The notes under the pieces were generated by a model. The model was given only the letters and a program-made list of their open reading frames with translations. It did no database searches and was not told where the DNA came from. Positions 1-64,000 of a DNA stretch of 64,000 nucleotides are shown here, one piece after another (positions within the stretch are counted from its first letter, which is position 1; every line of letters starts with the position of its first letter). The DNA is taken from the NCBI GenBank assembly GCA_022340345.1, contig JAJDOE010000014.1, positions 152-64,151 of the forward strand, read 5' to 3'. The stretch comes from Gammaproteobacteria bacterium. Its GTDB lineage: Bacteria > Pseudomonadota > Gammaproteobacteria > HyVt-429. The translations under genes and the position numbers were made by a program.

Positions 1-406
1 ACGCGCCGAATGGGATACCCTGATGTTCTTCTACGGGGTGGTGCTGTGCGTGGGGGGCCTGGGCACCATCGGCTACCTGGCGCTGTTATCCGAGGCCAGC
101 TACACGGCGCTGGGCCCCACGACCGCGAATATCCTGGTTGGACTGGTCTCGGCGATCGTGGACAACATCCCGGTGATGTACGCGGTGCTGACCATGAATC
201 CACAGATGGGGCTGGATCAGTGGTTGCTGGTAACCCTGACCGCTGGTGTCGGTGGCTCGCTGCTCTCCATCGGTTCCGCCGCGGGAGTTGCGCTCATGGG
301 CCAGGCCCGCGGTACCTACACCTTCTTCCGTCATCTGCGCTGGAGCTGGGCCATCGCCCTGGGCTACGCGGCCAGCATCTGGGTTCACCTGCTGCTCAAC
401 GGCTGA
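1..406 (+). CDS. nhaD: NhaD-type Na+/H+ antiporter (ArsB/NhaD permease superfamily), C-terminal fragment; the 5' end lies outside the window
   Basis: The reading frame is open from base 2 (…AEWDTLMFFYGVVLCVGGLGTIGY…NIPVMYAVLTMNP…). It is a hydrophobic polytopic C-terminus typical of NhaD and stops at 404-406. Confidence 0.6.
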   Translation, partial: RAEWDTLMFFYGVVLCVGGLGTIGYLALLSEASYTALGPTTANILVGLVSAIVDNIPVMYAVLTMNPQMGLDQWLLVTLTAGVGGSLLSIGSAAGVALMGQARGTYTFFRHLRWSWAIALGYAASIWVHLLLNG

Positions 407-431
407 TGACGGTAGCCGGGCCTGCCGCCGC

Positions 432-1526
432 ATGATTGGTTTTGTCGCCGCGGCCCTCGCCGGCGGCCTTCTGCTGGCGCCGCCGGCGGCCCGCGCCGAC
501 TCCCTGGCGATCCTGGACAGCGAGCACGGAGAGCGGCCACACGGCGAACGCCTCAGCGGCGCCGCCCTGAAGCAGCGGGAGCAACTGTACCGGCAGGGCC
601 ACACCGTGGTGCTGCCGGATTTCCGCAGCGTCCACGCACAGCCGGCGGGCGCCGCGAAAAGCGCGGCCCACGACGGGACGACGCTGAATGCGCCGGCGCG
701 GAAATCCGCCGCCGATACCTGGTCCGCGACTTCCGCCGGCAGCCTGCTGTGGCGAATCGAGGACGGCCATGCGCAGCCCAGCTACCTGCTTGGGACCATG
801 CACCTGGCGGACCCGCGCCTGACCCGGTTGCCGCCAGCGGTGCGTACCGCGCTTGCGGCCAGCCGCAGTCTGACCACCGAGGTACTCAGCGAGCAACTAA
901 CCGACCCGTCGCTGGGCGAATTGATGTTTTTTCGTGATGGGCGAACCCTGGCGGACGTTGCGGGTGCCGCCCTGGCCGATGAAACCGTGCGCCTGCTGGC
1001 CGGACGGGGCATTCCACGGCGACTGGCCCAGGTATCGAAACCATGGGCCGCGATTCTGACCCTGAGCATGCCGCGGCCAAACGGCCTGGAACACCTGGAG
1101 CTGGTACTGGAGCGCCAGGCTCGCGAGGCCGGCCTGGCGCGACATGGCCTGGAAACCGCCACCGAGCAATTCGCCGTGCTGGACGGAATGCCCATGTCGG
1201 ATCAGGTCCTACTGCTGAAAGAAACCATCGCCGGCCACGACCAGCTTGCTGGCATGACCGAGGACCTGGTACGGGCCTACCTGAGCCGCGACCTGGATCA
1301 GGTAGTGGCGGCGGTGGACGCCCATGCACCGCGGGACCGGCGCGTATACGCGGAATTCCGGCACCGGCTGATTGATGAACGCAACGTGCGCATGCTCAAA
1401 CGCATGCTGCCGAGGCTGGCGGAAGGTGGCGCCTTTGTCGCCGTGGGCGCGCTGCACCTGCCCGGAGATAACGGACTACTGGCTGGCCTGCGGCGGCTGG
1501 GATATCGCCTCAGCCCGGTATTTTAG
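432..1526 (+). CDS. TraB/GumN family periplasmic protein
   Basis: ATG at 432 with signal peptide MIGFVAAALAGGLLLAPPAARA. Motif LWRIEDGHAQPSYLLGTMHLADPRL is typical of the TraB/GumN family (PF01963). The longer 246-start ORF is an upstream read-through in the same frame. Confidence 0.7.
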   Translation: MIGFVAAALAGGLLLAPPAARADSLAILDSEHGERPHGERLSGAALKQREQLYRQGHTVVLPDFRSVHAQPAGAAKSAAHDGTTLNAPARKSAADTWSATSAGSLLWRIEDGHAQPSYLLGTMHLADPRLTRLPPAVRTALAASRSLTTEVLSEQLTDPSLGELMFFRDGRTLADVAGAALADETVRLLAGRGIPRRLAQVSKPWAAILTLSMPRPNGLEHLELVLERQAREAGLARHGLETATEQFAVLDGMPMSDQVLLLKETIAGHDQLAGMTEDLVRAYLSRDLDQVVAAVDAHAPRDRRVYAEFRHRLIDERNVRMLKRMLPRLAEGGAFVAVGALHLPGDNGLLAGLRRLGYRLSPVF

Positions 1527-2421
1527 CGGGCAGCGGCGGGCGTTCGCGCTTGTCAAAGCGGGTTGCCTCGTCATAGGCAAGGCCCCGCACCGCGGCGGCC
1601 ACCGGTCGGGTAATGCCGGTGCCGCGCAATCGCGCACCGCTCAGGTTGGCGTGGCTCAGGTCCGCGCCTTCCATCTCGGCCCGCTCCAATATCGCACCAT
1701 TGAGTTCCGCACGCGGCAGGCGGGCAAAGAAAAAGCTGGTGGCGGTGCAATCGGCGTCGGACAGATCCGCGGCCGCCAGGTCCGCGTAACGCAAGTCGGC
1801 CCCGGCCAGGTCGGCTCCGGCCAGGCTTGCGGAATACAGGCGTGCCCCGCAGAGCCGGGCCTTCGCCAGCCGCGCCATGGACAACCGCGCGTACTGCAGC
1901 GCGACGCCGGGCATATGTGCTCCTTCCAATAACGCCATGGAGAGATTGGCGCGCCGCAGGTCCGCGCCGCCCAGCCGGGCGCCGCTCAGATCCGCTTCAT
2001 ACAGATCCGCGCGTCCCAGGCGCGCGCCGCTGAGGTCGGCGCCTGCCAGCTGGGCCCCACTGAGCTTGGTATCGGTCAGGCAGGCGCCATGCAGGCGCGC
2101 CCGATGCAACTGGCCCAGGGACAGGTCCGCGTCGCTGAGGTCGGCACCGGTGAGTACCGCGTCGGTGAACAACGCGCCATACAGGTCCGCCCCCACGAAT
2201 TCGGCACCACGCAGGTCGCATCCGGAAAAATCCGCGCCCGCCAGCGAGGCGCCGGAAAAATCTGCAGCCACCAGTTCGCAGTCGCGGAATACCGCGCCGG
2301 CGAGATTCGCACCGGCAAAGCGGGCGGCGGCCAGTTCGCGTCCGCGGTAGTCCCGTCCGGCCACTACCGGCTGCGGAGGCGAATGATCTGCCTCGGGGTG
2401 CTCAGCGGCGGGATGCTCCAT
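1510..2421 (-). CDS. Pentapeptide-repeat protein (Qnr/MfpA-like fold)
   Basis: ATG at 2421 (MEHPAAEHPE…) followed by about 45 tandem A(D/N)LxG/F pentapeptides (ADLSGARL, ANLSMALL, ADLRYADL…). The 603-aa track ORF is the same frame read through from the antisense of dnaQ. Confidence 0.75.
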   Translation of the reverse strand: MEHPAAEHPEADHSPPQPVVAGRDYRGRELAAARFAGANLAGAVFRDCELVAADFSGASLAGADFSGCDLRGAEFVGADLYGALFTDAVLTGADLSDADLSLGQLHRARLHGACLTDTKLSGAQLAGADLSGARLGRADLYEADLSGARLGGADLRRANLSMALLEGAHMPGVALQYARLSMARLAKARLCGARLYSASLAGADLAGADLRYADLAAADLSDADCTATSFFFARLPRAELNGAILERAEMEGADLSHANLSGARLRGTGITRPVAAAVRGLAYDEATRFDKRERPPLPAKIPG

Positions 2422-2504
2422 CGGCGGCTCCGAAAACGGCGCGGGAACCGCCGAGTATAGTCCCTCTTGCTGTCCCGCAGTTTCAGGCGTCCGGCAACGG
2501 CACA

Positions 2505-3248
2505 CTAACCCGCTTCGGCTTCCGGATCGCTGCGCCCCATCATCTGCAGCCACAGGCAGCCGTCTGGAGCCTTGGCGTCGATCGCCTTCAGCCGCGCCTG
2601 GTGGGCGGCCTCTTCCGCCTCGCTGGGATGGATCACCAACAACGGCGGCCGGTCCGTTGGCAAGGCACGAAGTGCCCCCGGATCGCCACCGCCCGGGTGC
2701 TGGGCCGGATCGAAGGACAAAGCCACCTGGCCACCGGTCATTGCCAGGTATACGTCCGCGAGAATCTCCGCGTCCAGCAACGCGCCGTGCAGGGTGCGCT
2801 GGGTGTTGTCGATAAAATAACGCCGACACAGGGCGTCCAGGCTGTTGTTCTGCCCCGGGTGCATTTCCCGGGCCATCACCAGGGTATCCACCACGCGGCA
2901 GTGGTCGGCGATCCGGGTCGCGCCGGATTCCTCCAGGCGAGCCAGCTCGTGATCCAGGAACCCCACGTCGAAGGGCGCGTTGTGAATAACCAGTTCCGCA
3001 CCGGAAAGGTAGGCCATCAAGTCTGCGGCGATGTCCGCAAAACCGGGCTTGTCTTTCAGAAATTCGACGGTAATCCCGTGCACTTCGAGGGCGCCTTCGT
3101 CGATCTCCCGCTGCGGGTTGAGGTACTGGTGGTAGGTGTTGCCGGTGGGCTTGCGGTTGAGCAACTCGACGCAACCGATTTCGATGATGCGGTGCCCCTG
3201 TTCCGGCTCCAGGCCGGTGGTTTCCGTATCCAGAACGATCTGCCGCAT
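2505..3248 (-). CDS. dnaQ: DNA polymerase III epsilon subunit (3'-5' proofreading exonuclease)
   Basis: MRQIVLDTETTGL…HNAPFDVGFL…HGALLDAEILADVYL are the Exo I/II/III motifs; 247 aa. Confidence 0.95.
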   Translation of the reverse strand: MRQIVLDTETTGLEPEQGHRIIEIGCVELLNRKPTGNTYHQYLNPQREIDEGALEVHGITVEFLKDKPGFADIAADLMAYLSGAELVIHNAPFDVGFLDHELARLEESGATRIADHCRVVDTLVMAREMHPGQNNSLDALCRRYFIDNTQRTLHGALLDAEILADVYLAMTGGQVALSFDPAQHPGGGDPGALRALPTDRPPLLVIHPSEAEEAAHQARLKAIDAKAPDGCLWLQMMGRSDPEAEAG

Positions 3249-3250
3249 GT

Positions 3251-3688
3251 TCAGCTACCCATTTCGTCAATTGCGCGATTGGCCAGTTCGTCGGCGCGCA
3301 TGTTGCCCGGATGACCGGCATGTCCCTTGACCCAATGCCATTCCACCTCGTGCCGTTCTACCGCGGCCTCCAGGCGCTGCCACAGGTCGATGTTCTTGAC
3401 CGGCTTTTTCGACGCGGTGCGCCAACCGCGCCGGCGCCACTGCGCGATCCATTCGGTAATGCCCTTTCGCAGGTACTGCGAGTCCGTATACAGCGCCACC
3501 TGGCAGGACCGCTTGAGATGTTCCAGCGCGCGGATCGCCGCCATCAGCTCCATGCGATTGTTGGTGGTCTGCTGCTCCGCGCCGTAGAGTTCCTTTTCCT
3601 GCCCGTTGCACTCCAATAATACGCCCCAGCCGCCGGGACCGGGATTTCCGCGACATGCGCCGTCCGTATGGACTTCAACGCTGGGCAT
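3251..3688 (-). CDS. rnhA: Ribonuclease HI
   Basis: [19 protein letters not shown]…[11 protein letters not shown]…[18 protein letters not shown]; canonical dnaQ neighbour. Confidence 0.95.
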
Positions 3689-4415
3689 CGAAATGGATTG
3701 CCGGTTCGGCCAGGCCAGCGGTCATGCGCTGGCGCCAGCGGGGTTTCAGAGGCGTCATGCCCACAACCTTCTTGCGCGCAATCAGGACGTAGACTGCGCC
3801 CAGCATCGGCAGCCAGCGATCCCCGGCGGGCTCCAGGAATTGAAGTCGCTGGCGGATCGCTTCGCTCTGGGCCGGGGGGCGGTAATAGAGCATGGCGCCA
3901 CCACAGGATTCGAAATCCAGCAGGCTGAGCCAGTCCCGCAGGCGGTTCAGGGACAGAAATCGTCCGTTCCAGGGTGCCCGGCGGCGGTTCAGGGCCCGGT
4001 TCATCAGTGCGTACATGCCCCATAAACTGAATGGATTGAATCCCAGAACCACCAGATTTCCCTCCGGACGCAACACTCGCGCACACTCGCGCAGCACGGC
4101 GTGGGGGAGCGCGCAGAAATCCAGGGTGTGGGGGAAAAGCACCAGGTCCACGCTGTCCTGGTCCAGGGGCCAGTCCTGGCAGTCGGCTTGCACCGTGCTC
4201 CCATCAAAGGCGGAGGGGAATCGGGTCCCGATGCCGATTCGGGTGATCGCGGAACTCGGCGCGAGCCAGTCCAGCGGGCCACCCGGATGGCTGACCTGAA
4301 CCGCCACCAGGCCGCGCAGGGCGGGCAGGACACCGCGCAAATGGTGAACTTCGGCGGCCTGCAGGGAGCAGCCCAGGGGAGAGCTGAACCATCCCGCGAG
4401 TGCTCGTTGCTCCAC
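3675..4415 (-). CDS. yafS: Class I SAM-dependent methyltransferase, YafS-like
   Basis: Similar to E. coli YafS ([25 protein letters not shown]) and shares the yafS-rnhA-dnaQ synteny. I set the start at GTG 4415 (GAAGG RBS 8 nt upstream) because the ATG at 4616 would overlap divergent gloB by about 180 nt. Confidence 0.7.
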
Positions 4416-4438
4416 TGTTTGACCTTCGGCAGGCAAAA

Positions 4439-5230
4439 ATGAAAACTCTCCGGATGGACGCGGTTTTACATGCCTCCGCCTTTCAGGACAACTATATCTG
4501 GTTGCCGCGCGGAAAGTCGGATTCCGCCTGCGCAGTAGTGGACCCCGGTGACGCGAAACCGGTGCGCAGGCGTTGCCGTGAGCTGGGCTTTCGGCCCAGC
4601 GCGATACTGTGCACACACCACCACTACGATCATTCCGACGGCATCGAGGAACTGGTCGAGGAATTCGGAATCCCGGTGTATGGCCCGGCCGGCGAAAACA
4701 TCCCCCGGCGTACGCATGCGCTGGCCGAGGGAGATCGCTTCAGCCTGCCGGAACTGGGACTGGACTTCGAGGTATTCGATGTTCCCGGCCATACCGCCGG
4801 TCATATCGCTTTTCTATGCCAGGCCGGGTTGTTCAGTGGCGATACCCTGTTTTCCGCTGGCTGCGGGCGCCTGTTTGAAGGGACCGCCGAACAGTTGCAC
4901 ACTTCGCTCGGCAAGCTGGCGGCGCTTCCCGCTGACACGGCAATCTTTTGTGGTCACGAATACACGCTCGCCAACCTGGCATTCGCCATGGCGGTGGAGC
5001 CGGACAACCCCGACATCCGGCAGCGTCTGGAGCAGGTTCGCGAACTGCGCGCCGCGGGGAAACCATCCCTGCCGGTATCCATTGCGGTGGAGCGGCGTTG
5101 CAACCCGTTCCTGCGTTGCGATCAGCACAGCGTGCGCGCCAGCGCCGAGGCCCACGCCGGCCAGTCGCTGGCAAACGCCACCGCGGTATTCGCCGAAATC
5201 CGCCGCTGGAAGGACGGATTTCAAGGCTGA
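4439..5230 (+). CDS. gloB: Hydroxyacylglutathione hydrolase (glyoxalase II)
   Basis: DNYIWL…CTHHHYDHSDG…DVPGHTAGHIAF…CGHEYTLANLAFA metallo-beta-lactamase/GloB motifs. The start MKTLRM at 4439 is chosen; the alternative is 4454. Confidence 0.9.
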   Translation: MKTLRMDAVLHASAFQDNYIWLPRGKSDSACAVVDPGDAKPVRRRCRELGFRPSAILCTHHHYDHSDGIEELVEEFGIPVYGPAGENIPRRTHALAEGDRFSLPELGLDFEVFDVPGHTAGHIAFLCQAGLFSGDTLFSAGCGRLFEGTAEQLHTSLGKLAALPADTAIFCGHEYTLANLAFAMAVEPDNPDIRQRLEQVRELRAAGKPSLPVSIAVERRCNPFLRCDQHSVRASAEAHAGQSLANATAVFAEIRRWKDGFQG

Positions 5231-5328
5231 GCGGGTGTGCCGTCCGAACCCGCCAGGGCCGGCGCCGGGCAGAAGAGCGAATTGACCGAATTGACCCCCG
5301 CCAAGCGGTTCTCTAGTATGCCGCAGCC

Positions 5329-6711
5329 ATGGGAGTAAAGCGTCGGGGGGGGCTGCGGCAACTGCGCGCGGCAGCAGTAATGCTGGCGCTGGCCAGCGTG
5401 GCCGCCTGTACCACCACCACTTCGCGCCAGGTCTCCAGCGTTCCGGATTCCGTGCCCGTGCCCGTGACCCAGGCCGTAGCGCCCCCGGTCCGGACCGCGA
5501 CGCCATCCGTTCCCGCGCCCATCGTGCATGCCGACCTGTGGGCACGCATTCGTGCCGGCATGCACCTGGCGGACATGGACAACAAGCAGGTGCGGGAGTT
5601 CGAAGACTGGTACGCGAACCGCCCGCGATACGTGGACAACATGTTCCGGCGCAGCCGGCTGTACCTGTACGACATCGTCGAAGAAATTGAACGCCGCAAG
5701 CTTCCAATGGAACTGGCGTTGCTGCCGGCGATTGAGAGCGCCTACCGGCCTACCGCCTATTCCCGGGCGCGCGCGGTTGGCCTTTGGCAGTTTATTTCCT
5801 CCACCGGTCGCCTGTACGGGCTGAAGCAGGATTGGTGGTACGACGGCCGACGCGACTCGCTGGCGGCGACCCGCGCCGCCCTCGATTACCTGGAAAAACT
5901 CCACGCCGAGTTCGGCGACTGGCGGCTGGCGTTGGCGGCCTACAACGCGGGAGAACGACGGGTGGCCCGGGCCCGCGAAGCCAATGCCCGCCGCGGCGGC
6001 CCAACGCACTACGAGTCGCTGCAACTGAAGCGGGAGACCCGCCACTACGTGCCCAAGCTGATGGCGGTGGTGCACATCGTGCGAGATCCGCAACGCTTCG
6101 GACTGGAACTCCCGGACTTCCCGAACCAGCCGGAATTTGCCGTAGTGGATGCCGGTGGCCAGATCGACCTGGGAGTCGCTGCCCGACTGGGTGGCATTTC
6201 GGCGGACGAACTGTACGCCCTCAACGCCGGCTACCTGCGCTGGGCCACGCCCCCGGATGGTCCGCACAAGTTGGTCGTGCCGCGGGAAAACAGTGCGTCC
6301 CTGGCTACCGCCCTCGCCGACCTGCCGCCAAAGGACCGCCTGCGCTGGGCCCGCCACCACGTGCGGCAGGGTGACACCCTCGGGCACATCGCGAATCGCT
6401 ACGGCATCTCGATATCCGCGCTGCAGCAGTCCAACCACCTGCGCGGCAACCTGATCCATGTCGGACAGGACCTGGTGGTTCCGTTGTCCAGCCGCAACAC
6501 GGCTCGCCAGGTTGCGTCCCTGCCGCGAGCGCCGAAAGAATCCGATACGGCGGGCAACCGCAAGCGACTGGTGCATACCGTCCAGCGGGGCGACACCCTT
6601 TGGCAGATTTCCCGCCAATACCGCGTCGGAGTGCGCCAACTCGCAAGCTGGAACGGCCTGCACCTGAGCGACACTTTGCGCCTGGGCCGTGGCCTGGTCA
6701 TCTGGTATTAG
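5329..6711 (+). CDS. mltD: Membrane-bound lytic murein transglycosylase D with C-terminal LysM domains
   Basis: Lipoprotein signal (LALASVAAC). SLT domain (ELALLPAIESAYRP…GLWQF…LAAYNAG). Two LysM repeats (HHVRQGDTLGHIANRYGIS; HTVQRGDTLWQISRQYRV). gloB-mltD synteny as in E. coli. Confidence 0.9.
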   Translation: MGVKRRGGLRQLRAAAVMLALASVAACTTTTSRQVSSVPDSVPVPVTQAVAPPVRTATPSVPAPIVHADLWARIRAGMHLADMDNKQVREFEDWYANRPRYVDNMFRRSRLYLYDIVEEIERRKLPMELALLPAIESAYRPTAYSRARAVGLWQFISSTGRLYGLKQDWWYDGRRDSLAATRAALDYLEKLHAEFGDWRLALAAYNAGERRVARAREANARRGGPTHYESLQLKRETRHYVPKLMAVVHIVRDPQRFGLELPDFPNQPEFAVVDAGGQIDLGVAARLGGISADELYALNAGYLRWATPPDGPHKLVVPRENSASLATALADLPPKDRLRWARHHVRQGDTLGHIANRYGISISALQQSNHLRGNLIHVGQDLVVPLSSRNTARQVASLPRAPKESDTAGNRKRLVHTVQRGDTLWQISRQYRVGVRQLASWNGLHLSDTLRLGRGLVIWY

Positions 6712-6848
6712 CGATACCGCGTTGCGAACCTGACCAGCGACCACAGCGGAGCAAAGCGCTGCGCAGCTTCTTCGCGGTCGGAACGGAATGAATGCTGCCG
6801 GACGGACCGGCGAATAGCGGCGTGCCGTCCCTGGTGAACCGCGGCCCG

Positions 6849-7295
6849 TCAGGGACGGGTATAGGGAGCGTGGATCACCCGCGCCAGTATCCGCGCATGT
6901 TCCCGCCCATTCTCGGCACGGTAGTAGTTCCGTCGCCGCGCAATCTCGCGAAACCCAGCCGAGCGGTACAGCCGGGCCGCCGCTCGATTTGATGCACGTA
7001 CTTCCAGAAACAGAATGTGCACCCGCAGGTGGTCCGCCAGTTCCAGCACCTGTTCCAGCAACTGGCGCCCCAGGCCGGCACCCTGGTGTTGTGGGTCAAT
7101 ACAAATGTTTAGCAGGTGTCCCTCGCCGGCCGCCACGGACAGGATCGCGTAGCCGATGACCTCGTCCTGCAGTCCGGCGAACACACGACATACGTAGCCC
7201 ACCCGCAGGCAGTCCCGAAAGATTCCCTCCGACCAGGGGAACTGGTAGGCCCTCTCCTCGATCTCGATGACCGCTGCGAGGTCCGCGTCGCACAT
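6849..7295 (-). CDS. rimI: Ribosomal-protein-alanine N-acetyltransferase (GNAT)
   Basis: IEIEERAYQFPWSE…LLNICIDPQHQGAGLGRQLL…LEVRASNRAAARLYRSAGF matches the RimI core. Start at the internal Met (MCDADL) avoids a 40-nt overlap with udg; the upstream ATG at 7373 is possible. Confidence 0.75.
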   Translation of the reverse strand: MCDADLAAVIEIEERAYQFPWSEGIFRDCLRVGYVCRVFAGLQDEVIGYAILSVAAGEGHLLNICIDPQHQGAGLGRQLLEQVLELADHLRVHILFLEVRASNRAAARLYRSAGFREIARRRNYYRAENGREHARILARVIHAPYTRP

Positions 7296-7333
7296 ATCGC
7301 GCAGGCAGACGCCCTCGTGGACCGGGACCGCGC

Positions 7334-8062
7334 TCACCCCAGATTTTCCCGCGCCAGGCAGAGGTCCGCCCACGTCTTGCGCTTTTCTGCCGGATTGCGC
7401 AGCAGGTAGGCGGGGTGGTAGGTCACCACCAACGGGCAGTCGTAGGGGCCGTAGCGGTGCACGCGGCCCCGCAGGCGACTGATCGGCTCGCTGCTCTTGA
7501 GCAGCGATTGCGCCGCAAAACGTCCCAGCGCGATGATCATGCGTGGCTCAATCAGCGTCACCTGCCGGTGCAGGTATGGCTCGCAACAAGCCACCTCGTC
7601 TCCCATCGGATCGCGGTTCTCCGGCGGCCGGCACTTGAGCACGTTGGCGATGTATACCTGGCCACGCTCCAGATCCAGCGCCGCCAGCATGGCCGTAAGC
7701 AGCTGCCCCGCACGGCCTACGAACGGCTCTCCCGTGCGGTCCTCTTCGGCGCCCGGCGCCTCGCCGACGAACAGCCAGTCTGCACGGACGTCGCCGGTTC
7801 CGAAAACGGTATTGTGCCGGCTGCGGTGCAACTCGCAGGCGGTGCAGGCGGGTACCCGTTCCGCGAGTTCTTCCCAGCCGAGCCGCTCCACACCAGCGTG
7901 GGTGGCAGTGGGGACTTCCGGCCGAGGGGCCGGCCCGGGCCGCGCGGCAGCGCCTGCTGACGAATCGGTTGCCGGCGGCTGGCCGGCGTCCGCCCGCGGC
8001 GCCCGTTGGCGCCAGCGGCGGATGCCCAGCGCCGACAGGTACTGTCCGCGTGCCCCGGTCAT
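7334..8062 (-). CDS. Uracil-DNA glycosylase, family 4 (Fe-S UDG)
   Basis: [19 protein letters not shown]…[26 protein letters not shown]…CRPPENRDP…HPAYLLRNP are the family 4 UDG motifs. Confidence 0.85.
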
Positions 8063-8086
8063 GGACTTAGCATAGCACCGCCAACG

Positions 8087-8114
8087 AATCCGGCCGACGG
8101 CCGCAGCCGTCGGC
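8087..8114 (-). terminator. Hairpin (12-bp perfect stem CCGGCCGACGGC/GCCGTCGGCCGG, loop CGCA) just 3' of leuA; likely terminator
   Basis: Perfect inverted repeat between the leuA 3' end (8190) and the udg 5' end (8062). The U-tract on the minus strand is weak. Confidence 0.4.
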
Positions 8115-8189
8115 CGGAGTGGAGGTGAATGCGTAGCCGGCGAACACCATTGCCGCGGCTGGTCCCGATTTCCCGCCGAAAGGGAGCGC

Positions 8190-9734
8190 TCATATGGGCT
8201 GCCCCTGCTGGGGGTGCTCGCGGCGTCCGGGAGCGACCAGTTTGTTCAGGGCATTCACGTACGCCTTGGCCGAGGCGATAACGATATCGGTGTCCGCCCC
8301 ATGGCCGTTGACGATACGCCCGCCCCGCTCCAGCCGGACGGTGACTTCGCCCTGGGAATCCGTGCCACTGGTGATGTTATTCACCGAATACAGTTCCAGG
8401 ATCGCGCCGCTCTCGATGATTTCTTCGATGGCGCGAAATGCGGCGTCCACCGGACCACTGCCGGCAGCCCGCGCTTCACGCTCTTCACCATTCTCATTGA
8501 GCACGATCCGGGCCTCGGGAATCTCCCCCGTCTGGGAGCACACCCCCAGGGCCACCAGGTGGATGTGTCCGCCCTGGGCCAGCCCCTCTTCGGTCACCAG
8601 CGCCTGCAGATCCTCGTCGAAGATCTCGTGCTTCTTGTCCGCCAGGTCCTTGAAACGGCTGAACGCCGAGTTGATATCTTCCTCGCTGTCGAACTCGATT
8701 CCGAGTTCCAAAAGCCGCTGCCGGAATGCGTTGCGCCCGGAATGTTTCCCCAGCACGATACGATTGGCACTCCAGCCCACGTCCTCGGCGCGCATGATTT
8801 CGTAGGTTTCCCGTTTCTTGATCACGCCATCCTGGTGGATACCGGATTCGTGGGCAAAGGCATTGGCACCGACGATCGCCTTGTTGGGCTGCACCGGGAA
8901 CCCCGTGATATTCGAAACCAGGCGGCTGGCGGGCACGATCTGGGTGGTATCAATGCGGGTATCACAGTCGAACTGGTCGCGCCGCGTACGCACCGCCATC
9001 ACCACCTCTTCCAGTGCCGCATTGCCGGCACGCTCGCCAAGTCCGTTGATGGTGCATTCGACCTGGCGTGCCCCGGCGGAAACCGCCGCCAGGGAATTCG
9101 CTACCGCCAGGCCCAGGTCATTGTGGCAATGCACCGAAAATACCGCCTTGTCGGAGTTAGGCACCCGCTCCCGCAAGGTTGCAATCAGGGCACCGAACTG
9201 CTCGGGCACGTTGTAGCCGACGGTGTCGGGGATATTGACAGTGCGGGCACCGGCATCGATGACTTTCTCCAATACGCGACACAGGAAATCCGTGTCCGAG
9301 CGCCCGGCGTCTTCCGGCGAGAATTCCACATCGTCCGTGTATCCCCGGGCCCGGCGCACCGCCCACACGGCGCGCTCCAGCACTTCGTCCGGAGACATGC
9401 GCAGTTTCTCGCGCATGTGGATTGGCGAGGTGGCAATGAAGGTGTGAATCCGGCCACGAGCCGCCGGGGCGACCGCCTCGGCCGCGCGGTCAATGTCATT
9501 TTCCGTGGCTCGCGCCAGCCCGCAGACGATGCTGTCGCGCACCGCCGCCGCCACTGCCTGCACCGATTCGAAATCTCCGGGACTGGCGGCGGGGAAACCC
9601 GCCTCGATGATGTCCACCCGCATCCGCTCCAGTACCCGCGCAATGCGCACCTTCTCGTCCCGGTTCATGGAGGCGCCCGGGCTCTGCTCGCCGTCGCGCA
9701 AGGTCGTGTCAAAAATAAAAAGTGTATCGCTCAT
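8190..9734 (-). CDS. leuA: 2-isopropylmalate synthase
   Basis: [23 protein letters not shown]…[17 protein letters not shown]… Start at MSDT (9734); the upstream 23 codons of the track ORF lack an RBS context. Confidence 0.95.
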
Positions 9735-9898
9735 GGTTCTGGTCCGTTCGCGCGCGTTGCCGCCTGGGCGGAACCCGCCGGGTTGGCCGACTGCTGGAAG
9801 CAACCCGTGTTGCAGCAGCCTGCGTGGATACCAGGACGTTTTTGACGTCCCGTATCAGAGAAAAAAGCCGAATTTTGGGAAAGGGGGAGTGTCTGCGC

Positions 9899-9955
9899 CT
9901 AGCGGCGCAGCAGCAGAAGGCCCAGGAGGGGCGAATGGAGGACTGCAGACTTCAT
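9899..9955 (-). CDS. leuL: Leucine leader peptide (leu attenuation leader) upstream of leuA
   Basis: 18-codon ORF MKSAVLHSPLLGLLLLRR* with 7 Leu in the last 10 codons. It sits 165 nt upstream of leuA on the same strand and is followed by hairpins (for example the palindrome CTGCGCCtagcGGCGCAG over its stop). Confidence 0.55.
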   Translation of the reverse strand: MKSAVLHSPLLGLLLLRR

Positions 9956-9989
9956 GGGCGCAGATTTATACGCGTCACGCGAGCGGATT

Positions 9990-10775
9990 TCAAGTCCCGC
10001 CGGGGCCCTCGCCCGGTCGTTTGCGCCGAGCGGTTTTTTCGCCACTCCGAACGGCCGCGCCGGAGCGTCCGGCCCGGCGCCGGACCAGCCAGGTTGCCGG
10101 CCCGGAGAGAGCATAGATTGCGAACAGCGCGAACAGAACGTGGGCGGGATCGAAGGACACCAGCACGATGCCGAACACGATAGCCAGGGTTGCCACGAAT
10201 GGAATCTTGTCCTTGAGGTCGATGTCCTTGAAACTGCGAAACGGCAGGTTACTGACCATCATGAGCGCCAGGTACACGGTCAGCAGCATCACCGGCAGTG
10301 CGAAATCGGCGCCCACCAGGCCGTATCCATCGATGACCCATACCAGCCCCGCGACCACCGCCGCTGCCGCCGGGCATGGCAGGCCCTGAAAAAAACTGCT
10401 GTCCGTGTGTTTCTGGGTATTAAAACGCGCGAGGCGCAGTCCCACCGCGGCGGCAAAAACGAAGGCCACCAGCCAACCGGCCTTGCCACGCCCCTGCAAG
10501 GCCCACTCGTACAGAACCAGCGCCGGGGTCATGCCAAAGGACACCATGTCCACCAGGCTGTCATATTGCAGACCAAAGTCCGAAGTCGTGCGCGTCAGGC
10601 GAGCCACCCGCCCGTCCAGACCATCCATCACCAGGGCGATGAAGATCGCCATGGCCGCTTCGTCGAAGTGGCCCGCCTGGGCGCGCACGATAGCGAAAAA
10701 GCCGGCAAACAGTCCGGCGGTGGTCAGCAGGTTGGGCAGGATGTAAATGCCCTTTACGGGTGTTTTTTCTTCCAT
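9990..10775 (-). CDS. pssA: CDP-diacylglycerol--serine O-phosphatidyltransferase (CDP-alcohol phosphatidyltransferase type)
   Basis: DGLDGRVAR…LVDMVSFG is the CDP-alcohol phosphatidyltransferase motif; 261 aa, multi-TM. Confidence 0.9.
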   Translation of the reverse strand: MEEKTPVKGIYILPNLLTTAGLFAGFFAIVRAQAGHFDEAAMAIFIALVMDGLDGRVARLTRTTSDFGLQYDSLVDMVSFGMTPALVLYEWALQGRGKAGWLVAFVFAAAVGLRLARFNTQKHTDSSFFQGLPCPAAAAVVAGLVWVIDGYGLVGADFALPVMLLTVYLALMMVSNLPFRSFKDIDLKDKIPFVATLAIVFGIVLVSFDPAHVLFALFAIYALSGPATWLVRRRAGRSGAAVRSGEKTARRKRPGEGPGGT

Positions 10776-10882
10776 GGTCTGTTCCAGAACGCCGATTTAC
10801 TCTACCGGAAAGCCGTCGATAACGCCGAATCCTGCCGCTACCGTGCCGCGCATCGGCATGCCATTCGGCTTTTGCCCTGCCC

Positions 10883-11530
10883 TTAACGCACCAGATAGCC
10901 CAGCAGGTCGCTGCCGGCACTCACTTTTTGTCCGGGTGCAACCGTGACCCGGGCATTCTCCGGCAGGTAGACGTCCACCCGCGAGCCGAAGCGGATGAAC
11001 CCAAATCGTTGCCCCTGTTCCAGGCGTTCCCCGGGCTGGCTGTAACAAAGGATCCGGCGTGCCACCAGGCCGGCAATCTGCACGCAGGTCACATCATCCC
11101 CCTCGTCGGTCCGGATCCACAACGCGTTGCGCTCATTTTTTTCCGAGGCCTTGTCGAGCGCCGCATTGAAAAAACGCCCCGGTGTGTACCAGCGCTCCCG
11201 GACGGTTCCTGCCACCGGGGAGCGGTTGGAATGAACGTTGAACACGTTCATGAATACGCTGATCTTCTGCGCGGGACGTTCCAGGAAGGGGTCCTGCGCC
11301 GGACCGGCGAACACAATGCGACCGTCCGCCGGGCTCACCACCCCCAACGGCTCGGAAGGAATCCGTCGGGCCGGGTCGCGAAAAAACTGCAGGACAAACA
11401 CCACCAGCAGCCACAGGGGAAGGGCCCATGCCAGGCCCGCCAGCCCCTGCACCACCAGCGCCGCCGCAATCGCCAGACCGACATGCCACCAGCCCTCTCG
11501 GGCGATCAGATGCGGGCTGTGACCGGACAT
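10883..11530 (-). CDS. psd: Phosphatidylserine decarboxylase-related protein (short Psd/Asd type)
   Basis: …[18 protein letters not shown]…[15 protein letters not shown] is the pyruvoyl-Psd C-terminal motif. It pairs with pssA as in pseudomonads. Confidence 0.8.
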
Positions 11531-11542
11531 TCGGGGAGCCGC

Positions 11543-12610
<1,068 letters not shown>

Positions 12611-12685
12611 TCAACATTCTGCAGGCGCCTTAGAACGCGTGAAGAACAGAGGAATCGGTAAACCACGTTTTCCGATTTCGTTGAG

Positions 12686-12709
12686 AAAAACGACACGAAT
12701 GTCGTTTTT
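12686..12709 (-). terminator. Rho-independent terminator downstream of ilvH
   Basis: AAAAACGACAcgaaTGTCGTTTTT has a 10-bp perfect stem and 4-nt loop with T/A runs on both sides; it lies 8 nt after the ilvH stop. Confidence 0.6.
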
Positions 12710-12716
12710 CGGTATT

Positions 12717-13208
12717 TCATATCCGCAGGCCTTTTTCACCGCGGGAGATTCCGGACACTCCGGAACGCACGGTCTCCAGGATGCTGGACCGCGGCAACGC
12801 GCCGAGAAAGGCCTCGAGCTTGTTGCCGGTTCCCGTCAGCTCCACCGTAAAAGCGGTCTCCGAAACGTCAATAATTCGGCCGCGAAAAATATCCGCCAGG
12901 CGCTTGATTTCTTCCCGCTGCTCGGCCACCGCGCGAACGCGAATCAGCATCATCTCCCGTTCGATGTGAGGTCCCTCGGTGAGGTCCACCAGCTTGATTA
13001 CGTCTACCAGCTTATTCAGCTGCTTGGTAATCTGCTCAATGATGCGCTCGGACCCGGTTGTCACCAGGGTCATACGCGAAACCGTATCGTCCTCGGTGGG
13101 AGCGACCGTCAGCGACTGGATGTTGTAGCCGCGCGCTGAAAACAGGCCCGCCACGCGGGAAAGCGCCCCGGCTTCATTTTCCAGCAAGATGGAGATAATC
13201 CGACGCAT
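12717..13208 (-). CDS. ilvH: Acetolactate synthase small (regulatory) subunit
   Basis: MRRIISILLENEAGALSRVAGLFSARGYNIQSLTVAPTED… is an ACT domain; 163 aa. Confidence 0.95.
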   Translation of the reverse strand: MRRIISILLENEAGALSRVAGLFSARGYNIQSLTVAPTEDDTVSRMTLVTTGSERIIEQITKQLNKLVDVIKLVDLTEGPHIEREMMLIRVRAVAEQREEIKRLADIFRGRIIDVSETAFTVELTGTGNKLEAFLGALPRSSILETVRSGVSGISRGEKGLRI

Positions 13209-14944
13209 CAGGCCAGCTCGCGCTCGTCGATTTCGCTGGGCTCGTCGCTGGGCTTGAGAATGATCTCGTTCTGTCCCTTGCCCGCCGCGATCATGGGATA
13301 CACATTTTCCGTCTGGTCGGTGATGAAATCCAGAAACACCAGATCATCCTTCCGGGCAAGCGCATCGCGCAGAGCCCCTTCCACATCCGCCGGCGAGTCC
13401 ACGCGAACTCCCGAGTGCCCGTAACTTTCGGCCAGCTTGATAAAATCCGGCAGCGCGTCCATGTAGGAATGCGAATAGCGGCGATCGTAGAAGAACTCCT
13501 GCCATTGGCGCACCATGCCCATATAGCGGTTGTTCAGGTTCACGATCTTGATGGGAAGATCATATTGCTTACAGGTGGACAACTCCTGGATGCACATCTG
13601 GATGCTGGCTTCACCCGTGACGCACACCACCTGGTCGTCCGGAAAGGCGAATTTGACGCCCATGGCGGCAGGCAGGCCAAATCCCATGGTGCCGAGGCCG
13701 CCGGAATTGATCCAGCGCCGCGGCTTGCGAAACTTGTAGTGCTGCGCTGCCCACATCTGGTGCTGACCCACGTCCGACGTGATATAGGCATCGCCGCCGG
13801 TCAGCTCGTACAGCTTCTCGATCACATACTGCGGCTTGATGACCGTGTCAGAGTGGTTATAGGCCAGCGAATTCTTGCCCCGCCATTCCGCGATTCGCTG
13901 CCACCAGGCCGCCAGCGCCTCCTTGTCCGGCTCTCGGCCCGAATCCCGCAGGGCCTCGGCCATTTCCGCCAGCACCAGGTCCGCGCTGCCGACGATGGGA
14001 ATCTCCACCGGCACGTTCTTGCTGATCGATGAGGGGTCCACGTCCACGTGGATAATGCGCGCGTGGGGCGAGAACTTGTTGAGGTCACCCGTGACCCGGT
14101 CGTCAAAACGCGCGCCCACCGCCAACATGACATCACATTCGTGCATGGCCAGGTTGGCTTCGTAGGTCCCGTGCATGCCCAGCATGCCCAGAAACAGCGG
14201 GTCATCACCCGGGAAGGCTCCCAGGCCCATCAGGGTGTTGGTGCAGGGAAACCCCAGCTGGCGAACCAGATCCGTCAATATCCCGGACGCCTCCGCCAGG
14301 ATCACGCCACCACCGGTATAGACAATCGGCCGGCGCGCCGAAAGCAGCAGTTCGACCGCCTTCTTGATTTGCACCTGGTGGCCCCGGGTGACCGGGGCAT
14401 AGGAGCGCATGCTCACGCTTTCGGGATAGTCATAGGCGCAGCGATGGGCGGTAATGTCCTTGGGAATATCCACCAGCACCGGCCCGGGACGACCCGTGGT
14501 GGCGATATAGAAGGCCTTCTTTACTGTGCTGGCGAGCTCGCGCACGTCCTTGACCAGGAAGTTGTGTTTCACACAGGGCCGCGAGATACCCACCGCGTCC
14601 ACTTCCTGGAATGCATCGTCGCCGATCAGCATGGACGGCACCTGGCCGGTGAAAACCACCAGCGGGATCGAGTCCATATAGGCGGTGGCGATGCCGGTGA
14701 TGGTATTGGTCGCCCCGGGGCCGGAAGTCACCAGCACGCAGCCGGGTCGGCCCGTGGCCCGCGCATAGCCGTCCGCCGCGTGGGTAGCGCCCTGCTCATG
14801 TCGCACCAGGATGTGCTTGACGGCATCCTGGCGGTAAATGGCGTCGTAGATGTGCAATGCGGCGCCGCCGGGATAGCCGAAGATAAATTCGACTCCCTCG
14901 TCAGCGAGGCATTTCACGAAGATTTCGGCGCCGGTTAACTCCAT
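13208..14944 (-). CDS. ilvI: Acetolactate synthase large subunit (biosynthetic type)
   Basis: MELTGAEIFVKCLADEGVEFIFGYPGGA… with a TPP-binding GDG…N motif. Start at MELTG (14944) rather than the upstream Met at 15010. Confidence 0.95.
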   Translation of the reverse strand: MELTGAEIFVKCLADEGVEFIFGYPGGAALHIYDAIYRQDAVKHILVRHEQGATHAADGYARATGRPGCVLVTSGPGATNTITGIATAYMDSIPLVVFTGQVPSMLIGDDAFQEVDAVGISRPCVKHNFLVKDVRELASTVKKAFYIATTGRPGPVLVDIPKDITAHRCAYDYPESVSMRSYAPVTRGHQVQIKKAVELLLSARRPIVYTGGGVILAEASGILTDLVRQLGFPCTNTLMGLGAFPGDDPLFLGMLGMHGTYEANLAMHECDVMLAVGARFDDRVTGDLNKFSPHARIIHVDVDPSSISKNVPVEIPIVGSADLVLAEMAEALRDSGREPDKEALAAWWQRIAEWRGKNSLAYNHSDTVIKPQYVIEKLYELTGGDAYITSDVGQHQMWAAQHYKFRKPRRWINSGGLGTMGFGLPAAMGVKFAFPDDQVVCVTGEASIQMCIQELSTCKQYDLPIKIVNLNNRYMGMVRQWQEFFYDRRYSHSYMDALPDFIKLAESYGHSGVRVDSPADVEGALRDALARKDDLVFLDFITDQTENVYPMIAAGKGQNEIILKPSDEPSEIDERELA

Positions 14945-14972
14945 TTTGCTGTCTGCTCGCTGGTATGTCAGG

Positions 14973-15002
14973 CACAAAAAACGCCCGCAGCCCGGGCGTT
15001 TC
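14973..15002 (-). terminator. Rho-independent terminator after cysS, immediately upstream of ilvI
   Basis: On the minus strand AAACGCCCGGgctgCGGGCGTTT is followed by TTTTTGTG. It lies 94 nt after the cysS stop and about 30 nt before the ilvI ATG. Confidence 0.6.
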
Positions 15003-15095
15003 TTCTGCAAGTCGCTTGCGGAAGTGCGGAGCGGGAAGGTAACGGATCAGCGGGCAAGCGGTCAACCGCCCACTTGGGGGGGAATCCGGGGCGCT

Positions 15096-16490
15096 TCAGG
15101 TACGCCGCCAGCTGGTGCCCGCGGCGCCGTCCTCGAGAATGACCCCCTTGCTGGCAAGGGCATCGCGAATACCATCGGCACGCGCCCAGTCCCGGTCCGC
15201 GCGGGCCTGCTCGCGCTCCGCCAGTTGGGCCGCAATCTCCGCATCGCTGAGGCCGCCGACACCGCCGCCGGTGCCCCGGAGAAAGTCCTCCGCGGGTCGT
15301 TGCAGCAGCGCCAGCGGTTCCGCCAGGGTGCGGAGCGTATATCCCAAATCCGCCAGCGGCTCCGGACCTCCATCGCGGGCACGATTGATCTCGTGGCGCA
15401 GGTCGGCGAGCACCGCCATCGCCTCCGCGGTATTGAAATCATCGTCCATTGCCGCTCGAAAACGCTCCTGCCAGTGCTCCAGCAGGCGCCCACCGGCGGG
15501 AATATCCTGCAGCGCCAGGTAGTACGCCTGCAGCCCGTTGCGTGCCTGTTCCAGGGAACTGTCGGTGTAATTCAACGGGCTGCGATAGTGGCTGCTCAGT
15601 ACGAAGAAGCGGATCACCTCGGCATCGTAGTGCTGCAGCAGGTCGCGCACCGTGAAAAAGTTGCCCAGCGACTTGGACATCTTTTCCTCGTCCACGCGCA
15701 CGAATCCATTGTGCATCCACACGTCAACGAAACGGGCGCCGGTGGCGGACTCGGATTGGGCGATCTCGTTCTCGTGGTGGGGAAAACGAAGATCCTGACC
15801 ACCGCCGTGGATGTCGAAGCTGTCTCCCAGGCAGTGGGTGGACATGGCGGAACACTCGATGTGCCAGCCGGGCCGCCCGGGTCCCCAGGGAGAATCCCAG
15901 CTCGGCTCACCCGGTTTGACGGCCTTCCACAAGGCAAAATCCAGTGGATCTTCCTTCTCCTCGCCGGGGTCCACGTCTGCCGCCGCGTCCGGCGCGGACA
16001 ACATTTCGTCCGGCGTACGTCCGGACAGCTGGCCGTAGGCAGCGAAACCACGCACCCGGAAGTACACGTCCCCGTTTCCAGCCAGGTAGGCGGAGCCGTT
16101 TTCCACCAGGCGCCCGATCATCCCCAGAATCTGCGGCATGTGCACCGTGGCCCGCGGCTCCAGGTCCGGGCGGGCGATGCCCAGGGCATCCTCGTCCTCG
16201 TGCATGGCATCGATAAAGCGCTGCGTCAGCGCCTCCACCGGTTCGCCATTCTGGTTGGCCCGGGCAATAATCTTGTCGTCCACATCGGTAATATTGCGCA
16301 CGTAGGTAAGCTGGTACCCCCGGGAGCGCAGGTAGCGAGCCACCAGGTCGAACACGATCAGCATGCGGGCATGGCCCAGATGAATGTAGTCGTAGACCGT
16401 GATTCCGCAGACGTACATGCGCACCGGACCACTATCCGGGGCGCGGAAGGCTTGCTTGCGGCGGGAAAGGCTGTTGTAGATCTCGAGCAT
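15096..16490 (-). CDS. cysS: Cysteine--tRNA ligase
   Basis: [15 protein letters not shown]…[17 protein letters not shown] (HIGH) …KMSKSLGN (KMSKS). Start at MLEIY (16490); the upstream part of the 658-aa track ORF is read-through. Confidence 0.95.
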
Positions 16491-16616
16491 GGGCACGGTG
16501 TTCGGCGGCGCGGAAATATAACATGCCGGCGCCCGGTGTTCCGCGGCCGCCCGCCGGTGGTCGGGCCGCCGGCGCGAGGACACGGCACCGGCCCCGCCGG
16601 CTGCTAGAATCCACGA

Positions 16617-17126
16617 ATGGACGAAAAGCGGGTCGTAATCCACACCTCCCTGGGGCCGATAACCCTGGAGTTGTATCCCCAGCATGCTCCACGCACGGTG
16701 GCCAATTTCCTGGCCTACGTGCGTGACCATTTCTATGACAATACGGTTTTTCACCGTGTCGTCGATGGCTTCATCATCCAGGGTGGCGGATTTCAACCCG
16801 GCATGGTGCAGAAGAATACCCGTCCACCGATACGCAACGAAGCCGAGAACGGCCTGCGAAACGAAAGCGGGACCATCGCCATGGCGCGGCTTCCGGAGGA
16901 TCCTCACTCGGCCACCGCCCAGTTCTTCTTCAACACCGTTGACAACGGCGGCCTCAACCACCGCGATGCCACCGACGAAGGCTGGGGATACTGCGTCTTC
17001 GGACGCATCGTCAGTGGAACCGAAATTCTCGAGCGAATCGAGGGCATACCCACGATCTCCCGCGGACCGCACCAGAACGTGCCCCTGAAGGACGTGCTGA
17101 TCCAGTTGGTGGAGGAGTTAAACTGA
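16617..17126 (+). CDS. ppiB: Peptidyl-prolyl cis-trans isomerase B (cyclophilin type)
   Basis: …[15 protein letters not shown]… is the cyclophilin signature; cysS-ppiB-lpxH synteny as in E. coli. Confidence 0.93.
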
Positions 17127-17133
17127 CAGGCTG

Positions 17134-17859
17134 GTGAGCCGCACCCTGTTTATCTCTGACCTGCACCTGTGCGCGCAGCGCCCGCTGGTAACCCGCGGCC
17201 TGCTACGCCGGCTGGACCAGTGGGCCGGCGATGTCGCAGCCTTGTACATCCTCGGCGACCTGTTCGAACACTGGGTCGGAGATGATGTGTGGCGGGAACC
17301 CGGCACCCAGGAAATCGTCGCCGCCCTGCATACCTTCAGCCAGCAGACCCCGCTGTTTGTAATGCACGGCAACCGTGACTTCCTTCTCGGTGCGGAGTTC
17401 GCCAACGCCAGCGGCGGGCAACTGATCCCGGAAGGCACGGTGATCCACCTGGGCGGCGAGCCCGTGCTGCTGCTGCATGGCGATGACCTGTGCAGCGACG
17501 ATACCGACCATCAGCATTGGCGCACCCAGGTGCGCAGCGCCGACTGGCAACATGCGTTTCTTAGCAAATCACTGCCCGAACGCCTGGCCATCGCCGGTGA
17601 ATTGCGGCGCCGCAGCGAGGCCGGGAAAAAGACCAAGTCGGCGCAAATCATGGACGTCAACCCGGACGCCGTGCGCGCGGCTATGCGCGGTGCCGGTGTA
17701 CGCACGCTGATTCACGGCCACACCCACCGGCCCGCCCGGCACGCGCTGGAACTGGACGGAAGGTCGGCCGAGCGCATCGTGCTTGGCGACTGGGACGCGC
17801 AGGGGTGGGTGCTGGAATGGCGGGACGGGGAGTTTGATCTGCGGGCGTGTGAGATTTAG
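17134..17859 (+). CDS. lpxH: UDP-2,3-diacylglucosamine diphosphatase
   Basis: GTG start. LFISDLHLC…ALYILGDLFEHWVGDD…MHGNRDFLLG…IHGHTHRP are the calcineurin-like LpxH motifs. Confidence 0.92.
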   Translation: MSRTLFISDLHLCAQRPLVTRGLLRRLDQWAGDVAALYILGDLFEHWVGDDVWREPGTQEIVAALHTFSQQTPLFVMHGNRDFLLGAEFANASGGQLIPEGTVIHLGGEPVLLLHGDDLCSDDTDHQHWRTQVRSADWQHAFLSKSLPERLAIAGELRRRSEAGKKTKSAQIMDVNPDAVRAAMRGAGVRTLIHGHTHRPARHALELDGRSAERIVLGDWDAQGWVLEWRDGEFDLRACEI

Positions 17860-17866
17860 AAATGGT

Positions 17867-18008
17867 GTCATCCCGAGGAGCCCGAAGGGCGACGAGGGAT
17901 CTTCAGCAATCCTGCGTACGCACACCGCGTAATCCGGGGGAGATCCCTCACTCCGCTCGGGATGACGGGAGACTAGGCGGATGTCGGGCTCCCGCCTGAC
18001 ATCCGCCT
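17867..18008. repeat. Nested imperfect palindromes (REP-like) between convergent lpxH and a hypothetical gene
   Basis: GTCATCCCGAG…CTCGGGATGAC (17867-17877 with 17956-17966) encloses GAGGGATC…GATCCCTC (17894-17901 with 17942-17949). This is followed by AGGCGGATGTC-12 nt-GACATCCGCCT (17975-18008), which overlaps the stop of the 18007..18717 gene. Confidence 0.6.
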
Positions 18009-18717
18009 AATCTCCGGTCATCTGCTCCCGGCTGAAACGCTGGAATTGGGCCGGCAGCGCAAACAGCGCCGGGGACACTTCGATTCCTTCCTCGAATTCA
18101 CGCAGCACCCGCACACGTCCACTGAGGTCGTCCCGGCGCAGGGGAAAGCCCGCCGCCAGGTACCAGTCCGGCCGGAATACGTTGTGCTCCAGATCGCAGG
18201 CCTGCTGAAACTCCGGTGGTGTGTCCGCCGCGATCGCCGCCTGTTCGCCGGCCAGGACGCGATGAAACTCCACCAGGGCATCCCGCAAAGCCAGCAGCGG
18301 TCCCTCGGCAACCGAATCCACACGCCAGCAAACCTTGTCATTGGTGATATAGGCATGGGCCTGCACCGGGTATTCACGCCAGTGCGCGGGTTGCGGGTCA
18401 CGCAGCTCTTCACGGTGGCTGGCGAGGGCCATCGGTGGCTCCAGCTTCACCGGCTGGTTGCGTATCACCAGGATGGCGCGGTTAAAGGCGCTGACGTTGT
18501 AGATCACCTTCGCCTTGCGATCGAACAGCAGAAACTCGTTGTCGTCCTGACCCGAGTCCACGCGCAAAAAGGCGTCCGTAACGATCATCCGCGTCGGAAA
18601 GGGCTCGAGCCCGGGCTCCGTCTCATCGAAGACTACCTTCAGCCCCCGCTGCGGGCCGTCCGCCGCGTATCCCGCGCCGGCCAGCACCAGGCAGATCAAC
18701 AGCGCCCATCGGCTCAT
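18007..18717 (-). CDS. Hypothetical secreted protein (signal peptide; no recognisable domain)
   Basis: MSRWALLICLVLAGAGYAADGP… is a cleavable signal peptide. Composition is coding-like and the ORF overlaps the start of glycerate kinase by 4 nt (operon partner). Confidence 0.5.
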   Translation of the reverse strand: MSRWALLICLVLAGAGYAADGPQRGLKVVFDETEPGLEPFPTRMIVTDAFLRVDSGQDDNEFLLFDRKAKVIYNVSAFNRAILVIRNQPVKLEPPMALASHREELRDPQPAHWREYPVQAHAYITNDKVCWRVDSVAEGPLLALRDALVEFHRVLAGEQAAIAADTPPEFQQACDLEHNVFRPDWYLAAGFPLRRDDLSGRVRVLREFEEGIEVSPALFALPAQFQRFSREQMTGD

Positions 18718-19946
18718 ACGCGTATCCCCAGGTACAGGTCCATCACGTTGGTTCCGGTCGGCCCGGTGCGCAGCAGGTCACCGCTGGCTTCCAGTGCCGG
18801 TCCGCTGTTGGCCGCCGACAGCGCCGGCCGCGGACTGTGCTTGGCGCGGTTCACGCGGGAAACCGTCTCGTTGTCCACCAGCGCCCCGGCGTCCTCGCCC
18901 GGCCCGTCCGTGCCGTCGGTACCCGCCGCCAGCAGGCACATGGGCATTCCCTTGCGTACCATATGCAGGGCCGCGGCCAGGGCCAGGTGCTGGCATCGGC
19001 CGCCACGACCCGGCGATTCGGGCAACTGTACGCTGACCTCGCCACCCCAGACCTGAAGCGATCCCACGGCGCTTTGTGCCAGCCAATCCACCAGCCGCTC
19101 GCCGGTATGGATCGCATCGCCAGTCAGCAGCCCGCGGTGCAGGGTGGCTTCGCCGCCCCGCGCGTGCATACCCGCCACCACCGCCGCGCGGGCGTCCGCG
19201 TTGCTGCCCACGATCGCCAGGCGAACATGGTCGAGGGGCATGCCGGGAAACGGCTCGGCCGCCTGGAACACCGCTTCCAGGTGTTCCGGGAGCGGCACGA
19301 ATTCCTCGATTGGATGCACCGGCCCCAGGGGCCCGGAGCCGATAATCGCCGGATCATCCCCGGGAACATCCGAAAGGCACAGCCCCAGCACCGATCGTGG
19401 CGCCAGGCGGGCCGCCAGGCGACCGCCCTTGATGCGTGACAGGCGCCGGCGCAGGACGTTCATCTCGTGAATGCCGGCTCCGCTGGCCAGCAACCACTGG
19501 TTGAGATCCGCAAGGTGCTCCAGGCTGACGCCATCCGGCAGCGACTCCACCAGGGCGGATGCGCCGCCGGAGATCAGCACCAGTACCTGGGCATCCGCGG
19601 GCAGCTGATCGCACCAGCGCAACACGCGTTCGCCGGCCACCAGGCTGGCGGCATCCGGTACCGGGTGCCCGGCTTCCAGTACCGGCCAGGGCAGGTCGCC
19701 CGCCCCGTGGCCATGCTTGGTGATCACCAGGCCGTCGCGAATACGCGGACCCAGCACCTCCCGCGCGCCACCGGCCATGGCACAGGCCGCCTTGCCCATG
19801 GCCAGCAGATACACGTCACCGGCAAGGGAAGAACCGGAGTCGGCGAGCGCCCGCGCCACGCAACGGTGCCCGTCTACCGCAGCCAGGGCCTCCCGGTACA
19901 GGTCCGACAACAGCGCGCGCGCCCGGGCCAGGTCCATGGATTCCAT
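18714..19946 (-). CDS. Glycerate 2-kinase (MOFRL family; hydroxypyruvate reductase/glycerate kinase-like)
   Basis: …VYLLAMGKAACAMA…VLISGGASALVE…LLAAGTDGTDGP… are MOFRL/GckA family motifs. Confidence 0.8.
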   Translation of the reverse strand: MESMDLARARALLSDLYREALAAVDGHRCVARALADSGSSLAGDVYLLAMGKAACAMAGGAREVLGPRIRDGLVITKHGHGAGDLPWPVLEAGHPVPDAASLVAGERVLRWCDQLPADAQVLVLISGGASALVESLPDGVSLEHLADLNQWLLASGAGIHEMNVLRRRLSRIKGGRLAARLAPRSVLGLCLSDVPGDDPAIIGSGPLGPVHPIEEFVPLPEHLEAVFQAAEPFPGMPLDHVRLAIVGSNADARAAVVAGMHARGGEATLHRGLLTGDAIHTGERLVDWLAQSAVGSLQVWGGEVSVQLPESPGRGGRCQHLALAAALHMVRKGMPMCLLAAGTDGTDGPGEDAGALVDNETVSRVNRAKHSPRPALSAANSGPALEASGDLLRTGPTGTNVMDLYLGIRV

Positions 19947-19949
19947 GAA

Positions 19950-21146
19950 TCAGCCGGCGGCGGCGAAACCCAGATCCAGGTCGGCCTGCAGGTCGCCGAG
20001 ATCCTCCAGCCCCACGGCCACGCGCAGCAGCCCTTCTCCAATGCCCACCTGCTGGCGTTGCTCGGGTGTCAGCCGGCCGTGGGTGGTGGTGGCCGGATGG
20101 GTCAGGGTCGAACGGGTGTCCCCCAGGTTCGCTGTCACGGAGACCAGTTCGGTGGCATCGATAAATCGGAACGCGGCCTCGCGCCCGCCGTTGATCTCGA
20201 AACTGAGCACCGCGCCACCGGCGCATTGCTGGCGCTGCACCAGTTCCCGTTGCGGGTGGTCCGCCAGGCCCGGATAGTAGACGCGCCCCACATCGGCCCG
20301 TTCGCTTAGCCATTGCGCCAGCGCTCCCGCCGCTTCACTCTGGGCCTGCATGCGCAGCCCCAGGGTTTCCAGGCCCTTGAGAAACACCCAGGCGTTGAAA
20401 GGGCTCATGGCCGGACCCGCGGTACGCAGGAATCCATACACCTTGCTGACTACCGCCTCCGAACCCACAACCGCGCCCCCCACGCATCGGCCCTGACCAT
20501 CCAGAAACTTGGTTGCCGAATGCACAACGACGTCTGCTCCCAGCCGGAGAGGCTGTTGCAGCGCCGGCGTGCACAAAACATTGTCCACTGCCAGCAACGC
20601 ATCTCCGGCATGGGCGATCTCCGCCAACCGGGCAATATCCGCCACTTCCATCAGCGGATTGGACGGCGTCTCCACGAACAACAGGCGCGTATTAGGCCGT
20701 ATACCCTGCCTCCACGCATCGAGATCGCCAGGTGCAACGAAGTCCGTGGTGACACCGAATCGTCCCAGAATATTTTCGAACAACAGCACCGTGGATCCGA
20801 ACAGGCTGCGCGAGGCGAGCACATGGTCACCTGCCTTCAGACAACTCATCGCCAGGGAAAGTATGGCCGACATGCCGGACGCCGTGGCCACGCAACGCTC
20901 TCCCTCCTCCAGCGCAGCCAGGCGTTCCTCGAAGGCGCGAACCGTAGGGTTCGTGAAACGCGAATAGACGTTACCAGGCGAATCACCGGAAAACCGCGCA
21001 GCCGCTTCCGCCGCGCTGTCGAATACGTAGCTGGAAGTGGTAAAGATCGCCTCGGAATGCTCACCTTCGTGCGTGCGCCGCTGACCGGCCCGCACCGCTC
21101 GCGTAGCAAAGCCAAAACGGCTCCAGTTGTCGCTTTTCGAAGCCAC
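19950..21146 (-). CDS. metZ: O-succinylhomoserine sulfhydrylase (PLP-dependent Cys/Met metabolism enzyme)
   Basis: …NPTVRAFEERLAALEEGE…VHSATKFLDGQG… (PLP lysine motif). purF-metZ adjacency as in Pseudomonas. Confidence 0.9.
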   Translation of the reverse strand: MASKSDNWSRFGFATRAVRAGQRRTHEGEHSEAIFTTSSYVFDSAAEAAARFSGDSPGNVYSRFTNPTVRAFEERLAALEEGERCVATASGMSAILSLAMSCLKAGDHVLASRSLFGSTVLLFENILGRFGVTTDFVAPGDLDAWRQGIRPNTRLLFVETPSNPLMEVADIARLAEIAHAGDALLAVDNVLCTPALQQPLRLGADVVVHSATKFLDGQGRCVGGAVVGSEAVVSKVYGFLRTAGPAMSPFNAWVFLKGLETLGLRMQAQSEAAGALAQWLSERADVGRVYYPGLADHPQRELVQRQQCAGGAVLSFEINGGREAAFRFIDATELVSVTANLGDTRSTLTHPATTTHGRLTPEQRQQVGIGEGLLRVAVGLEDLGDLQADLDLGFAAAG

Positions 21147-21149
21147 GGG

Positions 21150-22664
21150 TCAGCGGTGGTTGGCTAATTCCGCGACATTCAGATCACGGAACAGATTCTG
21201 CTGGCGGGCCTCATCGCTGCGCATGCGTCGAAGGTTCTCGAGATACTCCGGGCTCACGTCGCCAGTGACGTACTCGCCATTGAAGCAGGAGGAATCGAAC
21301 TGCTGAATTTTCGGGTTTCCCTCGCTGGCCGCAGCGACCAGGTCGTGCAGGTCCTGGAAGATCAGGCGGTCGGCGCCGATCTCCGCACAGATCTCTTCGG
21401 TGGTGCGATTGCTGGCGACCAGTTCGTCTGCATTGGGCATGTCGATGCCGTAGACGTTGGGGTAACGAACCGGCGGCGCGGCGGAGGCGAAATACACTTT
21501 TCTCGCCCCGGCCTCGCGTGCCATCTGGATGATCTGCTTCGAGGTATTGCCACGCACGATGGAATCGTCCACCAGCAATACGTTCTTGCCCCGGAACTCC
21601 AGATCAATGGCGTTGAGTTTCTGGCGCACGCCTTTTTTGCGCTGCGCCTGGCCGGCCATGATGAAGGTGCGGCCCACGTACCGGTTCTTGATGAAACCTT
21701 CCCGGTAGGTCAGGCCAAGATCGTAGGCAAGCTGCAAGGCTGCGGTTCGGCTGGTATCGGGAATTGGGATTACCACATCGATGTCATTGTCCGGCATTTC
21801 CCGCGCGAGCTTGGCCGCCAGCCGCTCGCCCATCCGCAGCCGGGTTTTATGCACCGCGATGCCGTCGATCATGGAATCGGGGCGCGCCAGGTAGACAAAC
21901 TCGAAAATGCACGGGGCATAGTGGGGATCGCTGGCACACTGCTGCCGGTGGACGCGCCCTTCGAGATCAATAAATACGGCCTCCCCGGGACCAACGTCGC
22001 TGTGCAGCCGAAACCCGAGGACATCCAGGGCCACGCTCTCGGAAGCCACCATGTGCTCCGGTCCTTCCAGGGTTTCGCGACGGCCGTAGACCAGTGGCCG
22101 GATTCCCCAGGGATCGCGGAACGCCAGGATGCCAAAACCCACTACCATGGCTACCACCGCGTACGCGCCCTGGCAACGCTCATGCACGCGCCCCACGGCA
22201 CGGAAGATGTCGTCCGGCGTGAGACTCAGCCCCTCCGCGCTGGCCTTGAGTTCGTGTGCCAGCACGTTGAGGATGATCTCCGAGTCCGATTCGGTATTGA
22301 CGTGGCGCAGGTCGGCCCGGAACACGTCCTGCTTGAGCTGTTCCGCGTTGGTCAGGTTTCCGTTATGCGCCAGCGCCAGCCCGAAAGGCGAATTGACGTA
22401 GAAGGGTTGCGCCTCGGCCGCGGAATCACAGCCCGCGGTGGGATAGCGGCAATGGCCGATGCCCAGATTGCCACGCAGTTCCTGCATGTGGCCGCCGTTG
22501 AATACGTCGCGCACCAGCCCGCCGTCCTTGCGCAGGAAAACGCGCCGGCCGTCGCTGGTCAGGATGCCCGCCGCGTCCTGGCCACGATGCTGAAGCACCG
22601 TCAAACCGTCATAAATGGCCTGATTGACAGGGCTCTTGCCGAGGATTCCGATGATGCCGCACAT
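21150..22664 (-). CDS. purF: Amidophosphoribosyltransferase
   Basis: [34 protein letters not shown]… has the N-terminal Cys nucleophile; 504 aa. Confidence 0.97.
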
Positions 22665-22703
22665 ACGAGGTAGGGGCCGGAGAGCCTTCAGGAGGCGTGG
22701 AGT

Positions 22704-23195
22704 CTAGCCATAGCCCAGTCGGCGAGCAACTTCCGCGGGCAGCAGTTTGATCAACACGAACCCGGAGGCCTCGAAGTAGCCCATCAGCAGGGACTGCTTC
22801 CACCAGTTTTCCTGGGGTATGGCGGTCAGGTGCGCCAGCATGGCGACCACCGACAGCAGCACCGCACCGCGCAAGGTGCCGAAAATCAGCCCCAGCCCCC
22901 GGTCCGGCCCGGTGAGGCCGGCGCGCCGTACGCCCCGGTGCAGCAGGTTGCTGATCAGTGCCGCCACCAGCAGGCTGAGGATGAAAATTCCGGAAAAAGA
23001 GGCCACCTGGCGCAGCATGTCGTTTTCCACCAGGCCGGCGATGAACGGCGCAAATCGTGGCGCAAACACCCAGGCCAGCCAGAAGGCGCCGATCCAGGAG
23101 GCCAGCGACAGGGCCTCGCGCAGAAAACCACGCAGCAGCCCGATCAGCGCCGAAAGCAGGATCACGCCGCAGATCGCGACATCAAGAAAATTCAT
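22704..23195 (-). CDS. cvpA: Colicin V production membrane protein CvpA
   Basis: MNFLDVAICGVILLSALIGLLRGFLREALSLASWIGAFWLA…; cvpA-purF synteny. Confidence 0.9.
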   Translation of the reverse strand: MNFLDVAICGVILLSALIGLLRGFLREALSLASWIGAFWLAWVFAPRFAPFIAGLVENDMLRQVASFSGIFILSLLVAALISNLLHRGVRRAGLTGPDRGLGLIFGTLRGAVLLSVVAMLAHLTAIPQENWWKQSLLMGYFEASGFVLIKLLPAEVARRLGYG

Positions 23196-23201
23196 GGGAG
23201 C

Positions 23202-23843
23202 TTACTGGTCGGCCACGATCAGGCCTTCTTCTCCGGTCTCCTTGAGAATCCGGGCGCGCACCGTGATCGCCTCGTCACGGGTCGCGAAGGGTCCGACCCA
23301 CACCCGGGTCGCGGACTGGCCGCCGGTGTGGACTTCCCCGGACTTGGGCCCGAAGCCCTTCTGGCGCAGCAGAGACATGATCCGGCGGGCATTTTCCATC
23401 TTGGAGAAGGTGCCGATGCGGACCAGCCAGGCGTCACTGTCGGCGGCGCCGGACGCCGCCGGGGGCTCTGCCGGCGTACTGGCCACCGGTTCCGGCTTGC
23501 TCGCGGCTGGCGTTGATTCCGGCTTCGGCTTCGGCTCGCCACCGGCCGGGGCGGGTTCCGGTACGGGAACCGTTTGCGTTGCGCTGGCGGATGGCTCCGC
23601 TGCGGTGCCGGCGCCGGAAGCTTCCGGCTGTACCGGCGTGATCTTCGAGATGAATACCTTGTGTTGCTTTTCCGGAATCTCCATCGGCGGCGTGCCGGTG
23701 GGGCCGTTTTCCGGCGACTCCAGAATCATGGGCAAAAAGATGACCGCCAGCGCCACGAGCAGGATGGCGCCCATGATGCGATGCCTGGGGTTGTAATCGG
23801 CGCCGGCGGCAACCGGCGCCCGGCTCTGGTCCGGTTTATCCAT
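23202..23843 (-). CDS. dedD: SPOR-domain cell division protein DedD-like
   Basis: One TM helix, a Pro/Ala/Glu-rich linker, and C-terminal SPOR (WLVRIGTFSKMENARRIMSLLRQKGF…VWVGPFATRDEA). folC-dedD-cvpA-purF synteny. Confidence 0.8.
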   Translation of the reverse strand: MDKPDQSRAPVAAGADYNPRHRIMGAILLVALAVIFLPMILESPENGPTGTPPMEIPEKQHKVFISKITPVQPEASGAGTAAEPSASATQTVPVPEPAPAGGEPKPKPESTPAASKPEPVASTPAEPPAASGAADSDAWLVRIGTFSKMENARRIMSLLRQKGFGPKSGEVHTGGQSATRVWVGPFATRDEAITVRARILKETGEEGLIVADQ

Positions 23844-25107
23844 AGAGGCGGTCGAGATAACGCATTATAACACCGACAGTTTCGAATGACCCGAAAACGA
23901 CTACCCGATCAATGGCTTGCGCCGCGGTTCGCGCGGCCTCAAAAGCCTGTACCGGCGCGTTGAGCAGATGCGCCCGCGACGAAAGTCCAGCCGCTGCGAG
24001 CCACTCCTGCAACTGCTGGCGACTGGCTCCGCGGCTCGAGCCCAGCGGCGCCACGTACCAATGATCAATCGCGTCCTTCAGGATGCTCAGCATCCCCGCG
24101 CCGTCTTTGTCCCCCAGCGCCGAGAATACCGCCAGGGTCTGTCCCTGCACCGGATGGGCCGCAAGGCCTTCCGCCAAGGCGCGGGCCGCGTCCGGGTTGT
24201 GCGCGACGTCCAGGACGCACGCCGGCTGGCCCGGCAGTACCTGGAATCGTCCCGCCAGCCGCATCTTCAGCAGTCCCGGACGAATGGCGTTTCCGCCCGC
24301 CGGCAGCCGTTCCGCCAGTCGTGCCAGCACCGCAAGCGCACCGGCCGCGTTGTCCAGTTGCCGCGCACCGCGCAGGGCGGGCCAGGGCAACCCGCTGTAG
24401 GAATTTTGCCCCTCCCGCCAGTCCCAGCCCTGGCCCCGGACCCGGTAGTCGAAATCACGGCCCAGCACCGCCAGGGGTGCATCAATTTCTGCGGCCCGCG
24501 CCAGCAGGCTTGCCGGCGGCTCGCGGTCGGTACAAACCGCCGGTCGCCCGGCCCGCAGGATACCGGCCTTTTCTGCGCCAATTCGTTCCCGATCGTCGCC
24601 AAGCCACGCCTGGTGGTCCAGGCCCACCTGGGTCACCAGGGCCACATCCGGGTCGATGGTATTCACCGCGTCCAGTCGCCCCCCCAGGCCAACCTCCAGG
24701 ATCGCTACGTCCAGCCGCGCGTGGCAGAACAGCTCCGCAGCGGCCGCGGTGACGAACTCGAAATAGGTCAGCGCCTGGCGGCGGCGGACCTCCACGCGCG
24801 CGAAGGCCTCGCACAGGGCCGCATCGTCCACCTCCTGTCCATTGATGCGGATACGCTCGTTGAAGCGCAGCAGGTGTGGCGAGAAGTAGGCGCCGACCCG
24901 GTATCCCGCGGCCAGCCAGATGGACTCCAGCAACGCCACGGCCGACCCTTTTCCGTTGGTTCCGGCCACCAGCACCCGCGGGATGGCAAGCGCGTTGAAA
25001 TCCGCGGTCAGTTCCCGCACCCGCCCCAGATCGGAAAAATCCATCTCCCGGGGGTGCAGCGCCTCGATGTGCCGCAGCCAGCTGGCCAGGTCGAATGGGG
25101 CGCTCAA
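23836..25107 (-). CDS. folC: Bifunctional folylpolyglutamate synthase / dihydrofolate synthase
   Basis: …RVLVAGTNGKGSAVALLESIW… (P-loop) and a Mur-ligase fold; 423 aa. Confidence 0.92.
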   Translation of the reverse strand: MSAPFDLASWLRHIEALHPREMDFSDLGRVRELTADFNALAIPRVLVAGTNGKGSAVALLESIWLAAGYRVGAYFSPHLLRFNERIRINGQEVDDAALCEAFARVEVRRRQALTYFEFVTAAAAELFCHARLDVAILEVGLGGRLDAVNTIDPDVALVTQVGLDHQAWLGDDRERIGAEKAGILRAGRPAVCTDREPPASLLARAAEIDAPLAVLGRDFDYRVRGQGWDWREGQNSYSGLPWPALRGARQLDNAAGALAVLARLAERLPAGGNAIRPGLLKMRLAGRFQVLPGQPACVLDVAHNPDAARALAEGLAAHPVQGQTLAVFSALGDKDGAGMLSILKDAIDHWYVAPLGSSRGASRQQLQEWLAAAGLSSRAHLLNAPVQAFEAARTAAQAIDRVVVFGSFETVGVIMRYLDRLYG

Positions 25108-25283
25108 GCGGGCGCAGCGAGACGACGGCGGCTACACCGCGCGGGACCGGGAAGGCGATGCAACCGTACCCGCTCGCCATGGGTCCGCCGCGCGGGCAGC
25201 AGCGGGAGATTGGCCAGGTGCGAGGTGATCACGCGTGCGCGGGTGGTTGCTGCAGGACTGCCATCCGGCGCCGGTTGCCGGCT

Positions 25284-26138
25284 CTACTTGCCAAGCATCA
25301 TGCTGAGCAGGCTATGGATCCGGTCGCGCATGTCGCGCCGGTCGAGAATCATATCGATGGCGCCGTGTTCCAGCAGAAATTCGGACCGCTGAAATCCTTC
25401 CGGCAGGGTCTGGCGCACGGTCTGTTCGATTACCCGCGGGCCGGCAAATCCGATCAACGCGTTGGGTTCGCCGACATTGACATCACCCAGCATGCCCAGG
25501 CTGGCAGACACTCCACCGGTGGTGGGGTCCGTGAGCACCGAGACGTACGGCAGGCCCCGGTCGCTGAGGCGTCGCAAGGCGGCGCTGGTCTTGGCCATCT
25601 GCATCAGGGAAAACAACCCTTCCTGCATGCGCGCGCCACCACTGGCGCAGAAACAAACCAGCGGCAGATCCTGCTCCAGGCAACGTTCCACCCCCAGCAC
25701 AAAGCGCTCTCCCACCACCGAGCCCATGGAGCCACCCATGAAACCGAACTCGAAGGCGCAACTCACCAGCGGCAGCCCCTTGAGCGTTCCCTGCAGGACC
25801 ACCAGGGCATCCGGTTCGTCGGTCTTCTTCTGCGCATCGTGCAGGCGATCGCGATACTTGCGTTCATCGCGAAACTTGAGCACATCCACCGGCCGTAGCT
25901 GCACACCAATCTCCTGGCGCCCTTCCGGATCCAGGAAGCAATCCAGGCGTTTGCGCGCGCCGATTCGCATATGGTGATCGCACTTGGGACACACATCCAG
26001 ATTGCGTTCCAGTTCCGCTCGGTAGAGCACCGCGTTACAGGTCTTGCACTTGGTCCACAGCCCCTCCGGAACGCCGCGCTTCGTCGCGCTGGCGGAGGTT
26101 TTGATTTTCGGCGGCAGAAGTTTCTCGAACCAGTTCAT
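25284..26138 (-). CDS. accD: Acetyl-CoA carboxylase carboxyltransferase subunit beta
   Basis: Zn ribbon [26 protein letters not shown] and a CT domain; 284 aa. Confidence 0.95.
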
Positions 26139-26965
26139 GCCGTGGATACCTTTGGTGCCGTGGCGCCGTCAATCGCATGCCGAAGCCCGGCAACAAATTC
26201 CCGCAGGATCTCGCGCAGCTCTTCCGGGCGGTCCCCGTATTCCTCGATGCGGTTGACGATAGCGCTGCCCACAATGACCGCGTCCGCAATCGGCGCCACC
26301 TGCGCAGCCGACTCGGCGTCGTTGATTCCGAAACCCACGCCCACCGGTTTGTCGGTGTGGCGGCGAACCACCGCAAGCCGTTGCGCGACTTCCGTAACGT
26401 CCAGGTTCGCTGCACCGGTGACACCACGCAGGCTGACGTAGTACACAAAACCCTGACTGGCATCGCAAATTCGCGCAATACGCTCTTCGGTGGTGGTCGG
26501 CGCGAGCAGGAATACCGGGTCCAGACCATACTCGCCCAGCACCCGCCGGTATTCATCCGCCTCTTCCGGGGGAATGTCCACGGTAATCACGCCGTCCACC
26601 CCCGCTTCGGAGGCGGCCTGGGCGAAGCGTGCGTAGCCAAATACCTCCAGCGGGTTGAGGTAGCCCATGAGCACCACCGGCGTATCTCCGTCGGCGCGTC
26701 GGAAATCCGCCACCAGAGCGAGCACGTCCGCAAGGGTTATGCCGTGTTTCAGGGCACGCTCACAGGCCCGCTGGATGGGCGGACCCTCCGCCATCGGGTC
26801 GGAGAACGGAACGCCCAGCTCCAGGACGTCCGCGCCGCCGGCCACCAGCGCGTGCATCAGCGCCACCGTCTCTTCCGGCTTCGGATCACCCGCGGTCAGG
26901 AAGGGAATCAGCGCCACCCGGCCATGGGCGCGCAGCGCGTCGAACCGATGTTGCAACCGGCTCAA
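26135..26965 (-). CDS. trpA: Tryptophan synthase alpha chain
   Basis: …[11 protein letters not shown]…[18 protein letters not shown]…; overlaps accD by 4 nt. Confidence 0.95.
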
Positions 26966-28170
26966 ATTTCGATACCTTCGAGCTCGGCCACGGTGTGCAC
27001 GTCCTTGTCTCCGCGCCCGGAAAGGTTGGCGATGATTACGCCGTCGGGACCCAGCTCCCGCGCAAGCCGCGTAGCGTAGGCCAGCGCGTGGGCGCTCTCC
27101 AGGGCCGGCAGGATGCCCTCCACGCGGGTCAGTTCATGAAAGGCCTCCAGGGCCTCCTTGTCATCCACCGCAACGTACTCCGCGCGGCCGCTTTCTTTGA
27201 GCCAGGCATGCTCCGGTCCGACCCCGGGGTAGTCCAGCCCCGCGGAAATCGAGTGCGTTTCGCGGATCTGCCCCCCCGCGTCCTCGATCAGGAAAGTGCG
27301 ATTGCCATGCAGCACACCCACCTGCCCTGCACACAGGGAAGCCGCATGGCGATCCGTATCGAGTCCGTCGCCGGCGGCCTCCACCCCGACCATGCGCACG
27401 CCGGTATCCTCGATGAAGGGATGAAATAGCCCGATGGCGTTGGAACCTCCTCCGACGCAGGCTACCAGCGCGTCCGGCAGTCGGCCCTCCTGGGCGAGCA
27501 CCTGGGCGCGGGCCTCCCGACCGAGAACCGCCTGGAATTCACGCACCATCATCGGGTAGGGGTGCGGACCGGCCACCGTACCAATGATGTAAAAGGTATC
27601 GTCCACGTTCGTCACCCAGTCCCGCAGCGCTTCGTTGAGGGCGTCCTTGAGGGTGCGGGACCCGGAAGTGACCGGCACCACCGTGGCGCCGAGCAGGCGC
27701 ATGCGATAGACGTTGATTGCCTGGCGGCGAATGTCCTCGCTACCCATGTAGACCACGCACTCCATACCCAGGCGCGCGGCCACCGTCGCCGTGGCAACAC
27801 CGTGCTGTCCGGCGCCGGTTTCCGCGATTACCCGTCGCTTGCCCAGCCGCTGGGCTAGCAGTGCCTGACCAACCGTATTGTTTATTTTGTGGGCGCCGGT
27901 GTGATTCAGGTCCTCGCGCTTGAGGTAAATTCGCGCACCGCCATGGCGGGCCGTGAGACGCGCCGCCAGGTACAGGGGCGACGGCCGCCCCACATACTGG
28001 CGAAGGTCCTCGTCCAGTTCCGCCTGGAAGGTGGCATCAGGGAGGTACCGCTCGCAGGCCTCACGCAACTCGGCCAGCGGCCGCATCAGGGTTTCGGCAA
28101 CGAAGGTGCCGCCGAAAATGCCAAAATGCCCCGCCGAATCCGGCAGCATCCTGGATTTCAGATTGCTCAT
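26962..28170 (-). CDS. trpB: Tryptophan synthase beta chain
   Basis: …[16 protein letters not shown]… is the PLP-Lys motif; overlaps trpA by 4 nt. Confidence 0.97.
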
Positions 28171-28793
28171 GTATCGTCCAGCGCCTGGCGTGCCTGCGCA
28201 ATGAAAGCGGCCATCATATCCGCATCCTTACGGCCGCGCACTTTCTCCACCCCGCTGCTGACGTCCACCGCGTCCGGACGCACCTGGCGAACCGCTTGCG
28301 CTACATTCTCCGGGCGAAGTCCGCCAGCCAGCACCAGCGGCCGGTCCCGGTGGGCCGGAACGCAGTTCCAGTCGAAAGCTTCGCCACTGCCACCGCTGCC
28401 GCTATCGAGCAGAATCGCGGCCGCGTCCGGATAGCCGGCGGCACCGGCCGCCACCGCCGATTCATCCATGCCGGCCGTGACCGCCACGGCCTTGATATAG
28501 GGCAAACCGAACTTGCGGCAATAATCACCACTCTCGCTACCATGAAACTGCAGGTAATGGGGACGGAGCTCGGTGATCACTTCGCGCACGTGATCCGGAT
28601 CGGCATCCACAAACAGGCCGACCACGGAGACGAAGGGCGGCAACGCCGCCACGATCGCCAGGCCCTGGCGGATGTCCACCGCGCGTGGGCTGTCGCGGTG
28701 AAATACCAGTCCGATCGCGTCGGCCCCCGCGGCTGCCGCCGCCCGCGCGTCTTCAACGCGGGCGATGCCGCAAATCTTGATCCGCAGAGTCAT
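28167..28793 (-). CDS. trpF: N-(5'-phosphoribosyl)anthranilate isomerase
   Basis: [31 protein letters not shown]…; 208 aa. Confidence 0.92.
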
Positions 28794-29578
28794 GCCGGCT
28801 CCGGCATCGGCAAATGCATTTCCGGCTCCGGGAGTCCAAACTGCGGCGGGTACCGTACGCCCAACAGGTACAAGCCCTGTGGGGTTGCAGTCACGCCACC
28901 CCGGGTGCGGTCGCGGGTCGCTAGCACTTCTGCCACCCAGCCTGGAGCGGCCTCCCCGGAGCCAACCTGCATCAGCACACCGGCAATGTTTCTCACCATG
29001 TGCTGCAGGAAGGCATTTGCCTGCACCTCGATGAACACGAAACGATCTTCCCGCCAGACATGGATACGTTCAATGGTGCGAATCGCGGTTTTTGCCTGGC
29101 ATCCGGCGGCCCGAAAGGCGCTGAAGTCCTGTTCGCCCAGCAGGCACAGGGCCGCATTCCGCATGCGCTCCGCGTCCAGCGGCCGGTGCTCCCAGCTGAC
29201 TCGTCCACGCAAAAACGTGGGCCGCTGCTTGCGGTTGAATATAACGTAGCGATAGGTGCGGGCCAGCGCGGAAAAGCGTGCATGAAAATCCGGCGCCACT
29301 TCCCGCGCCCACAGCGGCGACACGTCGGCCGGCAGATGGGTGGCGGTGCCACGCACCCAGGCCTGCCGGGGTCGTTGCGCCTGGGTATCGAAATGCACCA
29401 CCTGGGCACAGGCATGCACGCCGGCATCGGTGCGGCCGGCAGTGACCACCCGCAGCGGGTGATCAGCGACCTGGGCAAGGGCCTGTTCGAGACAGTCCTG
29501 AACGGTGCGGGTGCCAACCTGGCTTTGCCAGCCGGAAAACGCCGCGCCGTCGTACTCGACACCGAGGGCGACACGCAT
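28790..29578 (-). CDS. truA: tRNA pseudouridine(38-40) synthase
   Basis: MRVALGVEYDGAAFSGWQSQ…TAGRTDAGVHA… is the catalytic Asp motif. Confidence 0.95.
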   Translation of the reverse strand: MRVALGVEYDGAAFSGWQSQVGTRTVQDCLEQALAQVADHPLRVVTAGRTDAGVHACAQVVHFDTQAQRPRQAWVRGTATHLPADVSPLWAREVAPDFHARFSALARTYRYVIFNRKQRPTFLRGRVSWEHRPLDAERMRNAALCLLGEQDFSAFRAAGCQAKTAIRTIERIHVWREDRFVFIEVQANAFLQHMVRNIAGVLMQVGSGEAAPGWVAEVLATRDRTRGGVTATPQGLYLLGVRYPPQFGLPEPEMHLPMPEPA

Positions 29579-29601
29579 GAGGCGCGTTCAGCAGGCGGCG
29601 C

Positions 29602-32526
29602 TCAGCCGCCGGAGCCAAGCTGGCTAACCAGCTCCTGCGCCTGGCGGCGCTGGGTCTCGTTGCCCTCCGAAAGGACTTCCTCGAGGATGTTGCGGGCTCC
29701 GGACTCGTCGCCCATATCGATATAGGCCTTGGCCAGATCCAGCTTGGTTGCGGTTTCATCCCAGTCCGCTGCCTCGCCCCCGGAGGGGGTCGGTTCGTCG
29801 CCGGTTTCCGACTCGGAAGGCTGCGGCTCGCTGGCGCCGAAGGTGGGAGCGGACAGCCCGCCCAGGGTGTCCACATCGAATTCCACGGTACCGGCGTCCC
29901 CGATACCGTCGTCCGCAGGGCTGCTTCCCGTATCCGCAATGTCCAGGTCATCCAGATCCCCCGCGGCGAGATTCCCCAGCGCTTCCAGGTCGCCGGTATC
30001 GGCCAGGTCCAGCTTGAACTCCTGCATGCCGGGATCCGTGTCGTCTTTGGCATCCGGCATCGACAACGTCTCGTCGGGCTGCAGGGTGGACTCAAAATCG
30101 ACCCCGTCGCCGGCGTTCGAATCCGTGGCGCGGTCCAGTGGCCCGGGGTCACCCGCGTCGCTGAGCGGTGAGGTCTCGTCCATCTCCAGCGGTGCCTGGG
30201 GAGCCATCAGGTCGTCGGTACTGAACTTCGCGGTGGGTTCATAGTCCAGGCCAGCGTCCCCGTCATCCGATGCCAGTGGCGCGTCGTCCAGGTCCAGGTC
30301 CATGTCCAGATCCAGCCCGTGCTGCGGCTCGGGGACCGGGAAGGGTTCCAGTTCATTGGCGTCCGGTTCCGCCCCGGTGTTCGCGGCTTCAACTCCCAGC
30401 GGCAGCGCGGCGGTCTTGAACAGCGGGTTCCCCGGGCTCAGGCGGGTGCCCATGGCCACCACCTTGGCCCAGGTATCCGTGCTCTGTCCGTCCGCCGGAT
30501 ACATTTCTTCCGCCAGGGTCTCGAAGGCCTTCAGGTCCTTGCGCTGCTCGTACAACTCCAGCAACTTGAGCTTGAGTTCCGCGCGTTCCGGGTCCCGGCC
30601 GATGGCCTCGCGCAGCACCTCCTCTGCTTGTTCGCTGCGACCGTAAGCGAGGTAGACCTCCGCCTCGGCGATCGGGTCCACCTCGTCAGCGTGCATGCTG
30701 CCCATTCCCGGGACGCCAAAATCGCTCAGGAACGAGGTGTCGCTGCCACCGGACTGAGGCGCGGAATCCATGGTATCGGACGCACCGTCCAGGGCGCTGC
30801 CGGAGAGAATGCTTTCCTCGAACTCGGCGATCGAACGCCGGCGGCGGACAAACCACAGCGCCACCAGCAACAATGCCACCAGCACCCCGGCAATGATCCC
30901 GTACAGGCGGATGTCTCCGAAGGAAAACAGATCATCGAAAAATCCGGCCTCGGACTTCACCCGACGACTGACTCGCTGGGTGGTTGCCGGCTCGGCCGGC
31001 TCGGCAACGGGTTTCGCGGATTCGGCGATGGTTGGGCTTTGCCTTTCGGGCTGCCTTGCCGGCGGTTGCGGCGGTGCCGCGAGCTGCGGTTCGGGTGCGG
31101 GCTGGGGGGCCGGTTCCGTCACCGGCTGGGTGGCCACTTCGGGCTCCACCACCGGCTGGGTGGCCACTTCGGGCTCCACCACCGGCTGTGTGGCCACTTC
31201 GGGCTCCGCCGCCGCCTGGGGCTGCTGATTGTCCGCCGCGGCCTGCTGGGCCTGTGCCAGCGACTGGCTCTCGATCTCCAGCAGGCGGGTTGCGTTGGCT
31301 ACCTGGCCCTCGAGCATCCGCAGGCGTTCCTGCAACTCCTGGTTGGATTGCTCCTCCGCGACCAGGGCCTCCTCCAGGGTGCTGATCTGGCTACGCAGGG
31401 CGTCCCGCTCGGCTGTGCCCTGGGCTGTGGCGGACCCGGCCGCGGCGGACTTGTCCGCGTCCAGGGTCGCCTGCACGATCTTGAGCAGGTCCACATTCTC
31501 GCTTTCCGCCTTCGGCTCCGGGCTCGCGGCTACCTCGGCCGCCTGCTCCGGCACAGATTGCTGCGACGGACGCGCCGTGGCGGCATCCGCGGCGCTCCTG
31601 TCCGCCTGATCCTCGATGGCACGCAAGACCGGCGCGGTTTCCGGCGCACGCGCCACCAGCGGCGCGCTGCCGGCGATCCGCTGCTTGTATACCTGCCAGG
31701 CATCCAGGTGTTCAGCGTACATATTCAAAGCCTGCTGGCGCGGAATCGCGCGCACCTGTTCCACGCCCGGAATGCGCAGAACCTTGCCCTTGCGCAGCAG
31801 GTTGATGTTGTCGTTGATAAAGGCGTCCCGGTTCTCCTGGAACAGAGCGATCATGATGCGGAACTCGCTCACCCCCATGCCCGGCCTGAGCTGCTCGGCG
31901 ATACCCCACAGGGTTTCGCCGGAGCGCACCGGACCGTAGTCGCTGCCGGAAAATCCACTGCCGGGCATTTCGCCGCTGGCCGCAATCCCCGGTGGTCCCA
32001 GCCGGCCGCTGCTACTGCTGCTCGCTACCGGGCTCAGGGGCCGGGGCGCAGGAATGGATTGCATTCGAGGCGGGCTGACCGGGGCGGCGGCGATCTCCGT
32101 ATTGCCGCCGCGGGCGTAGACCGGGGGATCCAGCAGGGCCGTGTATTCCCGCACCAGCCGGCCGCCACTCCAGTCCAGCTGGACCAGGAAATGCAGGAAG
32201 GGTTCGCGTACCGGCCCTTCGGTGCGTACCTCGATGGTGCTGACGTCGCCGGCGCCGGGACGTACCCGGAATCGCAGATCGTTGAGATGGACCGGCCGCT
32301 CGATTCCGGCATCCGTGAAAGCCTCGCGCGGCGCCAGGCGAACCTTCAGACTGGCTCGCTCCTCCTCGCCCAGGCCCACCAGTTCGATGCGTGCTTCGAG
32401 AGGTTCGTCCAGGTACGAGTCGAGACTCAGCTGGCCAAGACCCAGGGCAAAGCCGGGTAGCGGCGCCAGCAGCGCCAGGCTCAGAAGCGACGCGGCAAGG
32501 CGTCTTGATTTGCGTTGTGTGGACAT
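29602..32526 (-). CDS. fimV: FimV-like motility hub / peptidoglycan-binding protein
   Basis: Signal peptide; periplasmic LysM (SGETLWGIAEQL…RIMIALFQENRDAF); coiled coil; Pro/Glu repeats (PEVATQPVVE x3); one TM; acidic cytoplasmic region and C-terminal FimV TPR motif (AKAYIDMGDESGARNILEEVL). asd-fimV-truA synteny. Confidence 0.88.
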   Translation of the reverse strand: MSTQRKSRRLAASLLSLALLAPLPGFALGLGQLSLDSYLDEPLEARIELVGLGEEERASLKVRLAPREAFTDAGIERPVHLNDLRFRVRPGAGDVSTIEVRTEGPVREPFLHFLVQLDWSGGRLVREYTALLDPPVYARGGNTEIAAAPVSPPRMQSIPAPRPLSPVASSSSSGRLGPPGIAASGEMPGSGFSGSDYGPVRSGETLWGIAEQLRPGMGVSEFRIMIALFQENRDAFINDNINLLRKGKVLRIPGVEQVRAIPRQQALNMYAEHLDAWQVYKQRIAGSAPLVARAPETAPVLRAIEDQADRSAADAATARPSQQSVPEQAAEVAASPEPKAESENVDLLKIVQATLDADKSAAAGSATAQGTAERDALRSQISTLEEALVAEEQSNQELQERLRMLEGQVANATRLLEIESQSLAQAQQAAADNQQPQAAAEPEVATQPVVEPEVATQPVVEPEVATQPVTEPAPQPAPEPQLAAPPQPPARQPERQSPTIAESAKPVAEPAEPATTQRVSRRVKSEAGFFDDLFSFGDIRLYGIIAGVLVALLLVALWFVRRRRSIAEFEESILSGSALDGASDTMDSAPQSGGSDTSFLSDFGVPGMGSMHADEVDPIAEAEVYLAYGRSEQAEEVLREAIGRDPERAELKLKLLELYEQRKDLKAFETLAEEMYPADGQSTDTWAKVVAMGTRLSPGNPLFKTAALPLGVEAANTGAEPDANELEPFPVPEPQHGLDLDMDLDLDDAPLASDDGDAGLDYEPTAKFSTDDLMAPQAPLEMDETSPLSDAGDPGPLDRATDSNAGDGVDFESTLQPDETLSMPDAKDDTDPGMQEFKLDLADTGDLEALGNLAAGDLDDLDIADTGSSPADDGIGDAGTVEFDVDTLGGLSAPTFGASEPQPSESETGDEPTPSGGEAADWDETATKLDLAKAYIDMGDESGARNILEEVLSEGNETQRRQAQELVSQLGSGG
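31121..31210. repeat. Three tandem 30-bp repeats (ACCGGCTGGGTGGCCACTTCGGGCTCCACC) inside fimV, encoding PEVATQPVVE repeats
   Basis: Direct tandem copies at 31121, 31151 and 31181, with two substitutions in copy 3. Confidence 0.85.
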
Positions 32527-32563
32527 GGCCGAATGGGCAAAAAAGACTTTTCTAATAGTCAGT

Positions 32564-32592
32564 TATAGCCCGCTATTATGAACACCCTTTAC
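32564..32592 (-). promoter_or_regulatory. Candidate sigma70 promoter for fimV (TTGAAT-N17-ATAATA on the minus strand)
   Basis: AT-rich 87-bp asd-fimV intergenic region; the -10 element lies about 38 nt upstream of the fimV ATG. Confidence 0.35.
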
Positions 32593-32613
32593 CATAATTC
32601 AATAACTACCCGA

Positions 32614-33636
32614 CTATAAATGCTCTTTTACCAGATATTCGGCAATCTGGACGCTGTTTAATGCGGCGCCCTTGCGCACATTGTCGGAAACCACCCACAT
32701 ATCCACACCATTCGGGTGGGAAATGTCATCGCGGATGCGACCCACGAACACTTCGTCCCGGGAGGCGGCCTCGGTGACCGCGGTCGGGTAGCCGCCATCC
32801 TTGCGCTCATCCAGGACGCACACCCCGGGAGCCGTTTCCAGCAGGGCGCGTACTTCCGCTGCGCTGATCTTTGTCCGGGTTTCGATATGCACCGCTTCCG
32901 AATGCCCGTAAAACACCGGCACCCGCACGCAACTGGGATTCACGCGGATGCTCGGGTCACCCAGAATCTTGCGGGTTTCCCACACCATCTTCATCTCTTC
33001 CTTCGTATAGCCATTGTCCAGGAAAACATCAATGTGCGGCAGCACATTGAAGGCGATCTGGCGCGGGTACACCCGCGGCTCCGCCGGCCTGCCATTTAAC
33101 AGCGCGGCGGTCTGGCCCGCCAGCTCCTCCACCGCTTCCTTGCCGGTGCCGGAAACCGCCTGGTAGGTGCAGACATTGATGCGTTCGATACCAACCGCAT
33201 CGTGGATCGGTTTTAAGGCCACCACCATCTGGATGGTGGAACAGTTGGGATTGGCAATAATGCCCCGCGCGCGGTAGCCGGCAATGGCCTCCGGATTGAC
33301 CTCCGGCACTACCAGCGGAATATCGTCTTCGTATCGATACCGGGAGGTGTTGTCGATTACCACGCAGCCCGCCGCCGCCGCCTTCGGCGCGTACTCGTCG
33401 GAAACCGAGGCGCCAGCAGAAAACAGGCCAATCCGGACCTTGGAAAAATCAAAATCGGCCAGATCGCCGACCACCACCTGGCGGTTTCCGAATCGCACCG
33501 TGGCGCCCGCGGAACGGCTGCTGGCCAGCGGATACAGCTGGTCCACGGGGAATTTGCGCTCGGCGAGGATGCTCAGCATCGCCTCGCCTACCGCGCCGGT
33601 GGCACCGACCACGGCCACGTTGAAGGACTTGCTCAT
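32614..33636 (-). CDS. asd: Aspartate-semialdehyde dehydrogenase
   Basis: MSKSFNVAVVGATGAVGEAM…NPNCSTIQMVVAL… is the active-site Cys motif. Confidence 0.96.
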   Translation of the reverse strand: MSKSFNVAVVGATGAVGEAMLSILAERKFPVDQLYPLASSRSAGATVRFGNRQVVVGDLADFDFSKVRIGLFSAGASVSDEYAPKAAAAGCVVIDNTSRYRYEDDIPLVVPEVNPEAIAGYRARGIIANPNCSTIQMVVALKPIHDAVGIERINVCTYQAVSGTGKEAVEELAGQTAALLNGRPAEPRVYPRQIAFNVLPHIDVFLDNGYTKEEMKMVWETRKILGDPSIRVNPSCVRVPVFYGHSEAVHIETRTKISAAEVRALLETAPGVCVLDERKDGGYPTAVTEAASRDEVFVGRIRDDISHPNGVDMWVVSDNVRKGAALNSVQIAEYLVKEHL

Positions 33637-33671
33637 GGATGTTCCCGGTTCAATCGCGTTCTGAAAAATGA

Positions 33672-34754
33672 CTAGTGCTGAAATGCCAGCATGGCGGCAA
33701 CCACCGCCTCGCCCATGGCCGCGGTTCCAACGGATTCTTCTTCCCCCGCGATATCCGCGGTGCGCAACCCGGTGGACAGCGCGAAGCTGACCGCCTGCTC
33801 CACGTAGGTGGCCATGTCCGGCTCCGCAAAGCTGTAGCGCAGCATCAGCGCTACCGACAGAATCGTTGCCAGCGGGTTGGCAACATCCTTGCCGGCAATG
33901 TCCGGCGCGGAGCCGTGGATCGGCTCGTACAGGCCCTTGCGGTTGGCATCCAGCGATGCCGAAGGCAGCATGCCGATGGACCCGGTCAGGGTCGCGGCGA
34001 TGTCGGACAGGATGTCGCCAAACATATTGCCGGTCAGCAGCACGTCGAATTGGGACGGATCACGCACCAGCTGCATGGCAGCATTGTCCACATACATATG
34101 ACGGAGAGCCACGTCCGGATATTCGCCGCCCACGCGGCTTACCACCTCGCGCCACAACTCCGAACTTTCCAGCACGTTGGCCTTGTCCACCGAGCAGACG
34201 GCCTTGCGGCGCTCCCGGGCAGCGCGGAAAGCCACGTGGGCGATGCGCTCGATCTCCGACTCCGAATACACCAGGGTGTTGAATCCCTGGCGCTGACCAT
34301 CGGACTCGCGAATTCCGCGCGGCTCACCGAAATAGATCCCGCCGGTCAGCTCCCGCACGATCAGCAGGTCCAGGCCCTCCACCACCTCCGGGCGCAACGT
34401 CGAGGCCGACGCCAGCGGAGCGTGCAGCAACGCGGGACGCAGGTTGGCAAACAATCCGAGGCCGGCGCGCAGGCGCAGCAGTCCGGTCTCCGGCCGCTGG
34501 TGCCGTGGGTGCTGATCCCACGCCGGTCCACCCACCGCCCCCAACAGCAGCGCGTCCGCAGCGCGTGCCAGTTCCAGCGTATCCGCCGGCAGTGGGTCGC
34601 CGCAGGCATCCACCGCGGCGCCACCCACCGGCGCTTCCTGCAGCGTGGCGTCCAGGCCGTGCTCACCGATCAGGACCTCCAGCACGTTGCGTGCCTCGGC
34701 GAGAATCTCGGGGCCAATGCCATCTCCGGGCAGCAGCAGGATGCGTTTGCTCAT
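33672..34754 (-). CDS. leuB: 3-isopropylmalate dehydrogenase
   Basis: [17 protein letters not shown]…NMFGDILSD…; start at MSKR (34754). Confidence 0.96.
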
Positions 34755-35392
34755 CGCGGGAACAACCACGGTGCCTCGCGGCGTCGGCGTTCCTCGTAGG
34801 CGCGGATCGCGTCCGCGTGCTGCAGGGTCAGGCCGATCTCATCCAGCCCCTGCAGCAGGCACTCGCGGGCGAAGGGATCAATGACGAAACTCCAGGTCTC
34901 GCCCCCGGGATCCCGCAGGCGGCCGGACTCCAGGTCCACCGCCAGCGAATAGCCCGGCGTGGCCGCCACCCGGCGGAAGAGTTCGTCCACGATGGCGGCT
35001 TCCAGCACCACCGGAAGCAAGCCGTTCTTGAGGCTGTTGGATTGAAAAATGTCCGCAAACCCCGGGGCGATGACCACCCGGATACCAAAATCCAGCAATG
35101 CCCAGGGAGCGTGCTCCCGCGACGAGCCACAACCGAAATTGTCCCGCGCCAGCAGGATCTGCGCCTGCCGGTAGGGTTCCTGGTTGAGGATGAAGTCCGG
35201 GTTCTCCGCACGACCGCTGCAGTCCTGGCCCGGCTCGCCGGCATCCAGGTAGCGCCAGCCATCGAACAGGTTGGGCCCGAAGCCGGTGCGCTGGATGGAC
35301 TTCAGGAACTGCTTGGGAATGATCTGGTCGGTGTCCACATTGGCACGATCCAGCGGCGCCACGATACCGGTGAAGGGCGTAAAGGCTTTCAC
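34751..35392 (-). CDS. leuD: 3-isopropylmalate dehydratase small subunit
   Basis: [31 protein letters not shown]…; overlaps leuB by 4 nt. Confidence 0.95.
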
Positions 35393-36795
35393 GAATTATC
35401 CTCCCGCACGTCCACGAAGTGGCCTGCCACCGCCGCCGCGGCGGCCATGGCGGGTGACACCAGGTGCGTGCGCCCCCCGTGCCCCTGGCGGCCTTCAAAA
35501 TTGCGGTTGGAGGTGGAGGCGCAACGCTCACCCGGCTCCAGGCGATCGGCATTCATGGCCAGGCACATGGAACAGCCGGGGGAACGCCACTCAAATCCCG
35601 CTTCCTGGAATATCCGGTCGAGTCCCTCCGCTTCCGCCTGCTGCTTGACCAGTCCGGAACCCGGCACCACCAGTGCCAGACGGATGGACGCCGCCACCTT
35701 GTGGCCCCGGACCACCACGGCGGCGGCGCGCAGGTCCTCGATACGCGAATTGGTGCAGGAACCGATGAACACCTTGTCCGGGCGGATATCGGTGATCGGG
35801 GTCCCCGCCTTCAGATCCATGTAGGCCAGCGCTCGCTGCCAGTTCTCTCGCCGGTTTTCGTCCGGCGCATCTGCCGGGTACGGAATGCAGCCGTCCACCG
35901 GCGCGACCATCTCGGGATTGGTGCCCCAGGTGACCTGGGGGGCGATGCCGGCCGCGTCCAGCTCAACCTCCCGGTCAAAACAGGCTCCGGCGTCGCTGTG
36001 CAGATTCGCCCAGGCCTGCTCGGCCAGGCGTTGATGGTCGCCGGCGGGGGCAAAGGGACGACCGCGAACGTAATCGAGCGTCGTGTCATCCACCGCAACC
36101 AGTCCGGCGCGGGCGCCCGCCTCAATGGACATGTTGCACAGGGTCATGCGCCCCTCCATGGACAGGGAGCGAATCGCGTTGCCCGCGTATTCGAGCACCT
36201 GCCCGGTACCGCCACCAATTCCGATGCGGCCGATAATCGCCAGGATGATGTCCTTGGCGGTGACCCCGGGAGCCAGTTCGCCTTCCACCTGGATACGCAT
36301 GTTGCGTGCCTTCTTTAACAGCAGGCACTGGGTGGCGAGCACGTGTTCCACCTCCGAGGTGCCAATACCGAACGCCAGGGCGCCGAACGCACCGTGGGTG
36401 GAGGTATGCGAGTCCCCGCAGACCACGGTCATGCCGGGCAGCGTGGCGCCCTGCTCCGGACCCATCACGTGCACGATGCCCTGGCGGATATCGTCCATAC
36501 CGAACTCGGTGATGCCATATTCCGCACAGTTGGAATTCAGCGTCTCAACCTGCAGTCGCGAGACCGGGTCCTGGATTCCCGCCTCCAGGTTGGTGGTGGG
36601 AATGTTGTGATCCGGCACCGCCAGGTTGGTGTCCAGGCGCCACGGTGGGCGACCCGCCAGGCGCAGGCCCTCGAAGGCCTGCGGTGAGGTGACCTCGTGC
36701 ACCAGGTGCCGATCGATATAAATCAACGCGGCTCCATTGGCGTCTTCGCGCACCACGTGCGCGTCCCACAATTTGTCGTACAGGGTCTTGGGCAT
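35389..36795 (-). CDS. leuC: 3-isopropylmalate dehydratase large subunit
   Basis: [15 protein letters not shown]… with aconitase-family Cys ligands (CTNSRIEDL…GSCT). Start at MPKTL (36795), homologous to E. coli MAKTLYEKLF. Confidence 0.95.
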
Positions 36796-36907
36796 TGGTC
36801 TCATCGCAACCACCCGGGCGGGCGGGGTGCGGGGGTGCCGAATAATAGGGGACTCATCCCGCGGACTCAATCTGGTTACGGCACAAAAGCGCGTCTATAG
36901 TGAATTC

Positions 36908-37372
36908 ATCATGCTGCAGCAATCACAAAAGCAGGCGTTCCGGCCCTTTTTGTTGCAACTGGCGGATTCCATCGGCCGGCACCAGCTACCCATCAACGAA
37001 CAGGCGCAGGAAATCCGGGATTTTTTGCGGCCGGATGCCGTGCATCACGAAATCGTCAAACGCCTGGTGCGCGAGATCTACCGCTCCAACCGCTGCGGCC
37101 ACCTGAACGCCAGCATCGGCTACGAAGCCACCGTCACACCCCTGACCGCGTTGCGCCGGGAATTGCGACATTCCCTGCACAGCGATGTGGACCAGGTGCG
37201 ACTGGTGGACCTTTTGTGCGAGGAAACCGAGCGGCTGTTTGGAGTCCAACCCTTACCCAGGCCCCCCGTCCGCGACGGCGGCGCCACGATCATCCCCCTT
37301 CCCCGGCGAATCGATGCCCAACGGGCGCGCCGCCAGGGCCGCACCGGCCAGCGCCAGTCCGGCCGCAAGTAA
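36908..37372 (+). CDS. Hypothetical protein (uncertain; about 154 aa ORF divergent from leuC)
   Basis: MLQQSQKQAFRPFLLQLADSIGRHQLPINEQAQEIRDFL… has non-GC-biased, protein-like composition. Its 3' 120 nt overlap the end of the convergent MFS ORF, so either the end or the ORF itself is uncertain. Confidence 0.3.
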   Translation: MMLQQSQKQAFRPFLLQLADSIGRHQLPINEQAQEIRDFLRPDAVHHEIVKRLVREIYRSNRCGHLNASIGYEATVTPLTALRRELRHSLHSDVDQVRLVDLLCEETERLFGVQPLPRPPVRDGGATIIPLPRRIDAQRARRQGRTGQRQSGRK

Positions 37373-38311
37373 CCAGGTCGTCGTCTCTCCCAGGCGATCC
37401 CAGGCCAGGCCGCTGTACAGCCCGCCAAGGGCGCCACCCAGGCCGTAACTGACGCTGGAATACAGCGCCTGTCCGCGGTGCTGGTGGGTATCACGGAACA
37501 TGCGGTGCACGATCTGGATACTCGCCGCGTGAAACGCACCGAAACTGAGGGCATGCAGGCCCTGGGCCAGCACCAGCATGGCGACGGTGTCCGGGAACGA
37601 CGCGATCAATACCCAGCGCAGCGCCGCGGCCAGCAGCGCCAGCCGGAAGATCCGCGTGGCGTCCATGTGGCGCAGCCAGCGTGGCATGAGCAGGAACACC
37701 GGGATTTCGGCCAGCACCCCCAACGCCCACAGCAGGCCGATCAGGCCCCGGCTGTAACCGTGATCGATCAGGTAGATCGTATAAAAGGTGTAATACGGAG
37801 CGTGGCTGGCCTGCATCAGCAGGCACGCAGCCAGGAAGGCCAGAACCGGGCCCCGCCACAGGGCCTGGCGGATGGGACCGGAACGCAGCACCCGTACCCC
37901 GGCCTCGGGCACCATCAGGCTTGCCAGCCAGATTCCGATCATGCACACCAGCACCGCCGGGCGCACCGCGTCCGCCCCGGTGCGTTCGAGTACCGTGCCC
38001 ACCCCGATCACCGTGGCGATAAATCCCATCGATCCCCACAGGCGAATCCGGGTGTACTCGCCGCTGCGCGGACCCAGGTGGTTCAGCGTCGTGGCCTCCA
38101 GCTGCGGAAGGGTCGCATTCCAGAAGAAACTGAAAAGAGACATCACCAGCGCCAGCCCCCAGAAGCTGGTGGTCACGAATACGCCGGCGAAGAACAGCAC
38201 GGTCAAGGCGCTGGCGACACGCACCACCGGCATGCAGCGTCCGCCGCGGGCGTCGGAGAGCCAGGCCCACAGATTGGGGGCCACAATACGGGTGGCCAGC
38301 ATGATTGCCAC
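37253..38311 (-). CDS. MFS transporter
   Basis: About 10-11 predicted TM helices (…FWGLALVMSLFSFFWNATLPQL…GLIGLLWALGVLAEIPVFLLM…). The N-terminus may lie further upstream with a non-ATG start, and the last 25 or so residues (Gly/Asp/Arg-rich) may be read-through. Confidence 0.65.
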   Translation of the reverse strand: MAIMLATRIVAPNLWAWLSDARGGRCMPVVRVASALTVLFFAGVFVTTSFWGLALVMSLFSFFWNATLPQLEATTLNHLGPRSGEYTRIRLWGSMGFIATVIGVGTVLERTGADAVRPAVLVCMIGIWLASLMVPEAGVRVLRSGPIRQALWRGPVLAFLAACLLMQASHAPYYTFYTIYLIDHGYSRGLIGLLWALGVLAEIPVFLLMPRWLRHMDATRIFRLALLAAALRWVLIASFPDTVAMLVLAQGLHALSFGAFHAASIQIVHRMFRDTHQHRGQALYSSVSYGLGGALGGLYSGLAWDRLGETTTWLLAAGLALAGAALAARPLGIDSPGKGDDRGAAVADGGPG

Positions 38312-38454
38312 CAGCTGGCCAATCTCGGTGGCGCTGAAACCGATACTGCGCAGGTACGGCGACCAGTACGGGACCAGCGCCCCGAGGGTCGCGAAATAGA
38401 AAAGGTAGAAACCCGACAGCCGCCAGTAGGGCAGCGCCCCCGGGACCGGCGAGC

Positions 38455-39525
38455 TCAGGATCCGTGATCCGCGTTCTGGCCCCGCTGGCGCAGGAAATGG
38501 TCCATGAGGACGATCGCCACCATGGCTTCACAGATGGGTACCGCGCGAATCCCCACACAGGGATCGTGGCGGCCGGTGGTAACGACCTCCACGGCTTCCC
38601 CGTCGTTGTTCACCGTGCGCCCGGGCTGCGTAATGCTGGAGGTTGGTTTGAACGCCACGTGGGCGATGATCTCCTGGCCGGAGGAGATTCCGCCGAGTAC
38701 GCCACCGGCGTTGTTGCTCAGGAATCCGTCCGGGCTGATCTCGTCGCGATGCTCGCTGCCCCGCTGGGAGACACTGGCGAACCCGGCGCCGATCTCTACG
38801 CCCTTGGCCGCGTTGATCCCCATCAGGGCATGCGCCAGGTCCGCGTCCAGGCGGTCGAATACCGGCTCCCCAAGGCCCGCCGGGACCCCCGTTGCGCGCA
38901 CCGTGACCTGGGCGCCAGTGGAATCACCCGCCTTGCGCAGATCGTCAATGGCCTGCGCCAGGCGATCCACCTGCGCCGGGTCCGGACAGAAAAACGGGTT
39001 GTTCTCCACCGCCTCCCAATCCCGCAGCGTGAGCCTCAGCTTGCCCATGGCACTCAGGCAGCCCTGGATGCGCACTCCGAGCCGTTCCGCCAGATACTTG
39101 CGTGCGATACCACCCGCGGCCACTCGCATGGCGGTTTCGCGGGCCGAAGATCGGCCACCACCGCGGTAGTCGCGCCGGCCGTACTTGGCCTGGTAGGTGA
39201 AGTCCGCATGTCCGGGGCGGAAACGATCCTTGATTTTTTCGTAGTCGCGCGAGCGCGCGTCGGTGTTGCGAATCAGCAGGCCGATGGGCGTGCCGGTGGT
39301 CTCGCCCTCGAACACCCCGGAAAGGATCTCTACCGCGTCCGCCTCGCGACGCTGGGTGGTGTGCCGGGACTGACCCGGGCGGCGCCGGTCCAGGTCCCGC
39401 TGCAGGTCCTCCGCCGCCAGCGGCAGGCCGGGCGGACAGCCATCCACGATGGCGGCCAGCGCCGCCCCGTGACTTTCGCCGCAGGTGGTGACGCTGAACT
39501 GTCTGCCGATAGTGTTTCCAGACAC
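38455..39525 (-). CDS. aroC: Chorismate synthase
   Basis: [34 protein letters not shown]…[10 protein letters not shown]…; 356 aa. Confidence 0.96.
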
Positions 39526-39545
39526 GCGGGTTCGTCCTGATAATT

Positions 39546-39621
39546 CGGGTCAGATCACAATTCTTTCAAACGGTTACAAGCGCTGCGACGTACTAGCTAA
39601 AGAATTGTGAATCTGACCCCG
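39546..39621. repeat. AT-rich 21-bp inverted repeat (GGGTCAGATCACAATTCTTTC … GAAAGAATTGTGAATCTGACCC) with about 30-nt spacer, between dcd and aroC
   Basis: 20 of 21 positions pair (one indel). It lies 94 nt after the dcd stop and 20 nt before the aroC ATG, with no flanking U-tract. Confidence 0.6.
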
Positions 39622-39714
39622 ATTGCTAATTCTAACCGACGCGGCGCCGGTTGCCCGCCTGCGCCCCGGGTCTGCGCATCGCCACCCGGGTCCCGCTGCC
39701 GGCCCGGCGCGGGA

Positions 39715-40281
39715 TCAGGTCCGCGGAAGCGTCACGCCCAGCTGGCCCTGGTATTTACCGCCACGGTCCTTGTACGAGGTCTCGCACTCCTCGTCGGCAC
39801 GGAAAAAGATTAGCTGGGCAACGCCTTCGTTCGCATAAATACGCGCCGGCAACGGAGTGGTGTTGGAAAACTCCAGGGTCGCGTGCCCCTCCCACTCCGG
39901 CTCAAACGGAGTGACGTTGACGATGATTCCGCAGCGGGCATAGGTGGACTTGCCCAGGCAAACGGTGAGCACGTTGCGCGGAATGCGCAGGTACTCCACG
40001 GTGCGGGCCAGGGCGAAGGAATTCGGCGGAATAATGCAAACGTCGCCAACGAAATCCACCAGGCTGTTGGCGTCAAAGTTCTTCGGATCCACCACCGCCG
40101 AGTTGATGTTGGTAAAGATCTTGAATTCGTCGGAGCAGCGGATATCGTAACCGTAGCTGGAGGTCCCATAGGAAACGATGGGTCCCTGGTCGTTCCGGCG
40201 TATCAACGTTGGTTCGAACGGATCGATCATGCCGTGCTCTTGCGCCATGCGGCGAATCCACTTGTCTGGACACACGCTCAT
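39715..40281 (-). CDS. dcd: dCTP deaminase
   Basis: …[30 protein letters not shown]…; 188 aa homotrimeric dUTPase-like fold. Confidence 0.95.
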
Positions 40282-40286
40282 GCCGG

Positions 40287-41378
40287 TTAGCCGTTGTCGA
40301 CGACGATGGAGGGAAACGCCGCCGAGTAGTCTTTCTTTTGCCGTGACAGGCGCGCCGCAGCACGCCGGGCAATGTCCCGGTAGATTCCCGCGAGACGACC
40401 GTCGGGATCCGCCACCACGGTGGGCTGACCCTTATCCGTATCCTCGCGGATGCTGATATCCAGCGGCACCGCGCCCAGGTAGGGGAGATCAAATTCCTCC
40501 GCCATGCGCTGAGCTCCTCCTTCGCCAAAAATATGCTCTTCGTGACCACACTGGCTGCAGATGTGGGTGCTCATGTTCTCCACTACGCCCAGAACCGGGA
40601 CTTCCACCTTCTCGAACATCTTGAAGGCCTTGCGAGCATCGAGCAGGGCAATGTCCTGTGGCGTACTGACGATGACCGAACCGGAAACCGGCACCTTCTG
40701 CGCCAGGGTCAGCTGGGTGTCGCCGGTACCCGGCGGCAGGTCGATGACCAGGTAGTCCAGGTCCTCCCAGGCGGTGTCTTTGAGTAACTGTTCCAGCGCC
40801 TGGGTGACCATGGGGCCGCGCCAGATCATCGGCGTGTCTTCCTCCACCAGGAAACCGATCGACATCGCCTGCAGGTGGTAGGCGATGATCGGCTTGAGGC
40901 GGCGTCCGTCCTCGGATTCCGGCTTGGCGTTGACTCCCAGCATGCGCGGCTGGCTGGGACCGTAGATATCTGCATCCAGGATGCCGACCCTGGCGCCTTC
41001 GGCGGACAGCGCCAGGGCCAGGTTTACCGCCAGCGTGGATTTGCCCACACCACCCTTGCCGGACGCCACCGCGATGATGTTGCGGATTCCCGGGATCGGC
41101 TCCACCCCCTGCTGGGCGGAATGCGCCACGATTTTCCAGTCGACGCTGACCTGGGCGTCGGCGACCCCTTCCAGGCTCTCCAGCCGGGTCTTCACAGTGG
41201 CGGCAAATTCCTCGACAAAGCCCTTGGCCGGGTAACCCAGGGTGATCGCCACGCGCACCTGGTCGCCGTCGATGGATACGGATTTGAGGGTTTTGGCCTC
41301 CACCGGACTCTGGTCCAGGTTCGGGTCGATGACCTCCGCCAGGGCCGCTTTGACCTGCGCTTCTGTTACGCCAGACAT
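40287..41378 (-). CDS. apbC: Iron-sulfur cluster carrier ATPase ApbC/Mrp
   Basis: …[21 protein letters not shown]… (deviant Walker A), CxxC (CSQCGHEE), and an N-terminal MIP18-like domain; divergent from metG as in E. coli. Confidence 0.93.
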
Positions 41379-41554
41379 GTTCTCTCCAGGAAAATCCTTG
41401 CGAATACCGGCCCTGAAACAGCCGTGGGGCCGGTGGGAAGGGGCGGAATCCTATCACTGTGCCCGGCCGCTGTGAATACCTGACCAAAAAGCTCAGGAAA
41501 GAGCGCGCCACCCCCGGTGGCTGCCCGCCACCGTCGGCACAGGGCCAGCGCGGG

Positions 41555-41560
41555 TATAAT
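41555..41560 (+). promoter_or_regulatory. Perfect TATAAT -10 hexamer 40 nt upstream of metG
   Basis: …GCGCGGGTATAATCCGCC… in the apbC<>metG divergent region. The -35 spacing is unclear. Confidence 0.3.
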
Positions 41561-41599
41561 CCGCCCGCCGCAAGCCCCGGAAATCCAGAAAAAATATTC

Positions 41600-43612
41600 A
41601 TGCGTCGTATCCTCGTTACCAGCGCCCTGCCCTACGCCAATGGCCCGATCCACATCGGCCACATGGTGGAACACGTGCAGACGGATATCTGGGTGCGTTT
41701 TCAGCGCCTGCGCGGGCACGAGGTTTGGAGCGTATGCGCCGACGACACTCACGGCACGCCGATCATGCTGCGCGCCGAGGCGGAAGGAATAACGCCCGAG
41801 CAACTGATCGAGCGCATGCACGCCGAACACCTGCGCGATTTCCGCGACTTTGGCATTTCCTACGACAACTACCACTCCACCCACTCGCCGGAGAATCGGG
41901 AACTGTCCCAAGACCTGTACCGGCGCCTGGACCAGGCGGGACTGATCAGTCGCCGGGTGATCGACCAGTTCTACGATCCGGTGCGCGAGATGTTTCTTCC
42001 GGACCGCTACATCCGCGGTAGCTGCCCGCGTTGCGGAACCGAGGACCAGTACGGGGATTCCTGCGAAAACTGCGGCGCGACCTACTCACCCACCGAACTC
42101 GGCAACCCGGTATCGGTGCTCTCCGGCGCCACGCCGGTACGACGGGAATCCGAACACCACTTCTTTCGCCTGGGCGAAGCGGAATCCTTCCTGCGCGAGT
42201 GGACCACCGGCAAGGGTCGCCTGCAGCCGGAAGCGGCCAACAAGCTGGACGAGTGGTTCGATGCCGGCCTGCGGGACTGGGACATCAGCCGCGATGCGCC
42301 CTACTTCGGTTTCGAGATTCCCGACGCGCCAGGCAAGTTCCTGTACGTGTGGCTGGATGCCCCGGTGGGGTACATGGCCAGCTTCCGCAATCTGTGCGAG
42401 CGGGAAAAAGGCCTGGACTTTGATTCCTGGTGGGCGCCGGGATCGGATGCGGAGCTGTACCATTTCATCGGCAAGGACATCCTTTATTTCCATGCCCTGT
42501 TTTGGCCCGCCACCCTGCATTTTGGCGGCTACCGCACGCCCACCGGCGTAAACGTGCATGGTTTCCTCACCGTGGACGGCCAGAAAATGTCCAAGTCCCG
42601 GGGAACCTTTATTACGGCGCGCGAGTACCTCAACCATCTGGACCCGCAGTACCTGCGGTACTACTTCGCCGCCAAACTGAACGAGCATATCGAGGACATC
42701 GATCTCAACCTCGATGACTTCGTGATGCGCGTCAACAGCAATATTGTTGGCAAGTACGTGAACATCGCCAGTCGCAGCGCCGGGTTCATCAACAAGCAGT
42801 TTGACGGCAGGCTGGCCGACGAACTCGACGCGGAAGGCCGGCAACTGCTCGACCGCGGCCAGGGGCTGGCGGAGGAAATCGCCGAGGGCTACGAGACCCG
42901 CCGGTTCGGCGAAACCATGCGCCGCATCATGGACCTCGCCGACGAGGCCAACGAATACATCAATCGCAACAAACCCTGGGAACTGGCGAAGCAGCCGGGG
43001 GCGGAACTGCGCCTGCAGCAGGTCTGCAGCACCAACCTGGAGATGTTCCGTCTGCTGACCCTCTACCTGAAGCCCGTGATCCCGGGAATCGTCGAGGCGG
43101 CGGAGCAGTTTCTGAATATTCCGGCCCTGAACTGGGCGGATGCATCCCGTGCCATGGGGGCACATACCATTGCCGGATACCGGCACCTCGCCCAACGGGT
43201 GGAAACAGACAAGGTTACAGCCATGGTGGAAGCCAGCAGACCGAAGCAGACTACGGACCGTACAGCCAAAGACGCGGACCCGCGGCACATCGGTATCGAG
43301 CAGTTCACGGACGTGGACCTGCGAATCGCACGGATCGTGGTCGCTGAACCGGTGGACGGCGCCGACAAGTTGCTGCGCCTGCAGCTGGACGTGGGCGAAC
43401 TGGGCGAACGCCAGGTGTTTGCCGGAATCAAGCAGGCCTACCCGGCGGAAGCTCTCGCCGACCGGCTGGTGGTGCTGGTGGCCAACCTGGCGCCGCGCAA
43501 AATGCGATTCGGCGTTTCCGAGGGCATGGTGCTGGCGGCGGGCCCCGGGGGCGCGGAGATTTTCCTGCTGGCGCCGGACAGTGGTGCGCAACCCGGAATG
43601 CGCGTCAAATAG
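41600..43612 (+). CDS. metG: Methionine--tRNA ligase (with C-terminal EMAP/tRNA-binding domain)
   Basis: [25 protein letters not shown] (HIGH)…Zn knuckle [18 protein letters not shown]…KMSKSRGT…; aligns end-to-end with E. coli MetG. Start at 41600, not the upstream ATG at 41459. Confidence 0.96.
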
Positions 43613-43622
43613 CGGGTTCACC

Positions 43623-45143
43623 GACCGGGAAATGATTTCGCACGTGAAAAAAGTCTACCTGGAAACATTTGGCTGCCAGATGAACGTGCTCGACAGCGAG
43701 CTGGTGCTGGGCGCGCTGGAGGGTCGCGGGTACCAGCGTACCGGCCAGCGGGACGAAGCGGATGTGGTGTTGTTCAACACCTGCTCGGTGCGCGCGAACG
43801 CCGAGCACAAAGTCTACGGTCGCCTGGGCGAGCTAAGCCATCTCAAGCGCAAGCATCCGGAGGTCGTGGTGGGCGTACTGGGTTGCATGGCCGAACGCGA
43901 AGGCGCAGACCTGCTGCAGCGTTTCCCGCAGGTGGACCTGCTGGTAGGACCCGGCGAACTCGACCGTGTTCCGGACCTCATTGCTGCATCGCGCGACGGC
44001 AATTCGGGACCGCAGCAAGCGCTTGCCGGTGACCGTGCCCGACGCAGCAGCACCCTGGATGCAGCGGGGGACAACCTGGAACGCCTCGACCTGTCCCGCT
44101 CCATGGATGCGGTGCAACGCCACGGTTCGGCATATGTTCGTATTACCCGCGGCTGTAACAAGTTCTGCAGCTACTGCGTGGTGCCCCGCACCCGCGGTGC
44201 GGAAATCCACCGGCCCCCGGATCACATTGTGGACGAGTGCCGCCGTCTGGTGGATGCGGGGGTAGTGGAAATCACGCTGCTGGGCCAGACCGTCAATCAC
44301 TACCGATTCGATCATGGAGCCAGCATTGTGGTCGCAGGCGTGGTCCAGCCCCAGGTGGGCCCCGGCGGCGGAGCCTTTACCCGCGCGGACAGCAGCTTCA
44401 ACGTCGGGCGCAAACTCACACGTTTCAGCGATCTGCTCGCCCGCATCCACGAGGAAATACCCCAACTCCAGCGGCTGCGTTTCGTCACCAGCTTTCCGAG
44501 GGATTTCGGGGACGACATCCTCCAGGTCATGGCGGACAGCGAACGCATTTGCAACTACCTGCACCTGCCGGTGCAAAGCGGATCGGATCGGGTGCTCCGG
44601 CGAATGAACCGGGGCTACAGCGTCAGCGAGTACCGGGAACTGGTGGCGCGGGCGCGCGCTCTGGTGCCGGGAGTGACCATTGCCAGTGATTTCATTGTCG
44701 GATTCCCGGGCGAGGACGAATCGGACTTCCAGCAAAGCATGGACCTGGTGCGGGCCTGCGGCTTCAAGAACAGTTACGTCTTCAAATATTCGGAACGTCC
44801 CGATACGCCCGCCGCCGGCCGCCTTGCGGACGACGTTCCGGAAGAAGTAAAGAAATCGCGCAACCACCGGTTACTTGCGGTGCAGGCCGAAGTCTCCACC
44901 GCGGTGCACCGCCAGCACCTGGACCGCACGGTGCCGGTACTCGTAGAGGGGGTCAGCCCCCGGGGAAATCCCGAAGCCACCCGCACACAGCTATCCGGTC
45001 GCACGGTTGGCGACCTGATCGTGCTTTTCGAGGGATCCACGGACCTGGTCGGGCACATCGTTCCGGTGGCCATCCACGAAGCACGCCAGCTTGCCCTGCA
45101 CGGTGCGGTAGCGGCGCCGGCCGAGGGCCCGGGCACCCCGTGA
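43623..45143 (+). CDS. MiaB-family radical-SAM methylthiotransferase (tRNA/ribosomal MTTase; subfamily unassigned)
   Basis: N-terminal MTTase domain (VYLETFGCQMNVLDSE…LFNTCSVR); radical SAM CNKFCSYC; C-terminal TRAM. Carries a Gly/Pro-rich insertion (VVAGVVQPQVGPGGGAFTRADSS) inside the rSAM core. Starts 10 nt after metG. Confidence 0.8.
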   Translation, partial: DREMISHVKKVYLETFGCQMNVLDSELVLGALEGRGYQRTGQRDEADVVLFNTCSVRANAEHKVYGRLGELSHLKRKHPEVVVGVLGCMAEREGADLLQRFPQVDLLVGPGELDRVPDLIAASRDGNSGPQQALAGDRARRSSTLDAAGDNLERLDLSRSMDAVQRHGSAYVRITRGCNKFCSYCVVPRTRGAEIHRPPDHIVDECRRLVDAGVVEITLLGQTVNHYRFDHGASIVVAGVVQPQVGPGGGAFTRADSSFNVGRKLTRFSDLLARIHEEIPQLQRLRFVTSFPRDFGDDILQVMADSERICNYLHLPVQSGSDRVLRRMNRGYSVSEYRELVARARALVPGVTIASDFIVGFPGEDESDFQQSMDLVRACGFKNSYVFKYSERPDTPAAGRLADDVPEEVKKSRNHRLLAVQAEVSTAVHRQHLDRTVPVLVEGVSPRGNPEATRTQLSGRTVGDLIVLFEGSTDLVGHIVPVAIHEARQLALHGAVAAPAEGPGTP

Positions 45144-45775
45144 GCCCGAAAAAACGCCGCGAATTTTTTGCAAGACTGCGCGCGGAAGAACCGCAACCCG
45201 CAACCGAACTTCACTACGATTCGCCATTCCAGTTGCTGGTGGCGGTGATGCTCTCGGCGCAGGCCACCGACCGCAGTGTCAACGCCGCCACTGAAAAACT
45301 CTTTGCGGAGGCCGCCACGCCCCAGGCCATTCTGGACCTGGGGCTGGCGCGCCTGAAGAAACACATCCAGACCATCGGCTTGTTCAACACCAAGGCCGAC
45401 AACCTGCGCAAGACCTGCCGGCTGCTCATCGAGCGACACGCCGGCCAGGTACCCCGCACCCGGGAGGAGCTCGAGGCCCTGCCGGGCGTCGGCCGCAAGA
45501 CCGCCAACGTGGTGCTCAACACCGCCTTTGGCGAGCCCACCATCGCGGTGGATACCCACATTTTTCGTGTCGCCAACCGCACCGGACTGGCCCCCGGCAA
45601 GACCGTGCGCCAGGTGGAGGACGCGCTGCTGAAGGCCGTACCGCCCGAGTTTTTGCACAACGCCCATCACTGGCTGATCCTTCACGGCCGCTACACCTGC
45701 CTCGCCCGCAAGCCGCGTTGCGGCGCCTGCGTGGTTTTTGACTTGTGTGCGTATCCCGATAAAGTTGAGCCATGA
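45140..45775 (+). CDS. nth: Endonuclease III (DNA glycosylase/AP lyase)
   Basis: GTG start overlapping the MTTase stop. HhH-GPD (LPGVGRKTANVVL) and a 4Fe-4S cluster (CLARKPRCGACVVFDLC). Confidence 0.93.
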   Translation: MSPKKRREFFARLRAEEPQPATELHYDSPFQLLVAVMLSAQATDRSVNAATEKLFAEAATPQAILDLGLARLKKHIQTIGLFNTKADNLRKTCRLLIERHAGQVPRTREELEALPGVGRKTANVVLNTAFGEPTIAVDTHIFRVANRTGLAPGKTVRQVEDALLKAVPPEFLHNAHHWLILHGRYTCLARKPRCGACVVFDLCAYPDKVEP

Positions 45776-46863
45776 ACGTGGCTGCCACTGGGCTGAGTTT
45801 CGGCCTGCATGCCGAGCGCGATCACGCCGAGCGCGCGGTATCGCAGGCTATGGAGCGAAGTGGGCTGGAACGGGCCAATGCGGTCATCCTGTTTCTTAGC
45901 GGCGAATATGCCGCCAATCCCACCCCGGCGGTGCGTGCCGCCGCCCGGGCCGCGGGCTGCACCCAGGTAGTGGGCTGCACCGGCAGCGGTCTGCTCACCG
46001 ACCAGGAATGGGTGCTGGACAGCCCCGGTGCCGCCGCCATGGTACTCGGCGGCGGGGCGCGCCTGCAGCCGGGTCTGCCGGATGAAGGCGGCTCGGTGCT
46101 CAGCCTTTGTACACCGTATGGCATCGATGCGGAGTGGCTGGCGGCGCCGGTGGCGCGTATCGGCGCGGTATCCACCGACCTGCTGGGCCAGGGCCCTTTC
46201 GCCGTGTGGGGCGGGGGCCGGGTCTCCGACCATGGGCGCACCGAGGCCCGCTTTACCGGCGTACGCGACGTGCTGCGCACCGCCCAGGGCATCCGCGCCC
46301 TGACCGCTCCCATCGAGGTGGCCGCGGTGGAAGGCTTCGAATTGCTGCGGCTGGGAAACTACCCGGCCCTCAATGTGCTGGTACAGTCCCTGCCGCGGGG
46401 TGTCCAGGAACTGGAGCGGGTACCGTTTCACTTGCTCATCAGCGGTGTGACCTTTGGCGATCCGGATACCGCCATCCGGGATGGCCGCTTTCGCCTCAAT
46501 CACATCATGGCGGCGGACCCGGAAAACCGCTCCATCACGCTGGCCCAGGCCCTCAATCCCGGGGAGCGCCTGTTTTGGGCAATTCGCGATGCCCTCAGCG
46601 CCGAACAGGCCTTTCGCACAACGGCGGAACAGGCCCACGAGGCCCTGCAGGCGGATCCGGATTTCGCCCTGCTGTTTCCCTGCGTGGCCCGCGGGCCATC
46701 GTTTTTCGGAAACCGGGACCGGGACATCGAGGTCATGCGCCAGATTTTCCCGGGGCTGCCATTCATCGGCTTTTACGGCAACGGAGAAATTGGCCCGCTC
46801 AACGGGGAGAATCACCTGCACCAGTACAGCACCGTGCTCGGCTTGTACCACGCGCTGCAGTAA
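45772..46863 (+). CDS. FIST sensor-domain protein (FIST_N + FIST_C, stand-alone)
   Basis: 363 aa with no output domain; sequence consistent with the FIST N/C architecture (…AVILFLSGEY…VVGCTGSGLL…FPCVARGPSFFG…IGFYGNGEIGP). ATGA overlap with the nth stop. Confidence 0.7.
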   Translation: MNVAATGLSFGLHAERDHAERAVSQAMERSGLERANAVILFLSGEYAANPTPAVRAAARAAGCTQVVGCTGSGLLTDQEWVLDSPGAAAMVLGGGARLQPGLPDEGGSVLSLCTPYGIDAEWLAAPVARIGAVSTDLLGQGPFAVWGGGRVSDHGRTEARFTGVRDVLRTAQGIRALTAPIEVAAVEGFELLRLGNYPALNVLVQSLPRGVQELERVPFHLLISGVTFGDPDTAIRDGRFRLNHIMAADPENRSITLAQALNPGERLFWAIRDALSAEQAFRTTAEQAHEALQADPDFALLFPCVARGPSFFGNRDRDIEVMRQIFPGLPFIGFYGNGEIGPLNGENHLHQYSTVLGLYHALQ

Positions 46864-46905
46864 ACGAGCACCGAAACTTTTGCCCATCCGGGCAGTCACT
46901 AAGGC

Positions 46906-46925
46906 ATTGGTACGTAGCGCCGTAC
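46906..46925. promoter_or_regulatory. Palindrome TGGTACG-N6-CGTACCA 40 bp upstream of bufA (candidate operator)
   Basis: Perfect 7-bp arms in the 102-bp FIST–bufA intergenic region; a GGAG RBS lies 10 nt before the bufA ATG. Confidence 0.3.
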
Positions 46926-46965
46926 CACATGCCCCCAACAAACCAAAACAACGGAGACACCTCAG

Positions 46966-47229
46966 ATGAAGAACGCGAACAAACTGATCGGAACGGCTAT
47001 CGCCGGCGTACTGGCCCTGGGCGGCACGAGCGCCATGACCACCGCTACCGCCGCGGCACCGGAAATTCAGAAGTGCTACGGCGTGGCCAAGGCCGGCAAG
47101 AATGACTGCCAGACTGTCAACTCCGCATGCGCAGGCACCTCCAAGACCGACGGCCAGAAAGACGCCTGGATCTACGTCCCCAAGGGCACTTGCGAAAAGC
47201 TCGCCGGCGGCTCTACCTCCAGCAGCTGA
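46966..47229 (+). CDS. bufA: DUF2282-family precursor peptide (BufA1-like bufferin RiPP precursor)
   Basis: 87 aa with signal peptide MKNANKLIGTAIAGVLALGGTSAMTTATAAA. Core CYGVAKAGKNDCQTVNSACAGTSKTDGQKDAWIYVPKGTCEKLAGG has 4 conserved Cys. Confidence 0.85.
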   Translation: MKNANKLIGTAIAGVLALGGTSAMTTATAAAPEIQKCYGVAKAGKNDCQTVNSACAGTSKTDGQKDAWIYVPKGTCEKLAGGSTSSS

Positions 47230-47230
47230 T

Positions 47231-48103
47231 TTGCCCGATTCGGACACAACGTCCGCCCGGACTGCAGACCCGATCCCCGCGCGTGCGGGGATCGGGCTGC
47301 GGGCCGACCACTATGAAGATTTGCTCAGCCAGCTCCCGCCGCTGGCCTTTCTCGAAGTTCACAGCGAGAATTATTTCGGCGGCGGCCGGCCCCTCGATTT
47401 CCTGGAACGCCTGGCGGAGCACTATCCGATCAGTTTCCATGGCGTGGGCCTGTCACTGGGGTCCTGCGACCCGTTGAGTACTGCGCACCTGCAACAGATC
47501 GCTGATCTGGATGCACGCTTCCAGCCCGTTTTCCTGTCCGAGCACCTTTCCTTCAGCAGCGCCGGTGGGGTGTTCACCCACGACCTCGTGCCACTGCCCT
47601 ATACCGAGGAGGCAGTTGCCCATTTCGCGTCCCGCATCGCCCAGGTCCAGGACCACCTGGGACGACGAATCCTGGTAGAAAATGTCTCCTGCTACCTGGA
47701 ATACGCCCATTCGAGCCTCAGCGAAGCGGATTTCGTCGCCGCGGTGGCGGAACAGGCCGACTGCGAAATCCTGCTGGACGTCAACAACATCTTCGTCAAC
47801 GCCAGCAACCATGGTCACCGGGCGGAGGATTTTCTGGAATCCATCGTCCCCGAGCGCGTCGCCGAAATTCACCTGGCGGGATTCACGCGCAACCGTTTCA
47901 CCGATGGAGAAATCCTCATCGACACCCACAACCAGCGGGTGGCCCCGGCGGTATGGGAACTGTATGCCAGGACCGTCCGGCGTCTCGGGCCCCGGGCCAC
48001 GCTAATCGAATGGGATACAGACCTTCCGCCCCTGTCGGTACTGCTCGACGAGGCCGAATTGGCGAATCGCATCCAGGACGAAGCCCGTGCTCTCGTTGCC
48101 TGA
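47231..48103 (+). CDS. bufB: MNIO (DUF692, MbnB-like) multinuclear non-heme iron oxidase, BufB-like
   Basis: GIGLRADHYEDL…FLEVHSENYF…ISFHGVGLSLGS…LSEHLSF…LVENVSCYLE…LLDVNNIFVNASNHG…EIHLAGF are DUF692 motifs. The start is inferred as TTG 47231 directly after the bufA stop (290 aa); the alternative ATG 47102 overlaps bufA by 128 nt. Confidence 0.85.
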   Translation: MPDSDTTSARTADPIPARAGIGLRADHYEDLLSQLPPLAFLEVHSENYFGGGRPLDFLERLAEHYPISFHGVGLSLGSCDPLSTAHLQQIADLDARFQPVFLSEHLSFSSAGGVFTHDLVPLPYTEEAVAHFASRIAQVQDHLGRRILVENVSCYLEYAHSSLSEADFVAAVAEQADCEILLDVNNIFVNASNHGHRAEDFLESIVPERVAEIHLAGFTRNRFTDGEILIDTHNQRVAPAVWELYARTVRRLGPRATLIEWDTDLPPLSVLLDEAELANRIQDEARALVA

Positions 48104-48863
48104 ACTGCAGAAACAACTCACCGAAACCCTCTACGGCGGCGAACCGCCGGAGGAACTGCTGCGGCGGGTACTGGCTAACGGCCTGGACCCGGCGCGTCGT
48201 TTGCAGGTCTACCGCAACAACACCTTCAGCAACCTGACCGGCGCGCTGCGCGCGGTCTACCCGGTCATCGACCGCCTGGTCGGCGAGGCGTTCTTCGACG
48301 AGGCAGCACGACAGTACATCCCGAAGCAACCCTCCCTCAGCGGCAACCTCCACGATTTTGGCGCCACCTTCGCCGCTTTTCTCGGCGACTATGCGCACGC
48401 GCAAAGCCTGCCGTACCTGGCGGATGTGGCGCGCCTGGAATGGGCCTACCACCGGGCCTTCCATGCGGTGGATCATGCGCCCCTGGATCTGCAGGCGCTT
48501 TCGCAGGTATCCCGCGACAAACTGGACCGGCTGGTTTTCTTCCTGCATCCGTCGGCTACCCTGATCCACTCCCGCTGGCCGATCATCACCATCTGGCAGG
48601 CCAACCGGGACGAAACCGGGAACGAGCCGGGGGAGATCAGCCTGGATAGCGGCGCCTGCATGGCGCTGGTCATCCGCCGCGGTATGGACGTTTTTTTCGA
48701 GTCGCCACCGGGGCCGGAATTCACACTGCTGCAAAAGATCGCCGCAGGAGAGAACCTGGGGGCCGCTACCAGGGCGGCGCTGGCTGCCGGAGCAATTGAC
48801 CTGGAAGACGTATTGCAACGCCATGTCACGTGTAAGACAGTGACCTCGTTCACGGTCCTGTAA
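48087..48863 (+). CDS. bufC: DUF2063 partner protein (BufC-like, RRE-type)
   Basis: GTG start overlapping the bufB end by 17 nt; LPELQKQLTETLYGGEPPEELLRRVLANGLDPARRLQVYRNN is a typical DUF2063 N-terminus. Confidence 0.85.
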   Translation: MLSLPELQKQLTETLYGGEPPEELLRRVLANGLDPARRLQVYRNNTFSNLTGALRAVYPVIDRLVGEAFFDEAARQYIPKQPSLSGNLHDFGATFAAFLGDYAHAQSLPYLADVARLEWAYHRAFHAVDHAPLDLQALSQVSRDKLDRLVFFLHPSATLIHSRWPIITIWQANRDETGNEPGEISLDSGACMALVIRRGMDVFFESPPGPEFTLLQKIAAGENLGAATRAALAAGAIDLEDVLQRHVTCKTVTSFTVL

Positions 48864-48902
48864 TAGCGGCCATTTGCAACACCAACGGGAGCAACCCGCA
48901 CT

Positions 48903-49379
48903 ATGAAAAAACTGCTGAGTACCGCCTGTGGCATTGCCAAAGTTGTTACGCCTCGCCTGGACCAACTCGCTCCGGTGGCCGACCTGCTGATCCGGGTGAT
49001 GGCCGCCAAATTTTTCTGGGATTCGGCGCTCACCAAGCTGACGCTGAATTGGGAATTGCCCTTCATTCACATGAACCCCAGCACGCTGATTCTGTTCCAG
49101 TACGAATACCAGGTGCCCCTGTTGCCATCGAGCGTTGCCGCCTACATGGGTTCCGGGGTGGAACTGATTTTTCCGGTGTTGCTGGCCATCGGCCTTGCCG
49201 GGCGACTCAGCGCCTTCGTGCTGTTCGGTTTCAACATCGTGGCGGTTCTCTCCTACCCGGGGCTGAACGCGGCCGGCCAATTCCAGCACCTGCTGTACGG
49301 AGTGATGCTGTTATTGCCACTGTTCCGCGGTCCCGGCCTGATCTCGGTGGATCACCTTCTCAAACAGCGTTGCAACTGA
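48903..49379 (+). CDS. doxX: DoxX family membrane protein
   Basis: …LLIRVMAAKFFWDSALTKL… has 4 TM helices (PF07681-like); fourth gene of a BUF1-type operon. Confidence 0.8.
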   Translation: MKKLLSTACGIAKVVTPRLDQLAPVADLLIRVMAAKFFWDSALTKLTLNWELPFIHMNPSTLILFQYEYQVPLLPSSVAAYMGSGVELIFPVLLAIGLAGRLSAFVLFGFNIVAVLSYPGLNAAGQFQHLLYGVMLLLPLFRGPGLISVDHLLKQRCN

Positions 49380-49396
49380 AGCACCCCGACCCGAAA

Positions 49397-50359
49397 ATGA
49401 GCGGTCCCGCCCCGTCCTTCGCGGCAACCTTGCGTGCCAACGGCCTGCCACCGCTGGTGCGCGCGCCGCTGCAAACGCTGCAGATCAACGTGGGACGGCG
49501 CTGCAACCAGGCCTGCCATCACTGCCACGTGGACGCGGGACCGAAACGCCCCGAGGTAATGACGGCGGAAGTCGCGCGACGGGTGGTGGACTGGGCGCTG
49601 GCGGCAGCGGTCACCGAAGTCGACATCACCGGCGGCGCCCCGGAACTCAACCCGGAATTTCGCTGGATGGTGGACACCTTGCGCACGGCCGGCGTGCAGG
49701 TAATTTCCCGCTGCAATCTCACGGTGCTGTTCGAGCCCGGCCAGCAGGACCTGGCGGAATGGTACGCCGGGCGCGAGGTACGGCTGGTCTGCTCGCTGCC
49801 CTGTTATACCCGGGACAATACCGACGCCCAGCGGGGTGACGGTGTATTCGATAAGAGTATTGCCGCGCTGCAACTGCTGAACCAGCACGGCTATGGTGCG
49901 CAACGGCAACTGGACCTGGTCTACAACCCGGGCGGGGCATTTTTGCCGCCGGACCAGCAGGCACTGGAGCGGGAGTACCGGGAACGGCTGCTGGCGGATT
50001 TCGGAGTTCGCTTCTCACGCCTGCTGGCGCTGGCCAACCTGCCGATCAACCGTTTTGCCCACTTCCTGGAACGCAGCGGCCAGCGGGAAAGCTATCAGCT
50101 CCTGCTGCAGGAAAGTTTCAATGTCGCCACCGTGGACGGCCTGATGTGCCGGCAGCTGCTAAGCGTGGACTGGCTGGGCCAGGTGTTCGACTGCGATTTC
50201 AACCAGATGCTCGACCTGCCGCTGGGGGGAACCCGCCGCTACCTGTGGGACCTGGACCCGGCGACCCTGCCGGGTAAGCCGGTGGCGGTGGATGCGCACT
50301 GCTTCGGCTGCACCGCGGGAGCGGGGTCGAGCTGCGGTGGCTCATTGGTGGCATCCTGA
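49397..50359 (+). CDS. ArsS-family radical SAM / Cys-rich (DUF3641-like) protein
   Basis: LQINVGRRCNQACHHCHVDAGPKR (CX3CX2C); C-terminal HCFGCTAGAGSSCGGS Cys cluster (Cys, not Sec). Resembles the arsenosugar rSAM ArsS / TIGR04167 family. Begins 17 nt after doxX. Confidence 0.8.
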   Translation: MSGPAPSFAATLRANGLPPLVRAPLQTLQINVGRRCNQACHHCHVDAGPKRPEVMTAEVARRVVDWALAAAVTEVDITGGAPELNPEFRWMVDTLRTAGVQVISRCNLTVLFEPGQQDLAEWYAGREVRLVCSLPCYTRDNTDAQRGDGVFDKSIAALQLLNQHGYGAQRQLDLVYNPGGAFLPPDQQALEREYRERLLADFGVRFSRLLALANLPINRFAHFLERSGQRESYQLLLQESFNVATVDGLMCRQLLSVDWLGQVFDCDFNQMLDLPLGGTRRYLWDLDPATLPGKPVAVDAHCFGCTAGAGSSCGGSLVAS

Positions 50360-50472
50360 CGAGTACCACGAGTCAGGATTCCGATTCCTCGCATGATTGC
50401 GCCTCAGCGCAATCATGGCGATGCAAAAGCAATTCCAACTATCGCCATGATCGCGCCGCAGACGCAATCATG
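50353..50472. repeat. Cluster of overlapping REP-like palindromes (core CATGATYGCGC…GCGCAATCATG) between convergent rSAM and dnaJ
   Basis: ATCCTGAC-11 nt-GTCAGGAT over the rSAM stop; perfect CATGATTGCGCctcaGCGCAATCATG (50392-50417); ATCATGGCGAT-18 nt-ATCGCCATGAT (50412-50451); degenerate copy CATGATCGCGC-7 nt-GCAATCATG (50446-50472). Confidence 0.7.
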
Positions 50473-50511
50473 CGAAGGCAAGGACACCCGGCCCATCAAA
50501 TGGCCCGGGCA

Positions 50512-51645
50512 CTAGGATACGAGATCCTCAAAAAACCGCTTGATCTTGTCACTCCACCCCTGGGCCCGCGGATTGTGACGTGAGCCCCCTTCACCGAAAG
50601 AATCCTCCAACTGCTGGAGCAAGTCTTTCTGCTCCTGCGTCAGGTTAACCGGAATTTCCACGTTGATACGGCAGTACAGGTCTCCGGTGTGGCCGCTGCG
50701 CACGCTGCGCACACCCTTGCCACGCAAACGGTAAAGCTTCTCGCTCTGGGTTTCCGGCGCCACTTTGAGGCGCGCCCGGCCATCCAGGGTCGGAATCTCC
50801 AGCTCACCGCCCAGCGCCAGGGTGGCGAAACTCACCGGCATTTCGCAATACAGGTCGTCACCGTCGCGGCGAAAGATCGGGTGGTCTTTGAGGCTGATTT
50901 GGACGTACAGGTCGCCCGGTGGCACGCCGTGCTCGCCGGCCTCGCCCTCTCCCGCCAGGCGCACCTGGTCGCCGGTATCCACACCCGCCGGTACTTTCAC
51001 AGAAAGGGTCTTGGTATGCCGGGTACGGCCCTGGCCCTGGCAGCTTTCGCAGGGATCACTGATGACCTGTCCGCGACCGCGACAATTGGGACAGGTCTGC
51101 TGCACGGAGAAAAAACCCTGTTGCATGCGCACCTGGCCGTGTCCGCCACAGGTCTGGCAGGTGGTCGGCGAGGAACCGGCCTTGGCGCCACTGCCACTGC
51201 AGGTCTCACAACTCTGGTAGGTGGGCACCCGAATCTTGACTTCGGTGCCGCGCACCGCGTTCTCCAGATCCAGTTCCAGGTTGTAGCGCAGGTCCGAGCC
51301 CCGCGCCTGACCACCCCGGCCGCCGCGACGACCAGCGCCGAAGATATCGCCGAAGATGTCACCAAAGATGTCGCCGAACCCCGCTCCACCGCTGGAATGA
51401 AACCCACCGCCCATGGAGGGGTCCACGCCGGCATGCCCGAACTGGTCATAGGCGGCACGCTTCTGGGGGTCCTTCAGGGTCTCAAAGGCTTCTTTCGCCT
51501 CCTTGAATCGTGCTTCCGAAGCTTCATCACCGTCGCTGCGATCCGGGTGGTGCTTCATCGCCAGGCGCCGGTACGCCTTTTTCAGTTCGTCATCGGAGGC
51601 ATTGCGCGGCACGCCCAGGGTTTCGTAGTAATCGCGCTTCGACAT
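50512..51645 (-). CDS. dnaJ: Chaperone DnaJ
   Basis: J domain (HPD); G/F region ([13 protein letters not shown]); four CxxCxGxG Zn-finger repeats. Confidence 0.97.
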
Positions 51646-51746
51646 GGCTGCTGGCTATTCTGAAGTTTTAGCAAATACACACATGCGACAAGGCGCGGAG
51701 GATCTCCCCCGCGCCCGTCGCTGCGCTTCCTGGCTGACCCGCGAGG

Positions 51747-53669
51747 TCAGTCCTTCTTGTCTTTGACCTCTTCGAACTCGGCATCCACCACGGCCTCGTC
51801 ATCACTGCCGGAGGAGGCATCGTCCGCCGCCTTCCCGGCGGCATCGCCCGCATTGTCGGCGTACATTTTTTCCGCCAGCTTGTGACTGGCCTGGGCGAGG
51901 ACTTCGGTCTTGGCGGCGATTTCTTCCTTGTCATCGCCCTTGAGGACACCTTCCAGTTCGTTGATAGCGGCCTCGATGGACTCCTTTTCACCCGTATCCA
52001 GTTTGTCGCCGGCTTCGCTGACGGAACGGCGCACCGCGTGCACCATGGCGTCGCCCTGGTTGCGGGCGTCGGCCAGTTCGCGTGCCTTGCGGTCCTCGTC
52101 CGCGTGGGCCTCCGCGTCCTTGACCATGCGATCGACTTCGTCGTCGTTCAGCCCCGAGCTGCCACGAATCTCGATACGGTTTTCTTTGCCGGTTCCCTTG
52201 TCCTTGGCAGATACATGCAGGATGCCGTTGGCGTCGATATCGAAAGCCACCTCAATCTGCGGCATGCCGCGGGGCGCCGGCGGGATGTCCGAAAGATCAA
52301 AACGTCCCAGGGACTTGTTGCCCGAGGCTACCTCACGCTCACCCTGGAGCACGTGAACCGTTACCGCTGGCTGGTTGTCGTCGGCGGTGGAAAACACCTG
52401 CTGGGCCTTGGTCGGGATGGTGGTGTTTTTTTCGATCAGCTTGGTCATCACGCCACCGAGGGTCTCGATTCCCAGGGACAGCGGCGTCACGTCCAGCAAC
52501 AGCACGTCTTTTACCGTGCCACCCAGCACTCCGCCCTGGATGGCGGCACCGGCGGCCACCGCTTCGTCCGGGTTCATGTCCCGGCGCGGCTCCTTGCCGA
52601 AGAAATCCTTGACCACCTCCTGGACCTTGGGCATGCGGGTCTGACCGCCCACCAGGATTACGTCATCAATATCGCTGGCCTTGAGGCCCGCGTCCTTCAG
52701 CGCCACCTTGCAGGGATCGACGGTGCGCTGCACGAGTTCGTCCACCAGCGACTCGAGCTTGGCACGGGTCAGCTTGATATTCAGGTGCTTGGGTCCCGTC
52801 TGGTCCGCGGTCACGTAGGGCAGATTGACTTCCGTCTGGGTGCTGGAGGAAAGCTCGATCTTGGCCTTTTCAGCGGCCTCCTTGAGGCGTTGCAGGGCCA
52901 GCGGATCGTTGTGCAGGTCCACTCCATTGTCTTTCTTGAATTCGTCGGCCAAATAGTCGATTACCCGGGTATCGAAGTCCTCGCCACCAAGGAAGGTATC
53001 GCCGTTGGTGGACAGCACCTCGAACTGGTGCTCGCCATCCACGTCCGCGATCTCGATGATCGAGATATCGAAAGTACCGCCACCCAGGTCATAGACAGCA
53101 ACCTTTCGATCGCCCTGTTTCTTGTCCATACCAAAGGCAAGCGCCGCCGCGGTGGGCTCGTTGATGATGCGCTTGACGGTGAGGCCGGCGATCTTGCCGG
53201 CGTCCTTGGTGGCCTGGCGCTGCGAATCGTTGAAGTACGCCGGCACCGTGATAACCGCCTCGGTTACCTCTTCGCCCAGGTAGTCCTCGGCGGTCTTCTT
53301 CATTTTCTGCAGCACGCGCGCCGAAATCTCCGGCGGCGCCATCTGCTTTTCATTAATCTCGACCCAGGCGTCACCGTTTTTGGCCTTGACGATCTTGAAG
53401 GGCATCAGCCGGATATCCCGCTGCACCACTTCCTCGTCAAACTTGCGCCCGATCAGTCGCTTGGCCGCGAACACCGTATTGTGGGGGTTGGTTACCGCCT
53501 GGCGCTTGGCCGACTGGCCAACCAGAACCTCGCCGTCGCTGGTGAAGGCCACCACCGACGGGGTCGTGCGGTCGCCCTCGCTGTTCTCAATCACTCGCGG
53601 CTCACCACCCTCCATTACCGCTACGCAGGAGTTGGTGGTGCCCAAGTCGATCCCAATGATCTTTCCCAT
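51747..53669 (-). CDS. dnaK: Chaperone DnaK (Hsp70)
   Basis: [18 protein letters not shown]…DLGGGTFD…; 640 aa. Confidence 0.98.
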
Positions 53670-53730
53670 CTGGTTATCCTCGAAATATCTGAAAATTCTG
53701 TCTTAGTAGGTGGGGGTCACCGCCCCACTT

Positions 53731-54360
53731 TCAAGCCGATTCCGCTCCGCCGCTCCCGCCACCATCGGCGGCCGGGGCCCGCGCCACCACCACCATGGCC
53801 GGACGCAGCAGGCGATCGTTCAGCCGGTAGCCCTTCTGGACCACCTCCACCACCGCATTGGGCTCCACCTGGTCGCTTTCCCGGGTGGTCACCGCCTGGT
53901 GGCTTTCCGGGTCAAAGCGGTCTCCCGGTTCCGGAGACACGGTCTCTATGTGAAAACGACTGAAGGCCGAATCCAGCAAGCGCAGGGTCAGCCCCAGACC
54001 CTCGCGCATCTGTTCCACGGTATCGGCGGAGATTTCCACCTGGGCGGCCTGGTCCAGGCTGTCCCGTACCCCCAGCAGTTCCTGAGCAAAACCTTCCAGG
54101 GCATACTTTCGCGCCCGCTCCACGTCCTGGGCCGCACGCCGGCGCACGTTTTCCACTTCCGCCAGGGCACGCAGGAATTCCTCGTGTTTTTCCGCCACCC
54201 GGGCCTGAATTTCCGCCAGCTTGGCCTGCAGTTCGGCCTCTCCGGGCGGACTTCCCGCCTCGCCGGCAGCCGCTGTTGCGGCGGCGTCCGTTTCCGGCTG
54301 GGCTCCGTTGCGCGGAGTACCGGGGGGGTCTTTCTCGGTCATTTTGCTGCCTTTTGCCAA
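53731..54360 (-). CDS. grpE: Nucleotide exchange factor GrpE
   Basis: …RRRAAQDVERARKYALEGFAQELL…; the start may be the M7 MTEKD (54342). Confidence 0.92.
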   Translation of the reverse strand: MAKGSKMTEKDPPGTPRNGAQPETDAAATAAAGEAGSPPGEAELQAKLAEIQARVAEKHEEFLRALAEVENVRRRAAQDVERARKYALEGFAQELLGVRDSLDQAAQVEISADTVEQMREGLGLTLRLLDSAFSRFHIETVSPEPGDRFDPESHQAVTTRESDQVEPNAVVEVVQKGYRLNDRLLRPAMVVVARAPAADGGGSGGAESA

Positions 54361-54453
54361 TGTATAGATGCCGTTCCGGTAGACCGCCAGGATATGGGGC
54401 CCCGCGGGGCCGCTTTCAAGCGTCTCGCCCCACAGCGGGTGGGCCGGTTCCGG

Positions 54454-55512
54454 TCAGGATGATTCGCGCTTCAGGGCGCTGCCCAGCAGGCGGGCGGTCA
54501 CGTCCACCAGCGGGATGACGCGGTCGTAGGACATGCGCGTTGGCCCGATCACACCCAGGGTACCGATCACCTGGCCGTCCACCTTGTAGGGCGCCGTCAC
54601 CACGCTGCAATCCTGGAGCACCGAGTAGCCGGATTCGTCACCGATAAAGATGTGCACGTGATTGGCGCGCATGCTGCGATCCAGCAACTGCAGCAGGTCC
54701 TGCTTGGCCTTGAAGGCGTCGAACAGGCCACGCAGCTTGGCCAGGTCGCACAGCTCCGGCACATCGAACAGATTGTCCTCGCCGCTGACCATCAGGTCCT
54801 CGCCATCGTCCTCCGTGAATAATTGGCGGGCGATCTGCCGCGCGGTCGCCATCAACTGGTTCATTTCCCGGCTGTCCCGCTCCAGGTCCTCCAGCAGCGT
54901 ACGACGCACGTCCCTGACCGCCTGCCCCCCATACGTCGCGTTGAAATAGTTGGCCGCCTCCGTGAGCTCGGAAGGCGCGAAGCGCCGGTCCATGTTGACC
55001 ACCCGGTTCTGCACCTGGCCGTCGGTGGTGACCAGGATCACCAGCACCCGGTTCTCGCCCAGGGGTACGAACTCGATCTGCCGCAGCAGCACCGCCGTGC
55101 GGCGGGGGATGGTTACCAACCCCGCCAGATGCGTAATATTGGACAGCAGGCTGGAAGCCTTGCCCAGCGCCTGCTGGGGATCCGTCACCTGCCCCAGCTC
55201 GCCTTCCAGGTCCCGTACCGAACGCTGGTCCAGGGGCTGGACCGTGAGCAATGCGTCCACGAACAGGCGATAGCCGCGGCTGGTGGGGATTCGCCCGGCG
55301 GAGGTATGCGGTGCGCTGATCAGCCCCATTTCCTCCAGGTCGGCCATGATATTGCGGATGGTGGCCGGCGACAGGTCCAGGCCGGTTTCCCGGGCCAGGG
55401 CCCGGGAACTCACCGGCTGGGCCTCGCTGATGTGCATCTCCACCAGCTTGCGCAACAGGATCTGCGCGCGTTCGCTGAGGGGGCTGGGGCTTTTGTCTGA
55501 TTTGGCAGGCAT
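54454..55512 (-). CDS. hrcA: Heat-inducible transcription repressor HrcA
   Basis: …SSRALARETGLDLSPATIRNIMADLEEMGLISAPHTSAGRIPT… is the winged helix; 352 aa; hrcA-grpE-dnaK-dnaJ order. Confidence 0.93.
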   Translation of the reverse strand: MPAKSDKSPSPLSERAQILLRKLVEMHISEAQPVSSRALARETGLDLSPATIRNIMADLEEMGLISAPHTSAGRIPTSRGYRLFVDALLTVQPLDQRSVRDLEGELGQVTDPQQALGKASSLLSNITHLAGLVTIPRRTAVLLRQIEFVPLGENRVLVILVTTDGQVQNRVVNMDRRFAPSELTEAANYFNATYGGQAVRDVRRTLLEDLERDSREMNQLMATARQIARQLFTEDDGEDLMVSGEDNLFDVPELCDLAKLRGLFDAFKAKQDLLQLLDRSMRANHVHIFIGDESGYSVLQDCSVVTAPYKVDGQVIGTLGVIGPTRMSYDRVIPLVDVTARLLGSALKRESS

Positions 55513-55620
55513 GGGATTCGAGTGCTAAAAAGCACGCTATCAATGCGCTTTCCAGACTGTCAAGGAAAGACGCATCGGCAAACCCGGTTTGACCGGAAAC
55601 CAGCGTTTTTTGGTGTGACC

Positions 55621-56502
55621 ATGAACCCGATTTTCAAAACCATTGGCATCTACGGCAAGTACCAGGATGCCGGGGCCGGGGACGTGGTGAACGAGCTGGC
55701 CAACTTCCTGCTCAACCGCGGGCACGAGGTGCTGATCGACGAGGGCACCTGCATGCTGATCGATACGACACCCAGCGCCGCCCGCTGCGAAAGCAATATC
55801 GGCGAACACATTGAACTCGCCGTGGTGGTGGGTGGCGACGGCACCATGCTCAACGTGGCCCGCCAGCTGGCCAACGTGGATGTGCCGATCCTGGGAATCA
55901 ACCTGGGACGCCTCGGCTTCCTGACCGAGATCCCGGCGAACGACATCGAACACCAGCTTGGCCGCATCCTCGATGGCGAGTTCGCAGCGGAAGAACGCTT
56001 CCTGTTGCACTCGGAGATCATGCGCCGCGGCAAGATCGTGCATGCCTCCAACGCCCTCAACGACGTCATCATCGGCAAGGGCGAGTTGTCGCGGCTGATC
56101 GATTTCGAGACGTTTCTGGATGGCTATTTCGTGACCCGCATGCGGGCCGACGGCATCATCGTTGCCACCCCGACAGGATCTACCGCCTACGCGCTGTCCG
56201 CCGGAGGGCCGATCCTCAATCCGACGCTGCCGGCGCTGGTGCTGGTTCCCATTTGCCCGCACACCCTGAGCGCCCGGCCCATCGTGGTAAGCGCCGACTC
56301 GGTCGTGGAAATCGTCGTCAGCGGCAGCGCCCAGCAATCCGCCCACGTGACCTTTGACGGCCAGGCCAACTACACCTTGCAGAAGAACGACCGCGTGTAC
56401 GTGCGCCGTGCGCCGACCCCGGTCCGCCTGTTACATCCCGTGGACCGGAACCACTATGACGTCCTGCGCGCCAAGTTGCGCTGGGGTGAGCAGCTCGTCT
56501 GA
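55621..56502 (+). CDS. nadK: NAD kinase
   Basis: …VVVGGDGTMLNVAR…NLGRLGFLTE… (GGDG motif). Start at MNPIFKTIGIYGKY (55621); grpE-nadK-recN synteny. Confidence 0.93.
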   Translation: MNPIFKTIGIYGKYQDAGAGDVVNELANFLLNRGHEVLIDEGTCMLIDTTPSAARCESNIGEHIELAVVVGGDGTMLNVARQLANVDVPILGINLGRLGFLTEIPANDIEHQLGRILDGEFAAEERFLLHSEIMRRGKIVHASNALNDVIIGKGELSRLIDFETFLDGYFVTRMRADGIIVATPTGSTAYALSAGGPILNPTLPALVLVPICPHTLSARPIVVSADSVVEIVVSGSAQQSAHVTFDGQANYTLQKNDRVYVRRAPTPVRLLHPVDRNHYDVLRAKLRWGEQLV

Positions 56503-56507
56503 CGCCC

Positions 56508-58187
56508 ATGCTCGCCTCCCTGCACATCCGGGATTTCGCCATCGTCCGGCGCCTGGACCTGGAGTTTCGTGACGGCCTGACGGTGCTGACCGGTGAAACC
56601 GGCGCCGGCAAGTCGATCCTCATAGACGCCCTCACCCTGTTGCTCGGAGCCCGGGCCGAGACCGGCGTAGTGCGCGCCGATTGCCCCCAGGCGGAGATCA
56701 GCGCCAGCTTCACGCTGGCCCCCGGGGACGACGCCGCCATCTGGCTGGCCGGCGAAGAGCTGGCAGGCGATGACCCGAGGGAATGCATTCTGCGACGGGT
56801 AATTTACGCGGACCGCCCGACCCGCGGTTTCATCAACGGGCGGCCGGTGCCCATGGCCCAGATGCGCCTGCTGGGCGATCAGCTGGTGGATGTACACGGC
56901 CAGCACGAACATCAGTCACTGCTCAAACGGGAAACCCAGCGCCAGATCCTTGATGATTTTGCCGGCGCCGGGGATGCGGCCGGTGAGATCGCCGCAAGTT
57001 TCCACCAATTGCGCGAACTGGAGGCCCGCCTGGACGCTTTGAAAACCCAGTCCGCCGACCGCGACGCACGCCAGGAGCTGCTGCGCTTCCAGGCGGATGA
57101 ACTCGAAGCTCTGGGACTGGAACCCGGGGAGAATTCGCGCCTGGAAGAGGAACACGCGCGCCTTGCCCATGCCAGCGAACTGATCGAAGGCCTGCAAAGC
57201 ACCGCCAGCGATCTCTACGACCGCGACGAAGGCGCCGCCAGCAGCATCCTCAACCAGGCCACCGCGCGCCTGGAGCAGCTCACCGACTACGACCCGGCCC
57301 TGGCGGGGATCGCCGCCCTGGTCCAGGAGGCGGCCATCCGGGTCGACGAGGCCGCCGGCCAGCTGCACCAGCAGCTGGACCGCATCGAACTGGACCCTGG
57401 GCGCCTTGCCTGGCTGGAGGAACGCCTTGGACTGATTCACGGTTTGACGCGCAAGCACCAGGCGGAAGCGGATGAGCTCCCGCCACTGCTCGAGCGGCTG
57501 CGGGTGGAACTGGAAGACCTGGACGATGCCGACAACAACCTGGAGCGGCTGGCCTCCGACCTGGCCGCGGTGCGAACCCGCTATTTCGAACAGGCCCGCG
57601 CGCTTTCCGCGCAGCGTCGCTCGGCGGCCACAACGCTGTCCGACCAGGTGGGCAAGCGCATGGCGGAACTCGGCATGCCCGGAGGCCAGTTCCAGGTGGC
57701 GGTGGAGCCATTGCCGGAGGACCAGCCCACCCGCTACGGACTGGACCGCATCGAATTTCAGGTCAGCGCCAACCCCGGCCAGCCGCTGCGGCCACTGACC
57801 CGGGTCGCCTCCGGCGGGGAATTGTCACGCATCAGCCTTGCGGTGCAGGTGATCATTGCCGCCATCGGCCGCATCCCGACCCTCATCTTCGACGAGGTGG
57901 ACGTGGGCATCGGAGGCCGGGTGGCGGAAATCGTCGGCCAGCGGCTGCGCGGCCTGGGCTCCTCCCGGCAGGTCTTGTGCATTACCCACCTGGCCCAGGT
58001 GGCGGCACAGGGCACCTGGCACCTGGCGGTACGCAAACAGGACCAGCCCGAGCTGTCGGTGAGCATTTCCGAGCTCGACGACCCGGGCCAGGTGGAGGAA
58101 ATCGCGCGCATGATCGGCGGCGTTACCATCACCGAACAAACCCGGGCCCACGCCCGGGATATGCTGACCCGAGCCGGTGGCAACTGA
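56508..58187 (+). CDS. recN: DNA repair protein RecN
   Basis: MLASLHIRDFAIVRRLDLEF…LTGETGAGKSILIDAL… (Walker A), coiled coil, C-terminal signature (ASGGELSRISLAV…IFDEVDVGIGG). Confidence 0.96.
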   Translation: MLASLHIRDFAIVRRLDLEFRDGLTVLTGETGAGKSILIDALTLLLGARAETGVVRADCPQAEISASFTLAPGDDAAIWLAGEELAGDDPRECILRRVIYADRPTRGFINGRPVPMAQMRLLGDQLVDVHGQHEHQSLLKRETQRQILDDFAGAGDAAGEIAASFHQLRELEARLDALKTQSADRDARQELLRFQADELEALGLEPGENSRLEEEHARLAHASELIEGLQSTASDLYDRDEGAASSILNQATARLEQLTDYDPALAGIAALVQEAAIRVDEAAGQLHQQLDRIELDPGRLAWLEERLGLIHGLTRKHQAEADELPPLLERLRVELEDLDDADNNLERLASDLAAVRTRYFEQARALSAQRRSAATTLSDQVGKRMAELGMPGGQFQVAVEPLPEDQPTRYGLDRIEFQVSANPGQPLRPLTRVASGGELSRISLAVQVIIAAIGRIPTLIFDEVDVGIGGRVAEIVGQRLRGLGSSRQVLCITHLAQVAAQGTWHLAVRKQDQPELSVSISELDDPGQVEEIARMIGGVTITEQTRAHARDMLTRAGGN

Positions 58188-58273
58188 TCCAGCGCCGGCG
58201 GTTTACCCGGCAACCGGCGGCGTTTAAACTGAGCCGCCTTTCGCAAACCCGAGATCACAGCGTCAATCCGCCC

Positions 58274-58735
58274 ATGCCCAAAAAGCTCCTACCTGCTGCC
58301 CTGATCGGCCTGCTGCTCTCCGGCTGCGGCTATTACCGCCCGGACATTCAGCAGGGCAACGTGGTTTCCGCCGAAATGGCGAATCGCCTGGAACTGGGCA
58401 TGACCCAGCGCCAGGTGCGATTCCTGCTGGGTACGCCGCTGGTGCAGGACCCGTTTCATGCCAACCGCTGGGACTACGTCTATTCCTTTCACTACAAGGG
58501 CCGCACACTGGTGGCCGAAAGCCAGATGACGCTGTACTTCGAGAACGAGCGGCTGGCGCGCATCAAACGCGGAACTTCGGCAGGCGTAACACCGGATTCT
58601 GGCGCGCAAACCGAGAACCTCACCGCCGAAGACACCATCGTGATCAGCACGGACAAGGAATTAAAAGCCCCGGATACGGTCAAGAAACAGAAGAAGGGCC
58701 TGTTCGGAAAGATCTGGGACAAAGTCACTCCCTGA
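58274..58735 (+). CDS. bamE: Outer membrane protein assembly factor BamE (SmpA/OmlA lipoprotein)
   Basis: Lipobox LLLSGCGYY; …GNVVSAEMANRLELGMTQRQVRFLLGTPL…; recN-bamE synteny. Confidence 0.9.
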   Translation: MPKKLLPAALIGLLLSGCGYYRPDIQQGNVVSAEMANRLELGMTQRQVRFLLGTPLVQDPFHANRWDYVYSFHYKGRTLVAESQMTLYFENERLARIKRGTSAGVTPDSGAQTENLTAEDTIVISTDKELKAPDTVKKQKKGLFGKIWDKVTP

Positions 58736-58807
58736 GGATCCGAGGGAGTCGGGTCAGCAACCTGACCTGGCCGCATGCCGCGGGCCACGACTACCGGAGG
58801 TGATTCC

Positions 58808-59863
58808 ATGCTGAATTTATTTGCCGCCCCCCTGCTGGCGCTTTGCGCCTGGCTACCGCTGGCCGCAGCGGCCGAACCCGCGAGCCCTGCGAAGCCTACC
58901 GGCGAATTGGGGCAGTTCCTCGGCGCCAAGGACACCCCGCATCCGGACTGGTTCCGCGAGAGCTTCCTGGACTTCCAGGAGGACGTGAACCAGGCGGCCG
59001 CCGACGGAAAACGGGTGATGCTGTACGTCTACCAGGCTGGCTGCCCGTACTGTAATCGCCTGGTGGAGCACAACTTCACCCAGAAGGACATCCACGACCA
59101 GGTGCGCAAGAATTTCGATGTTATCGCGCTCAACATGTGGGGAGATCGGGAGGTCACGATCGTCGACGGGAAGAGCATGACCGAAAAGCAATTTGCGCGC
59201 GCCATCGGCGCCCAGTTCACGCCCACCCTCCTGTTTTTTGACGAACAAGCGAACATCGTTTTGCGCATCAACGGCTACTACCCACCGCAGAATTTCCGCG
59301 TCGCACTGGATTTCGTGGCCGGTCACCAGGAAACCAAGACTAATTACAAGGAGTACTTCCGGCAGCGCAACCCGGCGCCAGGACCCGGCAAATTGCGCGA
59401 CGAGGATTTTTTCCGCAAGCCGCCCTTCGACCTGACTGTCAAAGCGCGGGGCGAACGTCCGCTGGCGGTGGTTTTCGAACAGGCGAATTGCAAAGATTGC
59501 ACGCAATTGCATGACAAGGTGTTCGCCAACCCGGCCACGCGCGAGATCATCGGTCGTTACGACATGGTGCAACTGGACATGTGGTCCGACACCCCGGTCA
59601 CTACGCCGGACGGACAGCAGACCACCGCCCGACAGTGGGCGCTGGATGCCGACGTGAACTTTGCACCGTCCATCCTGTTTTTCGATACCGCGGGGAAGAA
59701 CATCATTCGCGCCGATGGCATGTTCAAGAACTTCCACCTGCAGTCCATGTTCGACTACGTCCTGTCCGGCGGCTACCGCACCGAGCCGCAATTCCAGCGG
59801 TACATCGCGGCACGCGCCGAACACCTGCGCGAGCAGGGGATTGATGTAGATATCTGGGAGTAA
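58808..59863 (+). CDS. Periplasmic tandem thioredoxin-fold protein (two CxxC domains; Thioredoxin_7-like)
   Basis: Signal peptide MLNLFAAPLLALCAWLPLAAAA. Domain 1 …RVMLYVYQAGCPYCNRL…; domain 2 …LAVVFEQANCKDCTQL…. It sits where ratB (yfjF) lies in the E. coli bamE-ratB-ratA-smpB block. Confidence 0.7.
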   Translation: MLNLFAAPLLALCAWLPLAAAAEPASPAKPTGELGQFLGAKDTPHPDWFRESFLDFQEDVNQAAADGKRVMLYVYQAGCPYCNRLVEHNFTQKDIHDQVRKNFDVIALNMWGDREVTIVDGKSMTEKQFARAIGAQFTPTLLFFDEQANIVLRINGYYPPQNFRVALDFVAGHQETKTNYKEYFRQRNPAPGPGKLRDEDFFRKPPFDLTVKARGERPLAVVFEQANCKDCTQLHDKVFANPATREIIGRYDMVQLDMWSDTPVTTPDGQQTTARQWALDADVNFAPSILFFDTAGKNIIRADGMFKNFHLQSMFDYVLSGGYRTEPQFQRYIAARAEHLREQGIDVDIWE

Positions 59864-59890
59864 AAAAGCGAAAAGAAGATTCTCTTATTA

Positions 59891-60017
59891 GCCGTCTTCT
59901 TTTCACCGCAATTGTTCGCGCGTGCCCGCGCGAACAATTTGATTAACCAAAAAGAAAACCCTGAAGCCGTCTTCTTACCACCCAATGGTTCGCGCGTACC
60001 CGCGCGAACCATTTTAA
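59891..60017. repeat. Two tandem copies of a 75-bp unit, each with a conserved 11-mer (GCCGTCTTCTT) and a perfect 13-bp-stem hairpin (AATTGTTCGCGCGtgccCGCGCGAACAATT and AATGGTTCGCGCGtaccCGCGCGAACCATT)
   Basis: Copy 1 at 59891-59940, copy 2 at 59966-60017. Hairpins at 59910-59939 and 59984-60013, each followed by T/A-rich sequence. AT-rich 206-bp gap between convergent genes. Confidence 0.75.
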
Positions 60018-60069
60018 AATCTTGAGTGTCGGGCCAAAGCCCGGCCTGCAGGGCACCGGCGCGGGAGAT

Positions 60070-60519
60070 TCAAATTGCAGGTCGGGGGCTATCGGATGCA
60101 TGCAACTCGTCCGCCCGGGCCACAAAGGCTTCCACCAGTTTTTCCGCGATACCGTTGAACACCGGGCCAATCAGCAGCCCGGCCACCCGCGAGCTGAACT
60201 CGTATTCCAGATCCAGCGAGATGCGGCTGCCCTCGCCCTCGGGCTCGAAACGCCACTGCCCGTGCAGGAAGCGAAACGGTCCTTCCACCAGCTCCATGTG
60301 AATTGCCCGCTGGTCCTGGTGGCGGTTGCGGGTTGTGAATGACTTGTTCACCGAGCCATAGCGGATATCCACGCAGGCCTCCAGCGCGTCCCCGGCGGCC
60401 TGGACACGGCCACCGGCGCACCACGGCAGAAATTCCGGGTAGGCCGGAATATCCGCCACCAGCGCGAACATCTCCCGGGCGGGGTACGCGACCCACGCGG
60501 AGCGGTGAACGGAAGGCAT
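60070..60519 (-). CDS. ratA: SRPBCC-fold protein RatA (ribosome association toxin / polyketide cyclase-like, YfjG)
   Basis: MPSVHRSAWVAYPAREMFALVADIPAYPEFLPWC…; 149 aa; adjacent to smpB as in E. coli. Confidence 0.85.
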   Translation of the reverse strand: MPSVHRSAWVAYPAREMFALVADIPAYPEFLPWCAGGRVQAAGDALEACVDIRYGSVNKSFTTRNRHQDQRAIHMELVEGPFRFLHGQWRFEPEGEGSRISLDLEYEFSSRVAGLLIGPVFNGIAEKLVEAFVARADELHASDSPRPAI

Positions 60520-60526
60520 GTCGGGC

Positions 60527-61909
60527 CTAGCCCAGCAGCCAGTCGAGCACGCCGAACAGGTTCAGGAAGATCAGGAACACCAGCGCCGGCGCAACGAAAC
60601 GTGTGAGCGTCACCCACAAGGCGTAGCCAAAGTCATTGCCGATGGCCAGTTCTTCCCGGGTGTGGGCCGAGGCCATCTTCCAGCCGGCAAACACCGCGAT
60701 CAGGATCCCGCCCAGCGGCAGCATGATGTTGTTGGTCAGGATCTCGAAAATCGTGAACAGGCCGTTGCTCTTCTGGCTGCCAAAGAAGTGGAAGGAAAAA
60801 TCCCAGCTGCTGAAAGACAGCAGGGTAACGATTCCCAGCGCCCAGGCCACGATGCCCGCCCAGGCGGCAGCCATGATGCGCGTCCAGCCCCGCTTTTCCA
60901 CCAGCCAGGCAACCGCCGGTTCCAGCAGCGAGATAGCCGAGGTCCAGGCGGCAAACACCAGCAGCACGAAGAACAGCGTGCCGAAAAACGCTCCCCCGGG
61001 CATCTGACCAAAGGCGATCGGCAGAGTCTGGAAGATCAGGCTCGGCCCGGCGTTCACCTCCAGGCCAAAGGCGAACACAATGGGAAAGATCGCCAGACCG
61101 GCGAGTACCGCCACCGCGGTATCCGCCAGGGCGATGGTCGCGGTGGTGGTGGAAATGGACGAGTCCTGGGGCAGGTAGGAGCCGTACATCATGATCGCGC
61201 CCATCCCCAGGCTGAGGCTGAAGAAGGCCTGTCCCATGGCGTCGAGCACCGCCCCCGCCGTGATCTTGGAGAAATCCGCGTGGAACATAAACTCCACACC
61301 GCGGGCAAAATCACCGGCGTTCATGGCATAACCCACCAACACCAGCAACAGGATAAAAAGCGCCGGCATCAGGAAACGCACCGCCTTTTCCAGACCGTGC
61401 TGCACGCCCCGGGCACTCACGATCACGGTCATGACCATGAAAATGGTGTGCCAGGCGAGCAGTTTTTCCGGGTCGGATACCAGCGCACCGAACATGGCAC
61501 CGGCGCCGTCCTTGGTGATCAGGTCCAGCCCGCCGGACGCCGAGCGAAACACGTAGGCCACCGTCCAGCCGGCAATTACCGAGTAATAGGAGAGGATCAG
61601 GAAGCCGGCGAGCATGCCCATCCAGCCGATGAGGGACCAGGAGGGAGAGGTTCCCTCGATCCGCGCCAGCGCGCCCATGGTCTGGATGGGGCTCATTCTT
61701 CCGCGTCGGCCCAGCAACACCTCCGCCATCATGATCGGAATACCGATCACCGCAACGCAGACCAGGTACACGAGCACGAAGGCCCCACCGCCGTTCTCGC
61801 CGACCATGTAGGGAAAACGCCAGATATTGCCCAGGCCCACCGCGGAGCCGGTGGCAGCGAGGATAAAGGCCCAGCGGCTCGACCACTGCCCGTGTATGGA
61901 TGCTGCCAT
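60527..61909 (-). CDS. Sodium-dependent transporter, NSS (SNF) family
   Basis: …[28 protein letters not shown]… is the NSS TM1 signature; 12 TM; 460 aa. Confidence 0.9.
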
Positions 61910-62018
61910 CTACCGTCCTCCGAAGTGGTCCACCGGGGAGCGCAGGACCATTATTGTTAATATGGAATTGCGCGAAATTGTGTTTGAATTCCGCCCCCCG
62001 CTCAACCCCGTCCCACAA

Positions 62019-62501
62019 ATGGCCAAAACCACCAAAAAGAAAGCCGGAACGGCCACCATCGCCCTCAACAAGAAGGCCCGCCACGACTACCACCTGGAGG
62101 AGCGTTTCGAGGCCGGTATTGCCCTTCAGGGATGGGAGGTCAAGGCGCTGCGCGCCGGGCGGATGAATCTCAAGGAAAGCTACGTCATCATCCGCAACGG
62201 CGAGATCTGGCTGTTCGGCGCCCACTTGCCCCCCTTGCCAGCGGCTTCCACCCATATCCAGCCGGATCCCACGCGCCTGCGCAAGCTGCTGTTGCATCGC
62301 AAGGAGATCGCAACCCTGATCGGTGCCGTGGAGCGCCAGGGATACACCCTGGTACCGGTGGCCATGTACTGGAAACGTGGCCACGCCAAGCTGGAGATCG
62401 CCCTGGCCAAGGGCAAGAAGGCCCATGACAAGCGTGCCGACCTCAAGGAACGCGAATGGAACCGGGAACAACAGCGGGTCCTGAAGAACTACAATCGCTG
62501 A
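62019..62501 (+). CDS. smpB: SsrA-binding protein
   Basis: [47 protein letters not shown]…; 160 aa. Start at 62019, not the upstream ATG 61827. Confidence 0.95.
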
Positions 62502-62502
62502 C

Positions 62503-64000
62503 ATGAGCCAGCGCCGCCTCGCCGCCATCATGTTTACCGACATCGTCGGCTATTCTGCGTTGAGCCAACGCAACGAGTCGGCCGCCCTTGCGCTGGTACA
62601 GACCCAGCAGGACCTGCTACGCCCGCTGATCGCCTCCCATAACGGCGAGGAGATCAAATCCACCGGCGACGGCCTGCTTCTGGAATTCGCCAGTGCCCTG
62701 CAGTCGGTGGAATGCGCGGTGCAGATGCAGCAAGCGGTGCGCGCGCGCAACCGGGACAACGCGAGAGCGGTACCCCTGGAACTGCGTATCGGTATCCACC
62801 TGGGAGACGTGGAACACCGCGACGGCGACGTGTTCGGCGATGGCGTCAACATCGCCGCGCGCATCGAACCGCTGGCGGCTCCGGGAAGCATTTACATCTC
62901 CGAGGATGTCGCCCGCCAGGTGGACGGCAAGCTGAACGTCGCGCTGCACAGTCACGGCCCGCAGGCACTCAAGAACATCCGTCGCCCGGTCGAGGTCTTC
63001 GAAGTCATCGCCGACACCAGCGGTGCGCCGACATCGTCGGGTAGCGGCGAAACTCCGAACTCTATCGCCGTGCTGCCCTTCGCCGACATGAGTGCCGCGG
63101 GAGACAACGAGTATTTCGCCGACGGCATGACCGAGGAACTTATCGACACCTTTGCGCGCATTCCCGACCTCAAGGTCATCGCGCGCACCTCGGTATTTGC
63201 CCTCAAGGGCAAGGACCTGGACATCCGCCAGATCGGCGACAAGCTCGGAGTGGAGACGGTGCTCGAGGGCAGCGTACGGCGCGCGGGCGACCGGCTGCGC
63301 ATCACCGCCCAGCTGATCAAGGTGAGTGATCAATCCCACCTGTGGTCCCAGCGCTACGACCGGGACATGGGCGACGTGTTCGCCATCCAGGAGGACATCG
63401 CCCGCGCCATTGCCGATGCCCTGACGGCGCGTTTCGGCGCCAGCGCGGCCCAGTCGCTGTCCGTGGCGGTCTGCTGCGATCCGGAGGCCTACTCGCTGTT
63501 TCTGCAGGGGCGGTACTTCACCAACCAGCGTACCCAGGAATCGCTGGAGAAGGCCAAGGCCTGTTTCCAACAGGCCCTGGAGATCTCTCCGGACTACGCC
63601 GGCGCCGAGGCCGGACTCGCCCTTGCCGCGTTGTGGCAGGGCTCCTACTACGGCGACCTCGAGAAAAACATGACGATCGCCAGCATCGCGGCGCGGCGCG
63701 CGGTGGAACTGGACCCGAACCTGGCCGAGGCGCATTCGGCCATGGGGGAATTCCTGCTATTGCGCGAATTCGACTGGGGCGGCGCGGAGGCGGAGTTCCG
63801 GCGCGCGCTGGCTATCAACAGCGCCGACACCGAGGCCCAGGAGGGCCTGTCCACGGTACTCGCGGTATCCGAACGCACTGATGAGGCCATCGCCCAGATC
63901 GAGGAGTTCCTCAGCAGCAACCCGCTGTCGCTGGTGATTCGCCGGCGGCTGGGCGTCGCTCACTACGTGGCCCGCGACTACGCCAGCGCCGAGGCCGTGT
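62503..64000 (+). CDS. Class III adenylate/guanylate cyclase with C-terminal TPR repeats (3' end outside window)
   Basis: AAIMFTDIVGYSAL…KSTGDGLLLEF…IGIHLGDVEHRDGDVFGDGVNIAARIE is the CHD domain. A winged-helix/TPR region follows (…AEAHSAMGEFLLL…). No stop before 64000. Confidence 0.85.
   Translation, partial: MSQRRLAAIMFTDIVGYSALSQRNESAALALVQTQQDLLRPLIASHNGEEIKSTGDGLLLEFASALQSVECAVQMQQAVRARNRDNARAVPLELRIGIHLGDVEHRDGDVFGDGVNIAARIEPLAAPGSIYISEDVARQVDGKLNVALHSHGPQALKNIRRPVEVFEVIADTSGAPTSSGSGETPNSIAVLPFADMSAAGDNEYFADGMTEELIDTFARIPDLKVIARTSVFALKGKDLDIRQIGDKLGVETVLEGSVRRAGDRLRITAQLIKVSDQSHLWSQRYDRDMGDVFAIQEDIARAIADALTARFGASAAQSLSVAVCCDPEAYSLFLQGRYFTNQRTQESLEKAKACFQQALEISPDYAGAEAGLALAALWQGSYYGDLEKNMTIASIAARRAVELDPNLAEAHSAMGEFLLLREFDWGGAEAEFRRALAINSADTEAQEGLSTVLAVSERTDEAIAQIEEFLSSNPLSLVIRRRLGVAHYVARDYASAEAV

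Follow-up and report, generated by a model that had tools for sequence, protein, structure and literature searches.

The textbook form of leader-peptide attenuation, described mostly in enteric bacteria, is read out by an intrinsic terminator. The requirements of Rho-loading (rut) sites are also established, with lambda tR1 and tna as precedents; in tna, free tryptophan makes the ribosome stall at the stop codon, and a catabolic operon is induced. Leaderless mRNAs occur frequently in Actinobacteria but are uncommon in Gammaproteobacteria.

Two described systems combine a run of pathway-specific codons with the lack of an obvious terminator. The actinobacterial LEU element located before leuA contains a leader ORF with a Leu run and no obvious terminator, and pairing of its Leu codons with the leuA Shine-Dalgarno sequence was proposed (Seliverstov et al. 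2005, PMC1262725; this paper cites Konan and Yanofsky 2000). For the leaderless poly-Cys small ORFs (sORFs) of mycobacteria, sequestration of the ribosome-binding site (RBS) was demonstrated experimentally (Canestrari et al. 2020, bioRxiv 10.1101/834739).

We analyzed the region upstream of leuA in a 64,000-nt stretch of gammaproteobacterial DNA, referred to below as the window (Table 1). This region resembles leuL of E. coli and Salmonella (RF00512) in three respects: a short ORF with a Leu run precedes leuA, a hairpin overlaps the ORF end, and the presumed logic is that stalling at hungry Leu codons leads to more leuA expression. In contrast to leuL, the window possesses neither an intrinsic terminator nor a demonstrable antiterminator, and it does not match RF00512 in sequence or structure. 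Furthermore, the leader is predicted to be leaderless and has no Shine-Dalgarno sequence, its Leu run is located at the extreme C-terminus adjoining the stop codon, and the element would govern leuA alone rather than leuABCD. The LEU element shares the Leu-run leader before leuA and the lack of an obvious terminator; however, it belongs to another phylum, and its pseudoknot was not found in the window. The mycobacterial poly-Cys sORFs are similar in being leaderless (here by prediction), in carrying a run of codons for the pathway amino acid, in lacking a terminator and, presumably, in using a stalled ribosome as the signal, whereas the RBS sequestration that is experimental there has weak computed support here. 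In tnaC-tnaA, as in the window, the leader ORF is directly followed by a C-rich unstructured region without an intrinsic terminator, and a held ribosome would block Rho loading. Unlike in tna, the stall in the window would take place at hungry Leu codons and switch on a biosynthetic gene, through a proposed rather than established action of Rho. Finally, a hairpin between two C-rich halves is reminiscent of rutA-boxB-rutB in lambda tR1.

Table 1. Features of the leuA upstream region, in coordinates of the window
Feature	Coordinates	Strand	Description
leuA, 2-isopropylmalate synthase, 514 aa	8190..9734	-	Regulated gene; Pfam HMGL-like, HCS_D2, LeuA_dimer; MCG6870817.1; start ATG 9734-9732
leuA ribosome-binding region and start codon	9731..9757	-	Paired with the first ~25 nt of the leader transcript in the minimum-energy fold
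P3 hairpin, GC.GGCUGCUGCAAC-ACGG-GUUGC..CAGCAGUC.GC	9786..9823	-	-18.0 kcal/mol, z = -1.69, marginal
P2' hairpin, GAUACGGGACGU-CAAAA-ACGUCCUGGUAUC	9827..9856	-	-14.5 kcal/mol, z = -3.58 vs dinucleotide shuffles
Unstructured pyrimidine-rich, G-poor tract, ACACUCCCCCUUUCCCAAAAUUCGGCUUUUUUCUCUGAUACGG	9850..9892	-	Candidate Rho-loading (rut) site, possibly a truncated terminator; from composition and folding
P1 hairpin, CUGCGCC-GCUA-GGCGCAG	9893..9910	-	-15.1 kcal/mol, z = -3.64 vs dinucleotide shuffles
Leu-codon run, codons 10-16, CUC CUG GGC CUU CUG CUG CUG	9908..9928	-	Presumed site of ribosome stalling under shortage of charged tRNA-Leu
Leader ORF, 18 codons and stop, MKSAVLHSPLLGLLLLRR*	9899..9955	-	Start ATG 9955-9953, stop TAG 9901-9899; read from the sequence and the ORF list
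Putative sigma-70 promoter, TTGAAA (9993-9988), 17-nt spacer, TATAAA (9970-9965)	9965..9993	-	Read from the sequence

Leader ORF and its putative promoter

The local gene order is ilvI-ilvH-ilvC-psd-pssA-leader-leuA-UDG-rimI, which is consistent, within this contig, with the separation of leuA from leuBCD proposed in the initial annotation. The start codon of leuA is confirmed by N-terminal agreement with 76 homologues. The 18-codon Leu-run ORF that had been described on the leuA strand is present as described, and the spacer between its stop codon and the leuA ATG is 164 nt. Its product, MKSAVLHSPLLGLLLLRR, contains 7 Leu among 18 residues, of which six are encoded by codons 10-16. The same annotation regarded this ORF as hidden in the tail of a 71-aa ORF; indeed, the longer ORF (9899..10114) ends with the leader and overlaps the 3' end of pssA, and the 18-aa leader ORF should supersede it in annotation. 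Across the six frames of the 64-kb window, MKSAVLHSPLLGLLLLRR is the sole product of an ORF of 10-60 aa that starts with ATG and has five or more Leu in its last nine residues.

The leader ORF is a real feature and not a product of chance. Small ORFs with a Leu-rich tail are found upstream of leuA on the sense strand in 44 of 76 relatives and on the antisense strand in none, compared with a mean of 1.9 of 76 in shuffled sequences. Among the γ- and β-proteobacterial relatives, Leu accounts for 45% of the last 12 leader residues with all six Leu codons in use, and each position from -10 to -2 before the stop codon is occupied by Leu in 34-72 of 95 sequences. The Arg codons of these leaders are also mixed, including both CGN and AGA/AGG. 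Such mixed usage of Leu and Arg codons points to a constraint on the identity of the peptide or codons rather than on the RNA sequence. The Leu run, P1 and CUGCUGCGCCGCUAGGCGCA are identical in several relatives whose LeuA proteins are just 75-82% identical to that of the window, which argues for ongoing selection. Neither the genome nor the metagenome scan returned a relative above 83% LeuA identity.

A putative promoter directly precedes the leader ORF. Its -35 box overlaps the stop codon of pssA (9992-9990), and its -10 box ends 9 nt upstream of the leader ATG; the predicted transcription start (~9958) is only 2-3 nt ahead of this ATG. The consensus promoter scanner missed this site since its -10 box ends in A instead of T. 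In the relatives, a TANNNT motif ending 6-10 nt before the leader ATG is present in 56 of 89 sequences (background 4.3%), and 45 of 89 also carry a TTG -35 box (background 0.46%). Reading of the sequence upstream of the leader ATG in the window revealed no Shine-Dalgarno sequence. Given this predicted transcript start, the leader ORF is probably leaderless or nearly so.

The lack of a Shine-Dalgarno sequence could also mean that the ORF is untranslated. The CUG-rich stretch and the hairpins would then act at the RNA or DNA level, for example as a binding site for a protein or as a structure in the pssA 3' UTR, and the Leu run would simply result from CUG repeats. The pairing of the CUGCUG repeats with CAGCAG of P3 is in line with this explanation. 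However, the relatives retain Leu through UUA, UUG, CUA, CUC and CUU codons, conserve the reading frame, the position of the stop codon relative to P1 and the distance from the promoter to the ATG, and lack such ORFs on the antisense strand, which makes an untranslated element highly improbable. The leader ORF very probably senses leucine supply via ribosome stalling.

RNA hairpins and the search for a terminator

Both hairpins named in the initial annotation, P1 and P2', exist and fold better than dinucleotide shuffles (Table 1). The UAG stop codon of the leader extends from the loop of P1 into the first base of its 3' arm; the final Leu codon and the Arg codons make up the 5' arm. In the relatives, the stop-codon hairpin has a folding energy of -10.6 kcal/mol compared with -6.7 kcal/mol in shuffles, and its arms covary, with 5.2 of 6 pairs formed between cognate arms and 3.2 of 6 between non-cognate arms, over 26 distinct stems. 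Hence, P1 is a conserved and covarying hairpin of the 1:2 type that overlaps the leader ORF end and is invariably placed at the stop codon. The P2' hairpin is not followed by a U tract and is not called by the terminator scan; it may serve as a pause or structural element. The 3' arm of P3 (CAGCAG) also complements the Leu codons CUGCUG in the leader, and this alternative pairing appears in the minimum-energy fold but is no better than in shuffles. A candidate pseudoknot between the U6 run of the window and the A5 loop of P2' was rejected on steric grounds, as 4 nt would have to span a 12-bp stem.

In attenuation of the leuL type, which the initial annotation had assigned to this locus, a ribosome stalled at the Leu codons would favor an antiterminator at the expense of an intrinsic terminator composed of a hairpin and a U tract. 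The Leu-run leader, the 1:2-like hairpin at its stop codon and the adjoining promoter strongly support the leader-peptide part of this assignment, and the U6 run (9866-9861) is in agreement with it. The other part failed, as no terminator, antiterminator partner or Rfam match was identified. Two scanners detected no intrinsic terminator upstream of leuA, no terminator-like site was found at 9500-10300, and no hairpin with a U tract is located between the leader and leuA. One of the scanners misses stems that can be extended into the U tract, as in relative L029 and in the spacer between cysS and ilvI; the latter contains a canonical terminator of this organism, AACGCCCG-GGCUG-CGGGCGUU followed by U6. 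The 49 nt up to and across the U6 run upstream of leuA fold with just -1.6 kcal/mol. Among the γ-proteobacterial relatives, terminator-like sites are found in 8 of 76 sequences on the sense strand and in 7 of 76 on the antisense strand, i.e. without any excess.

The search for an antiterminator gave a similar outcome. In the relatives, nothing downstream co-evolves as a partner with the P1 3' arm, the duplex energies being -8.69 kcal/mol for cognate and -8.68 kcal/mol for non-cognate combinations. Complementarity of this arm to the 5' arm of P2 is restricted to a subgroup (for example, GGGGCAG and CUGCCCC in L057), and a classical 2:3 antiterminator was rejected for want of a cognate advantage in the relatives. 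In the window, the leader tail is no more complementary to the downstream RNA than shuffles are (z = -1.1 and -0.7). The mutually exclusive terminator and antiterminator folds expected from the initial annotation were not recovered: the terminator is lacking, and the alternative folds of the window are no better than shuffles. Scanning with the Rfam Leu_leader profile (RF00512) produced no match at E up to 10 in 9600-10100; in seven relatives, it produced none at E up to 1. At permissive thresholds, neither the window nor these relatives matched any relevant Rfam family. Some β-proteobacterial relatives do possess true intrinsic terminators, for instance L097 between the leader and leuA, which favors the leuL-type scheme. 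However, even in the β-type leaders of L097, L118 and L094, masking of the Leu run leaves the predicted terminator probability essentially unchanged. We regard classical leuL-type attenuation at this locus as largely refuted and very unlikely.

The L097 terminator also raises the possibility of a decaying relic, in which the lineage inherited an L097-like terminator attenuator and lost the terminator loop and 3' arm. The leader would then regulate leuA weakly or no longer, and control of leuA would fall mostly to its promoter, to read-through from ilvIH-ilvC-psd-pssA and to feedback inhibition of LeuA. In agreement with such decay, the window shares with the L097 terminator region, in the same order, ACTCCCCCTTTC, TCGGC and a run of T6-7 but lacks the segment TAAACTGCCGG; in addition, its leader is short (18 aa vs 25-41 aa) and its -10 box is imperfect. 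On the other hand, the preservation of the Leu run, P1 and CUGCUGCGCCGCUAGGCGCA at 75-82% LeuA identity speaks against a relic, four other relatives without a terminator (L008, L013, L003 and L004) have nevertheless kept the leader, and automatic alignment fails to reproduce the proposed deletion. The MAFFT alignment was accordingly discarded as proof of a truncated L097-type terminator, the resemblance resting on the shared 12-mer and the order of the elements. Overall, the relic explanation is unlikely.

Candidate readouts of the leucine signal

The sequence downstream of P1 is unusual in its composition. The 41 nt at 9890-9850, which include the U6 run, contain 14 C, 5 G and 29 pyrimidines, and the tract is less stably folded than its shuffles (-1.6 kcal/mol, z = +1.65). 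Over 78 nt, the leader region has a C/G ratio of 2.19, which corresponds to the 99.8th percentile of the contig. This bias is seen in the relatives as well: the median of their C/G ratios is at the 97.6th percentile of the local background, and family-wide the C minus G value is 0.22 at +10 to +20 past the leader stop codon. Thus, C-rich, G-poor and unstructured RNA lies by the leader stop codon in the window in the absence of an intrinsic terminator, as in a rut-like site.

We tentatively favor the interpretation that the region is a cis-acting leucine sensor for leuA and that its output is most likely Rho-dependent premature termination. Transcription from the promoter over the end of pssA would produce an RNA that starts almost at the leader AUG. 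When leucine is plentiful, the translating ribosome would reach the UAG within P1 and depart. The exposed C-rich, G-poor RNA, comprising the 3' half of the leader, P1 and the unstructured tract with the U6 run, would then serve as a Rho-loading site, and Rho would halt transcription inside the 164-nt spacer. When charged tRNA-Leu is scarce, the ribosome would stall in the Leu run, sit on the C-rich 3' half of the leader and melt P1; by hiding half of the Rho-loading site, it would allow RNA polymerase to proceed to leuA. The data directly show the ORF with its conservation, P1, the position of the promoter, the lack of a terminator and the composition and openness of the tract, whereas translation of the ORF, ribosome stalling, a role for Rho and the direction of regulation are inferred from them.

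Several observations do not fit easily with a Rho-dependent output. The C-richness of the leader is partly due to its CUN, CCN and CGN codons, and a ribosome at the Leu run would cover just the upstream half of the pyrimidine-rich region. P2' and P3 are left unexplained, as is the module of a GGCG-loop hairpin and an ACGCA box found in many relatives (see below). The -10 box of the window is also without its usual final T. Finally, the terminators in some β-proteobacterial relatives imply that the family is not uniformly of the Rho type, and decay could account for the arrangement in the window.

The main rival to the Rho output is translational attenuation, in which the free RNA pairs the RBS and start codon of leuA with the leader transcript, and a ribosome stalled in the Leu run releases leuA translation; loss of translation could additionally bring about Rho polarity. 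The pairing partner would be the first ~25 nt of the leader in the window and, in the relatives, the Leu codons, which are natural anti-Shine-Dalgarno sequences. The minimum-energy fold of the window indeed pairs CAUG..GUCUG..GUCC..UUCGC with GCGCGAACGGACCAGAACCAUG. The mean unpaired probability of the leuA site in the window increases from 0.19 without a ribosome to 0.39-0.55 with a footprint at Leu10-Leu14 and is again 0.19 with a ribosome at the stop codon, a change that is not significant relative to shuffled upstream RNA; moreover, modelled stalls at Leu15 and Leu16 leave the site closed. Masking of the Leu run opens the site slightly across the family (+0.03 to +0.04). However, the native accessibility is 0.378 compared with 0.386 under dinucleotide-shuffled upstream RNA (p = 0.88), and 0.36 compared with 0.39 in the window, and this comparison did not bear out selection for RBS occlusion.

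Measures of direct complementarity are divided. Cognate pairs of leader tail and RBS are more complementary than non-cognate pairs by -1.65 kcal/mol after removal of row and column effects (p = 2e-5), and many relatives have the RBS sequence GGAGCAG, the complement of CUGCUCC. In contrast, the number of pairs between the site and the leader tail is 4.6 compared with 3.2 in shuffles (p = 0.09), the duplexes of the window are no better than shuffles (z = -0.7 and -1.1), and the leuA Shine-Dalgarno sequence of the window is weak. The raw duplex energy between the leuA RBS and the upstream RNA, a further candidate measure, gave no signal relative to shuffled sites (mean z = -0.09). In Methylococcales, the relatives conserve a local hairpin, CUCCAU..AUGGAG, which pairs the Shine-Dalgarno sequence; an apparent compensatory change in this type of hairpin in L123 proved to be a U-U mismatch and was not counted. 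Precedents for RBS occlusion are provided by the mycobacterial sORFs (bioRxiv 10.1101/834739) and the LEU element (PMC1262725). RBS occlusion is a possible but less likely readout in the window than Rho-dependent termination.

Related leaders in other Proteobacteria

Many relatives carry a different conserved module, which consists of a GGCG-loop hairpin and, after it, an ACGCA box. The combination CCTGGCGAGG...ACGCA was considered as a sigma-54 promoter or a T-box-like element and rejected, since its spacing is variable, its stem covaries and UGG is not conserved.

It is possible that the leader described here belongs to a widespread class, apparently not catalogued so far, of leader ORFs that sense leucine and are located before leuA in non-enteric Gamma- and Betaproteobacteria. 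The class would include Acidiferrobacterales, 'Muproteobacteria', Methylococcales, Thiogranum, Sulfuricella and Nitrosospira. Its ORFs would be leaderless, with LLLRLLP* or LLLLRR* at the C-terminus and a hairpin enclosing the stop codon, and most would have no intrinsic terminator. Their output would be non-classical, involving either the masking of a Rho-loading site by the ribosome or, in many relatives, a new RNA module with the invariant GGCG-loop hairpin and the ACGCA box, which may form a pseudoknot.

The conserved sensor, composed of the Leu run, the stop-codon hairpin and the promoter abutting the ATG, spans many uncultured sulfur-, iron-, methane- and ammonia-oxidising lineages, whereas the readout varies among lineages and in the window is not the textbook one. 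If this interpretation is correct, amino-acid-sensing leader ORFs of Proteobacteria can be leaderless and terminator-independent, as lately described in mycobacteria. It would also supply a family that is missing from Rfam and thereby improve the annotation of 5' regions in metagenome-assembled genomes, and it would offer a tractable system for studying how one sensor is rewired to an intrinsic terminator, to Rho or to RBS occlusion. The window leader itself, at 18 aa, is unusually short compared with the typical 25-41 aa.

The Leu-codon leader ORF of leuA

The minus strand carries, in order, ilvI, ilvH, ilvC, psd, pssA, a 255-nt gap, leuA, a UDG-family gene and a GNAT acetyltransferase gene (see table). 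The contig is part of the MAG of an uncultured gammaproteobacterium, and the closest relatives of its LeuA protein belong to Acidiferrobacterales and 'Muproteobacteria' MAGs (82-83% identity). The Leu-rich small ORF proposed in the initial annotation is present as described upstream of leuA, whose start is backed by an N-terminus conserved among homologues. A 71-aa ORF that overlaps pssA in a different frame includes it as its tail. Among the ATG-started ORFs of 10-60 aa in all six frames of the 64-kb window, it is the sole case with at least five Leu in the last nine residues.

Features of the leuA leader region and neighboring genes
Feature	Coordinates	Strand	Description
ilvI	15010-13208	minus	
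pssA	10775-9990	minus	
Putative promoter	TTGAAA 9993-9988; TATAAA 9970-9965	minus	17-nt spacer; -10 box ends 9 nt before ATG
Leader ORF	ATG 9955; TAG 9901-9899	minus	product MKSAVLHSPLLGLLLLRR
P1 hairpin	9910-9893	minus	CUGCGCC-GCUA-GGCGCAG; contains or adjoins stop codon; -15.1 kcal/mol, z = -3.64
Pyrimidine tract with U6 run	9892-9850	minus	unstructured
P2' hairpin	9856-9827	minus	z = -3.58
P3 hairpin	9823-9786	minus	z = -1.69
leuA	9734-8190	minus	LeuA = MCG6870817.1

The ORF is conserved in related genomes, a check that the initial annotation had proposed. We retrieved 160 LeuA-encoding loci. Of the first 76 usable ones, 44 have a sense-strand Leu-tailed small ORF in the 350 nt preceding leuA, and none has one on the antisense strand; the same search on shuffled sequences of the 76 loci found 1.9 on average and 5 at most. 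In 95 non-redundant leaders, 45% of the final 12 residues are Leu. Each of the six Leu codons occurs (CUG 273, CUC 79, CUA 51, UUA 44, CUU 42, UUG 25), as do Arg codons of both kinds (CGN and AGA/AGG); therefore, the constraint falls on what the codons mean, as expected of a translated sensor ORF. Judged from these sequence patterns, the ORF is a genuine, conserved Leu-codon leader of leuA, and it is very probably a translated Leu sensor. Among the endings, LLP-stop occurs in 45 leaders and LRR-stop, the type found in the window, in 11. Pro directly precedes the stop codon in 53 of the 95 leaders, typically as RLLP-stop, and the window's leader has Arg-Arg-stop. A Pro-stop context is one of slow termination, as in TnaC.

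Predicted leader promoter and translation start

Of 89 relatives, 56 (63%) have a TANNNT box upstream of the leader ATG, its end 6-10 nt from the ATG and its sequence usually TATAGT or TATATT; the background at other ATGs is 4.3%. In 45 of the 89 there is in addition a TTG -35 box 16-18 nt upstream (background 0.46%). Because the -10 box lies next to the ATG, the prediction is that the leader ORFs have no 5' UTR or one no longer than 4 nt, making them leaderless or nearly so; no Shine-Dalgarno sequence precedes them in the relatives or in the window. Such conserved leaderless translation would be unusual in Gamma- and Betaproteobacteria. The putative promoter in the window was rejected by the promoter scanner because its last -10 base is A. 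Its -35 hexamer (TTGAAA, 9988-9993) contains the pssA stop codon (TGA, 9990-9992), and no terminator was found after pssA. In transcripts reading through from ilvIH-ilvC-psd-pssA, the leader ORF would be internal and would lack a Shine-Dalgarno sequence, and sensing should be expected only for transcripts that start at the leader's own promoter. Both Proteobacteria (PMC5314783) and Actinobacteria (PMC1262725) have known cases of leuA controlled by a leader peptide; the points of interest here are the leaderless arrangement and the missing terminator.

Hairpins and terminators between the leader and leuA

Both the palindrome noted earlier across the leader stop (P1) and the second, downstream hairpin (P2') fold with strongly negative z-scores. 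In the relatives, the 40-nt stretch around the stop codon folds at -10.6 kcal/mol vs -6.7 for shuffles, and 26 distinct 5-bp P1 stems occur (e.g., UGCCC/GGGCA, GCGCC/GGCGC, CUGCC/GGCAG, GCCGC/GCGGC). Between cognate P1 arms, 5.2 of 6 positions pair, compared with 3.2 of 6 between non-cognate arms, with the caveat that the stems were chosen by RNAfold. The final Leu and Arg or Pro codons make up the 5' arm of P1, so a ribosome that stalls in the Leu run must melt P1.

The terminator scan found no hairpin abutting a U tract between the leader and leuA in the window; thus, the element that defines the output of a leuL-type attenuator is missing. In the last 200 nt before leuA, terminator-like sites occur in 8 of 76 loci on the sense strand and in 7 of 76 on the antisense strand. 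No co-evolving downstream partner was found for the P1 3' arm that would serve as region 2 (cognate -8.69 vs non-cognate -8.68 kcal/mol). Folding did not bear out the alternative pairings suggested initially: the best duplexes of the window leader tail with the spacer (-37.6 kcal/mol, z = -1.1) and with the RBS (-21.0 kcal/mol, z = -0.7) are not better than those of shuffled tails, and many pairings are possible because the G+C content is 64%. Neither the window nor seven relatives gave an Rfam match. Hence, the conserved Leu leader of leuA stands from the initial annotation, and its leuL-type terminator/antiterminator switch does not: the locus is not such a switch, and classical attenuation is highly improbable.

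The organism is, by sequence, not devoid of canonical terminators. The first 20 kb of the window contain 25 terminator-like sites vs 14.0 ± 3.3 in shuffles. The cysS-ilvI spacer (14972-15003, minus strand) has a terminator-like hairpin, AACGCCCG-GGCUG-CGGGCGUU, followed by U6, some 30 nt before the likely ilvI ATG (14945). The scan tool misses this hairpin, whose stem is able to continue into the U run. It could be the cysS terminator or an ilvIH attenuator; no leader ORF rich in Ile, Leu or Val was seen there. The ilvH-ilvC spacer (12685-12710) contains a perfect 11-bp palindromic hairpin, GAAAAACGACA-CGAA-TGTCGTTTTTC, flanked by A and T runs, which looks like a bidirectional terminator within the apparent ilvIH-ilvC cluster.

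Candidate outputs in the window and its relatives

The top C/G ratio of a 78-nt segment over the leader and tract is 2.19, at the 99.8th percentile of all segments of that length on both contig strands, part of this C-richness being due to the Leu, Pro and Arg codons. Against the local background, the leader region of the relatives has a median percentile of 97.6, and the 78 nt after the stop codon stand at the 81st, with 40% of loci at or above the 90th; C minus G is 0.22 at +10 to +20 past the stop. In the window, the 41 nt at 9890-9850 include 14 C, 5 G and 29 pyrimidines, and 9898-9850 folds at only -1.6 kcal/mol (z = +1.65). This lack of structure and the order of elements, with one hairpin between two C-rich segments, resemble a site for Rho loading. 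The upstream half of this candidate site would be covered by a ribosome held at the Leu run, and such stalling would relieve Rho-dependent premature termination ahead of leuA. We tentatively favor this output for the window.

Alternatively, leader RNA could occlude the leuA RBS until a stalled ribosome frees it, as in the mycobacterial leaderless poly-Cys sORF attenuators, a good precedent. In the minimum-energy fold of the window, the first ~25 nt of the leader pair with the leuA RBS and AUG, closing the whole leader. Forcing open a 30-nt footprint on Leu10-Leu14 raises the mean unpaired probability of the RBS from 0.19 to 0.39-0.55; the value stays at 0.18-0.19 when the footprint is placed on Leu15, Leu16 or the stop codon. 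Family-wide, masking acts in the same direction with a small effect (+0.03 to +0.04), and cognate leader tail-RBS pairs are 1.65 kcal/mol better than row and column means predict (p = 2e-5). However, native RBS accessibility is 0.378 vs 0.386 with dinucleotide-shuffled upstream RNA (p = 0.88), and pairs between the RBS and leader tail number 4.6 vs 3.2 in shuffles (p = 0.09). Past P3, a G+C-rich stretch with no more structure than shuffles leads to a weak leuA RBS. RBS occlusion is plausible in the window, though less probable than the Rho-dependent output.

Given the varied downstream modules in the relatives, one conserved sensor is joined to several outputs. A real intrinsic terminator separates leader and leuA in the β-proteobacterial members (Sulfuricella, Nitrosospira and related contigs), as in locus L097 (GAATCGGCTAAACTGCCGGTTT then TTTTG); those of L118, L032, L029 and L030 were judged by eye, and L111 and L094 are of the same type. 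Their leader peptide is conserved past the Leu run (..FVSY.AN.LL..LLLR..; also ..NQFVSYLANVLLASLLLRVAR and ..SFVSYRANLLLVGLLLRRRR), and a conserved hairpin, CUGGCCA..UGGCCAG, lies within the leader ORF; equilibrium folding revealed no antiterminator in these relatives. The window and L097 share ACTCCCCCTTTC, TCGGC and a T run in the same order, the loop and 3' arm being absent from the window, which suggests that the window tract may be a truncated terminator. Alignment by MAFFT with the L097-type terminator did not recover the truncation, and we consider a decayed relic improbable.

A different module lies 10-60 nt past the leader stop codon in 41 loci, among them L001 and L002, which have the LeuA proteins closest to that of the window, and L006, L007, L048, L053, L057 and L160. 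It consists of a hairpin whose GGCG tetraloop is invariant, then an A-rich spacer, then an ACGCA box. This module is absent from the window and was not found in Rfam. The hairpin covaries at its closing pair (U-A 23, C-G 6) and fourth pair (C-G 15, U-A 13). Loop GCG could pair with box CGC to give an H-type pseudoknot; L122, with loop GACG and box ACGU, shows one compensatory change. Both loop and box are also complementary to leader ...CUGCG/CUGCC codons.

Finally, among the Methylococcales members, the Methylococcaceae-type loci (L047, L061, L101, L103, L128, L155, L159) have a conserved local hairpin UCUCCAU-NN-AUGGAG, then UUUUU and AUG. This hairpin, in the last 25 nt before leuA, pairs the leuA Shine-Dalgarno with an anti-Shine-Dalgarno sequence, which suggests translational control in this clade.

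Follow-up and report, generated by a model that had tools for sequence, protein, structure and literature searches.

An ArsS-family radical SAM gene behind a BUF1-type bufferin operon: probably two modules under one stress-type promoter in a gammaproteobacterial lineage

Bufferins, peptides of the bacterial response to metal stress, form a very widespread class that has been recognized only recently. To our knowledge, little is mapped of their regulons in organisms other than Caulobacter, and we know of no role for the DoxX gene of their operons. In the 64-kb stretch of gammaproteobacterial DNA analyzed here (the window), a bufferin operon is followed by a gene for a radical SAM enzyme (rSAM) of the ArsS family, which raises the question of whether this enzyme is a second maturase of the peptide, a partner of the operon in another sense, or an enzyme with a role of its own under the same control. 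An earlier interpretation, made from the letters of the window (the sequence-only reading), had proposed the first and had taken the combination to be undescribed. The latter agrees with our searches, as the MNIO and bufferin literature that we searched makes no mention of it; likewise, neither DUF3641 nor Radical_SAM nor FIST is named in the supplements of the MNIO survey. This survey let unrelated genes into a BGC only at an intergenic gap of ≤10 bp (PMC12452194), so that the rSAM gene of the window, at 17 nt, would have been left out. In the following, we argue that, most likely, the enzyme serves in metal(loid) stress independently of the bufferin, with which it is co-regulated, and is not its second maturase. 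We give a probability of roughly 0.62 to the reading that an ECF-sigma-type promoter drives a single transcription unit with two modules of separable function, in which the rSAM serves its own role.

Genes of the locus

The locus is wedged between nth-FIST and dnaJ, in a housekeeping region (metG ... nth ... dnaJ-dnaK-grpE) that is syntenic across relatives, and the genes from nth to rSAM lie on the + strand. The upstream nth (endonuclease III, 45140..45775; TIGR01083, 271 bits, cut-off 212) is immediately followed by a gene for a stand-alone FIST_N+FIST_C protein (45772..46863; PF10442, 66 bits; PF08495, 31 bits). As the sequence-only reading had it, the two are coupled: with an ATG start, FIST overlaps nth by 4 nt (ATGA), and in the NCBI model, which has 361 aa and a GTG start at 45778, a gap of 2 nt separates them. 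Next comes bufA (46966..47229; PF10048/DUF2282, 84 bits), which encodes a BufA1-type precursor, and 1 nt further on bufB (47231..48103), the gene for the MNIO maturase. Its product reaches 357 bits with NF050167 MNIO_BufB (cut-off 310), as against 252 bits with the HvfB model (cut-off 360), and its TTG start is backed by a database protein of 290 aa with 100% identity (P0121). It overlaps by 17 nt with bufC (48087..48863; PF09836, 84 bits; sequence read directly), the gene for its DUF2063 partner. After 39 nt follows doxX, or bufD (48903..49379; PF07681, 45 bits), and after another 17 nt the rSAM gene (49397..50359), which starts with ATG and encodes an ArsS-family/DUF3641 protein of 320 aa (TIGR04167, 418 bits, cut-off 300; PF12345, 174 bits; PF04055).

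The profile searches thereby bear out all six family assignments of the sequence-only reading (bufA, bufB, bufC, doxX, rSAM and FIST), and its open reading frames, coordinates and strand are as we find them. Its individual spacing figures are also correct, but its statement that gaps and overlaps measure 17 nt or less is not, given its own 39 nt between bufC and doxX. With DUF2282, a BufB-type MNIO, DUF2063 and DoxX all present, the first four genes classify, by their families, as a BUF1-type bufABCD operon, as had been proposed.

The closest described counterpart is buf1ABCD of Caulobacter vibrioides (PMC11626156; PMC12452194), which has the same core order, DUF2282-MNIO-DUF2063-DoxX, and the precursor of which likewise combines a Sec signal peptide with four conserved cysteines (Leprevost et al. 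2024). In the window, BufA has a hydrophobic N-terminus ending in AxA, as expected of a Sec signal peptide, and its residues C37, C48, C55 and C76 are invariant across 10 sequences (alignment A2). By analogy with BUF1 bufferins, we predict that BufB and BufC convert cysteines of the Sec-exported BufA into thiooxazoles and that the product is a periplasmic copper-binding peptide; DoxX would be an accessory protein of this first, canonical module. The window differs from Caulobacter in its fifth co-directional gene, the rSAM 17 nt after doxX, in lacking a nearby sigF/nrsF pair, and in the position of the operon between nth-FIST and dnaJ.

Promoter and transcription unit

Upstream of bufA, at 46873..46900 on the + strand, lies an ECF-sigma-type promoter motif with a -35 element GAAACTT (46873-46879) and a -10 element GTCACT (46895-46900), from which we predict a transcription start at ~46906. 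It is the sole match in the window, versus 0.02 expected by chance, and 16 related loci have it at the corresponding position (alignment A1), with the consensus GAAACTT-N15-GTCnnA. The gene just 3' of it is not always the same: it is bufA in 7 loci, hvfA in 2, doxX in 4 and rSAM in 4, at a background rate of 0.024 matches per kb-strand. Bufferin and related operons are ECF-controlled (PMC11626156, PMC3511200, PMC12668002), and for the window, control of this kind is a prediction from the conserved -35/-10 motif. The motif differs from the sigmaF site of Caulobacter, which reads GTAACC-N16-CGAA (PMC3511200). A search of the window with the ECF sigma factor of locus L167 and with an approximate E. 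coli RpoE query gave no match to a sigma factor gene; the motif can serve as a lead to the cognate factor and to the remainder of the regulon.

The sequence-only reading had placed the rSAM gene in the same operon as the buf genes. Given the gap of 17 nt, the absence of a terminator and the single ECF-type promoter 5' of bufA, the rSAM gene is very probably co-transcribed with bufABCD. The end of the unit is probably set by a bidirectional terminator, formed by nested inverted repeats (I1-I3, 50389..50475, no strand) where the rSAM and dnaJ genes converge; the segment 50355-50515 folds with -78.8 kcal/mol (z = -8.6). Within 45000-50700, a generic sigma-70 scan returned one promoter-like site (0.9 expected), intragenic terminator-like matches stayed at background level, and Rfam found no RNA family. 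A hairpin in the bufA leader was not significant (z = -1.6).

The sequence-only reading had further cast FIST as a sensor or regulator of the operon, which our results do not support. The gene is coupled to nth, lies 5' of the promoter motif, and encodes FIST_N and FIST_C domains only, with no output domain; a sequence search of the PDB gave only a distant FBXO22 match. Moreover, the nth-FIST pair is kept in loci with and without buf or rSAM. FIST occurs without buf in L001-L004, L008, L011, L012 and L167, the last of which also lacks the rSAM, and it is missing from the buf-rSAM loci L009, L010 and L034. Since FIST is found with and without buf, it is, as judged from this distribution, not a bufferin regulator but a member of the upstream nth operon. 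Likewise, nth itself lies outside the stress unit; as a conserved anchor, it stands 5' of the slot in most loci of the clade described below.

A conserved slot with changing contents

The rSAM of the window belongs to a clade with 98% bootstrap support, which comprises Acidiferrobacterales, Arenicellales and relatives. All its members are encoded in one chromosomal slot after nth-FIST/DUF1841, the remaining contents of which vary from a Buf1 operon, an Hvf operon or doxX only to nothing, or an ECF sigma/anti-sigma pair (L167). Six other loci share the arrangement bufABCD-rSAM (L162, L163, L165, L009, L010 and L034), which speaks against the coincidental adjacency that the sequence-only reading had named as its possible refutation. 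From this synteny, the pairing of buf and rSAM is conserved rather than accidental, and it is old and inherited within one group of Gammaproteobacteria. The rSAM-linked BufB proteins form one subclade; when we checked the genomic context predicted from it on two further members, L163 gave full confirmation, and L164 is cut by a contig end, with the remainder being compatible.

In L005 and L166, an HvfA-type MNIO operon takes the place of buf ahead of the orthologous rSAM, directly 3' of the same promoter motif. It resembles the HvfABC(X) "oxazolin" operon of Haemophilus influenzae (NF050188, NF003818, NF050144; PMC12668002), the product of which is, like bufferin, a stress/ECF-regulated copper-binding thiooxazole peptide, although the precursor in the window is of the BufA1 type and not of the EGKCG-repeat type. 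Thirteen further loci of the clade retain the rSAM in the slot without bufABC or any other MNIO operon or precursor. Among the loci without buf genes, eight have the motif intact directly ahead of doxX-rSAM or a lone rSAM. One promoter motif thus heads whatever occupies the slot, which makes the rSAM, as we infer, part of a stress-controlled transcription unit. An ArsS-family enzyme has accordingly been kept under the promoter of a bufferin/oxazolin-type operon across a whole gammaproteobacterial lineage, and it retains this promoter where the peptide genes are lost. Under the two-module reading, both modules would have stood behind one promoter since the ancestor of the clade, and their neighborhood would persist since both serve one metal(loid)/envelope-stress regulon, not since one tailors BufA.

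It is conceivable, but unlikely, that the rSAM is a neutral hitch-hiker, which merely lies 3' of the slot in a slowly rearranging region and receives read-through without adaptive meaning. The syntenic housekeeping surroundings and the widely varying slot contents would fit this. However, neutrality predicts decay of the promoter after the deletion of buf, at odds with the eight intact motifs. In addition, the buf and arsM/rSAM modules have met independently in two or more further lineages. In L126, a single array reads bufABC-merT-merP-doxX-MIP-DedA-MerA-like-rSAM-arsM-phosphorylase-GT2-DUF2064, and in L088, an ECF sigma/NrsF pair has a buf operon on one side and an arsM-rSAM array on the other.

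The DoxX protein of the window is orthologous to those of both bufABCD-rSAM and doxX-rSAM-only loci, and in the DoxX tree, two separate lineages have orphan rSAM-adjacent genes that descend from BufD. By this topology, bufABC was deleted twice. With ~50% bootstrap at internal nodes of the rSAM tree, the order of the losses is tentative. We also considered an independent insertion of bufABC into an older doxX-rSAM pair and rejected it, as the orphan DoxX proteins branch from within the BufD of bufABCD-rSAM loci; the single subclade of rSAM-linked BufB proteins contradicts it as well.

These losses bear on the improbable alternative that DoxX and rSAM are the functional pair and bufABC the dispensable add-on; for example, membrane-bound DoxX may link the quinone/thiol pool to cluster reduction or substrate handling by the rSAM. 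The pair outlasted both deletions (L002/3/4/6/83 and L013; gaps of -1 to 53 nt) with the ECF promoter directly upstream, and L005 has the motif twice, with the second copy immediately 5' of the DoxX-family gene hvfX and rSAM. DoxX is also part of the L126 array, and in Caulobacter, the bufferin is modified and functions without it (PMC11626156). On the other hand, seven loci of the clade carry the rSAM without any DoxX (L001, L081, L082, L084, L008, L011 and L012), DoxX lies within reach in only 1 of ~140 rSAM loci outside the clade, and the adjacency is trivial insofar as the upstream operon ends with doxX. The orphan pairs are a lead that DoxX may have a partner besides BufABC.

The radical SAM enzyme and its probable role

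By sequence, the rSAM is a typical member of its family. It starts only ~35 residues before its CX3CX2C motif, which it shares with ArsS/TIGR04167, and keeps 10 of 10 family-conserved cysteines, including the C-terminal ones of DUF3641. In 90 of its 320 columns, the same residue is ≥90% conserved in all three groups compared, and only four substitutions are clade-specific (W122, Y123, C132 and L215). It is 52-57% identical to arsM-adjacent homologs from Cyanobacteria, Binatia, Planctomycetota and others. Searches for the exact sequence (P0001) and for a solved ArsS-family structure in the PDB, the latter by sequence, found no record. In Foldseek, its AF2 model (pLDDT 86.6) is nearest to SPASM/twitch enzymes (TM ~0.5), some of them for small molecules and others for peptides, including the RiPP maturases SuiB, SkfB, EpeE and PqqE; as modeled, the fold may accommodate either substrate.

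Characterized ArsS adenosylates DMAs(III), yielding DDMAA (PMC13598754), and the window enzyme would, by analogy with its family, be a putative 5'-deoxyadenosyltransferase for this compound. Close relatives of the rSAM adjoin transferase genes; in Acidiferrobacterales-like organisms, its convergent neighbors are those for the TIGR04282 and TIGR04283 "arsenosugar" transferases, and an association with arsM and/or TIGR04282/TIGR04283 is seen in L001-L006, L084, L085 and L166. In the window, by contrast, tblastn detected no ArsM-like, TIGR04282 or TIGR04283 homolog, and the comparison with ArsS systems yielded no phosphorylase or other ars gene either. A Pfam scan of the 30 other gene-sized open reading frames, with ~15 smaller ones outside its scope, assigned 22 to housekeeping families, eight to none and none to an ars family, in line with the absence of ars genes noted by the sequence-only reading. 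The rSAM gene of the window further differs from ArsS systems in that it follows a RiPP operon in a unit with predicted ECF control.

The proposal that the rSAM modifies BufA or HvfA a second time, in a chemically distinct way and while the precursor is still in the cytoplasm, draws on several features: the co-directional, tight and conserved adjacency to MNIO RiPP operons (7 Buf1 and 2 Hvf loci), the common promoter, the RiPP maturases among the structural neighbors, and BufC as a possible source of a peptide-recognition domain. SbtM (TIGR04082), a radical SAM maturase of thio(seleno)oxazoles, makes the idea attractive as a precedent. Yet the window enzyme is not an SbtM (21 bits, cut-off 350), its C-terminal domain being DUF3641, and Pfam finds no RRE or SPASM in it. 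Its obligate co-occurrence with a precursor fails in the 13 loci that keep it, under its promoter, without one. Conversely, close BufB homologs with 61% identity are encoded in rSAM-free bufABCD operons (L161 and the P0126 contig). The BufA cores show the same conserved columns in rSAM-linked loci and in L161, with no rSAM-specific conserved residue among the 10 sequences. Finally, extra conserved genes occur in "extremely low proportions" in published surveys (PMC12452194), and the enzyme is >50% identical to arsM-linked orthologs in other phyla. We therefore consider a second BufA maturase very doubtful and, on present evidence, the locus reveals no new RiPP modification.

The two-module reading rests its functional independence on the persistence of the rSAM without bufABC, its family-typical sequence, its transferase neighbors and the lack of an extra site in BufA. 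The second module would be the rSAM, most likely acting on a small molecule by transferring 5'-deoxyadenosyl to a trivalent metalloid. This suggests, as a lead, that a part of TIGR04167 serves the response to metal(loid) stress under ECF control and possibly does so without arsM.

A last alternative, which we hold to be rather improbable, is that the rSAM and DoxX partner thiooxazole metallophores and act on the modified peptide or on the metal(loid) that it captures, for example by adenosylation or alkylation of a peptide-bound thiophilic metalloid. If true, a new type of radical SAM chemistry would be linked to RiPPs, and bufferins would have a role beyond copper.

Several observations go against separable modules. 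Without arsM, TIGR04282 and TIGR04283, a small-molecule pathway is incomplete within the 64 kb. The position of the rSAM directly behind two types of MNIO operon, Buf1 and Hvf, may mean partnership, as may the tight spacing of doxX-rSAM pairs (-1 to 84 nt). The SPASM/twitch-like model is compatible with peptide chemistry, and the four clade-specific residues could mark a changed substrate.

Layout of the locus

From nth to the ArsS-family radical SAM gene (here rSAM), both the ORF listing and a direct reading of the sequence give one co-directional series on the + strand. The FIST gene (45772-46863; FIST_N and FIST_C profile matches) begins with an ATG that forms an ATGA overlap with the end of nth (45140-45775); the NCBI model of its product, of 361 residues, starts two codons downstream of this ATG. 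Beyond a spacer of 102 nt lie bufA (46966-47229; DUF2282/BufA1 profile), whose product has a signal peptide and four invariant cysteines, and bufB (TTG 47231 to 48103; MNIO_BufB, 357 bits against a cut-off of 310), the TTG start of which is backed by P0121, a database protein of 290 residues and 100% identity. They are followed by bufC (48087-48863; DUF2063), which overlaps bufB by 17 nt, by doxX, or bufD (48903-49379; DoxX family), after a gap of 39 nt, and finally by rSAM (ATG 49397 to 50359; TIGR04167 ArsS, 418 bits against a cut-off of 300, and DUF3641), after a gap of 17 nt that is too small for a terminator. Profile searches thereby assigned every gene family that the sequence-only reading had named (DUF2282, MNIO_BufB, DUF2063, DoxX, TIGR04167/DUF3641 and FIST). 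Its statement that the window holds no arsM or other ars gene likewise stands: tblastn detected no homologues of ArsM-like, TIGR04282 or TIGR04283 proteins in the 64 kb, and a Pfam scan of 30 other ORFs returned housekeeping families for 22, no match for eight and an ars family for none.

On the far side of rSAM, dnaJ, dnaK and grpE run convergently on the - strand. The 152-nt spacer between rSAM and dnaJ is packed with nested inverted repeats (folding energy -78.8 kcal/mol, z = -8.6); these 16-nt repeats, based on CATGATTGCGC/GCGCAATCATG, occupy 50389-50475 and constitute a REP-like element of which the window contains no other copy. Upstream, the interval between metG and nth is taken by the methylthiotransferase gene miaB (43644-45143; TIGR01574, 437 bits), in a position where relatives carry rnfB or a complete rnfABCDGE operon.

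A shared chromosomal slot and its putative promoter

From genomes and metagenomes, 160 loci with rSAM relatives were collected, and these were then searched with the window proteins. The window rSAM falls within a clade (98% bootstrap) from Acidiferrobacterales, Sulfuricaulis, 'Muproteobacteria' and Arenicellales. All clade members with upstream sequence occupy a single slot, which follows nth-FIST, a DUF1841 gene or both; no upstream markers are seen in L007, L085 and L032, which are short loci. The slot contains bufABCD-rSAM in the window and in three Arenicellales loci (L009, L010, L034), an MNIO operon of the HvfA type ('oxazolin', EGKCG-repeat) with an HvfX-type DoxX ahead of rSAM in L005, only doxX-rSAM in L002, L003, L004, L006, L083 and L013, and rSAM alone in L001, L081, L082, L084, L008, L011 and L012.

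Further loci were found from the other genes. The BufB homologue P0140 led to L162, where metG-rnfB-nth-FIST-bufABCD-rSAM is followed by dnaJ and dnaK, with synteny as in the window. In the BufB tree, the rSAM-linked proteins make up a single subclade, and a context check on two further members gave nth-FIST-bufABCD-rSAM (L163) and FIST-bufABC up to the contig end (L164). Three look-ups from FIST returned three different slots: rnfABCDGE-nth-FIST-DUF1841-bufABCD-rSAM, the fullest form (L165), nth-FIST-hvfA-like-MNIO-HvfC-DoxX-rSAM (L166), and nth-FIST-DUF1841-ECF sigma-anti-sigma without rSAM (L167). Given this recurrence, in the clade slot as well as in the loci found via BufB and FIST, the adjacency of buf and rSAM is inherited and old and no coincidence of a single genome. 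It is also not obligatory, and two BufB homologues as close as P0140 (61% identity) belong to bufABCD operons without rSAM.

When the spacers 5' of bufA are aligned, a conserved motif stands out, GAAACTT-N15-GTC(T/A)nA. ECF sigma promoters typically combine an AAC-containing -35 with a short -10 element, and the motif has both; it resembles the consensus of RpoE/AlgU-type promoters. The sigmaF site of Caulobacter is a different one, GTAACC-N16-CGAA (PMC3511200). In the window, the motif occupies 46873-46900, ten bases beyond the stop codon of FIST, and is the sole match in 64 kb against 0.02 expected; a strict version has a background of 0.024 per kb-strand over all fetched loci. Sixteen related loci have it too, in the short spacer that precedes the slot's first gene: before bufA (L162, L163, L165, L009, L010, L034), before hvfA (L005, L166), before doxX (L002, L003, L004, L006) and immediately before rSAM (L001, L081, L082, L084). 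Wherever a BufD-type doxX is present, its gap to rSAM is -1 to 84 nt. These conserved motif positions and short gaps predict that rSAM is a stable member of an ECF-type transcription unit. Pure hitch-hiking of rSAM behind the bufferin genes is less likely, since the promoter motif is kept before rSAM even where the peptide genes are gone. Nor did the outcome that would have made the adjacency fortuitous materialize: rSAM lacks a promoter or terminator of its own, and it is conserved together with the buf genes in L009, L010, L034, L162, L163 and L165.

The two Hvf-type operons (L005:3409-8954, L166:8158-11942), in which an HvfA-type peptide replaces the BufA1 type and the DoxX is of the HvfX type, share the same motif; that of L005 includes an extra glutamate-synthase-like FMN protein and a second motif copy ahead of hvfX.

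FIST and DUF1841 lie 5' of the motif and belong with nth. The proposal that FIST senses or regulates the bufferin system finds no support: the protein travels with nth, its gene lies 5' of the promoter motif, it lacks an output domain and it occurs independently of buf. This stand-alone protein is tightly coupled to nth throughout the clade, independently of rSAM as well. In L165 the pair comes after the rnf genes, and in L162 and L166 an rnfB-like gene precedes it. FIST matches only 552 proteins in the database at E<=1e-20.

The ArsS-family enzyme and its substrate

Judged by its sequence, rSAM is an ordinary representative of a strongly conserved family. It keeps all ten cysteines that the family conserves (CX3CX2C at 36, 40 and 43, then C106, C136, C251, C266, C302, C305 and C313), and 90 of the 320 columns of the alignment reach at least 90% conservation, for the same residue, in all three groups compared. 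The clade differs consistently from arsM-linked homologues at only four positions. At these residues (122, 123, 132 and 215; window 49760-50041), the clade has W, Y, C and L, and the arsM-linked proteins F, L, A and M; the substitutions might mark a shifted substrate pocket.

The enzyme is 52-57% identical to homologues adjacent to ArsM-like genes in Cyanobacteria, Binatia, Planctomycetota, Nitrospirales and others. The usual companions of the family, identified by neighbour clustering in the first 80 loci and confirmed in their distribution over all 160 by tblastn, are an ArsM-like methyltransferase, the 'arsenosugar' transferases TIGR04282 (DUF2064) and TIGR04283 (GT2), an MTAP-like phosphorylase and a MerA-like/DedA protein. 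In Acidiferrobacterales-like clade members, both transferases lie convergently just 3' of rSAM; they were either lost from the window or are kept elsewhere in its genome. In the reaction of the characterised ArsS, DMAs(III) receives a 5'-deoxyadenosyl group (PMC13598754).

An AlphaFold model of rSAM (pLDDT 86.6), a protein without an N-terminal RRE domain, matches SPASM/twitch radical SAM enzymes at a TM of about 0.5. As these include small-molecule enzymes (BlsE, DesII, BtrN, MoaA, viperin) as well as peptide enzymes (SuiB, SkfB, EpeE, anSME, PqqE), the fold does not settle the substrate class. The sequence-only reading had considered rSAM as a maturase that would modify the precursor a second time or act on a different substrate, and the RiPP enzymes among its fold neighbours, together with its place behind MNIO operons of two types, speak for a maturase role. 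The idea is nevertheless weakened, because rSAM persists in the slot without any precursor, it is missing from close bufABCD operons, no additional conserved site is seen in BufA and the enzyme carries the conserved features of its own family. The best-supported model is that of two separable modules in one ECF-driven unit, in which the first would be a canonical bufferin system and the second an ArsS-family enzyme with a substrate of its own, probably a small molecule. A partnership of DoxX and rSAM is the second live alternative, since this pair outlived two independent bufABC deletions.

Origin of the unit and related arrangements

Within the rSAM clade, bufABCD-rSAM is spread over several deep branches, represented by the window and L162, by L165 and by the Arenicellales trio. 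In the DoxX tree, 'orphan' DoxX proteins adjacent to rSAM nest in two separate places within the BufD proteins of bufABCD-rSAM loci; the DoxX of L161, where the bufABCD operon has no rSAM, branches outside these BufD proteins. The most economical reading of these sequences takes nth-FIST-DUF1841-promoter-bufABCD-rSAM as the ancestral order, which would later have undergone repeated loss of bufABC and then of doxX, with Hvf-type operons as replacements; the exact number of events is uncertain, as internal nodes of the rSAM tree have only ~50% bootstrap.

The bufferin and MNIO papers open to search make no mention of a radical SAM/DUF3641 neighbour. In the largest survey, an unrelated gene counted as part of a BGC only at an intergenic gap of <=10 bp, and additional genes are reported solely in 'extremely low proportions' (PMC12452194). 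On these grounds, the buf-rSAM combination, as had been supposed, the promoter motif shared across the lineage and the co-locations of buf with arsS appear to be undescribed. The locus is a variation on known systems and no new kind of system.

Two loci outside the clade also unite both modules. L126:1-10345 is a single tight, unbroken co-directional array, bufA-bufB-bufC-merT-merP-x-doxX-MIP channel-DedA-MerA-like reductase-rSAM-arsM-phosphorylase (MTAP-like)-TIGR04283-like GT2-DUF2064, and resembles a composite operon for metal(loid) defence. In L088:459-7957, an ECF sigma/NrsF anti-sigma pair, of the regulator family described for Caulobacter bufferins, separates a divergent buf-type MNIO operon from a co-directional MerA-like-arsM-rSAM array, which the pair heads. 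Furthermore, ECF sigma/anti-sigma (zf-HC2) pairs flank rSAM divergently in L066 and L156. The recurring theme across these loci is one of co-regulated defences against thiophilic metal(loid)s. In L167, an ECF sigma/anti-sigma pair (8725-9574) fills the slot without rSAM, and the convergent DUF2064 and GT2 transferases are still present. The ECF sigma of this pair is a candidate cognate factor of the promoter motif, but no match to the motif was seen upstream of it.

Follow-up and report, generated by a model that had tools for sequence, protein, structure and literature searches.

The short open reading frame (ORF) at positions 46966 to 47229 of the analysed DNA raises the question of whether it encodes the precursor of a bufferin and, if so, to which type this precursor belongs and how it may be matured, exported and regulated. 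Among the ribosomal peptides modified by MNIOs, bufferins form the largest family known, and they provide a widespread defence against copper in the periplasm. The ORF lies in a stretch of 64,000 nucleotides of a gammaproteobacterial contig, which was analysed as a whole and is referred to here as the window. We consider it very probable that this ORF, hereafter bufA, encodes a Buf1-type bufferin precursor, that it is the first gene of a bufA-bufB-bufC-doxX operon, and that its product works by the mechanism described for bufferin 1 of C. vibrioides. A bufferin operon of this kind is recognisable from raw sequence. The family, its chemistry and the operon were described in 2024-2025, and the exact protein is already public with its family label; the locus is not a discovery. 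The value added here is modest and resides in a lineage-specific candidate promoter of the ECF type and in a conserved downstream gene for an ArsS-like radical SAM enzyme.

The bufA gene and its family

The bufA gene maps to the forward strand at 46966-47229, stop codon included. It starts with an ATG at 46966, contains 87 codons and ends with a TGA at 47227-47229, as originally predicted for an ORF of 87 aa. No alternative in-frame start occurs between the preceding stop codon and this ATG. The encoded product is MKNANKLIGTAIAGVLALGGTSAMTTATAAAPEIQKCYGVAKAGKNDCQTVNSACAGTSKTDGQKDAWIYVPKGTCEKLAGGSTSSS. A ribosome-binding site with a GGAG core is found on the same strand at 46953-46956, 9 nt before the ATG, and related loci also carry GGAG at an equal distance from the bufA start. 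The site had been described as strong; its presence and its recurrence in relatives are evident, but the adjective is generous for a core of only 4 nt.

The length of the ORF is in itself not significant, because DNA with 64% GC is full of such frames: 96 ORFs of 50 aa or more lie within or extend into the 14 kb around bufA. That bufA is a genuine gene is evidenced by its codon usage (GC content of 0.50, 0.58 and 0.81 at the three codon positions, hence a GC3 of 0.81), by a Pfam match with E = 6.7e-24 and by 5,948 homologues, detected at E <= 1e-3 among 90%-identity clusters. At the same threshold, the family comprises 1,853 clusters at 50% identity.

The Pfam match is to PF10048 (DUF2282), the current name of which is BufA1. 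The score is 84.1 bits against a gathering cutoff of 22.4, and the match covers profile positions 2-52 of 53. The proposed DUF2282/BufA1 identity of the precursor is thereby supported, the similarity to DUF2282 being well above the cutoff. With 87 aa, the protein falls inside the range of 80-120 residues reported for the BufA1 family (PMC11626156). An identical protein (P0001) is deposited in NCBI as ‘MAG: DUF2282 domain-containing protein [Gammaproteobacteria bacterium]’, and a JGI metagenome contig with an identical bufA lists PF10048:BufA1, MbnB_TglH_ChrH and HvfC_N in its gene table. Judged by sequence, bufA is a canonical, ordinary member of the BufA1 family.

An NCBIfam scan of the bufA product returned no BufA1 match, and its one hit, to the BufA2 model NF050166, stayed below threshold (28.9 bits against a cutoff of 60). 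BufA2 proteins (Buf_6/12Cys) are similar in several respects: they too are exported, Sec-dependent, Cys-rich precursors modified by an MNIO and a DUF2063 protein, they carry thiooxazoles at the central cysteines and an outer disulfide, have a similar predicted fold and bind copper. However, they feature six or twelve conserved cysteines, in contrast to the four found here, and the buf2 cluster of C. vibrioides lacks doxX. Membership in BufA2 was rejected on the basis of the score and of the presence of four cysteines only.

Gene organization of the locus

The bufB gene, located on the forward strand at 47231-48103, encodes a maturase of the MNIO (DUF692) type of 290 aa, which matches NF050167 (MNIO_BufB) with 357.4 bits, above the cutoff of 310, and PF05114 with 342.6 bits. 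The likely start codon is a TTG located one base past the bufA stop, and the same start is used in the JGI call on the identical contig; an alternative, longer ORF starting from an ATG at 47102 would overlap bufA by 128 nt. The protein scores below the cutoffs of the models for HvfB (252 against 360) and MbnB (TIGR04159; 61 against 325), and the ApyH and ChrH models are likewise below theirs.

The two following genes are also on the forward strand. The bufC gene (48087-48863), which shares 17 nt with the 3' end of bufB, encodes a DUF2063 partner protein of 258 aa (PF09836, 83.9 bits). The only related NCBIfam model, HvfC, gives 55.7 with the BufC protein, below the cutoff of 142. The bufD/doxX gene (48903-49379) encodes a membrane protein of the DoxX family of 158 aa (PF07681, 45.5 bits). 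It is followed by a gene for an ArsS-like radical SAM/DUF3641 protein at 49397-50359, again on the forward strand, which starts 17 nt past the doxX stop and is assigned by TIGR04167 (417.6 bits, cutoff 300) and PF12345 (174 bits).

To place this arrangement among relatives, we refer to 80 loci obtained by a genome scan (L006-L085) from named genomes, such as those of Vibrio, Photobacterium, Arenicellales, Methylomonas and Methylomirabilota. In these loci bufB is found 77 times, bufC 74 times and doxX 70 times, and the order after bufA is almost always this one; loci missing some of the genes are mostly cut by contig ends. Since the genes flanking the operon vary by lineage, bufA-bufB-bufC-doxX can be regarded as the conserved unit. 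The same four genes were taken as such in a published survey of bufferin biosynthetic gene clusters (PMC12452194).

The founding member of the Buf1/DUF2282 group is BufA1 of C. vibrioides (CCNA_03363/CC3254; PMC11626156). It belongs to the same Pfam family, likewise combines a Sec signal peptide with four conserved cysteines, and heads an operon with the same order of genes, i.e., bufA, MNIO, DUF2063 and doxX. The two loci differ in their surroundings: the sigF-nrsF pair, adjacent in C. vibrioides, is not adjacent here, where an ArsS-like gene follows doxX instead.

When the family profile was run on all six frames of the 64 kb window, bufA was the single DUF2282 match, and no other credible exported Cys-rich ORF was found at the locus. 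The claim that bufA is the sole plausible substrate gene therefore holds. Repeats of the EGKCG, GKCG or KCG type are absent from every frame of the window. Such repeats mark the EGKCG captophorins (oxazolin HvfA, fontiphorin and gonophorin), which depend on the same pair of enzymes (MNIO and DUF2063/PME1), are often accompanied by DoxX, and likewise bear 5-thiooxazoles and bind copper (10.1101/2025.11.18.689057). In contrast to them, the bufA product has no such repeat and is predicted to be an ordered mini-protein; the missing repeats and the sub-threshold HvfB score of bufB led us to reject an assignment to the EGKCG/oxazolin group. Methanobactin (MbnA/MbnB/MbnC) was also considered, as it too is a copper chelator with Cys-derived heterocycles made by a maturase of the MNIO superfamily. 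It differs in that the modified groups are oxazolone/thioamide groups, the precursor has a leader peptide instead of a Sec signal and the product is secreted to acquire copper. Membership was rejected in view of the low MbnB score and because the precursor joins a Sec signal peptide to a DUF2282 core.

Cysteine core, and predicted export and maturation

The cysteines of the bufA product are residues 37, 48, 55 and 76, spaced as C-x10-C-x6-C-x20-C. The spacing given earlier (x11, x6 and x21) was a miscount, yet the accompanying claim that the cysteines are conserved is well supported. All four are invariant in an alignment of 30 close homologues. In a broader alignment of 99 sequences, which spans down to about 38% identity, the sole invariant columns are C37, C48, C55, G74 and C76. 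The x10/x6/x20 core is present in all 85 bufA orthologues derived from the loci, in which additional cysteines are confined to signal peptides or over-extended N-termini.

The spacing varies somewhat at larger distances. In 150 representatives of divergent clusters, x10/x6/x20 occurs in 121 sequences and x10/x7/x20 in 11, and the exceptions to both are mostly truncated or fused fragments. A few DUF2282 members, for instance P0202, lack the central cysteines. As the x6 form prevails in the representatives, bufA has the majority variant. In C. vibrioides BufA1, the core cysteines are at positions 12, 23, 31 and 52, which corresponds to x10/x7/x20 (PMC11626156). The interval between CysII and CysIII therefore differs between the two proteins (x6 here, x7 in BufA1), as compared via the published cysteine numbering. 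A tryptophan precedes CysIV by 8 residues in both (W68 here, Trp44 in C. vibrioides). The predicted core is shorter here (57-58 aa, as opposed to 68), and CysI is its residue 7 or 8, compared with residue 12 in BufA1.

The N-terminus has the features of a Sec signal peptide, predicted to comprise residues 1-29 (46966-47052, forward strand). Positively charged residues (K2 and K6) precede a hydrophobic stretch (residues 7-20, where Kyte-Doolittle windows of 9 residues peak at 2.3), which gives way to a run of small residues (T-A-T-A-A-A-P); A-x-A motifs are present at residues 27-29 and 28-30. The signal peptide claimed originally is thus recovered by charge, hydropathy and A-x-A heuristics and by a helix at 2-22 in the AlphaFold model. 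Cleavage is likely to occur after A29 (ATA|AAPE) or after A30 (TAA|APE). The site is ambiguous, as P32 comes after the best-aligned A-x-A. A proline at +1 blocks signal peptidase I, and as P32 would take this position if the cut were made after A31, that site is disfavoured. A lipoprotein signal was rejected: no cysteine is found within the hydrophobic region or close to where it ends, so that a lipobox is missing.

The predicted core peptide (47053-47226, forward strand) would consist of 57-58 aa, is rich in Lys, Gly, Ala, Ser and Thr, and has a pI of about 8.5. The calculated monoisotopic mass would be 5879.786 Da for a core of 58 aa and 5808.749 Da for one of 57 aa, and that of the unmodified tryptic peptide NDCQTVNSACAGTSK is 1497.619 Da. 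An AlphaFold2 model of the bufA product, built on the 99-sequence alignment, has a mean pLDDT of 87.9, with the lowest values at residues 21-30. In addition to the N-terminal helix, it features two strands (34-38 and 68-72) and a short helix (76-78), and places C37 on the first strand and C76 at the short helix. The predicted fold matches the published BufA1 model, in which a two-stranded sheet and a short helix are joined by a strand-to-helix disulfide. When the PDB was searched with a sequence profile made from the family alignment, the best E was 0.24, and a Foldseek comparison of the model with the PDB gave nothing at E <= 0.001. Because both searches came back empty, there is no solved relative to anchor the fold.

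The maturation pathway can be outlined by homology to bufferin 1. In C. vibrioides, BufB and BufC are necessary and sufficient for conversion of CysII and CysIII to 5-thiooxazoles (-4.03 Da each), DoxX is dispensable for the modification, and a CysI-CysIV disulfide is formed, the mature peptide being 10 Da lighter than the core (PMC11626156). Installation of 5-thiooxazoles by MNIOs that depend on DUF2063 proteins was confirmed by a second group, which suggested captophorins as a name for the class (10.1101/2025.11.18.689057). By homology, the 87-aa precursor would be made in the cytoplasm, where the MNIO BufB and its DUF2063 partner BufC would turn C48 and C55 into 5-thiooxazoles through four-electron oxidations, with a loss of 4 Da each. 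On the forward strand, the corresponding codons are at 47107-47109 (C48, equivalent to Buf1 Cys23) and 47128-47130 (C55, equivalent to Cys31). The Sec signal peptide would then carry the modified peptide to the periplasm, and signal peptidase I would cut after A29 or A30. The released core of 57-58 residues may fold into two beta-strands and a short helix, stabilised by a disulfide predicted between C37 (codon at 47074-47076) and C76 (codon at 47191-47193), the latter being the homologue of Buf1 Cys52. DoxX, conserved as it is, would not be needed for the modification. The expectation of a loss of 4 Da per modified cysteine consequently holds, by homology, for CysII and CysIII and not for all four residues: two thiooxazoles plus the C37-C76 disulfide should lower the total mass of the mature core by 10 Da (10.078 Da).

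Buf1 binds one copper per peptide in a 2N+2S sphere, with KD values of about 6e-15 M (Cu2+) and 7e-20 M (Cu+), and the buf1 operon confers protection from copper on C. vibrioides and on E. coli alike. By homology, the two thiooxazole thiols of the bufA product and two nitrogens would hold one copper ion very tightly, and sequestration of excess periplasmic Cu(I)/Cu(II) would protect the cell. Modification, export, cleavage site and copper binding are all attributed to the bufA product on this homology.

Several other readings of the locus were weighed against this one. Long spurious ORFs are common in a window with 64% GC, and bufA might be one of them, the real gene being an antisense ORF of 518 aa (45691-47247). 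The antisense ORF, however, overlaps a well-supported FIST gene on the forward strand, and bufA has a Pfam match, thousands of homologues, a high GC3, a conserved ribosome-binding site and conserved synteny on the forward strand; Pfam match, homologues and synteny effectively refute the chance-ORF explanation. Older annotations point to a membrane protein (‘predicted integral membrane protein’ was the old Pfam label, and ‘uncharacterized membrane protein’ is the legacy Pfam/JGI annotation), and an uncleaved N-terminal signal anchor could hold a Cys-rich domain in the periplasm. This would agree with the single hydrophobic helix modelled at 2-22 and with P32 blocking one candidate cleavage site. 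A membrane anchor is nevertheless very unlikely, given that the hydrophobic core spans no more than some 14 residues and is followed by ATA|A and TAA|A, which are typical of signal peptidase I sites, and that the homologous signal peptide of C. vibrioides mediates export of a beta-lactamase reporter and was found to be removed at the predicted position (PMC11626156). It is equally improbable that bufA encodes an exported DUF2282 protein that escapes the MNIO and binds metals through plain disulfides or thiols, with bufBC inactive or acting elsewhere. Sizeable fractions of DUF2282 genes are not adjacent to an MNIO gene (PMC12452194), and the existence of family members devoid of central cysteines would fit such a role. 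At this locus, in contrast, bufB begins one base past the bufA stop and bufA is the sole candidate substrate, the BufB protein scores above its equivalog cutoff, both central cysteines are invariant, and the gene order is kept in about 70 of the 80 loci.

A further reading leaves the family assignment intact and concerns the function. The bufA product could be a genuine bufferin-type peptide with a role other than copper buffering, directed at another thiophilic metal or metalloid, or at redox or sulphur stress. In C. crescentus, sigma-F mediates induction of the buf1 operon (CC3254-CC3257) in response to chromate, dichromate and cadmium (PMC3511200). The survey of bufferin clusters speculates on other metals and stresses and notes fusions between MerC and bufferins (PMC12452194), and in the lineage examined here an ArsS-like radical SAM gene follows doxX. 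Among the window genes scanned, no copper gene is nearby. These observations are countered by data on the characterised members: reporters of C. vibrioides bufA1 answer to Cu and not to Fe, Zn or Mn; Buf1 selected Cu from a metal mixture, with an affinity that is femtomolar or tighter; and every characterised product of a DUF2063-dependent MNIO binds Cu (10.1101/2025.11.18.689057). Moreover, the core residues of the bufA product show high conservation across the family. We judge a non-copper role to be unlikely, and favour the Buf1-type assignment with copper as the probable ligand.

Upstream region and the ArsS-like gene

The gap upstream of bufA measures 102 nt, and no Rfam element or sigma-70 promoter is detectable in it. 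An Rfam search over 45000-51000 gave no match at E <= 1, and a scan for sigma-70 promoters and terminators near bufA returned nothing relevant, with counts at the level of shuffled sequences. The gap contains a candidate promoter on the forward strand (46873-46897), made up of GAAAC (46873-46877) and GTC (46895-46897) separated by 17 nt. It begins 10 nt past the stop of the FIST gene and about 70 nt before the bufA ATG; from its position, transcription is predicted to start near 46903-46906, leaving a leader of about 60 nt. We infer from its form that GAAAC-N17-GTC is a promoter for an ECF sigma factor.

The motif is found at an equal distance from bufA in seven loci (L006, L011, L038, L049, L055, L062 and L071), which retain GAAAC and GTC although their spacers have diverged. 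Of 83 upstream regions, 10 contain the motif, where about 0.95 would be expected. Within the window alone, its frequency is not significant (2 matches, as opposed to 1.78 expected); because this count is near expectation, the case for the candidate promoter is its positional conservation across loci. The motif differs from the sigma-F site of C. crescentus, GTAACC-N16-CGAA. The predicted leader of about 60 nt is similar to the mapped start of transcription of the C. crescentus operon, which is at -61.

Of the loci with the motif, L011 shares gene context with the window locus and carries, between bufA and bufB, genes for an ECF sigma factor and a zf-HC2 anti-sigma factor and a second copy of bufA. 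Homologous sigma/anti-sigma pairs are present upstream of bufA in L030 and L069, but without the strict motif. When the L011 ECF sigma and anti-sigma proteins were used as tblastn queries, no homologue was found anywhere in the window. Twenty further genes of the window that were scanned are housekeeping genes or have no Pfam match, and none is a sigma factor, NrsF or copper-homeostasis gene. Since the scanned genes include no copper gene and the L011 sigma/anti-sigma pair has no homologue, the local context gives no pointer to copper. Transcription of bufA would probably depend on an ECF sigma factor encoded outside the window. Regulation by an ECF sigma/anti-sigma pair is frequent in Buf1 clusters, although it does not define them.

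The published survey of bufferin clusters makes no mention of DUF3641 and reports neither the candidate ECF-type promoter nor the downstream ArsS-like gene (PMC12452194). In the genome scan, an ArsS-like gene follows doxX in 10 of the 80 loci, all from MAGs of Arenicellales or of other or unclassified Gammaproteobacteria. These 10 loci have metG-nth upstream in common and do not share dnaJ-dnaK downstream. At the window locus, the position of the gene may reflect inherited synteny, or the gene may be a passenger specific to the lineage or serve the operon as an accessory. It is unlikely that the Buf1 operon of Arenicellales and related MAGs constitutes a distinct variant, in which a non-SigF promoter of the ECF type would be controlled by an ECF sigma factor with a zf-HC2 anti-sigma factor in place of NrsF, as embedded in L011, and a gene for an ArsS-like enzyme, probably co-transcribed with doxX, would be added to the conserved unit; if it did, the radical SAM enzyme might introduce a further modification into the bufferin or provide a link between the system and the chemistry of metalloids.

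Upstream region and candidate promoter of bufA

The gene directly 5' of bufA (46966-47229, forward strand) encodes a protein with FIST_N and FIST_C sensory domains. It spans positions 45772-46863 on the forward strand and has a 4-nt overlap with the nth stop. FIST homologues also lie 5' of bufA in the fetched loci L006, L011, L017, L029 and L038. Further upstream, a MiaB/RimO-like methylthiotransferase gene (43140-45143, forward strand), featuring UPF0004 and Radical_SAM domains, is located between metG and nth. Among the fetched loci, L001, which is the identical JGI contig, gave the sole tblastn match to this gene, although metG and nth are retained 5' of bufA in several related loci. This distribution suggests a local insertion or rearrangement 5' of the buf operon.

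The motif GAAAC-N17-GTC, found at positions 46873-46897 of the forward strand, about 70 nt upstream of the bufA ATG, looks like an ECF-type promoter. The motif is present at the same distance from bufA in L006, L011, L038, L049, L055, L062 and L071, loci in which the spacers diverge in sequence. Overall, 10 of 83 upstream regions carry it, versus approximately one expected. The sigma-F site of C. crescentus, GTAACC-N16-CGAA, is different from this candidate promoter.

In L011, a relative with a closely similar gene context, three genes on the forward strand (6305-7535) separate bufA from bufB. They encode an ECF sigma factor (Sigma70_r2 and r4_2 domains), a zf-HC2 anti-sigma factor and a second DUF2282 precursor. 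In contrast, the Caulobacter anti-sigma factor is of the NrsF/DUF1109 type. Homologous sigma/anti-sigma pairs are located 5' of bufA in L030, which carries two bufA copies, and in L069.

The bufA-bufB junction and database annotation

Taken at its greatest length, the bufB ORF begins at ATG 47102, which would give a 128-nt overlap with bufA. Between the bufA stop codon and the MNIO domain, the sole in-frame start is TTG 47231. Its position, one base past the bufA TGA, suggests that bufA and bufB are coupled by termination-reinitiation; automatic annotation based on the longest ORF would miscall the bufB start.

The window bufA product is a canonical DUF2282 protein with no BufA1 match in NCBIfam release 20, and its sole match, to the BufA2 model, is sub-threshold (28.9 vs a cutoff of 60). 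Consequently, the NCBI-style label remains "DUF2282 domain-containing protein" rather than bufferin. The window BufC protein similarly scores below the HvfC cutoff.

Genes downstream of doxX and variation in the DUF2282 family

An ArsS-like radical SAM/DUF3641 gene (49397-50359, forward strand; TIGR04167, 417.6 bits) starts 17 nt past the doxX stop codon. The same succession is observed in 10 of the 80 genome-scan loci, all from Arenicellales or Gammaproteobacteria MAGs. ArsS-like radical SAM/DUF3641 proteins are not among the bufferin cluster components reported in the published survey (PMC12452194).

Variants of the DUF2282 family include proteins P0202, P0229, P0121, P0128 and P0150. P0202 is a tandem DUF2282 protein, each repeat of which features CysI and CysIV only and lacks the central modified Cys, while P0229 lacks CysIV. 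The two-domain tandem architecture is found in several DUF2282 representatives. Gene order also varies: doxX is placed between bufA and bufB in L074, and bufBC is located 5' of bufA in L070.

Follow-up and report, generated by a model that had tools for sequence, protein, structure and literature searches.

The window, that is, the whole 64-kb stretch of DNA that was analysed, carries an arsS-family radical SAM gene behind a bufferin operon and ahead of a palindromic spacer, as follows.

45772-46863, forward strand: FIST-domain gene (Pfam FIST_C 66 bits, FIST 31 bits)
46966-47229, forward strand: bufA, Buf1-type bufferin precursor (Pfam DUF2282, 84 bits)
47231-48103, forward strand: bufB, MNIO (DUF692) bufferin maturase (NF050167 MNIO_BufB, 358 bits, cutoff 310; Pfam MbnB_TglH_ChrH, 343 bits)
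48087-48863, forward strand: bufC, DUF2063 partner protein (Pfam DUF2063, 84 bits)
48903-49379, forward strand: doxX (BufD-type), membrane protein (Pfam DoxX, 45.5 bits)
49397-50359, forward strand: arsS-family radical SAM gene, 320 aa (TIGR04167 and Pfam matches)
50345-50515, no strand: convergent spacer between arsS and dnaJ, 171 nt, with inverted repeats I1-I5

The start of the FIST gene overlaps the stop of nth by 4 nt. Further upstream, metG and nth are separated by a gene for a MiaB-like radical SAM methylthiotransferase (43674-45143); in relatives this place is taken by an RnfB-like ferredoxin gene, of which the window has no homologue. DUF1841, which is common after FIST in relatives, is also absent from the window. 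The bufA product has a signal peptide ahead of a core that contains four Cys residues, and GGAG is found 9 nt before its ATG. The likely start of bufB is a TTG at 47231, one base past the bufA stop, the mechanical start of the open reading frame being at 47102; the orthologue in one related locus (L165) is 288 aa long. bufC overlaps the end of bufB, and its product scores 55.7 bits with the HvfC family, below the cutoff.

The distance from the doxX stop to the arsS ATG is 17 nt, and arsS lies on the same strand as bufA-bufB-bufC-doxX with operon-like spacing, in keeping with the initial annotation, which had the gene end an MNIO RiPP operon. The terminator scan gave no terminator-like site in the gap between doxX and arsS, and terminator-like matches throughout 46.7-50.7 kb were no commoner than in shuffled sequence. 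The promoter scan of the same 46.7-50.7 kb returned no sigma-70-like site and identified no regulator. An alternative in-frame TTG start of arsS at 49370 overlaps doxX by 10 nt; a start at this codon would yield a protein of 329 aa, which is the usual length of the homologues. Recent acquisition of the buf cassette by transfer was considered and rejected, as there is no break in GC content or skew at 46.9-49.4 kb. Homology probes for ArsM, TIGR04282, TIGR04283 and the DedA-MerA fusion found none of these within the 64-kb window, in agreement with the earlier remark that the gene lies away from any arsenic context.

Downstream of arsS, dnaJ, dnaK and grpE are convergent on the opposite strand. 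The spacer between arsS and dnaJ holds palindromes at 50389-50475, with nested 16-nt arms and a perfect 11-bp stem at 50392-50417, and its compound hairpin displays a minimum free energy of −84.9 kcal mol−1 (z = −8.07 versus shuffles) with no T-run. The palindromes had been described as REP-like. They are real and very stable, but a dispersed REP element was not shown, as the core of the palindrome occurs once in the window with no second copy, and no Rfam family matches it. The spacer is probably a transcription-end structure.

The product of arsS matches the NCBIfam profile TIGR04167 (ArsS) with 419.1 bits (cutoff 300, E 9.4e-126), with residues 21-317 aligned to positions 3-303 of the 303-position profile, and the assignment to the ArsS family of radical SAM enzymes is thereby confirmed. 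Pfam recognises a Radical_SAM domain (residues 30-166) and DUF3641 (PF12345, residues 183-316, 175 bits) only, with neither a SPASM nor an RRE domain. The CX3CX2C motif (CNQACHHC; C36, C40 and C43) is shared without exception by the 83 aligned relatives. The C-terminal tail reads H301-C302-F-G-C305-TAGAGSS-C313-GG, and C302, C305 and C313 are conserved in the alignment of relatives. No other NCBIfam model scores above 48 bits, the next-best being those for mycofactocin, MoaA and SPASM-type peptide maturases, which align with residues ~21-169 only; the maturase models remain far below their cutoffs and cover the radical SAM core alone, as does the SbtM model (TIGR04082, 21.8 bits, cutoff 350). 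A protein identical over the 320 aa is present in NCBI under the name ArsS, from a Gammaproteobacteria metagenome-assembled genome. The window protein is an ordinary, previously annotated member of the family.

Conservation was evaluated in the alignment with the 83 relatives, where the window protein agrees with the majority at each of the 91 columns conserved in at least 95% of sequences, including C36, C40, C43, C251, C266, C302, C305 and C313. Its identity to 12 arsM-adjacent members is 51-57% (53% to a cyanobacterial one, L073), and that to its nearest homologues is only 63-70%. Since it departs from the majority at no such column, a divergent paralogue is ruled out. The initial annotation had reserved the case of a divergent paralogue whose close homologues are all arsM-linked and which lacks conserved linkage to DUF692 genes; what was found is a non-divergent protein whose close homologues are not arsM-linked, and MNIO linkage in seven loci.

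The PDB sequence search for a solved structure of the family gave only a weak match to the core (8wm2, 23.7 bits). An AlphaFold2 model built from 30 clade sequences has a mean pLDDT of 81.9, the last 14 residues (307-320, with GSSCGG) falling below 50. Such low model confidence suggests that the tail 307-320 may be flexible or disordered. A Foldseek comparison of the model with the PDB returned BlsE, SuiB, SkfB, CteB and anSME with TM scores of 0.48-0.57, BlsE being the best. These predicted fold matches point to the general SPASM/twitch branch and do not separate small-molecule from peptide substrates.

The family selenocysteine motif is tabulated in a review as GxxU (PMC13188914) and corresponds to G310-S-S-C313 of the window protein; the Cys at the selenocysteine position had thus been placed correctly. 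The accompanying statements, that many members carry selenocysteine and that they typically neighbour arsM, do not hold for the relatives sampled. Cys occupies the site in all 84 related loci translated through the C-terminus and an in-frame TGA in none, which leaves no selenoprotein among the close homologues. For the 80 closest relatives at species level in the genome collection, HMMs built from the neighbouring genes were used to assign partners within 10 kb: ArsM is found in 12 loci, so that 68 have no adjacent arsM, TIGR04282 and/or TIGR04283 in 25 and a DedA-MerA-like fusion in ~15, and many loci are devoid of any partner. Cys in place of selenocysteine and the lack of an adjacent arsM are the norm in this sample. 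That most family members lie outside an arsM context is true of the sample, but this is not specific to the window gene.

Some particulars of these neighbourhoods were recorded along the way. The fusion near ~15 relatives (among L005-L084) joins a DedA/SNARE-associated domain to a MerA-like pyridine nucleotide-disulfide oxidoreductase in ~710 aa. In the same series, other relatives have a fatty-acid hydroxylase-like gene or a DUF547 gene nearby, and one locus (L071) holds all of those partners except DUF547, plus ArsM and TIGR04282/04283.

On quick neighbour-joining trees, the arsM-linked and the glycosyltransferase-linked ArsS members are interspersed, and hence no separate non-arsenic subfamily is visible.

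The clade to which the window ArsS belongs is gammaproteobacterial (Acidiferrobacterales, Sulfuricaulis, 'Muproteobacteria' and Arenicellales). Its usual arsS site is aroC-dcd-mrp-metG-(rnfB-like fer4)-nth-[FIST]-[DUF1841]-...-arsS. Two loci (L011 and L013) have other genes upstream of arsS; elsewhere only the slot directly before arsS varies. L001-L010, L102 and L165-L171 all have a FIST homologue (56-64% identity) ahead of ArsS, making FIST the conserved left neighbour of this slot. The content of the slot was tallied over 25 informative clade loci, the window included, with ORF-based gene calls in the fetched loci that were compared with precomputed Pfam tables for 11 of them.

MNIO cassette and doxX before arsS, 7 of 25: Buf1 type in the window, L013, L014, L038, L102 and L165; Hvf type in L009
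doxX only before arsS, 9 of 25: L006, L007, L008, L010, L017, L167, L168, L170 and L171
Neither MNIO nor doxX before arsS, 9 of 25: L001, L002, L005, L011, L012, L015, L016, L166 and L169

In 18 of the 25 loci arsS is therefore found with no bufABC, precursor or MNIO gene, and in the nine arsS-only loci an intergenic region of ~100-600 nt precedes it. doxX is directly upstream of arsS in 16 loci, 15 of them besides the window with orthologues of 40-56% identity, and the doxX-arsS gaps measure −1 to 67 nt in 12 loci. The pairwise identity matrices of BufB and ArsS give one and the same division of the linked loci into two groups, the pattern that vertical co-inheritance would produce, and ArsS identity among the buf-linked arrangements goes down to 58-60%, across two orders. 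In the DoxX tree, likewise a quick neighbour-joining tree, the doxX of buf-less loci is nested inside the bufferin-cassette group at two separate places, which indicates that bufABC was lost at least twice, leaving doxX-arsS behind. A bufferin-type doxX is intact beside arsS in the nine loci that lost bufABC.

The slot of L009 (5576-9877) contains HvfA, HvfB (450 bits), HvfC, a Glu_synthase-like gene and HvfX (245 bits) before arsS, a second MNIO cassette in this slot, apparently of independent origin. The HvfA-type precursor of this locus has EGQCGEGKCGG (EGKCG) repeats, and its glutamate-synthase-like protein is 533 aa long. On the other side of arsS, TIGR04282 and TIGR04283 follow directly on the opposite strand in L002, L005, L006, L008, L167, L168 and L171. 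In L001, dnaJ comes directly after arsS, as in the window, and in L165 dnaJ-dnaK-grpE follow with one glycosyltransferase gene between; this gene is not TIGR04283 and was left out of the count of family partners.

The linkage was also examined reciprocally. Outside the clade, an MNIO or DoxX gene stands next to ArsS in none of 62 loci. From the side of the bufferin operon, 80 metagenome loci with the closest BufB relatives (51-61% identity) were sampled, of which 37 were informative, with at least 1.1 kb beyond the last buf gene. doxX is present in 25 of these 37 and ArsS in a single one, L102, which is the same nth-FIST locus; two more (L093 and L099) are nth-FIST loci too, ending before a possible arsS. 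The window BufB is at least as close to some BufB proteins from unlinked contexts as to most arsS-linked ones, and none of the arsenosugar partner genes was found at the BufB loci. Co-occurrence of MNIO and ArsS is thus limited to one clade and is consistent with one ancestral and one Hvf-type event; juxtapositions numbering at most two lend little statistical weight to any functional link.

Among known systems, ArsS adenosylates DMAs(III) to DDMAA (PMC13598754), and the substrate of the Synechocystis enzyme is the methylated arsenite supplied by ArsM, its arsS being co-transcribed with arsM (bioRxiv 10.1101/2022.09.23.509062). The window protein resembles ArsS of Synechocystis sp. PCC 6803 in the full-length family match, the Radical_SAM and DUF3641 domains, the invariant Cys residues and the 91 conserved columns; in contrast, there is no arsM in 64 kb and a bufferin operon lies upstream instead. 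It is comparable with the TIGR04167/TIGR04282/TIGR04283 selenodomain cassette in that its closest orthologues have both glycosyltransferase-like partners immediately downstream, whereas the window lacks both and has dnaJ-dnaK-grpE after arsS. Radical SAM RiPP maturases (SuiB, SkfB, CteB and SbtM) share the radical SAM core (TM 0.48-0.57), but the C-terminal domain of the window protein is DUF3641, and SPASM and RRE are lacking by Pfam.

The genes upstream agree with bufABCD of Caulobacter vibrioides (buf1), with a DUF2282 precursor with four Cys, MNIO, DUF2063 and DoxX in the same order; the described core, however, has no radical SAM gene. The bufferin cluster core is given as precursor, MNIO, DUF2063 and DoxX, with other genes 'in extremely low proportions' (PMC12452194). 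BufB1 and BufC1 are enough for Buf1 maturation in vitro, DoxX being dispensable (PMC11626156). Bufferins have a role in metal stress, and metals other than copper have been proposed too (PMC12452194). The published MNIO survey admitted unrelated genes only at 10 bp or less from a core gene (PMC12452194), so that the 17-nt gap between doxX and arsS would have been missed; the text of the survey and those of its supplements that are in text form have no DUF3641 or Radical_SAM partner or entry.

Taken together, the window gene is probably, though by no means certainly, a canonical ArsS-type enzyme that is an inherited neighbour of the bufferin operon, likely to be co-transcribed with it and taking no part in bufferin tailoring. 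The [4Fe-4S] cluster bound by the CX3CX2C motif would cleave SAM reductively, and the 5'-deoxyadenosyl radical would be added to a small trivalent substrate, which is dimethylarsenite in the characterised enzyme, to give 5'-deoxy-5'-dimethylarsinoyl-adenosine. The Cys-rich flexible tail (C302, C305 and C313) may hold such a thiophilic substrate. As for the locus, arsS would ancestrally have stood at a fixed site after metG-nth-FIST with the bufferin cassette already in front, the cassette then having been kept in about one-third of the lineages, trimmed to doxX in one-third and lost in one-third. Given the 17-nt gap and its lack of a terminator, transcription from the buf promoter probably continues into arsS in the window genome.

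Against the canonical reading, the 64 kb hold no arsM, TIGR04282 or TIGR04283 gene, and hence no apparent source of methylated arsenite. The arsenosugar function itself rests on one characterised cyanobacterial enzyme, and since 68 of 80 relatives have no adjacent arsM, the family-wide arsenosugar annotation is an extrapolation. The tight doxX-arsS gaps, the survival of the pair through at least two bufABC losses and the Hvf cassette in the L009 slot further hint that the adjacency may go beyond inertia; these observations fit a metal-stress unit or a DoxX-ArsS pair better than tailoring of a peptide.

A physiological link, in which the bufferin (a periplasmic Cu chelator), DoxX and ArsS would be co-expressed against thiophilic metal or metalloid stress with ArsS keeping its small-molecule chemistry, is unlikely but is the strongest of the alternatives. 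It accords with the short gaps lacking a terminator, with the persistence of the arrangement in two orders at ArsS identities as low as 58-60%, with the second type of metallophore cassette (Hvf) at the L009 slot, and with the action of bufferins in metal stress, where other metals have been proposed (PMC12452194). It is opposed by the nine of 25 clade loci that keep arsS with neither buf nor doxX, by the absence of the association outside the clade, by independent juxtapositions numbering at most two and by scans that identified no regulator or promoter. That the clade ArsS serves MNIO metallophore operons of the Buf1 or Hvf type as an accessory, together with a BufD-type DoxX and acting on a thiooxazole peptide or on a metal(loid) ligand that this peptide handles, is rather improbable; the observations that leave room for it are the retention of doxX-arsS through at least two bufABC losses and the second type of cassette in the same slot.

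Also improbable is a functional pair of DoxX and ArsS, with DoxX for example supplying reducing equivalents or substrate and the MNIO genes being optional. The two genes are adjacent in 16 of 25 clade loci, nine of them with no MNIO gene, at gaps of −1 to 67 nt, and were kept after at least two independent deletions of bufABC; the dispensability of DoxX in bufferin maturation (PMC11626156) leaves room for another role. However, no DoxX lies beside ArsS in the 62 loci outside the clade, nine clade loci have ArsS with no DoxX, the tree shows these DoxX proteins to be ordinary members of the bufferin-cassette group, and DoxX may have been kept for an independent function.

RiPP tailoring, with BufA or its thiooxazoles as the substrate of radical C-S or C-C chemistry, the role that had been suggested at first, is very improbable: although arsS lies on the same strand 17 nt past the last core gene, the linkage recurs in seven loci including an Hvf-type cluster, and the nearest folds include the peptide-modifying SuiB, SkfB and anSME (at TM ~0.5), only one clade shows the linkage (18 of 25 loci with no bufABC and most orthologues with no precursor gene nearby, 0 of 62 outside, 1 of 37 from the BufB side), the protein is indistinguishable from arsM-linked members at every conserved position, SPASM and RRE are missing by Pfam with maturase models covering the core only, the best fold match BlsE is a small-molecule enzyme, and BufB with BufC suffices in vitro (PMC11626156).

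The preferred reading, a canonical ArsS-type enzyme inherited beside the bufferin operon, carries a caution for the genome mining of RiPPs, in that adjacency within one clade may reflect inherited gene order and not shared function. Most of the sampled TIGR04167 'arsenosugar biosynthesis' proteins have no arsM beside them, and the family-wide name therefore extrapolates from one characterised enzyme. If the reading of ArsS as an accessory of MNIO operons were borne out, the biology of bufferin-type metallophores would gain a step involving a radical SAM enzyme and DoxX, with a role for DoxX, and the ArsS family would have a second, non-arsenosugar role.
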